From Akkermansia muciniphila (GTDB taxonomy: Bacteria; Verrucomicrobiota; Verrucomicrobiia; Limisphaerales; UBA9464), in assembly GCA_945873715.1 (NCBI GenBank), contig CAMCFL010000001.1, positions 1-28,901 of the forward strand: a DNA stretch of 28,901 bases, in the 5' to 3' direction. Positions 1 through 28,901 of the stretch are shown here, one piece after another (position 1 is the stretch's first letter; every line of letters begins with the position of its first letter). The notes under the pieces are model-generated. The model was not told where the DNA came from and did no database searches. It saw only the letters and a program-made list of their open reading frames with translations. A program made the position numbers and the translations under genes.

Positions 1-1
1 G

Positions 2-256
2 GACGCGATGGTAACCCGAGTCCACTACGAACACCTTGCCGGTCGCTGGATCCAGGACCACATCCGACGGAGCGAGCAAGGTCTCCGGATCGGGCAGCCG
101 GGTGTTGCCGACGATCACCTGGGCGGCGGCGAAATCCACCCATCCCGCCCGCACTCCCTGGCTGGCAGCAAGGCACAGCACCGCCAGGGTCGCCCGGGTG
201 AAACCGAACCGCCATCCGCCACCCACACCGCGACCGACGTTGATTTCCGTCTTCAT
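2..256 (-). CDS. NHL-repeat secreted protein, N-terminal fragment (runs off the window edge)
   Basis: Not in the ORF track. Manual translation from ATG 256 gives MKTEINVGRGVGGGWRFGFTRATLAVLCLAASQGVRAGWVDF...PSDVVLDPATGKVFVVDSGYHRV, i.e. a signal-peptide-like N-terminus and an NHL-type repeat, open to position 2. Confidence 0.75.
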   Translation of the reverse strand, partial: MKTEINVGRGVGGGWRFGFTRATLAVLCLAASQGVRAGWVDFAAAQVIVGNTRLPDPETLLAPSDVVLDPATGKVFVVDSGYHRV

Positions 257-544
257 GTTCCTGAGGTCTCCGACGACGACGGGAAATCCCGTCCTCGTTC
301 TCACGACTCAACGCCAACCCCAGCGCTGGCACCATCCGACTTCGGTCGGCAGGGCCGCGCGCCGGATCAGACTTTGGTGGGGACCGGGCGAATTCCGGGC
401 GAATTCCGGTGTTGATACCCAGGCCTTCGGAACCGCATCCTGTTAACCATCCCCGCTTTGCTGGTTCAACGACGTGCTCCCCCTTGGATCGCCGTCATTG
501 CGTTCAAGCATCGGGTGACAACACACCGCTACGGAAATCGAAAC

Positions 545-2665
545 ATGAAAGAATCCTCATCCTTCCTGTCCTGGCTGATGCTTGCTGGAGTGGCGTTCAG
601 TGCTCAGGCAGATTCCATCCTGTGGGTCAGTGACAACGGTGCCAAGGGAACCGAGCTGGGCTCGGATGGCGTGAATCGCGGCGTGTTTTACCCGGCCGTC
701 TCGGGCGAAACACCGTATGTCGACCAGGGATTCGTCAACCTGCTGACCCAAGCCGGGCATCAGGTGACCCGGTTCAACCCGAATCCCACGTCGATGTCGA
801 TCGACGACGTGCCCCTGATCAACGGCTACGACCTGATCATCCTGGGCGCAGCGCTCAACAGCGGGCCATTCAACCTCAACGCCCGCGGGGCCAAGTGGAA
901 CACCCTGATCACCCCGCCGATGATCGTCACCAAGTCCACGCTGATCCGGCGCGACCGCATGGGCTACCTGCTGGACAACAAGGAATTCGACTGCGCCGCC
1001 GATGCCAGCACCACGGCGAGTGGCAAATTCACCTTCCTGCAACCCAACCACCCGATCTTCGACGGGATCGCCCGCACCCTCCAGGGCGGGAACGCCGTGA
1101 TGAACAACTTCGGCCTCACCCACGTTCCGAGCCCCGTCAACAACCGGGCCGCATCCGTCCAGTACTTCAAGCTCAGCATCGGCGGCGTTGACCAAGGCAT
1201 CGCCAATGCCGTCGAACCCGGTGGCGTGGTCCTCGCCACCATCGATTTCAATCCGCTGGATCCGGGAGTGAACATTCCCGCCGGTCAGACCCCCGCGGTG
1301 AATGGCACCTATCAGGCAACGGGCTATGCCATCGTCGAATGGCCGACCGGCACCTCGGTCCGGACCACTCAGGTCACCGGGGAGACGAATGCCAGCTATC
1401 GCCTGCTTTTCGCCTGTGGCACCCGCGACGCCGCCGGGTCAGTCACCGCCGCCCCCAATCCGGAGGCCGGTGCCCTCAACCTCACCGCCGACGGCCAGCG
1501 CCTGTTTCTCAATGCCGTCCGCCATGCCCTTTCCAAGGGACCCCGCCGCCTGCTTTCCTCTTCGTGGGGCGAATGGGATTACAAGCAATACCTGTATGGC
1601 GGCACCGGCAACCTCGTTCTTACCGATCAGACCGCGGGCGGCTTCACGGCCTGGGTCTCCACCAATGACGTGGATGTCTTCAACACCGCCGAGGGCTCGA
1701 TCGGTTCGGACGGTGCCATCGAACCCGCCGGTCGCCCGACGATCTATCAGGAGTTCGCTCCCCTCGATCTTTCGGAGGTTGGACAGAAGGTCACTGCCAC
1801 CTTCGACCTCAAGTTCAACAACGCCCTCAACCCGAGCGACCAGTTCGTGCGCTTCGGCTTCGGCAATCCCAACAACAATTCCAGCTTCTACCTGAAGGTG
1901 GACTCCGGTCTCGGAGGCGGCACCACCCTCGGTTGGCGTTCGGACGCGTCGATCACCGATACCAACGGCACCACCCTGATTTCTCCCACCTTCAATCCCG
2001 CGGGAAATCTGGCCACCGCCGTCCCGCTCAATGTTCCGGTCAAGGGACCGAATGAAGGGTTCGTTTCCAGCAATTACAGCCACTTCATGAACAGCGGCAG
2101 CCTCTCGGGCGCGGCGTATCCTGGGGGCATCGGAGGCTACCCGAACGGCGTCGGTCTCGGAGTCGAAGGCACGCTGGACATCGTCCACTCCTTCTCCATG
2201 TCGATGGAGCGGGTGGAGGGCGGACTGAAAATCGGCGCGGTCTGGTCGAACAGCGCCGGACCCGAGGTTCTGGAGAGCGGCTATTCGAACCCGTACAATG
2301 ACCAACCGCTCGCCGACGGTGGCCATGGCAAACTGGACCAGATCGGATGCCTTGGCTTCAACCTCATGAACAATGACCTGTTCAACCTCGGCGCTGCCGG
2401 CGGCACCTACCGGGTCTCCAACATGACCCTGACCTACATCACCCCGCCCATCCTCCGCCTCTCGGGAATCACCCATGAGTCCGGCACGGATCAGTTCAGC
2501 CTGAGCTGGGTCTCCGAACCGGATGCCATCTACACCCTCGAATCCACAACCGACTGGAGCGGGTGGCTTTCGGTTCAGGCCAACATTGCGTCGGAAGGGG
2601 CCTCAACCACCAAGACCATCACCTCGACTGCCCCGGCCACGTTCTACCGGATCCGGAAGCAGTAG
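545..2665 (+). CDS. Large secreted multidomain protein with C-terminal FYR-type tail domain
   Basis: ORF 458..2665. The likely start is ATG 545 (MKESSSFLSWLMLAGVAFSAQA-DS, Sec signal). An alpha/beta N-terminal domain is followed by a Gly/Asn/Ser-rich beta region, and the protein ends LSW..Y.LE...W...TFYRIRKQ. Confidence 0.8.
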   Translation: MKESSSFLSWLMLAGVAFSAQADSILWVSDNGAKGTELGSDGVNRGVFYPAVSGETPYVDQGFVNLLTQAGHQVTRFNPNPTSMSIDDVPLINGYDLIILGAALNSGPFNLNARGAKWNTLITPPMIVTKSTLIRRDRMGYLLDNKEFDCAADASTTASGKFTFLQPNHPIFDGIARTLQGGNAVMNNFGLTHVPSPVNNRAASVQYFKLSIGGVDQGIANAVEPGGVVLATIDFNPLDPGVNIPAGQTPAVNGTYQATGYAIVEWPTGTSVRTTQVTGETNASYRLLFACGTRDAAGSVTAAPNPEAGALNLTADGQRLFLNAVRHALSKGPRRLLSSSWGEWDYKQYLYGGTGNLVLTDQTAGGFTAWVSTNDVDVFNTAEGSIGSDGAIEPAGRPTIYQEFAPLDLSEVGQKVTATFDLKFNNALNPSDQFVRFGFGNPNNNSSFYLKVDSGLGGGTTLGWRSDASITDTNGTTLISPTFNPAGNLATAVPLNVPVKGPNEGFVSSNYSHFMNSGSLSGAAYPGGIGGYPNGVGLGVEGTLDIVHSFSMSMERVEGGLKIGAVWSNSAGPEVLESGYSNPYNDQPLADGGHGKLDQIGCLGFNLMNNDLFNLGAAGGTYRVSNMTLTYITPPILRLSGITHESGTDQFSLSWVSEPDAIYTLESTTDWSGWLSVQANIASEGASTTKTITSTAPATFYRIRKQ

Positions 2666-2751
2666 GGGGGGGCCGCAGGAACGCGCGGGGCACCCGTGCT
2701 CAGCGGGACGGGTGCCACGCGTCTCCATTTACCTCCTGAAAAAGTATGGGT

Positions 2752-2785
2752 CTCGCCGAGGTCGTTCCTCCGGCGAGGTCGTTTT
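2752..2785 (+). terminator. Possible intrinsic terminator after the 545..2665 gene
   Basis: CTCGCCG-AGG...CCT-C-CGGCGAG hairpin followed by GTCGTTTT. A second hairpin (GGCACCCGT/ACGGGTGCC) lies at 2689-2716. Confidence 0.35.
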
Positions 2786-2790
2786 CCACA

Positions 2791-2904
2791 GGGGGCAACT
2801 TGGGTGGGTTGTCACGGTTGCAGGCCCGCTGCCCTCAGCGGGCGTCTCCTCATCGCCGCCTGTGGGCGGGTGGACTGCCTCCGTGACCGACTCAGGATGT
2901 CGTT
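2791..2904. mobile_element. 114-bp MITE/REPIN composite element, degenerate copy
   Basis: 29-nt arm GGGGGCAACTTGGGTGGGTTGTCACGGTT, 59-nt core at 2820-2878, then a 26-nt arm. Colinear with the 4688-4801 copy in the opposite orientation. Confidence 0.75.
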
Positions 2905-2966
2905 AAACCCGAACCGCCCTTCAACCGCTGTTTGAATTCCCTGCTCCATCACGGCAGCCTATCCCC

Positions 2967-3827
2967 ATGCGTCGCGAGCCAGCCGTTCACCAGCCATACC
3001 CCGGTCAGGGCGTGCTGGGCTGGCTATTGCTGGGGTGGATCGCCTTCGGACTGGCCGGGTGCGATTGGCTGAACCGCCCCTCGGGTGATCCGCGGCGCGA
3101 AGGCAATTTCCAGGACGGCCTGCGATGGGCGGATCAGCAGCGATGGGACCATTCCCGGGAGAGTTACTACCGGGCTCTGGAGACGAATCCGCAGAATCTT
3201 CATGCCCACCTCGCGCTGGGAGACCTCTACCGCTCGCGCCTGACCAACCAGGTCCTGGCCCTCTACCACTACCACCGGTACCTCGAGCTCGGTCGGACCC
3301 AGAACAACGGGGATTTCCGCGATCAATCGGCGACGGACGGCATCCGCAACGCTGAGGTTGAACTCGCCCGGCGCTACGCAGAGCGCATGTTCCGCGACCA
3401 GCAACAGTACGAACTGGACAACCTCCGGCGCACCAACGCGGTTCTCCAGCAGCGCATCGACGTCCTGACCCACCACGTCGGACTGCTCAGCCGTCAGGTG
3501 GTTGCCCAGACGAATGGCCTGCTGGCCAATCCCCCGGACCGCTCCCCCACCGTGGTCACCAATCCGTCCAGTCCGTTGGTCCGGGTGCAACCCACAGAAC
3601 CCGTCCGTCCCCAGATCGGAGGTGCCCGGAGCACGGCACCCGTCCAGCCAACCCAGACCGCGCCGGTGCCCACTCCCAACCGGACGCATCGGGTGCAGGC
3701 CAGCGAATCGTTCTCGTCGATTGCCCGCCAGTACCGGATCGGCATTCCCGCCCTGCAGGCCGCCAACCGCGGGGTCGATTCCCGACGATTGCGGGTGGGT
3801 CAGGTGCTGGTGATCCCAGCCCGTTGA
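2967..3827 (+). CDS. TPR and LysM domain lipoprotein
   Basis: Lipobox-like FGLAGC, TPR-like helices (YYRALETNPQNLHAHLALGDLY), coiled coil, Pro/Thr linker, and a C-terminal LysM (HRVQASESFSSIARQYRIGIPALQAAN...LRVGQVLVIP). Confidence 0.85.
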   Translation: MRREPAVHQPYPGQGVLGWLLLGWIAFGLAGCDWLNRPSGDPRREGNFQDGLRWADQQRWDHSRESYYRALETNPQNLHAHLALGDLYRSRLTNQVLALYHYHRYLELGRTQNNGDFRDQSATDGIRNAEVELARRYAERMFRDQQQYELDNLRRTNAVLQQRIDVLTHHVGLLSRQVVAQTNGLLANPPDRSPTVVTNPSSPLVRVQPTEPVRPQIGGARSTAPVQPTQTAPVPTPNRTHRVQASESFSSIARQYRIGIPALQAANRGVDSRRLRVGQVLVIPAR

Positions 3828-3837
3828 ACCCGTAGTC

Positions 3838-4644
3838 ATGAGGCAACCTCTCGTCACCGCGGCGATCGTCGCCTTCTGGGTGACCATGAACGTGCTCCTG
3901 TGGCGGGCTGAGTCCGGATACGGAGATCAGCTGGAGTCCACCGTCCCCCTCCGCACCGTCGTGGAGCGGATGCTCAACGCCGCCGATCCGTCTACCCTCC
4001 GGCTCAGCCATCACGGCCAGGACCTGGGTCAACTCCGCTGGATTCCCACCGTCCGTGAGACACCGGTCGAGACCAACTCGTTCGCTCCGGAAGGCATGGT
4101 GACGTCGGCCACGGGATACCGTCTCGACCTGGACCTGAGGCTGACCGGCGATCTGCCGGAATCACGGTGGGACCTGGTCAGTCACCTCGACCTGGACCTC
4201 CGCCATGAATGGGAGGACGTCTCCATCAAGCTCATCCAACGTCCTTCGACCTGGGAGATCCGGGCGAGGCGCGGGGAGGACGCGGTGGAACTGTCGGTCG
4301 AGGAGGGACGCGCCGCCCCGTTCCGCCGGCGCTTCGGCTTCGCCGACCTGGGCGAACTGCCGGGAGCCCTGGGTCCACTGGCCCCCTTCCTGACGTCGCA
4401 GCTGAACCTTTCCGGGACCAACCGTCTCACGTCGCCGGCCCCGATCGAATGGAAGGCGAGCGACAGTCAGTTGCGATTGGGTCGCCACCAGATGCGGGCT
4501 TTTCGGATCCAGGGAAAGATCCTGGGACGCTTCGACCTGATCGTGTACGTGAGCCGTGCCGGGGAGATCCTTCGGGTTGAACTCCCGGACCATTACCTCC
4601 TCACCTCGGTGGCCAGCCCGACCTCGCGCGAGCCGGCCCGCTGA
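3838..4644 (+). CDS. Hypothetical protein with N-terminal membrane anchor
   Basis: 268-aa ORF starting 10 nt after the LysM gene stop, with a hydrophobic N-terminus (LVTAAIVAFWVTMNVLLW). Confidence 0.75.
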   Translation: MRQPLVTAAIVAFWVTMNVLLWRAESGYGDQLESTVPLRTVVERMLNAADPSTLRLSHHGQDLGQLRWIPTVRETPVETNSFAPEGMVTSATGYRLDLDLRLTGDLPESRWDLVSHLDLDLRHEWEDVSIKLIQRPSTWEIRARRGEDAVELSVEEGRAAPFRRRFGFADLGELPGALGPLAPFLTSQLNLSGTNRLTSPAPIEWKASDSQLRLGRHQMRAFRIQGKILGRFDLIVYVSRAGEILRVELPDHYLLTSVASPTSREPAR

Positions 4645-4687
4645 ACCGGCCTCCGGTCGAGGCAAACTCCACCACCCCGGAGCAACG

Positions 4688-4801
4688 GGGTGCATCCTGA
4701 GTTGGTCGTGGATGTAGGCCGCCTGCCCTCAGGCGGCGATGGAAAAGCGCCCGCTGAGGGCAGCGGGCCTACATTCGTGACAACCAGCTCAAGAGGCACC
4801 C
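4688..4801. mobile_element. 114-bp MITE/REPIN composite element, intact copy with perfect 9-bp TSD
   Basis: Ends are GGGTGCATCCTGAG...CTCAAGAGGCACCC. The core at 4714-4772 has two inverted GTAG hairpins. GGAGCAACG flanks it at 4679-4687 and 4802-4810. It lies between convergent genes. Confidence 0.85.
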
Positions 4802-4885
4802 GGAGCAACGGACCCTCGTTGGCTCAACGAATCCGGATCGTGGTTGCCGTAGGTTCGTGGTGGTTCAAACCGGCCTGGCAGCCCG

Positions 4886-6649
4886 CTACGGTGCAGTGAC
4901 GTCGTAGCGGTCGAAGGCCTTGGACAGGGCCCAGATTCCGCCGGCGACCTCGGTGACGAGGATGACAAGGGCGGCCAGTGCTGCGAACGGTAGTGCCCAG
5001 GCGGGGCCGGTAAGCCATTGGCACACCCACCAGACGACGCCTCCCACGACGGTGGCCGGGAGGAGTCCGACCACGAGGGTCAGGACCAGACCGAGCCCGA
5101 AGATCAACCGTTGGCCCATGACTTCGATCCCGCCGCCGCGGCCCTGGCTGGTGCCGGCCCAGGCCGGGAAGAGCAGGGCGATGGTGTTGGGCAGGAGCAG
5201 GACCATCGCGTCGAGGGCCGGGAGCAGCAGCGCGGCCGAGATGGCCGCTGGCCAGCGCCACATCAGGAGCGGGGATCGGACGAACACCCCTCCCAGAGTA
5301 CTGCCGATGAGCACCGCCAGCAGGAGCCATTGCAAGGCGCCAAGGATCACCACCGGCGCCAGCAATTGACCCAGCACAATCTGCCACGACGGCATGGGGA
5401 GCGACTTGAGCAGGTCCATCTGCGGCAGGTCCGAGCGGAAATCCTGCCGGACCATCTGCGCCCCCAGCAGCAGCGACATGAACAGGAGCATCCCGGACAC
5501 GGATGCAACGATGGCTTGGAATCCCGCGAAGCCCGACGAGTTTCCCGCGGAAGAGGTGCCGACCACAAACGAAACAACACACGAAAGGGTGATCAGCCAC
5601 ACCCGGGCCGTGAAGAACTGTCCGGCTCCAATCAGGTTCTTCCAGAGGAGCGCCATCGGGGGAAAGCCGATCGGTGCCAGACGGAATGGGTCGCGTCGGA
5701 CCTTGGGTGGCTTGAGGCGGTGGACGTTCCCGCTGCGGGCGGCCTCGATGATCGTGGCGAGCTTGCGGGAGGCGTCCACGGAGGCTTCCTCGAAGGATAC
5801 GTTGGCACGCACCACCCAGATCCAGTGGGCGACCAGAATCAGCAGGGCCGGCCACACGGCCTGAACAAGCTCAACCCACCCGCGGGTGAACCACGGCCGG
5901 ATCACCCAACGGAACGGAGCGAGCAGCCAGGGCGCGGGCCCGGCCGTCATCACGGCGCGGATCTGGTCCTTGAGCGCATCGAGATCCCGCACGCCGGCCG
6001 CGGAGGGCGCGGCCTGGATCCACCAGACGATCGCTCCTCCCAGCGCCAGCAGGACTCCCAGGACCGCCAACCGGCGGCGCCAGCCCGCCAGGCCCCGTTC
6101 GGTCAGGCGTTGGATGGCGAAGGAGGCTCCGATCGAATGCAGGTAGAGCAGGGTGAACACCAGCCAGAGCGTGAACCCGTGGGAGATCCATTCGAAGAGC
6201 GAGTGCTGACGCCCGGTGAACAGGTTGAAGATGAAGGAGGACAGCAGCAGTCCGGGCTGGGCCCGCAACAGTCGGAACTGCAACAGCGCACGGCGGCTCA
6301 CCGGGGCCGGGAGCAGGAAGGCCACCTCCGCCTCGGTGAAGGTGAGGCTGGCGCGGTCCCCGGCGAACAGCCAGATCCCCGCCACGTACAACGCCAACCC
6401 CAGGGCAACGACCGCCTCGATCCATCCCGCCGTCTCCGACGAGAGATCCCATCCCCCGACGCTTCCCGAGGCGCGGTCCACGAAGAATCGCCGGAGGAAG
6501 ACCATCCAGAGGTAGCCGATGCCCACCACGCCGCCGATGAGGTAGCGCGGTTGCTTCAGGCGCTGGAGGCGCGCCTTCAGACGGTTGTACAGGCTCCGCG
6601 ATTGCAGGAACCACAGCGCCGACAGAACCGGTCTGAGGGGAGTCGCCAT
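4886..6649 (-). CDS. Putative ABC exporter permease (ABC_export-like, multi-TM)
   Basis: ORF 4886..6823 with a likely start at ATG 6649 (MATPLRPVL). It has many hydrophobic segments, an FTEAEVAFLLPAPVSRR motif, and lies directly downstream of an ABC ATPase. Confidence 0.85.
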   Translation of the reverse strand: MATPLRPVLSALWFLQSRSLYNRLKARLQRLKQPRYLIGGVVGIGYLWMVFLRRFFVDRASGSVGGWDLSSETAGWIEAVVALGLALYVAGIWLFAGDRASLTFTEAEVAFLLPAPVSRRALLQFRLLRAQPGLLLSSFIFNLFTGRQHSLFEWISHGFTLWLVFTLLYLHSIGASFAIQRLTERGLAGWRRRLAVLGVLLALGGAIVWWIQAAPSAAGVRDLDALKDQIRAVMTAGPAPWLLAPFRWVIRPWFTRGWVELVQAVWPALLILVAHWIWVVRANVSFEEASVDASRKLATIIEAARSGNVHRLKPPKVRRDPFRLAPIGFPPMALLWKNLIGAGQFFTARVWLITLSCVVSFVVGTSSAGNSSGFAGFQAIVASVSGMLLFMSLLLGAQMVRQDFRSDLPQMDLLKSLPMPSWQIVLGQLLAPVVILGALQWLLLAVLIGSTLGGVFVRSPLLMWRWPAAISAALLLPALDAMVLLLPNTIALLFPAWAGTSQGRGGGIEVMGQRLIFGLGLVLTLVVGLLPATVVGGVVWWVCQWLTGPAWALPFAALAALVILVTEVAGGIWALSKAFDRYDVTAP

Positions 6650-7466
6650 GGGCTCGGGCACCGGCAACCGGGGGAGGCGGAGGCATCGGGGGAATCGGCG
6701 GTGGGGGCGGTGTCGACGGAGGCGGCGGGGGCGTGGCCGAGCCGGTCCCCGTGGCGATCCGGATGAACACTTCCTCCAGGTCGGCCCCGGCGTCGTCGGC
6801 GGCGAACTGGGCCCGGATCTCATTCACGGTTCCGTGGGCGACCTTGAACCCTCCCTTGAGGACCAGGATGCGGGTGCAGAGCTCTTCGACCAGATGCAGC
6901 AGGTGCGAGCTGAGCACGATGGCAGCACCCTCCGCAGCGAGGCGTCGGATCGTGTCCTTCATCCGGCGGATGGCGAGCGGATCCAGGCCGGTGAGCGGTT
7001 CGTCGAAGAACACCACCCGAGGCGAATGCAGGAGGCCGCAGGCGATCTGGACCTTCTGCTTCATCCCGCGCGAAAGGTCGCCCGGCAACTGATCCGCCTT
7101 GCTGGTCAGCTCCAGTTCCTCCAGCAGCTTCGCATACCGGGCGGGGGCATCCTGGACCTGATAAAGACGGGCGGTGAAATCGAGGTGCTGCCGGATGGTG
7201 AGATAGTCGAACAACCGGGGTTCATCCGAGAAGAAGGCCAGTTGCTGCTTGGCGGCCACCGGTTCGGTCACGAGGTCGTGCCCGGCGATCCGCACGGTGC
7301 CGCGGGTGGCTGGGATGATCCCGGCGAGGGAACGGAGCGTGGTCGTCTTGCCAGCACCGTTGGGCCCGACGAGCCCGAGGAGTTCGCCCGGCTGGACGGT
7401 GAAGGACAGCCCGGTGACGGCAGCGAAGTCGCCGTACAGTTTGGTCAAGCCATCCACCTCGATCAT
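5871..7466 (-). CDS. ABC transporter ATP-binding protein; the ORF over-runs into the permease
   Basis: Walker A GPNGAGKTT, signature LSRGMKQK, Walker B VVFFDEP and H-loop SSHLL all lie in the first ~240 aa. A poly-Pro tract follows. No stop occurs near 6654, so the ORF overlaps the permease by ~780 nt; the tail after ~aa 270 looks off-frame. Confidence 0.85.
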   Translation of the reverse strand: MIEVDGLTKLYGDFAAVTGLSFTVQPGELLGLVGPNGAGKTTTLRSLAGIIPATRGTVRIAGHDLVTEPVAAKQQLAFFSDEPRLFDYLTIRQHLDFTARLYQVQDAPARYAKLLEELELTSKADQLPGDLSRGMKQKVQIACGLLHSPRVVFFDEPLTGLDPLAIRRMKDTIRRLAAEGAAIVLSSHLLHLVEELCTRILVLKGGFKVAHGTVNEIRAQFAADDAGADLEEVFIRIATGTGSATPPPPPSTPPPPPIPPMPPPPPVAGARAHGDSPQTGSVGAVVPAIAEPVQPSEGAPPAPEATALPHRRRGGHRLPLDGLPPAILRGPRLGKRRGMGSLVGDGGMDRGGRCPGVGVVRGGDLAVRRGPRQPHLHRGGGGLPAPGPGEPPCAVAVPTVAGPARTAAVLLHLQPVHRASALALRMDLPRVHALAGVHPALPAFDRSLLRHPTPDRTGPGGLAPPVGGPGSPAGAGRSDRLVDPGRALRGRRAGSRCAQGPDPRRDDGRARALAARSVPLGDPAVVHPRVG

Positions 7467-8464
7467 GTGAGTCGCAGGATGAGGACGTGATCATCCATGA
7501 CAAAGCCGTTTCCGATGTCCTGGCAAAGATCGTGGCCGATCTGGAACCCAGCCCGTCGGTAGGCGCGCATCGCACGTTCGTTGCGCCGGTTGACGCGCAG
7601 TTCCACGCGGACAGCACCGATCCGCTCCGCCTGTTGTCGGACGTGCGAAAGCAGGAGCTGTCCCAGTCCGCGGCCGTGGAAGGCGGAATCGAGATAGAGT
7701 TTGTCGAGAAACACCGAGCCGTCGGAAGGATCGGGCTTCCACGCCAGGTAGCCGACCGCGATGCCGTTGACCGAGGCCAGTTCCCAGTGGGTGCCGTCCG
7801 CCATCCCGGCGCGGATCGCGTCCGGGGCGTACATCCGTTCAAGCATGTAGGTGATCTGTTCCTCCGGGATCATGCCACGGTAGGAGGCCCACCAGATCCG
7901 CTGGGAAAGGTCGATCAGGGTCGGGATGTCGTCCGTCGTCGCCGGGCGGATCTGAAGGGATTCCCGGCCGTCGAACTTTCCGGCGGCCACGGACTGACGC
8001 AGCGATCCACCCGAGGCGTGTCGCAGGACCTGGAGGATCTCGGCGAGGATGCTGACCGCGATTTCCTGGGGCGACTCCGACCCGAGGTCCAGTCCGCTGG
8101 GAGCGTATACCCGGGCCAGGGCTGAATCCTGGAATCCGCGCTCGCGCAACCCGGCGAAGACCTGCTGGACCTCGCCCCGGCTGCCCATCATTCCCACGTA
8201 TCCGGCACCCGGCCGCGAAAGGGCCGCGGCGAGCGCTTCACGGTCGACCTCCAGATCCCGACGGACCAGCACGAGGGCTTCATTGGAGAGCCATTCGCGC
8301 GCAAGGATGAATCGGGGCGCGGGACCGGCATGGAGGACCGGGGCGTTGCACGCCGCCAGCAGTCCGGGCCGATCATCGATCACGGTGACGTGCCAACCAC
8401 AGCCAAGGGCCAGTTGGCACAGCGCCTGGCCGCAGTCCCCGGCACCCACGATCACCAGCTTCAT
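7463..8464 (-). CDS. XdhC C-terminal (Rossmann) domain fused to a GNAT acetyltransferase
   Basis: Likely ATG 8464 has GGAGG 7 nt upstream. LVIVGAG...YVGMMGS...APSGLDLGSESPQEIAVSILAEIL is XdhC_C-like. IRPAT...LDKLYLDSAFHGRGLG...VNRRNERAMRAYRRAGF is GNAT. ATGA overlap with the ABC ATPase start. Confidence 0.8.
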   Translation of the reverse strand: MKLVIVGAGDCGQALCQLALGCGWHVTVIDDRPGLLAACNAPVLHAGPAPRFILAREWLSNEALVLVRRDLEVDREALAAALSRPGAGYVGMMGSRGEVQQVFAGLRERGFQDSALARVYAPSGLDLGSESPQEIAVSILAEILQVLRHASGGSLRQSVAAGKFDGRESLQIRPATTDDIPTLIDLSQRIWWASYRGMIPEEQITYMLERMYAPDAIRAGMADGTHWELASVNGIAVGYLAWKPDPSDGSVFLDKLYLDSAFHGRGLGQLLLSHVRQQAERIGAVRVELRVNRRNERAMRAYRRAGFQIGHDLCQDIGNGFVMDDHVLILRLT

Positions 8465-8534
8465 CGGCAAGCCTCCATGGGGGATCATGGGAAGGAAGGG
8501 CATCCGGCCTGTCAACGGGTGAGCGTTCGGCGAC

Positions 8535-8648
8535 GGGCGCATCTTGAGTTTGTTGTCACCGTCGTAGACCTGTTGCCCTCAGCGGGCGGTTCCTCACCGC
8601 CGCCTGAGGGCAGGCGGCCTACATCCATGGCAAACTCAAGATGCCCCC
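8535..8648. mobile_element. 114-bp MITE/REPIN composite element
   Basis: Ends are GGGCGCATCTTGAG...CTCAAGATGCCCCC. Flanks TTCGGCGAC and CCCGGTGAC match at 6/9, consistent with an eroded TSD. Confidence 0.85.
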
Positions 8649-8652
8649 CCCG

Positions 8653-8686
8653 GTGACGATCACACTTTCGAAAGTGTGATCGTCAC
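8653..8686. repeat. Perfect 34-bp palindrome
   Basis: GTGACGATCACACTTTC followed by GAAAGTGTGATCGTCAC, its exact reverse complement. Confidence 0.9.
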
Positions 8687-8709
8687 ATCCCAGCGGAGGA
8701 ACGAGCGTC

Positions 8710-8909
8710 GGAGGAACGAGCTCCGCGAGTCCGAAGCCGCCGGGAACCCGGCTCCGAAGACCGACTGCCCAAGAATCACATGAATGACACGAACCGCACG
8801 AATCCAGCGACCGGTCTGTGATTCGTGGGCTCCGTGGGCAATGGGTCTCATCTGGACGGGTGAGCGTTGATCCGGAGCAGAGCTTCCGACACGCGGAGCT
8901 CGTCCCTTC
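8710..8909. repeat. Inverted pair of GGAGGGACGAGCTCCGCGAGTCC-type repeats
   Basis: GGAGGAACGAGCTCCGCGAGTCC at 8710-8732 and an inverted copy at 8887-8909. The same motif occurs at 14431-14484, ~17177-17195 and 21430-21449. Confidence 0.7.
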
Positions 8910-8985
8910 AAGGCAGGCGCGATCCCGGGGCGTTGACCCCGGATTATCCGCTTGGTCCGGGTTCCGGGAACAGTAGCGTCCGGAC

Positions 8986-9585
8986 ATGATTGGAACCTTG
9001 GAAGCACTGGAGACGTACTTGCGGGCGCTTGGGCAGGAGGAGCCGTCGCTCGCAGCGGAATGCGTGTTGATCCGGCCGGGAATCGACGAGGCTGCGTGTG
9101 TCGCCCTCCGGACCGCCTTCCCGGGTCTCCCGGAATCCTATCTCGCCTGTGCGCGGACGTTCCGTTTCACCGGGGTTCAGGTCGGGGGATTCCTGCTCAG
9201 CCCCATGGCCGGTCGCGGGACGCTCGTCGACGGCCTTCTCCGCACCAATTCGGCGGTGAACCCGGCCTGGCCACGGCTCAGCAACGAGGGATTCGTCGAG
9301 GTCGCCCTGGGCGAGAGCGATCTGGTCGCCGTCGCCTGCAAGGGGTCCCGGGTTCCTGAGGGTTCGGTGCTCGCGCTGGATCTCTTCGACCTGGAGGAAG
9401 CCCCGGCCCTGCTGGCCTCCAGCTTCGAGAAGTTCCTGCTCTACGCCGGCAACATGATGCAGATCTCCGCCCAACTCGACGGCGAGGAAGCCGTGGACGA
9501 ACTCGCCGAACGCCTCGTCGCCCTCGGAGCCACCGAGATCATGGTCGATGGATGGAGCAGCATCGCGGAAGAGTTCTTCTTCTAA
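8986..9585 (+). CDS. SMI1/KNR4 (SUKH)-like protein
   Basis: 199 aa, acidic. It has LPESY near the N-terminus and LASSFEKFL near the domain end, both typical SUKH motifs. Confidence 0.6.
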   Translation: MIGTLEALETYLRALGQEEPSLAAECVLIRPGIDEAACVALRTAFPGLPESYLACARTFRFTGVQVGGFLLSPMAGRGTLVDGLLRTNSAVNPAWPRLSNEGFVEVALGESDLVAVACKGSRVPEGSVLALDLFDLEEAPALLASSFEKFLLYAGNMMQISAQLDGEEAVDELAERLVALGATEIMVDGWSSIAEEFFF

Positions 9586-9597
9586 GCTTTCGCCGGT

Positions 9598-12500
9598 ATG
9601 CCCCTACCTCCACATCGTGCTTCGGCGGCGCAAGGCCTGACTCCTGAGTCGGCGGTGGCTGTAGGCCGCCTGCCCTCAGGCGGCGATCTGGCAACGCCCG
9701 CTGGGGGCAGCGGGCCTACCATTCAACGCACCGCGTGGTGGGCGTTGGCAGTGGCGCTGACGATCATCCTCCAGGGAACCTGCCTCGCCGCCGGTGCCAC
9801 GGCGCGGGGTGACAACGGTCGGACCGGGGTTTCCCCAGCAGGTCCAGCGGGCTCCCTGAAGCCGGCTTGGTCCATCGATTCCGGCCTGCCCGCCCCGGCC
9901 TGGGCAGGAGAGGCCCGCGGGAGCCTGTGGCAGAAGATCAGCCAGTCTTTCGTTCCCCGGGCCGCCGATGATCTCGCTCCGGTCCCGCTGGTCGCCGACG
10001 GCCTCGTCGTGTTCGCCACCACCCGCGATGAGGTGCGCTGCGTCGATCGTGATACCGGCCGGCTCCGGTGGTCCCACTGGTGCGCCGGTCCGGTCCGTTA
10101 CGCCCCGATGATCGATGGGGATCAGGTGTTGGTGGGTTCGGACGACGGTTGCATCCATGCGTTGGATCGACTGACAGGCCAGCAACGGTGGCGCGTCCGG
10201 ATCGGCCCTGAGGCACCCTGGATCTCCGGCAATGGCCGGCTTATCCCTCCACATCCAGTCCGCACCGGGCTGCTGGTTTCCGATGGGGTGATCTACGCCA
10301 CGGCCGGACTGTTTCCCCTGGAGGGGACCTACCTCGTCGCCCTGGAGACCGCCGATGGACACCTCCGTTGGCGACGCAACCTGGGCAACGTTTCCCCGCA
10401 GGGTTATCTGGTGGAAGCCGGCGCAGACCTGATCGTTCCCAACGGGCGCGCTGCGGCGCGGTTGTACCGGAAGGACGACGGCACCTTCCGCCGGGAACTG
10501 GGCCCGGCCACCGGCACGCTGGCGGTCGTGTCCGGAGAGGAGACCTTCGCCGGCCCCGGTGCCACGGGTGCCATCACCGGAGGCGGGACCAAGCCAGGAG
10601 CCAAGGTGGTCTCCTATCCCGGTCGGCATCTGGCGGTCACCCCCGCGCTGAGCGTGCTGGTGAACGAACGCGAGATCCTGGCGCTCGATCGTGCCGTCCT
10701 GCGCAGCAGCGGCGGGGATCTCGCCCGCGCCTTGCGTTGGAAACGATCCCTGCCCGGGGCGGGTGCGCTGATGATTGCCGGCCGTCGCGTCTATGTTGGC
10801 ACGGGCGAAGGCATTTCGGTCTTCGACCTCGAATCGGGCGAACCCCGGGAAACGCTTCCGCTCGCCGGGAACGTGGTCGGCCTGGCGGCCGATGCCGTCT
10901 CCGTCATCGCCACCACGGCCGACGGACGGGTGCATGCCTTCCTGGTGTCTCCGCGGGAAGGGTCCCTCCCTGCACCCGCTGGAATCCCGTCGGCGAGCGC
11001 GACCGCTGGAACGCCCGTTCCGGAGCTGTCGGATTGGGTGGGGACGTTGTCGTCCCCCCGTGGATGGGCCCTCTGGTGCGGCCCGGACGATCCCGTGTCC
11101 CGGTTCCCGGCGCTGATCACAGGGTCGGAACTGCATTGGATCTTTGCCGTGACCGAGGCGCAGGCACCGGCCCTGCGCCAGACCCTGGCGGCCCGGGGAT
11201 GGCTGGGCACACGGGCCGCCGTCATCGGACGTCGGGCGGATGGTTCGGTTCCCGTTGCCGATCACCTCTTCAATCTGGTGGTCGCCGATGATCTCTCCCC
11301 GGCGGAATCGGCCCGTCTGGTCTGTCCTGCTCCCTCCGGTGCCGTGGTCCGGTCCGGGAAGGTTTCCCGCGTGGAAGCGGATCCGCGCACCGGCCGCTGG
11401 ACCCACCAGTACGGCACCGCGGGAAACACCTGTGCGACGGAGCAGTCGATGAACGGGGCTCCGCGGCTCCAGTGGTTCGGCGGGCATGGACCGGAACGCA
11501 TGCCTGATCGGCACACCCGCGGACACGCGCCCCTGGCTGCCGCCGGAGCGGTGGTGTCGGTGGCGGAGAATGGATTGATCGGGACCGATGCCCGCAACGG
11601 CACGGTGCGTTGGCAGGTGGAGTTGCCCGATTCGATGCGCTACGCGATGCCCTACGATGCCGGTCATGTGGTGCTGGGCGAAGACGGTCGCCGCGTCTGG
11701 GCCGCGGTCGGCGGGGAATTGTGGGAGATCGAGACCCGCCTCGGGACGGTGGGTCGCAAGGTTCCTTCCCCGGGCACCGGCGAGTCGTGGGGATGGGTGG
11801 CGCGCGACGCCGGAACTCTCTTCGGAAGTTCGGCGCGACCCACCGCCGCCCGTACCCGGAAGGAATATGACCTGGTGGATCTGGAGTACCGATCCGGCCG
11901 GCCATTGGTGTGTTCACTCAGCCTGTTCCGACTGGACGACGGTGCCCTGGCTCCCCGATGGCGGGTGGGGTCCACCGGGGCCTGGGTGAACCCGACCCTG
12001 TGCGTCGCCGGCGGCCGGGTGTTTGCCATCGAGGCGATCGGTCCCAAGGCACGGGCGGATCGCACCGGACGCCTGACCTGTGCGGCGGTCCTGGAAGACG
12101 CCCGGGTCGTCTGTCTCGATGCCGACACCGGACGTCGCCTGTGGGAGCAACCCCTGAAATGGCCTGAAGCGGAGGATATCCTCGGGCTCGCGGTCGCCGG
12201 GGATCGGTTGATCCTCTCCTGCGCCCGCAGCGCCGGTCCGCAGGCTGCCTATCACCTGCGATGCTGGCGGACGGCGGATGGTGGTGAGGAATGGCGGTCG
12301 TCGGGGCTCAACCCGATTCACGATCTGTTCCACGGGCAACAGGTGAAACGGCCGGTGATCGCCGGCGACAAGGTGGCCTTTGAAAGCGATCTCTTCCAGA
12401 TCGCGTCGGGGCGACGATGGGTTCCTCCCGCGGCGGCGGGCGACTGGATCCTCAAACGTCCCGGCCACGCCTGCGGCGGAATGACCGGAGGCCAGGAGGG

Positions 12501-12726
12501 GCTTCTCTTCCGCGCCGACAACCCAACCTTTTTCCGGTTCTCGGACGGTTCGTTCACCCGACTGGCCCCCACCCGTCCGGGTTGCTGGCTCAACATCCTG
12601 CCGGTCGAGGGAGGCATCGTGATTCCCGAGGCCAGCGCTTCGTGCGTCTGTGGGTATCCCATCCAGGCCTCGTTGGGATTCGCCTTCGGGCGCGAGCCCG
12701 CTTCGATGCTGCCCGACGTGCGCTAG
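9598..12726 (+). CDS. Secreted PQQ-like beta-propeller repeat protein with degenerate central methyltransferase-like domain
   Basis: Hydrophobic signal segment, repeated GxxxW propeller motifs (TGRLRWS, TGQQRWR, GTVRWQ, TGRRLWE), central alpha/beta domain, and a C-terminal HACG...RPGCW...CVC. The start is uncertain because a repeat sits in the 5' part. Confidence 0.8.
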   Translation: MPLPPHRASAAQGLTPESAVAVGRLPSGGDLATPAGGSGPTIQRTAWWALAVALTIILQGTCLAAGATARGDNGRTGVSPAGPAGSLKPAWSIDSGLPAPAWAGEARGSLWQKISQSFVPRAADDLAPVPLVADGLVVFATTRDEVRCVDRDTGRLRWSHWCAGPVRYAPMIDGDQVLVGSDDGCIHALDRLTGQQRWRVRIGPEAPWISGNGRLIPPHPVRTGLLVSDGVIYATAGLFPLEGTYLVALETADGHLRWRRNLGNVSPQGYLVEAGADLIVPNGRAAARLYRKDDGTFRRELGPATGTLAVVSGEETFAGPGATGAITGGGTKPGAKVVSYPGRHLAVTPALSVLVNEREILALDRAVLRSSGGDLARALRWKRSLPGAGALMIAGRRVYVGTGEGISVFDLESGEPRETLPLAGNVVGLAADAVSVIATTADGRVHAFLVSPREGSLPAPAGIPSASATAGTPVPELSDWVGTLSSPRGWALWCGPDDPVSRFPALITGSELHWIFAVTEAQAPALRQTLAARGWLGTRAAVIGRRADGSVPVADHLFNLVVADDLSPAESARLVCPAPSGAVVRSGKVSRVEADPRTGRWTHQYGTAGNTCATEQSMNGAPRLQWFGGHGPERMPDRHTRGHAPLAAAGAVVSVAENGLIGTDARNGTVRWQVELPDSMRYAMPYDAGHVVLGEDGRRVWAAVGGELWEIETRLGTVGRKVPSPGTGESWGWVARDAGTLFGSSARPTAARTRKEYDLVDLEYRSGRPLVCSLSLFRLDDGALAPRWRVGSTGAWVNPTLCVAGGRVFAIEAIGPKARADRTGRLTCAAVLEDARVVCLDADTGRRLWEQPLKWPEAEDILGLAVAGDRLILSCARSAGPQAAYHLRCWRTADGGEEWRSSGLNPIHDLFHGQQVKRPVIAGDKVAFESDLFQIASGRRWVPPAAAGDWILKRPGHACGGMTGGQEGLLFRADNPTFFRFSDGSFTRLAPTRPGCWLNILPVEGGIVIPEASASCVCGYPIQASLGFAFGREPASMLPDVR
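9635..9719. mobile_element. Partial MITE/REPIN copy inside the 5' end of the 9598 ORF
   Basis: 59-nt core at 9661-9719 plus a left arm matching the 4688 copy at 18/26. The right arm is lost. Confidence 0.75.
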
Positions 12727-12731
12727 GGTGG

Positions 12732-13148
12732 CCGCGGTCCCGGGCATGTGCCCGCCGGAAGCGGCCGGTCGTGTCCCTCGCTCCCCGATCGCCGATTCAC
12801 GCGGAGCGTCCTGGAGTGCGCGCAGCGTCAGCTGCCGCTTTGGTCGCGGGAGCTGCGGAGGCTGGGGACGCTCATGTGCCCCGGCAAGCCACGGAGTCCA
12901 ACCCTCGCGGTGCGGCCGCGGGGCCGGAAGGTTCGTCGGCCGGCACTGCGGTGGAGCGGGCGAAAGCGGCAGCTGACGCTGCGCGCACTCCAGGACGCTG
13001 CCGCGCCAGGGGCAACCGCTCGGTTCGGGACCGGTCGAAGGGTGGGTCGAACTCCGCTTCCCCGCTTCTCCGCGGCTGGCCCTTTGCCGGAGAAACCAAA
13101 GCATTGGGCGGGGACGCCCGCGGTCCCGGGCATGCGCTCGCCGGAAGC
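12732..13148. repeat. 37-bp perfect inverted repeat enclosed by 31-bp direct repeats
   Basis: AGCGTCCTGGAGTGCGCGCAGCGTCAGCTGCCGCTTT at 12805-12841 has its exact reverse complement at 12963-12999. Direct repeats at 12732-12762 and 13118-13148 match at 29/31. Confidence 0.85.
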
Positions 13149-13201
13149 CGGAACTCCTCCCCGTCCTTGCGGGAAATGCATTCCGGAGGTTCATTTCGCG
13201 G

Positions 13202-14356
13202 ATGCGTTCAGGTTCTGTCATCGGGCTTTCCGTCGTCCTTCTGGCCCTCGGCTGCGGCAAGGAGGAAGTCCGGGTGTATTCGGCTCCCAAGGAAACCAAT
13301 ACCCAACCCGCCGTCGCGGCCCCGTCTGCCGGGGCAACGCCTGTAGAAGCACCCGCGACGGGATCGGGTGCGGCAGAAGAGGTCGAGCGACCGGGAAATC
13401 CCAAGGTTCCCTGGACGGTTCCGGCCGGGTGGCAGAGCCGACCCAATGCCAGCGGGATGCGCCTTGCCAGCTACGGAGTGACCACGGCGGATGGACGCAG
13501 CGTGGACATCTCGGTGGTGGCCCTGGGCGAGAATGCCGGGACGGAGCTCGAGAACGTCAATCGCTGGCGCGGACAGCTGAAGCTCGAGCCGCTGACCGAA
13601 GAACAGCTCGCCGGGGCCCGGGATCCCGTTCGGGTGGGCGGTGAGCCGGGCTTTGTCTACGACCAGGTCAGCACGACCCCCATCCTCGATGGCAAGTACC
13701 GGTCGCGAACCCTCGCCACCATGCTGCCCGCCGGACAGATGACCGTCTTCTTCAAGGCCACCGGCGAAGCTGATCTGGTGGCGGCGGAGAAACTCAATTT
13801 CATCGCCTGGCTGGCCTCCGTGAAGACCGGACCGGAAGGCGGAGAGGCCGAGCGTCCTACGGCGCGGCCACCGGCGACGGTCGCCGCTCCGGGTGCCGGT
13901 GCGGCGTCCGCAGCGGCCCCTTCTCTTCCGCCAGGGCCTGCCGCTGGACTTCCCGCGTGGAAGGCCCCTGCGCATTGGAAGGTGGGCGGCCCGCGGACGA
14001 TGCGGCTCGCCAGCTTCGAGATCCCCGGAGAAGGCAAGACCGTGGGCGACGTTTCGATCAGCACCCTGTCTTCCGGTGGCGGTGGGTTGTTGGCGAATGT
14101 GAACCGTTGGCGCGGGCAGGTGGGATTGGCACCGACCGACGACGCGACCCTGGCCAAGGAAGCCAAGACCCTGACCCTTTCGAAGGGCCAGAAGGCCACC
14201 GTCGTGGATCTGGGTGGCAGCGGACCCAACCGGATCCTCGGGGCGATCATTCCCGACGGCGACAAGTCCTGGTTCTTCAAGCTGACGGGCCCCGACGCCC
14301 TGGTGGTGAAGGAACGCGAGAACTTCCTGGGCTGGATCCAGTCGGTGGGGCTGTGA
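13202..14356 (+). CDS. Putative lipoprotein with two tandem copies of an NVNRWRGQ domain
   Basis: Lipobox-like LALGC. Two homologous domains (W..P..W...MRLAS(Y/F)...NVNRWRGQ...FFK.TG...F..W..SV) are joined by an Ala/Pro linker. Confidence 0.8.
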   Translation: MRSGSVIGLSVVLLALGCGKEEVRVYSAPKETNTQPAVAAPSAGATPVEAPATGSGAAEEVERPGNPKVPWTVPAGWQSRPNASGMRLASYGVTTADGRSVDISVVALGENAGTELENVNRWRGQLKLEPLTEEQLAGARDPVRVGGEPGFVYDQVSTTPILDGKYRSRTLATMLPAGQMTVFFKATGEADLVAAEKLNFIAWLASVKTGPEGGEAERPTARPPATVAAPGAGAASAAAPSLPPGPAAGLPAWKAPAHWKVGGPRTMRLASFEIPGEGKTVGDVSISTLSSGGGGLLANVNRWRGQVGLAPTDDATLAKEAKTLTLSKGQKATVVDLGGSGPNRILGAIIPDGDKSWFFKLTGPDALVVKERENFLGWIQSVGL

Positions 14357-14545
14357 GGGGGAGTTCCCAGCGGCCAGTTGGGAGTTCCCAGTGACCAGAT
14401 GCCAGTTGCCAGATCCCTGCGACCCGTTTCGGAGGGACGAGTTCCATGAGTCCGTGGTTTCGGATTCGCGGAGCTCGTCCCTCCGGAATCTGGGTGCTGG
14501 CAACTGGGATCTGGGATCTGGGAACTCGCCTCTGGCAACTCCCCT
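14356..14545. repeat. Inverted heptamer arrays enclosing an inverted REP-like pair
   Basis: NNNCCAG heptamers at 14364-14412 and CTGGNAW heptamers at 14490-14538 surround the inverted 23-mers at 14431-14453 and 14462-14484. Confidence 0.8.
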
Positions 14546-14586
14546 CGCCGCATTGACCCGGCCCTCCTGAAATGCTGGCCTTGGGG

Positions 14587-14919
14587 ATGGCAGATGCTGA
14601 ATTGAAGATCGAAGTCCTCACCCCGGGTCAGGGCGCTACGCCCAAGAAGGGATCCCGCGTGAGCGTTCACTACACCGGCACCCTCACCGACGGCACGAAG
14701 TTCGACAGCTCGGTGGACCGCGATGAACCCTTCGAGTTCGTCCTCGGACTCGGTCAGGTGATTGCCGGGTGGGACCAGGGCGTGGCCACCATGCGGGTCG
14801 GCGACAAGGTCCGGTTGACCATTCCGCATCACCTCGCCTACGGAGAGCGGGGATATCCGGGCGTGATCCCACCGCGGGCCACGCTGGTGTTCGAGGTCGA
14901 GCTGTTGGGGATTGCCTGA
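14587..14919 (+). CDS. FKBP-type peptidyl-prolyl cis-trans isomerase
   Basis: [37 protein letters not shown] and [14 protein letters not shown] are canonical FKBP motifs. Likely start is ATG 14587. Confidence 0.95.
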
Positions 14920-14935
14920 GCCATCGCCCTGGAAG

Positions 14936-15037
14936 GGGTGCATCTGGCGTGGGTCATGGATGTAGGCCGCCTGCCCTCCGGCGGCGATGAGGCAACGCCC
15001 GCTGAGGGCAGCGGGCCTACAACCCTGACCACAAACT
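14936..15037. mobile_element. MITE/REPIN composite copy, right end truncated
   Basis: 26-nt arm from GGGTGCATC, core at 14962-15020, and a partial right arm ending TGACCACAAACT. Confidence 0.8.
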
Positions 15038-15250
15038 TTGCAAGTGAGGGAAGTTCAGCCAGGGATGGCTTCGTGATCTGCGCCATCTGCGGAGGGATCT
15101 CCGGTTTCCAGGATCACCGTGACGGTCGGTGGACCTCCCGGTCCAACGCCCCAATCAGCCATGGAGACCGGGAACTCGGAGACGGGGAAAGAAGCGTCGC
15201 AGGGCGGTGCTTGCCGTTGGAACATTCCCGGAGCAGCATTGGCAATTCCT

Positions 15251-16033
15251 GTGAATCGCTTCGGCCATCTGGAGTTCGACGATTCATTGCCCACGCAATC
15301 GTCGGCGATGCATCCCCCCCTGACAGACGAGGCGCGCTGTGTTTCGGAGGCGGATGCGGCATTCGGACGAGCCGAGTTTGAGACGGCACTCCGATGGTAC
15401 GGCAAGGTCCTGGAATACAATCCCCACAATGTGGCTGCCTGGGCCGGGCAGGTGAAGGCGCTCATTGAGCTCGGTCAGTTCAAGGAGGCCAATGTCTGGG
15501 CGGACAAGGCGCTGGAACGGTATCCGGACTCGCCCGAGATCCTCTCCGGCAAGGCGGTGGCCCTGGGTCGGATGGGGCGTCCGGAGGAAGCGCTGCCCTT
15601 CTCCGATGCAGCCCTCGAAAAGACCGGGGAACTGCCTTGGGTCTGGCTCGCCCGCGGGGATGTCCTTCTCTCCGCCGGACGCAAGCAAGTGGACGCCTGC
15701 TTCGACCGGGCCCTGCGTCTGGCACCGGGCGACTGGCTGGTACGCTGGCTCGCAGGCCGGATCCGGGCGCACTGGAAGCAGTTTGCCCTGGCCCTCAAAC
15801 ATGTGCGCGAGGCGGTCTCGCTTGCGCCCGATCATCCCGCTGCCTGGGTGACCATGGCCGAATGCCAGATGGCCCTGGGCCTGGGCGATGGAGCCCGGCA
15901 ATCCATCCAACAGGCTCTGAGCCTCGCTCCCGAACATCCCGGAGCGCTTGGGATGTTGCGTGGACTCGACGAACAGGGCTGGCTTGGACGCGCCGGTGGA
16001 ACCATGCGCCGCTGGCTGGGCCGCGAGAACTGA
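15251..16033 (+). CDS. Tetratricopeptide repeat protein
   Basis: Successive TPR motifs (ALRWYGKVLEYNPHNVAAW, ALERYPDSPEIL, ALRLAPGDW, AVSLAPDHPAAW). The start is uncertain: GTG 15251 or ATG 15308. Confidence 0.85.
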   Translation: MNRFGHLEFDDSLPTQSSAMHPPLTDEARCVSEADAAFGRAEFETALRWYGKVLEYNPHNVAAWAGQVKALIELGQFKEANVWADKALERYPDSPEILSGKAVALGRMGRPEEALPFSDAALEKTGELPWVWLARGDVLLSAGRKQVDACFDRALRLAPGDWLVRWLAGRIRAHWKQFALALKHVREAVSLAPDHPAAWVTMAECQMALGLGDGARQSIQQALSLAPEHPGALGMLRGLDEQGWLGRAGGTMRRWLGREN

Positions 16034-16057
16034 CGTCCCCCATTTCCCACTCTTTCC

Positions 16058-17128
16058 ATGACACTCAGGATTCATCCGGAGATCGACCGTCTGCTTCAGG
16101 GAGGAGCCGACATGGGGGCGTCGGACCTGCACGTGATCGCCGGGGTTTCCGCCGCCTTTCGGGTCAACGGTGAGATCATCCTGGCCGAGGAAGAACCATT
16201 CACCCCCGAAGAGGTGACCGCGATGGCGTTCTCGCTCCTCTCGGAGGCGCAGCAGCAGAAGTTTGAGCAGGAATGGAAACTGTGCGTCTCGATCCGCCAT
16301 CCGGGGGCCGGGCGGGTCCGGGTGACGTTGTACCGACGGAACGGGGCGGCGGAACTGAGCCTTCGGTTTTGCGGGGAATCCGTCTCGACCCGCGAACAGT
16401 TGGGATTGCCGATCAAACTGGAGGATCTGGTGCGGCGCCCGAATGGGTTGGTTCTCATCACCGGGCCGACAGGTTCCGGCAAGACGACCACCCTGAACTA
16501 TCTGGTCGATCTCCTGAACAGCGAGCGCCGTTGCAAGATCCTCACCATCGAGGATCCCATCGAGTATGTGCACGAGAACCGTCGCGCGCTCATCGTGCAA
16601 CAGGAGGTCCTCACCGACGTCCGTTCCTTCAATCGCGCCCTGATCCACGCCCTGCGACAGGACCCCGACGTGATGGTGATCGGTGAGATCCGGGATCACG
16701 AGGCGATCGCGACCGCCCTGACCGCGGCCGAGACCGGCCATCTGGTTCTCGCCACCATGCATTCTCCGGGAGTGACCCACGCCCTCGAGCGGATCAACGG
16801 GGTGTTTGAAGGCAGCGCCCAGCGTCAGGTCGTATTGCAACTGGCCAACACCCTGCAGGGAATCATCGCCCAGGAACTGCTGCCGTCCGTCGATCGCCTT
16901 GGTCGCGTCCTGGCCTATGAACTCCTGATCGCCAACACCGCCATCCGGACGGTCATCCGCCAGAACGAGCTGCACCATCTCTACAACGTCATGCAGACCG
17001 GGCAGCGCGACGGGATGGTGCTCATGGACAACTGCCTCATGGATCTCTACGGCAAGGCGCAGATCACCTACGACACCGCCATCTCCAAGGCCCGTCAACC
17101 CGACCGCTTCCAGCAGTTCGTGGGGTGA
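16058..17128 (+). CDS. pilT: PilT/PilU-family type IV pilus retraction ATPase
   Basis: ASDLH, Walker A GPTGSGKTTT, Asp box TIEDPIEY, LRQDPDVMVIGEIRD, His box GHLVLATMH, and AIRTVIRQ (an AIRNLIRE-like motif). Confidence 0.9.
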   Translation: MTLRIHPEIDRLLQGGADMGASDLHVIAGVSAAFRVNGEIILAEEEPFTPEEVTAMAFSLLSEAQQQKFEQEWKLCVSIRHPGAGRVRVTLYRRNGAAELSLRFCGESVSTREQLGLPIKLEDLVRRPNGLVLITGPTGSGKTTTLNYLVDLLNSERRCKILTIEDPIEYVHENRRALIVQQEVLTDVRSFNRALIHALRQDPDVMVIGEIRDHEAIATALTAAETGHLVLATMHSPGVTHALERINGVFEGSAQRQVVLQLANTLQGIIAQELLPSVDRLGRVLAYELLIANTAIRTVIRQNELHHLYNVMQTGQRDGMVLMDNCLMDLYGKAQITYDTAISKARQPDRFQQFVG

Positions 17129-17144
17129 GGGTTTTCGCCTGCGG

Positions 17145-17634
17145 GTAGGCGTCGACGTCAGGAGACTCTGTTCTTCGGACGAGCTCCGCGAGTCCGTGAG
17201 TGTCCCCGCCCGACCAGAATGAGCCTCGTGACCTCGTCTCCTACGGGATGAGGGGAAACCCTCACTCCATGGGAACGCGACTCGGTCCACCCACGGTCCC
17301 CGCCGCTCCCGAAGGACGCCCGTTTCCGTCGGCGCCTCGTAGGAGACGACGTAAGGAGGCTCTGACTTCCATTCGGACGCGACTCGGCCCCGGAGCGTTG
17401 CCGCCCGATCGAAGTGAGCCTCGTGACCTCGTCTCCTACGGGATGAGGGGAGACCCTCACTCCATGGGAACGCGACTCGGTCCACCCACGTTCCCCGCCA
17501 CTCCCGAAGTACGCCTGCTTCCGTCGGCGCCTCGTAGGAGACGACGTAAGGAGGCTCTGACTTCCATTCGGACGCGACTCGGCCCAGGAGCGTTGCCGCC
17601 CGATCGAAGTGAGCCTCGTGACCTCGTCTCCTAC
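17145..17634. repeat. BIME-like array of six alternating 24-bp GTAG REP units with a 195-bp period
   Basis: Forward units at 17145, 17339 and 17534 (GTAGGAGACGACGTAAGGAGGCTC type) and reverse units at 17221, 17416 and 17611. The linkers are also near-identical between periods. Confidence 0.9.
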
Positions 17635-17644
17635 GGGATGAGCT

Positions 17645-17729
17645 GTAGGCCCGCTGCCCTCAGCGGGCGGTGCCTGATCGCCGCCTGAGGGCAGGCAGCC
17701 TACACCCATGATCTACCTGGGACGCGCCA
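17645..17729. mobile_element. MITE/REPIN composite copy lacking its left arm
   Basis: 59-nt core at 17645-17703 plus a degenerate 26-nt arm, abutting the BIME-like array. Confidence 0.75.
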
Positions 17730-17792
17730 GGCGTGGTCCGTCACTGAAACGTGGCTGGCAAAGGATCGCGAAAGTTGCTACACGCTGTCGCC

Positions 17793-18593
17793 ATGAAACG
17801 GGAGGGACACCCCAGGAACTCGACCGGCTTTCAACGTGCCTTCACGCTGATCGAGCTGCTGGTGGTCATCGCCATCATCGCCATCCTGGCTTCCATGCTC
17901 CTCCCCGCCCTGGGCAAGGCGAAGGCCAAGGCACAGGGCGTGTTCTGCCTCAACAACACCAAGCAACTCGCCGTCGCCACCCACCTCTATTCCGGCGACA
18001 ATCAGGAGTGGCTTCCCCCCATCCAACAACGCATCACCGGCGGGGAAGTCAGTTGGCGTCCGGCCCTCTACCGCTACCTCGGCTCCAGTCCGCGGGCCTA
18101 TGATTGTCCCACCGAAAAGGACGAGTCCTATGCCGCCGCGCGTCCGGCCGGGATGAAGAAGGGGGCCGGGAATCGCTCGGTGCTCGGTCAGATGGCCGAT
18201 GCCGAGATGGACATCCCCAGCGGAATCGGGGCGGTCAATGTGCACTGGACGATCGGAGGCGCGAACCCGCCCTTCGGCCGGCCCAAGGGTTATGAAGACA
18301 ACCTTGCTCGTTGGGGGACGATCGAGGCTCCCAGCCAGTTGATCCTTTTTGCCGATGGTCACAGTGATGTGAACGGCGTCTGGCTGCGGGATCGCTGGTG
18401 GATCTGGAAGGAACTGGGCAACGCGAATTCGCCGGGTTTCAACCGGGTGGCCCAGGGCGACAAGGGAGCCGTCCGCCACCAACGGAAATCCAATCATGCC
18501 TTTGCCGATGGCCACGGCGAGTTGCTCGATCCGGGTCGGATTCCCTGCAACACCAACGCCTGCTGGTGGTCGGTCCGTGCCGATCCGCACTGA
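17793..18593 (+). CDS. Prepilin-type N-terminal cleavage/methylation protein with H-X9-DG motif
   Basis: [26 protein letters not shown], then CLNNTKQL, and a C-terminal [12 protein letters not shown]. Likely start is ATG 17793. Confidence 0.92.
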
Positions 18594-18598
18594 GCCCC

Positions 18599-19087
18599 AT
18601 GCGCCGCCAGAACTTCAAGTGGATCGGGGTCGCCCTGCTCGTCGTCGCCGCCGGGTGGCGACTGTGGATGGCGTTGAGGTCGGATCCGGGCGTTTCCGAG
18701 CGGGCCTGGTTCTACGATCTCAGCGAGAAGAAGCTGTTCATCGCCCAGCGCGGCCTGATTCCCCCGATCCGAGGAATCAACAGCGCGGAGGAAGACGGCG
18801 TGCGTGCGGTGGTCGTGGCTCCGCCCGGGAAGTGCGATGACCCCGCCGCCCGGCGCATCGCCTATCTCGAGACCAATGCGCCGGAGTTGAAGCAGTCCCT
18901 CGACACCGCCCGGGCTGCGGGAACCACTCCCACCATCAGCCGGGGACAGGCCCAATCCCTGCGTCTCGTCCGTCGTCCCAACGACACCACCTGGTTCTCG
19001 CTCGGCTCGCCGGAAGGGGAGGCCATCGTGTCGGAGTGGGCCGTCCCCGGACCGGACGGACTCAGTCCGTCCGTCTGTACGCCGTGA
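18599..19087 (+). CDS. Hypothetical single-TM protein
   Basis: ATG 5 nt after the prepilin stop. N-terminal TM (WIGVALLVVAAGWRLW) is followed by a globular domain (WFYDLSEKKLF...GVRAVV...IAYLE). Confidence 0.8.
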   Translation: MRRQNFKWIGVALLVVAAGWRLWMALRSDPGVSERAWFYDLSEKKLFIAQRGLIPPIRGINSAEEDGVRAVVVAPPGKCDDPAARRIAYLETNAPELKQSLDTARAAGTTPTISRGQAQSLRLVRRPNDTTWFSLGSPEGEAIVSEWAVPGPDGLSPSVCTP

Positions 19088-19136
19088 GGCAGGACGCCTT
19101 CCACCTGATCCTTTCTCAGCAACCCACCTACAACCC

Positions 19137-21170
19137 ATGAATCAAATGAAATACTGGATCGGACTGGCCCTCATCGGCCTGACGACTGCGGCGCAGGCTC
19201 AGACGCCGTCGATCGAGTTGGACCACCACGCCTATCTGCCGGGCGAGGCCATCGTGGCCACGTTTGCCGGGGGACCTGCCAATCCCAAGGATTGGATCGG
19301 TGTCTATCCCGAAGGAGTGACGCCCGGGGCCCAGGGCTCGACCATCTGGCGTTATGTGGATGGCGGCACTGCGGGCAATGCGGGGCTGAGTGACGGTTCG
19401 GTGAGTTGGCCGAATGGCCTTGGCTTCGCCGGTTCCTGGACCGCCTTCCTGCTGCTCAATGACAACTACGATGTCCTGGCCCAATCGACCTTCACCGTGG
19501 TCGAGTCCACCAGCCCGGTGGTCCGTCGCGACAAGAAGACCTACGCGCCGGGCGAGGCCATCGCACTCAGCTTCACCAACGGCCCCGCCAACGCCAAGGA
19601 TTGGATCGGAGTCTATCCCGAGGGCGTGACCCCGGGTTCCCAGAATTCGACGATCTGGCGTTACGTGGATGGCACTTCCGCCGGCAACACCGGCGTCTCC
19701 TCGGGCACCATTCCCTTCGCGACCGGGCTCTCCACGGTCGGCCGTTATGTCGCCTACCTCCTTTCCAACGACGGCTACGACATCCTCGCCAGCGAACCGC
19801 TGCTGGTGGCCGCGCCGGTCAATGCCGCTCCCCGGCTCATCGGATCGGATCCCGTCGACGGTTCCACCGACGGAAATCCGGTCGCTTCCTTTTCCGCCAC
19901 CGTGCTGCCGGGTACCGGGTCGGTGAATGCCGACGGGGTGCAATTGCAATTCGACGGAGTGCCGGTGACCCCGACGGTCGAAGTGCAGGCCGATCGCTCG
20001 ATCATCCGGTACACCGGAACGGCCCTGTTGCCGGTGGGCTCCCCGCATGTCCTCCGGCTCGTCGCCGGCAATACCGCCGGGTTGAAGATCACCAATGAGA
20101 TCCGCTACAGCGTCGGGTCCTACTCGAATCTGGTCCTTCCGGCTCCTTTCTATCTCGAGACCTTTGACTCGGTGGCCGAGGGAGGGCTCCCGGCGGGCTG
20201 GACCGGCCGGACCTACACCGATGTGCTCAATCAGGAGATCGACTTCGGCAACCTCGACAGCGCCGCCTACAAGGGCTGGACGGTCGTGGAAGCCAGCCGT
20301 TTCACCGGCACGTTCGTCACCTATAGCGATCCCGCCAACCCCGCGGCGTGGGGCGCGGATTACCAACGCGTGTTGCGGGTCGGAGCCCGGATCGTGGCGA
20401 ATGGGGTCCAGGTCCAGCAGTTGGCCACCGGCCGGATGCTCTTCGGAAACTCGGGTTACCGGAATGGCCGGGGCCAGGTGATGTTCCTGGAGACCGCTGA
20501 CTTCAATCTCACCGGCAAGACCGACGTCCACATGGCCTTCAATGCCCTCTGGGAACAGAATCAGGACAGCATCGGTGCCGTGGAGTATTCCATTGATGGC
20601 GGTGCCAACTGGCTGCCGGTGGCCTACTACCTCGCAGCGGGAGATGTCGTCCGCCTCGAAAGCGGTGAGATTGATGCCGAGACCACCCTCACCACCGAGC
20701 ACGGGGACGTCGCGCGCTACACCGACGAGGGTGGCAATGAACTCGGCGGGACGTATGGAGCCTTCATCGGCGCCCCGGTTTCCGCGGCGCTCTCCCCTTA
20801 CATCGAGGCGCGCATCGATGACAGCGCCACGGATGGCAAGCGGATCGAAGTGCGCCGCCTTCCCGCCGCCGACGGACAATCCCGGGTCCGCTTCCGCTTC
20901 GCCCACGCCGGCGCGGACAGCTGGTACTTCGGGCTCGATAACCTCGGTCTGTACTCAATCCCCTCGACTCCCGTGGTTGCGCCGACCGTGGCCGCCACCA
21001 TGGAAGCGGGAGGCCTTCGCCTCACCTGGCCGGCTTCGCCCGGCTTCGTGCTGGAACAGCGGGCCGAGGTCAGCACCGGCTCCTGGAGCCCGGTCGCAGG
21101 CGTCTCTGGCAACAGCGCGTTGGTGCCTGTGACCGCCGACCGTCAGTGGTTCCGCCTCAATCGACCTTGA
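19137..21170 (+). CDS. Large secreted protein with two DWIGVY Ig-like repeats and a C-terminal WFR tail domain
   Basis: Sec signal (MNQMKYWIGLALIGLTTAAQA), two repeats with a 103-aa period, beta-rich central domains, and a tail LTW...FVLEQ...W...QWFRLNRP. Confidence 0.85.
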   Translation: MNQMKYWIGLALIGLTTAAQAQTPSIELDHHAYLPGEAIVATFAGGPANPKDWIGVYPEGVTPGAQGSTIWRYVDGGTAGNAGLSDGSVSWPNGLGFAGSWTAFLLLNDNYDVLAQSTFTVVESTSPVVRRDKKTYAPGEAIALSFTNGPANAKDWIGVYPEGVTPGSQNSTIWRYVDGTSAGNTGVSSGTIPFATGLSTVGRYVAYLLSNDGYDILASEPLLVAAPVNAAPRLIGSDPVDGSTDGNPVASFSATVLPGTGSVNADGVQLQFDGVPVTPTVEVQADRSIIRYTGTALLPVGSPHVLRLVAGNTAGLKITNEIRYSVGSYSNLVLPAPFYLETFDSVAEGGLPAGWTGRTYTDVLNQEIDFGNLDSAAYKGWTVVEASRFTGTFVTYSDPANPAAWGADYQRVLRVGARIVANGVQVQQLATGRMLFGNSGYRNGRGQVMFLETADFNLTGKTDVHMAFNALWEQNQDSIGAVEYSIDGGANWLPVAYYLAAGDVVRLESGEIDAETTLTTEHGDVARYTDEGGNELGGTYGAFIGAPVSAALSPYIEARIDDSATDGKRIEVRRLPAADGQSRVRFRFAHAGADSWYFGLDNLGLYSIPSTPVVAPTVAATMEAGGLRLTWPASPGFVLEQRAEVSTGSWSPVAGVSGNSALVPVTADRQWFRLNRP

Positions 21171-21235
21171 GCAGGGGCGGGGTCTCGTCGAGACCCCGGT
21201 TTCCAAAGGCCAGATCCCATTGGCCGAAGGACGCG

Positions 21236-21264
21236 GGGAACGGGCGGCTCGCCCGTTCCCTTCC
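21236..21264. terminator. Hairpin between convergent genes, possible terminator
   Basis: GGGAACGGGCG-GCT-CGCCCGTTCCC (11-bp stem) followed by TTCC. Another hairpin, GGGGTCTCG-T-CGAGACCCC, lies at 21179-21197. Confidence 0.4.
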
Positions 21265-21558
21265 ATTCAAGCCTTCGCCTTCTGCCTTACGGGCGGCTGC
21301 CAACCGTGAGCGCGATGCCCTTTCCCCGGCGTCCCCCCGTTTCCCAAGCCCCGATCCGCAGCCTTGACCGTGGATGGCAGGACAGGGACCCACGAGGTCG
21401 ACGAACCCAGGGATGGGTCGTGGGATCTCGGACTCCCGGAGGTCGTCCCAGAGCTCGTCCGGAGGCGCGTCATGGGGCAGCAAGATCTCATGCGAAGGGA
21501 GTTTCTCAGTACCGGCGGGCCGCCGGCACCTCCCGTTCTCGGACCGTCGAATCGGGGC

Positions 21559-22746
21559 TCAGGCTTTGGCCCCGAGCTTGACCCATTTGCGGCTGCGACT
21601 GCTCTTCAGCACCGCGTCGCACAGGCGCACCTCATGATGCCCGTCGTCCGCCGTGGCGAAGAGCACCTGGGTCTTCCGGCCGGAGGCGATGTGCTCGTAA
21701 ATCGCCCGATAGTTCATCTTGTGGCTGTCCGGGAATCCCTCGGGATGTCCCCCCGGCGTGTCCGTGAATCCCGCAACGTCGTCCGCGAACCCGGCCGTGC
21801 CCCGCTGCAGGATCTGGTCGGGGGAATCCCGGCGGCCAACCCGGATCTCATTCGGCTGCTGGAATTCCCACTGGAGCGATCCGTTCGTCCCGTAGATCCC
21901 CACGTACAGGCTGCATTTCCATCCGGCGGCCACCTGGGAGATCGAGGCGTTGGCGTGGACGTACTCAGCAAAACCATGCGATGACTTGCCGTACTTCAGC
22001 AGCAGGCTGCCGAAATCCTCGGTGTCCACCGGGTATGAAACCAGGTCCGACGGATCGGCCTTCGCAAAGGTCTTGAGCTCGGTCCGCGGACGCTTCCGCA
22101 CCTTGTGAAAGGTCTCGGTGTGGGCGAAGACCGATTCCGCCCGGGCTCCCAGAATGAAGGAGACCGTGTCGATCCAGTGCGTCCCGATGTCGCCGATCGC
22201 CCGCAGCGGTCCGCCCTCGGCCGCCAGCACCCGCCAGTTGTAATCGGTGTCCTTGAGAAGCCAGTCCTGGAAGAAGTGACCCTGCACATGGATGACGCGG
22301 CCGATGTCCCCGCGCTGGACCATCGCGCGCATCTGGAGGACGGCCGGGAAGAACCGGCACATGTAGTTGACGGCGAACACCGGGGCCTGGCGTTTCTTCA
22401 AGGCGGTCAGGACCCGCTGGGTCTCGCGCGGGTTCATGCCCAGGGGCTTCTCGCACACCACATGTTTCCCCGCCGCCAGCGCCGCCAGCGATTGCTCCAC
22501 GTGCACCTTGTTCGGCGAGGTGATGTGCACCACGTCCACGTTCGGCGAGCGATACATCGCCGCGTAGTCGTAATCGCCGTACACCTCCGGGATTCCCCAC
22601 TTGTCCGCCGTCGCCCGCGCCGATGCCGTCGAACCGCAGATCGCCGTCACCTGCACGCCAAGACGTCGCAGGGCCTCGATGTGGACCGGCCCGATGAAGC
22701 CCGTGCCGATGATCCCGGCCCGGAGGGAATGCAATGGAAGGTTCAT
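21559..22746 (-). CDS. Gfo/Idh/MocA-family oxidoreductase
   Basis: Rossmann GIIGTGFIG, HVVCEKP, and GGPLRAIGDIGTHWID. Confidence 0.92.
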   Translation of the reverse strand: MNLPLHSLRAGIIGTGFIGPVHIEALRRLGVQVTAICGSTASARATADKWGIPEVYGDYDYAAMYRSPNVDVVHITSPNKVHVEQSLAALAAGKHVVCEKPLGMNPRETQRVLTALKKRQAPVFAVNYMCRFFPAVLQMRAMVQRGDIGRVIHVQGHFFQDWLLKDTDYNWRVLAAEGGPLRAIGDIGTHWIDTVSFILGARAESVFAHTETFHKVRKRPRTELKTFAKADPSDLVSYPVDTEDFGSLLLKYGKSSHGFAEYVHANASISQVAAGWKCSLYVGIYGTNGSLQWEFQQPNEIRVGRRDSPDQILQRGTAGFADDVAGFTDTPGGHPEGFPDSHKMNYRAIYEHIASGRKTQVLFATADDGHHEVRLCDAVLKSSRSRKWVKLGAKA

Positions 22747-22815
22747 GATGGAGTGCGGTCAGGTTTCCCCCTTTGCGGACAGGTTTGAAGTTCCAACCGT
22801 GAAAACGCAGTGGTT

Positions 22816-22956
22816 TATCCGCAGATGGCGCAGATCACGCAGATGGGGAGGCACGAGGTGTGCGTCGAAGACGAATTGGCAGTTCCACTCCGCTGATGCG
22901 GGATATTCGGCGGGAAATGGGCTCGTCATCTGCGCCATCTGCGCCATCTGCGGATA
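22816..22956. repeat. Inverted arrays of the 9-mer CGCAGATGG / ATCTGCGCC
   Basis: 22816-22845 matches the reverse complement of 22927-22956 at 28/30. Another copy lies at 15076-15092. Confidence 0.8.
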
Positions 22957-23045
22957 GTACTCTTCGGAGGGACGAGCATCCCCCTCGGCTGCATCTCCCA
23001 ACTTCCCCCTTCGATCTTCGCGCGTTCCCCTTCTACCTTCCTTCC

Positions 23046-23924
23046 ATGCGCGTGCTTTGTGTCCATGCCCACTTCGACGACTTCGAGTTCGTCGCCGCGG
23101 GAACCTTCGAACTGCTGCGTCGGACCGCCGGTCCGGATTTCCGGATGCGGGTCCTCGTGTGCACCGATGGCCGATCGGGCCACCAGTTCCGGACCCGGGA
23201 CGAGACGGCACGTCTACGGCTCTTGGAACAGGGGGAAAGCGCCGCCATCGGGCGCTACGAGTTCGAACTCCTCCGCAAACCCAATGGCCAACCCTTCGAG
23301 GAAGCCTGTCGGACCCTGACCACCGACCTGCTCGCCAGCCTCTGGCGGTCCATCCGCGAGTTTCAGCCGGACTACCTCTTCTGCCCGCCCCTGCCATCGG
23401 ATCCCACGGCCGGCGTGCACCCCGATCACCTGACCGTGGCGGAGGCCATCCGGCGGGTGGCCTACATGATCAACGTGCCGCATGCCTTCCTCGGGGAATT
23501 TCCCATCAGCGATGAAACCCAATCCACCTGGATCCACACTCCGGTCATCCTCAGCACCTACGACGGCTACATGGCCGGGGCCAACGCCTGCGACCTGGTG
23601 GTGGATGTCGAATCCGTCTTCGACGTGATTGCCGCCGAGTCCTGGTGTCATCAGAGCCAGATCAACGAATGGCTTCCCTGGGTGGCCCGGCATCACATCC
23701 AACCCACCGCGAACCTCGACGAATGGACGGCCAAGCTCCGGGGTCGCTTCGCCCGTCAGGCCCGCGAACTCGGGTTGCCGGAGGCGCGCGCGCATGAAGT
23801 CTTCAACGTGACCGCCTGGGGCAGCGTTCCCACCCGGACCCAACTGGAGGACGATTTCCCCGGACTCGTCCGCGACCAGGCCCGCTCCGCCCGCCTGGAC
23901 GCCAAACTCGCGCGCTTCGCCTGA
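23046..23924 (+). CDS. PIG-L/LmbE-family de-N-acetylase
   Basis: MRVLCVHAHFDDFE (HxDD metal motif), VCTDG, R..E, and HPDH. Likely start is ATG 23046. Confidence 0.88.
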   Translation: MRVLCVHAHFDDFEFVAAGTFELLRRTAGPDFRMRVLVCTDGRSGHQFRTRDETARLRLLEQGESAAIGRYEFELLRKPNGQPFEEACRTLTTDLLASLWRSIREFQPDYLFCPPLPSDPTAGVHPDHLTVAEAIRRVAYMINVPHAFLGEFPISDETQSTWIHTPVILSTYDGYMAGANACDLVVDVESVFDVIAAESWCHQSQINEWLPWVARHHIQPTANLDEWTAKLRGRFARQARELGLPEARAHEVFNVTAWGSVPTRTQLEDDFPGLVRDQARSARLDAKLARFA

Positions 23925-23938
23925 GGCGCGGCTCGGAT

Positions 23939-24023
23939 GTAGGCCCGCTGCCCTCAGCGGGCGTTTCCTCATCGCCGGCTGAGGGCAGGCGGCCTGCATC
24001 CGTGACCGACTCAAGTTGCGCCC
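23939..24023. mobile_element. MITE/REPIN composite copy lacking its left arm
   Basis: Core at 23939-23997 plus the 26-nt arm ATCCGTGACCGACTCAAGTTGCGCCC. Confidence 0.8.
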
Positions 24024-24114
24024 CCCGACCTCCTCCCCCCAATTCGGGTCTTGTCGGGCTTCCTGCCCTGCCCCATAGCCATTCGACACGTCACCTTCAG
24101 GTCCCGCCACTGCC

Positions 24115-25035
24115 ATGAGCATCGACAGCAAATCCACCGATTCAGCCAACCCCCTCCAGAGCCTCGAGGAGTGGGAAGACTTCGTGAAGGAACGTTATCC
24201 CGAGCCCGGACAACCCGCCCACGACGCCAGCCGCAAGCCTGCCGTCGGATACGCCCCGGACAAGACGGAGACCGAGTTCCGCAACTACGAGGCCGATGCC
24301 CGGCCGACCGTCCGCGAGTTCTATCGGTTGAACCATCTGCACCAGACCTACGAGTTCGGCCTGGCCAAACGACGCGAATTTCTCGGTCTGAACCGGATGC
24401 AGATGAGCGTCTGGGAGGCAGCGGAATACCTCAACAAGCTCGTCGATGACAGTGATCCGGACACCGACATGTCCCAGCTGGAGCACCTGCTCCAGACGGC
24501 CGAGCAACTTCGCCGCGACGGCAAGCCCCGCTGGATGATCCTGACCGGGTTCGTCCATGATCTCGGCAAGATCCTCTGCCTTTGGGATGAGCCCCAATGG
24601 GCGGTGGTGGGCGATACCTTCCCGACCGGCTGCGCCTACTCGAACAAGATCGTTTTCCCCCGCTTCTTCGAAGCCAACCCGGATTCGCAGGATGCCCGGT
24701 TCCAGACCCGTAACGGGGTGTACGAAGAGGGCTGTGGCCTGGATGCCGTGAACCTGTCGTGGGGTCACGACGAGTACATCTACCACGTCTGCAAGGATTA
24801 CCTCCCGATCGAAGGGCTCTACATGCTGCGGTACCACTCGTTCTACCCGTGGCATCGCGAGGGCGAATACGATCACCTGTGCAATGATCAGGATCGCCGC
24901 CTGCTGGCCGCCGTGAAGGATTTCAATCCATACGACCTCTACACGAAGAGCCACACCAAGCCGGATTCCCAGGCTCTCCGCCCCTTCTACGAGGAACTCA
25001 TCCGCGAGTACTTCCCGGCGAAGATCCGCTGGTAG
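24115..25035 (+). CDS. miox: myo-Inositol oxygenase family (HD-type di-iron oxygenase)
   Basis: VDDSDPDTD, EHLLQTAE, HDLGK, QWAVVGDTFPTGC, LSWGHDEY, RYHSFYPWH and FNPYDLYTK are MIOX-family motifs. Confidence 0.9.
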   Translation: MSIDSKSTDSANPLQSLEEWEDFVKERYPEPGQPAHDASRKPAVGYAPDKTETEFRNYEADARPTVREFYRLNHLHQTYEFGLAKRREFLGLNRMQMSVWEAAEYLNKLVDDSDPDTDMSQLEHLLQTAEQLRRDGKPRWMILTGFVHDLGKILCLWDEPQWAVVGDTFPTGCAYSNKIVFPRFFEANPDSQDARFQTRNGVYEEGCGLDAVNLSWGHDEYIYHVCKDYLPIEGLYMLRYHSFYPWHREGEYDHLCNDQDRRLLAAVKDFNPYDLYTKSHTKPDSQALRPFYEELIREYFPAKIRW

Positions 25036-25037
25036 GC

Positions 25038-25151
25038 AGGCGCCTCTTGAGTTGGTTGTCACGGTGGTAGGCCCGCTGCCCTCAGCGGGCGTTGCCTCAT
25101 CGCCGCCTGAGGACAGGCGGCCTACATCCATGACCAACTCAGGAGGTACCC
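25038..25151. mobile_element. 114-bp MITE/REPIN composite element with eroded TSD
   Basis: 29+59+26 nt layout. Flanks CTGGTAGGC (25029-25037) and TTGGTAAGC (25152-25160) match at 7/9. Confidence 0.85.
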
Positions 25152-25214
25152 TTGGTAAGCGCGGGCCCCACAGAAGACTTGAATCTGCCGTCCACCCCGG
25201 AACACTCCGCGCCC

Positions 25215-25541
25215 ATGTCCATTCCGTCCGAATTCAACAACGTCACGGCGGTCACCAAGGCCAACGTCTACTTCGACGGCCACGTCGTCTCCCACAGCCT
25301 CCTCTTTGCCGATGGCTCGAAGAAGACCCTCGGCCTGATCTACCCCGGCAAATACCACTTCGGCACCGACAAGGCCGAACGCATGGAGATCGTCGCCGGT
25401 GCCTGCTCCGTGAAGATCGATGGCTCGTCCACGCTGACGACCTACGCCGCCGGAGCCCATTTCGATGTCCCCGCCAAGTCCGGCTTCGACATCGAAGTGA
25501 CCTCGGGCATCGCAGAGTACATCTGCTCGTTCATCGGGTAG
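25215..25541 (+). CDS. ppnP: Pyrimidine/purine nucleoside phosphorylase (DUF1255)
   Basis: KANVYFDG.V.S, DGSKKTLG.I.PG.YHFGT...E.MEI, and F.VPA.S.F...EYICSF. 108 aa from ATG 25215. Confidence 0.88.
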   Translation: MSIPSEFNNVTAVTKANVYFDGHVVSHSLLFADGSKKTLGLIYPGKYHFGTDKAERMEIVAGACSVKIDGSSTLTTYAAGAHFDVPAKSGFDIEVTSGIAEYICSFIG

Positions 25542-25580
25542 GCGCTTTGGCTGCAGGCCCGCTGCCCCTCCATCGGAGAA

Positions 25581-25611
25581 GATCAGACTGATCGGACTGA
25601 TCAGTCTGATC
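25581..25611. repeat. Palindromic 9-mer tandem (GATCAGACT)n
   Basis: GATCAGACTGATC-GGACT-GATCAGTCTGATC, a perfect 13-bp inverted repeat. A REP fragment lies just upstream at 25553-25570. Confidence 0.8.
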
Positions 25612-25613
25612 GA

Positions 25614-25718
25614 GGGTGCATCTTGACACTGCCCCCGCCGGAAGCCGCGGGTGTGCTCTACGCCGGAGGCGTACCGCACACCCGCGGTCTCAGGCGGGGG
25701 CAATCTCAAGATCCGCCC
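25614..25718. mobile_element. 105-bp MITE-like element with the same termini as the 114-bp family but a different internal hairpin
   Basis: GGGTGCATCTTGA...TCAAGATCCGCCC ends. Nested stems at 25630-39/25693-702, 25645-56/25676-87 and 25659-64/25668-73. Confidence 0.65.
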
Positions 25719-25790
25719 GATCCGCCCGATCCGCAAACCGCGCTTGCCTTCCACGGGACGTTCTGCGATTCACTCGCCCGCTCTGGTTAC

Positions 25791-25866
25791 GGGGTCTTAG
25801 CTCAGTTGGTAGAGCGTCTCGTTCGCAATGAGAAGGTCAGGGGTTCGAATCCCCTAGGCTCCACCA
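25791..25866 (+). tRNA. tRNA-Ala(CGC)
   Basis: 76-nt cloverleaf with acceptor stem GGGGTCT/AGGCTCC containing G3:U70, anticodon loop TT-CGC-AA, T-loop TTCGAAT, discriminator A and encoded CCA. Confidence 0.97.
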
Positions 25867-25936
25867 TCCAGACCAGAGCGTTCCCCTTTCTTCCTTCTCC
25901 GTCAGACGGTTTCGGCCGGAAGCTCCGGTTCCTCCG

Positions 25937-27055
25937 TCAATCCCCCGCCCCCAGCACGCGATCATAAATCCGGTAGCGTCGGGTGATCTTCGCCCCGAAC
26001 AACGCCGCCAACTGGTGCACCGGCTGATTGTCGTCGAGCACCCACGACGCCTCGCATCCGGTGTAGCCCATCGCCTGCGCCGCCATCAGCGTTTCGGCGA
26101 ACATCCAGCCTTCGAGCCCCCGGCCGCGGTACTGCTCCAGAACCCCCAGTGCGATCAGGCGGAACCGGGTCGGCCGACGCCACCCAAGGAGCATCGGCAG
26201 CGCCCCGAACAGCGCGGGCGTCAGCAGGCTTCCCTTCAACGGCCCCAGCGCCTCGTTCAGGTCCGGGACCGCCAGCAGCAGACCGGCGGGTTCACCCTTC
26301 ACCGAGGCCAGCCAGACAAACCCCTGCACCAGCAACGGCTCGAGGCGTTCCGCCAGGAAATCGATTTCCTCCGCCGACATGGGAACGGCCGACCAATTGC
26401 GTTCCCAGGCCGAGTTGTAGATCCGTTTCAGATCGGGCAGATCCGACTTCAAGGTCTTCTTGGTGATCGCCCGTAGCTCGACGCCCGCCGAGCGCCGACG
26501 CAGCCCGTTGCGAAGGCGGACCAATCGTTCCAGCGGGCTGTCGGAAAGCAGCATGTCGAAGGCGACCAGATCCTTCGACTGGACGTACCCGGCCCCTTCG
26601 ACGAGCGAGCCGTAGTAAGGAGGATTGAAGGGCATCATCACGGCGTTGGGCCGGTCAAAGCCCTCGATCAACAGGCCGCACTCCTCGTTGATGCTCGGGT
26701 TCATCGGGCCGCGCACCCGCGTGGCTCCGCGTTCGGTGGCCCACCGTCCCGCCTGATCCAGCAACGCCTTCGCCACCGCCGGTTCGTTCACCGACTCGAA
26801 GAACCCGAAGAACGCACAGCGCTCGCCGTGCTCCCGCTCGTGCTGGTGATCCAGGATCGCGGCGATCCGCCCCACCGGCCGGCCCTCCCGCCAGGCGATC
26901 CACAACGCGCGCTCCGCGTGTTGCCAGAAGGGATTGGCGTCCGACAGCACCTTGGCGATCTCCATCCGCAGCGGCAGGACACAGTGGGGTTCCCTTCCGG
27001 AAAGCTCTGTCTGAACCCGACAGAAACGGTCCAGGTCCCGTCCGGAAACCGTCAT
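25937..27055 (-). CDS. GNAT-family N-acetyltransferase (YghO-like, two-lobed)
   Basis: NPFWQH, VGRIAA, FGFFES, RGPMNPSINEECGLL.EGF, MPFNPPYY, RGRGL and EASWVLDDN. The start is uncertain (ATG 27055 or GTG 27112); the ORF-track ATG at 27160 lies in the MITE end. Confidence 0.85.
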   Translation of the reverse strand: MTVSGRDLDRFCRVQTELSGREPHCVLPLRMEIAKVLSDANPFWQHAERALWIAWREGRPVGRIAAILDHQHEREHGERCAFFGFFESVNEPAVAKALLDQAGRWATERGATRVRGPMNPSINEECGLLIEGFDRPNAVMMPFNPPYYGSLVEGAGYVQSKDLVAFDMLLSDSPLERLVRLRNGLRRRSAGVELRAITKKTLKSDLPDLKRIYNSAWERNWSAVPMSAEEIDFLAERLEPLLVQGFVWLASVKGEPAGLLLAVPDLNEALGPLKGSLLTPALFGALPMLLGWRRPTRFRLIALGVLEQYRGRGLEGWMFAETLMAAQAMGYTGCEASWVLDDNQPVHQLAALFGAKITRRYRIYDRVLGAGD

Positions 27056-27152
27056 CAAACGGACTTCCAGGGCACGAGTGTCTTCAGCAGGTCTTGAACA
27101 GGTCGAAACCACGGCGCAGTTCTGCCACAGAACGAACGCAATGTGGAGGATG

Positions 27153-27266
27153 GGGTGCATCTTGAGTGGGTCAGGGATGTAGGCCGCCTGCCCTCAGGCG
27201 GCGATGTGAAAGCGCCCGCTGAGGGCAGCGGGCCTACATGCGTGACCACAAACTCAGGATGCCCCC
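27153..27266. mobile_element. 114-bp MITE/REPIN composite element
   Basis: GGGTGCATCTTGAG...CTCAGGATGCCCCC with an intact core at 27179-27237. No TSD is recognisable. Confidence 0.85.
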
Positions 27267-27332
27267 CTGCAGCGCGCTGGCACCGGCAACAGGATTGACA
27301 CCGGGGGGCGGTCGGCGGGACTTTCGGGAATC

Positions 27333-28712
<1,380 letters not shown>

Positions 28713-28768
28713 TCCCCACCCCGCCCGCGGCACCCCCACCACCCGGGGGTGCCCGGCGGCCCCTTCCC

Positions 28769-28901
28769 GTAGGCGTCGACGTCAGGAGACTCTGACTTCC
28801 GTTCGATCGTCCCCTCGGCCTTCGCACGTTCCCCACCCGATTGAAGTGAGCCTCGTCACCTCGTCACCTTCGGGTAGGCGTCGACGTAAGGAGACTCTGA
28901 C
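28769..28901. repeat. Second BIME-like array of the 24-bp GTAG REP (truncated by the window end)
   Basis: GTAGGCGTCGACGTCAGGAGACTC at 28769-28792, a degenerate reverse unit at 28848-28871, and a forward unit at 28874-28897. Same family and linker B as 17145-17634. Confidence 0.85.

Follow-up and report, generated by a model that had tools for sequence, protein, structure and literature searches.

A 114-nt repeat at positions 4688-4801 of the window (the whole stretch of 28,901 nucleotides that we analysed) is very probably a non-autonomous transposon (MITE) in which only the two 19-nt ends are transposon-derived and the cargo is a complete REPIN. The family to which it belongs has sharp edges, inverted ends, a flanking duplication specific to a length of nine bases and empty sites that hold a single 9-mer, and on these grounds the repeat behaves as a MITE. 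The initial annotation had read the repeat as a REPIN inside a MITE-like shell, spread by a DDE transposase or making use of both enzyme types; the composite reading is supported in both halves, the DDE chemistry is suggested by the duplication, and a RAYT may also act on the hairpins.

Organization of the element and its copies in the window

The element consists of a left arm of 26 nt (4688-4713), a core of 59 nt (4714-4772) and a right arm of 29 nt (4773-4801). In the 4688 copy the core reads GTAG-GCCGCCTG-CCCT-CAGGCGGC, followed by an 11-nt linker and by the reverse complement of GTAG-GCCCGCTG-CCCT-CAGCGGGC. The two REP units, A and B, form an inverted doublet with the GTAG heads outward. 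Both hairpins are self-complementary, and at the two positions where the stems of A and B differ the opposite side is matched in each. Re-reading this copy gave the same 26/59/29-nt layout, the same two inverted GTAG hairpins and the same compensatory stem changes that had been annotated from it. The inverted ends had been given as 13-14 nt; the family consensus, drawn from 146 full copies with their flanks, is instead perfect over 19 nt.

All nine copies previously listed in these 28.9 kb were recovered by a profile search (Table 1), and the numbers of matching flanking 9-mer positions reported for the copies at 4688, 25038 and 8535 proved exact. A further copy fragment had been annotated at 25553. 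It is a remnant of one REP unit and adjoins a different element. The right-end junction of the copy at 14936-15049 falls, within the repeat family that it adjoins, at the same position at which another copy, C68:119-232, interrupts that family. The sister-MITE member in the window sits 72 nt upstream of a tRNA gene (25791-25863), which was the sole Rfam match in the window.

Table 1. Parts of the element at 4688-4801, its copies in the window and one member of a sister MITE family. Profile matches are given in brackets.
Feature	Positions	Strand	Remarks
Left 9-bp target-site duplication	4679-4687	.	GGAGCAACG; same 9-mer at 4802-4810
Left terminal inverted repeat, 19 nt	4688-4706	+	From consensus and sharp conservation edge; outermost 13 nt are GGGYGCATCTTGA
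Inner left arm	4707-4713	+	CGTGGAT (consensus CATGGAT); belongs to REP doublet unit, not to shell
REP unit A	4714-4737	+	GTAG head, 8-bp stem GCCGCCTG/CAGGCGGC, loop CCCT
Linker, 11 nt	4738-4748	+	Differs among copies
REP unit B	4749-4772	-	GTAG head, stem GCCCGCTG/CAGCGGGC, loop CCCT
Inner right arm	4773-4782	+	ATTCGTGACA; 3 nt longer than left inner arm
Right terminal inverted repeat, 19 nt	4783-4801	-	From consensus
Right 9-bp target-site duplication	4802-4810	.	GGAGCAACG
Copy	2791-2904 (2793-2900)	-	Full length, diverged; flanking 9-mers 3/9, duplication gone
Copy	4688-4801 (4689-4800)		Flanking 9-mers 9/9
Copy	8535-8648 (8536-8647)	-	Full length; flanking 9-mers 6/9
Copy	9635-9723 (9640-9723)	+	Left end decayed, right end absent
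Copy	14936-15049 (14937-15045)	+	Right end adjoins another repeat family (ATCTGCGCCATCTGCG type)
Copy	17643-17724	-	REP doublet without 19-nt ends; adjoins 195-bp tandem array
Copy	23934-24021	-	One side truncated: doublet and single end
Copy	25038-25151 (25039-25150)	-	Full length; flanking 9-mers 7/9
Copy	27153-27266 (27154-27265)	+	Full length, 89% identity to 4688 copy; flanking 9-mers 2/9, duplication gone
Sister-MITE member	25614-25718	+	Outer 13 nt as in 114-nt element (GGGTGCATCTTGA ... TCAAGATCCGCCC), inner end CACTGCCCCC, other hairpin cargo

The family in the genome

The window is contig 1 of a 3.6-Mb assembly of 573 contigs, which has a G+C content of 64.7%, is 67% complete and has a smallest contig of 3 kb. 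The organism is present in lake metagenome runs from four studies, and the public lake metagenome contigs that fall on the window are short unitigs breaking inside every repeat.

We built a profile from six window copies and searched the whole assembly. The 628 matches resolved into 379 non-overlapping loci of the 114-nt family, 150 of them full length, a density of about 105 copies per Mb. The elements occur as single dispersed units and not, as in BIME, in regular tandem arrays of alternating REP types with fixed linkers. When 146 full copies were aligned, conservation was approximately 90% inside the element and 35-40% outside, switching within one base at each end. REP unit A has 145 exact copies in the genome, or 292 when up to 3 mismatches are allowed, and REP unit B has 185 and 329, respectively; just 8 units of either type fall outside the 379 loci.

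Target-site duplications and empty sites

To characterize the flanks we scored, for k = 2-12, how well the k bases on the left of the element match those on its right, against permuted pairs. At k = 9 the flanks of the 146 full copies match at 5.32 of 9 positions on average, against 2.60 ± 0.11 for the permuted pairs (z ~25), while no signal was observed in these copies at k = 2-8 or 10-12. An identity of the flanks at chance level is rejected. Perfect identity is found in 21 of the 146 pairs and at least 8 matching positions in 42. The distribution is bimodal, with 63 pairs at 7/9 or above and 63 at 4/9 or below. Because the duplicated 9-mers vary from copy to copy and have no common sequence, they represent target sequence and not element sequence. 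In the group at 4/9 or below, approximately 43% of full copies, the duplication is absent and the ends are only slightly more diverged than in the copies that keep it, which points either to loss of the flanks by other events or to another route of arrival for these copies.

For each copy the presumed empty site was rebuilt by joining the left flank, one 9-mer and the right flank, and the result was used to search the genome; the empty sites found are paralogous and lie inside other repeat families of the same genome. The copy at C68:119-232, which has the duplication GTGAGAACA, interrupts a member of such a family. Over 109 nt, and at 88% identity, its rebuilt empty site matches C464:3097-3205 and approximately 30 further uninterrupted paralogues without gaps, and these hold one GTAGAACA-type 9-mer, GTGAGAACA. 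The same picture was obtained at lower identity for C57:9462-9560, C18:6679-6792, C39 and C78. Uninterrupted paralogues therefore carry a single copy of the 9-mer, in agreement with the annotation of these 9-mers as a duplicated target.

The core is a REP doublet with a RAYT link in relatives

In genomes of the same genus the 114-mer finds matches through its core alone (positions 24-54, 26-86 and 61-86 of the element). The hairpin pattern GTAGGCCNNNTGCCCYCANNNGGC (GTAG-GCCnnnTG-CCCY-CAnnnGGC) was found in 27 of 121 genomes of the order and gave 0 matches in the controls. It occurs in many stem variants, all of them self-complementary; the stems co-vary. This genome has 378 matches to the pattern and the next highest of the 121 has 105. 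In G008, a complete genome of the same genus, the doublets are exclusively shell-less, lie in tandem arrays (L067-L069) and have their own pair of stems.

Two weak Y1-transposase matches, in G034 (L100) and G064 (L101), lie exactly among GTAG-GCC...CCCY hairpins. Their products are homologous and of RAYT type, with the motifs MPDHIHLI (HUH), WRWQ..HDHK and YxCLNPV..LV. Within the genus a homologue is intact in G010 (L103; 257 aa) and split in G008 (L104) and G013, and the G010 and G008 genes are flanked on both sides by core-type hairpins. The five closest public homologues (L190-L194) come from Verrucomicrobiales/Verrucomicrobiota MAGs and are likewise hairpin-flanked; four of these five have 57-59% identity. 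Across 80 public loci, 47 have some GTAG hairpin beside the RAYT gene. These findings assign the organism to Verrucomicrobiota.

A homology search of the genome's own assembly (67% complete, contigs of at least 3 kb) did not find a cognate RAYT. The Y1-transposase genes on C282 and C378 of this genome were considered for this role and rejected, as both are flanked by other repeats. The association with a RAYT gene by which a REP family is defined is present in G010, G008, G034, G064 and public MAGs and was not found in the assembly itself. Judged by its sequence, the core is a genuine REP doublet (REPIN) from a GTAG REP family linked to RAYT, as initially annotated: the same hairpins flank RAYT genes in relatives and occur without the shell.

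The extent of the doublet relative to the shell can be read from copies that have no ends. The best match to the 19-nt end within the 40 nt beside a doublet is bimodal, at either 15-19 or 7-10, the latter being the level of random DNA. Among 239 well-kept doublets away from contig ends, both ends are present in 133, a single end in 60 and neither in 46. Doublets without ends keep partial conservation for approximately 5-7 nt outside the GTAG on the left and over the first 4-5 nt of the right inner arm. The REP doublet unit accordingly covers approximately positions 20-92 of the element, which leaves just the two 19-nt ends to the shell. A separate sublineage of shell-less doublets was considered and dropped, as the distinct linker GGTGGGAG occurs in only about 4 copies, too few to define one. 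Decayed composites are present in G005 (full length, 83% identity), G007 and G014, which places the origin of the composite before this species and restricts its expansion to this species.

The ends are common to other MITEs

With up to 3 mismatches allowed, the 19-mer end was counted 289 times in this genome and 0-5 times, the control level, in 16 other species of the genus. Its outer 13 nt, GGGYGCATCTTGA, also begin approximately 35 other elements in this genome, in which the ends continue CACTGCCCCC and enclose at least four or five different interiors. The complete G008 genome has 64 exact copies of this 13-mer, against 0 of the reversed control, and every occurrence retrieved lies in a MITE of approximately 136 nt or in longer relatives of it. 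The flanking 9-mers of these G008 MITEs match at 4.8 of 9 positions against 2.67 ± 0.29, at k = 9 only. An element with the same ends and another cargo, C83:4211-4396, has GGTCAGTCC on both flanks. The finding of the same ends and a 9-bp duplication on other cargos indicates that the 9-bp stagger accompanies the ends irrespective of the cargo.

A second composite, of approximately 300 nt and with ends of the sister type, is present on C36 and C240. In the C36 copy the duplication, GCGGGAATC, is 9/9; the cargo is an inverted pair of another, unrelated REP, GTAG-CCCACAGC, whose homologue in G008 flanks an IS200-like Y1 gene.

Search for an autonomous insertion sequence

We looked for an insertion sequence having these ends. 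None was found beside orphan ends or neighbouring ORFs in the genome's own MAG (67% complete, contigs of at least 3 kb), nor in the complete G008, where all 64 exact ends belong to MITEs. The ends are absent at the PF01609, PF00872, ISKra4 and ISLre2 transposase loci of the genus, searches of PF03400 and PF12762 were likewise negative, and the five genomes searched have no IS1 or IS1595 domain. A metagenome scan with the 19-mer plus a purine after it yielded only two matches, both due to chance. One candidate, a 14-mer near a 10-copy PF01609 element, proved to lie inside an insertion sequence of 1.8 kb that is unrelated and has ends GATCGGTGTTACC and 8-bp duplications. An assembly that is two-thirds complete and has no contigs below 3 kb would probably lack an insertion sequence of 1-2 kb present in several copies, and the negative result therefore carries little weight.

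A model for the origin and spread of the composite

We propose that a transposase supplied in trans would bind the ends, whose outer 13 nt are the part common to the sister MITEs, and would insert the whole unit with cuts staggered by 9 bp, leaving the 9-bp duplication. Judging from that duplication, the transposase would be of the DDE type. The REP doublet itself would be much older, as it occurs shell-less across the order and, in relatives, beside its own RAYT gene, which encodes an HUH tyrosine transposase. It may have come between the ends in this genus, most likely when it inserted into the middle of a palindromic MITE with ends of this family. Carried along as a passenger, it would then have been amplified in one lineage to approximately 380 loci, several times above any other genome searched, and we infer that this amplification proceeded mainly by the end-dependent route.

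A broader reading is more speculative, and we rate it as somewhat less probable than its opposite. The 13-19-nt end may act as a portable tag for mobilisation and may have captured REP doublets from two or more RAYT families here, together with other hairpin cargos. The REPIN would thereby gain a second, faster and RAYT-independent means of spread, with its hairpins remaining under RAYT-driven or host-driven constraint as the ends decay, and two unrelated transposition chemistries would act on the same 114 nt.

Three other explanations for the 114-nt unit were weighed. In the first, which we consider improbable, the 38-nt palindromic shell is a dispersed target that was there beforehand, RAYT put a doublet into the centre of each, and the whole 114 nt never moved. 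REP dimers within longer palindromes have been reported as targets in Anabaena variabilis and Halothiobacillus neapolitanus (Di Nocera 2013, PMC3733652), and the genus has palindromic MITEs that share the outer ends. End variants and linker or core variants are also weakly linked (best z = 3.7 over 140 pairs), and subfamily structure alone is consequently no proof that shell and core have always travelled together. However, shells of this subtype are hardly ever seen empty: no more than 13 of 277 matches to the 16-nt end lie outside 114-nt loci, most of them at contig ends or due to chance; occupancy of approximately 150-200 targets would have to be near 100%. The empty paralogous sites, moreover, are without the entire 114 nt and not merely without the core, and linker and inner arms are uniform in length, the linker being 11 nt in 121 of 133 full doublets. 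Insertion of a doublet into a shell is plausible for a single founding event but not for the spread.

It is very unlikely that the 114 nt are instead a long REPIN moved by RAYT alone, with the ends as the outer part of its hairpin and the matching 9-mers as a side effect. Folding predictions give a single long hairpin for the element (-40 kcal/mol as DNA, z = -8.5; -82.6 kcal/mol as RNA, z = -9.3), classical REPINs are also said to have conserved flanks, and the copies without a duplication would fit such a route. Transposition by HUH/Y1 enzymes, as in IS200/IS605, leaves the target unduplicated, whereas the duplication here is strong and specific to 9 bp. The same 13-nt ends and 9-bp duplication also bound unrelated cargos, and relatives have the REP doublet and RAYT without these ends. 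Nor do the ends evolve as a hairpin stem. Mirrored positions of the two ends never co-vary; a search for compensatory change between them found none, the variable positions being consensus A/T that mostly drift to G or C. As mirrored positions do not change together, the outer stem is decaying freely and is not being kept as a structure.

The remaining explanation concerns host function. Outside called genes lie 135 of the 146 full copies, 27 of which are too close to a contig end to classify; this context comes from a crude gene call covering 72% of the genome. Within full copies, divergence from the consensus is 2-8% in the REP units, 11-16% in the ends and approximately 19% in the linker (19-20% over full doublets), and the hairpins are 2-5 times better conserved than ends and linker, also at hairpin A/T positions. 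The hairpins are thus held by selection or homogenisation while the outer stem decays. That the unit is kept by host selection for a structural or regulatory role (as terminator, mRNA stabiliser or protein-binding site), its copy number set by function and not by transposition, would suit this conservation and the roles of this kind ascribed to REPs in enterobacteria, but is hardly probable, as by the same gene call the full copies have no orientation bias relative to flanking genes (34 vs 31) and no preference for gene 3' ends, convergent spacers being the least occupied, and as duplications and empty sites indicate insertion. A function acquired after insertion is possible and leaves the spread unexplained. 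We therefore retain the reading of the repeat as a MITE that carries a REPIN.

In the prevailing view REPINs replicate slowly, are inherited vertically and are tied to one RAYT gene. If the MITE reading is true, a REPIN placed inside a duplication-making MITE would explain the sudden rise of a REP family to hundreds of copies in one lineage, and REP abundance need not track RAYT activity (378 hairpin matches here vs at most 105 in the 120 other genomes of the order). The 13-nt end on five or more cargos would offer a defined system for studying how MITEs acquire new interiors, and the transposase acting on the ends becomes a clear target given a complete genome of this lake Verrucomicrobiota lineage.

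Comparison with known systems

The components resemble systems already described. In the REPIN/GTAG REP and RAYT (TnpA-REP) systems (Nunvar 2010, PMC2817692; Di Nocera 2013, PMC3733652), as here, the unit is a GTAG-headed, GC-rich hairpin of 24 nt; two such units in opposite orientation, heads outward and separated by a short linker, make up a doublet, and hundreds of copies occur, mostly between genes. The stems co-vary between lineages, and the RAYT gene of relatives is flanked by the same hairpins. The GTAG-tagged REP superfamily as defined by Di Nocera 2013 includes members in Planctomycetes and Verrucomicrobia. Unlike those systems, the doublet here is enclosed by 19-nt inverted ends unrelated to REP, and the composite is flanked by 9-bp target duplications, which are not a product of HUH transposition. 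The two REP units are also consistently different from each other, making a heterodimer, and no RAYT was found in this assembly.

The nearest precedent is one paragraph in section 7 of the same paper (PMC3733652), which describes REP dimers inside longer palindromes in two species. The composite had not been recognised as described before when it was annotated, which was nearly right, this paragraph being the exception; a full-text search for REPIN, MITE, RAYT and target-site duplication jointly found no paper describing a REPIN as MITE cargo. In A. variabilis GTAG-15 and H. neapolitanus CGTC-1, as in the element studied here, a longer palindrome of unrelated sequence regularly has a REP dimer in its middle, and few or no palindromes are empty. 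Those palindromes were called targets and duplications were not looked for, nor were empty sites or the sharing of ends examined, whereas the outer palindrome here is the boundary of a mobile unit.

As a MITE the element is close to MITEAba12 of Acinetobacter (PMC6382973), which is 113 nt long, has 16-nt ends and keeps its 9-bp duplications in 40% of copies. The corresponding values here are 114 nt, 19 nt and approximately 43-50%. The similarity of MITEAba12 to its parent insertion sequence is confined to the ends. MITEAba12 differs in having a known parent, ISAba12, an AT-rich unstructured core and a low copy number, against a REPIN core and about 105 copies per Mb in the present family.

Correia/NEMIS, ERIC, RUP and Nezha (PMC3733652, Background) are likewise small, palindromic, non-coding repeats with inverted ends that can form long hairpins and lie between genes, but for none of them is a core reported that serves a second and unrelated transposase family as substrate. 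Both kinds of component are already known; the novelty would lie in their combination, a REPIN travelling within a transposon that duplicates its target site.

A second composite MITE and a shared position in another repeat family

The 114-nt element is accompanied in the Akkermansia muciniphila assembly (G000) by a second composite MITE, which has ends of the sister type, that is, sharing the outer 13 nt of the 114-nt element and differing in the inner end and cargo. Its copy on contig C36 has a target duplication matching at 9/9 positions (GCGGGAATC), and its cargo is a different REP (GTAG-CCCACAGC, 18 copies genome-wide), present as an inverted pair with a hairpin at the centre.

Two copies of the 114-nt element, at 14936-15091 of the window and at C68:119-232, lie at an identical position of another repeat family, directly 3' of a CTCACC...GGTGAG hairpin and 5' of a ATCTGCGCCATCTGCG tract. 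This shared position suggests either a hot spot for insertion or duplication of the joined unit. Elsewhere in the window, at 25553-25613, a short palindromic GATCAGACTGATCGGACTGATCAGTCTGATC array is bordered by a REP-unit remnant on one side and a sister-type MITE on the other.

Since the shared MITE end contains TTGAC, single ends might, judging from sequence, serve as -35-like promoter boxes. One end-like sequence (GGGAGCATCTTGACGG; C328, ~1223-1235) is found ~60 nt 5' of the enolase start codon.

Mobile-element genes and repeats in G000 and in G008, a complete genome of the same genus (C, G000 contig; L, fetched locus)
Feature	Location	Remarks
Second composite MITE, ~300 nt	G000 C36, end at ~6037; C240:4551-4848	Sister-type ends (GGGCGCATCTTGACACTGCCCCC)
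Group II intron reverse transcriptase/maturase gene	L054:869-2251 (G008)	RVT_1 4e-39, GIIM 4e-13
Insertion sequence, 1.8 kb, ~10 copies	L141-L145 (G008)	Ends GATCGGTGTTACC, 8-bp duplications
IS200-like Y1 transposase gene, 148 aa	L001:543-989 (G000 C282)	Both flanks are copies of another abundant repeat (TACGCCGGAGGCGTTYCAGCRATTAGCCCGGGGT...)
RAYT-like gene, 349 aa	L002:814-1863 (G000 C378)	Top match NCBIfam REP_Tyr_transpos, under its cut-off

Other elements in a related genome

The maturase gene of G008 starts ~540 nt inward from an unpaired MITE end of the sister type, the opposite end being absent, and the locus looks like an intron inserted in the MITE hairpin. The insertion sequence of this genome, 98-99% identical among five copies compared, is unrelated to the MITE ends despite an internal GGGCGCAGCTTGAC.

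Y1 and RAYT genes

In two genomes from different families of the order, G034 (L100:1446-2402) and G064 (L101:3799-5043), the RAYT frame contains one or two GTAG-GCC REP units and is uninterrupted by them. These units, translated as VGRLPPAGV and similar, lie after the HUH motif and before the C-terminal YxCLNPV motif. The RAYT homologue of the same-genus genome G010 (L103:1483-2256) is without a REP insert.

In G000, the repeat module that flanks the Y1 gene is also seen as cargo in several sister-type MITEs. The RAYT-like gene is enclosed, in place of REPs, by a 26-nt inverted repeat (96% complementary), a layout similar to the one that Di Nocera et al. (2013; PMC3733652) call 'TIRYT'.
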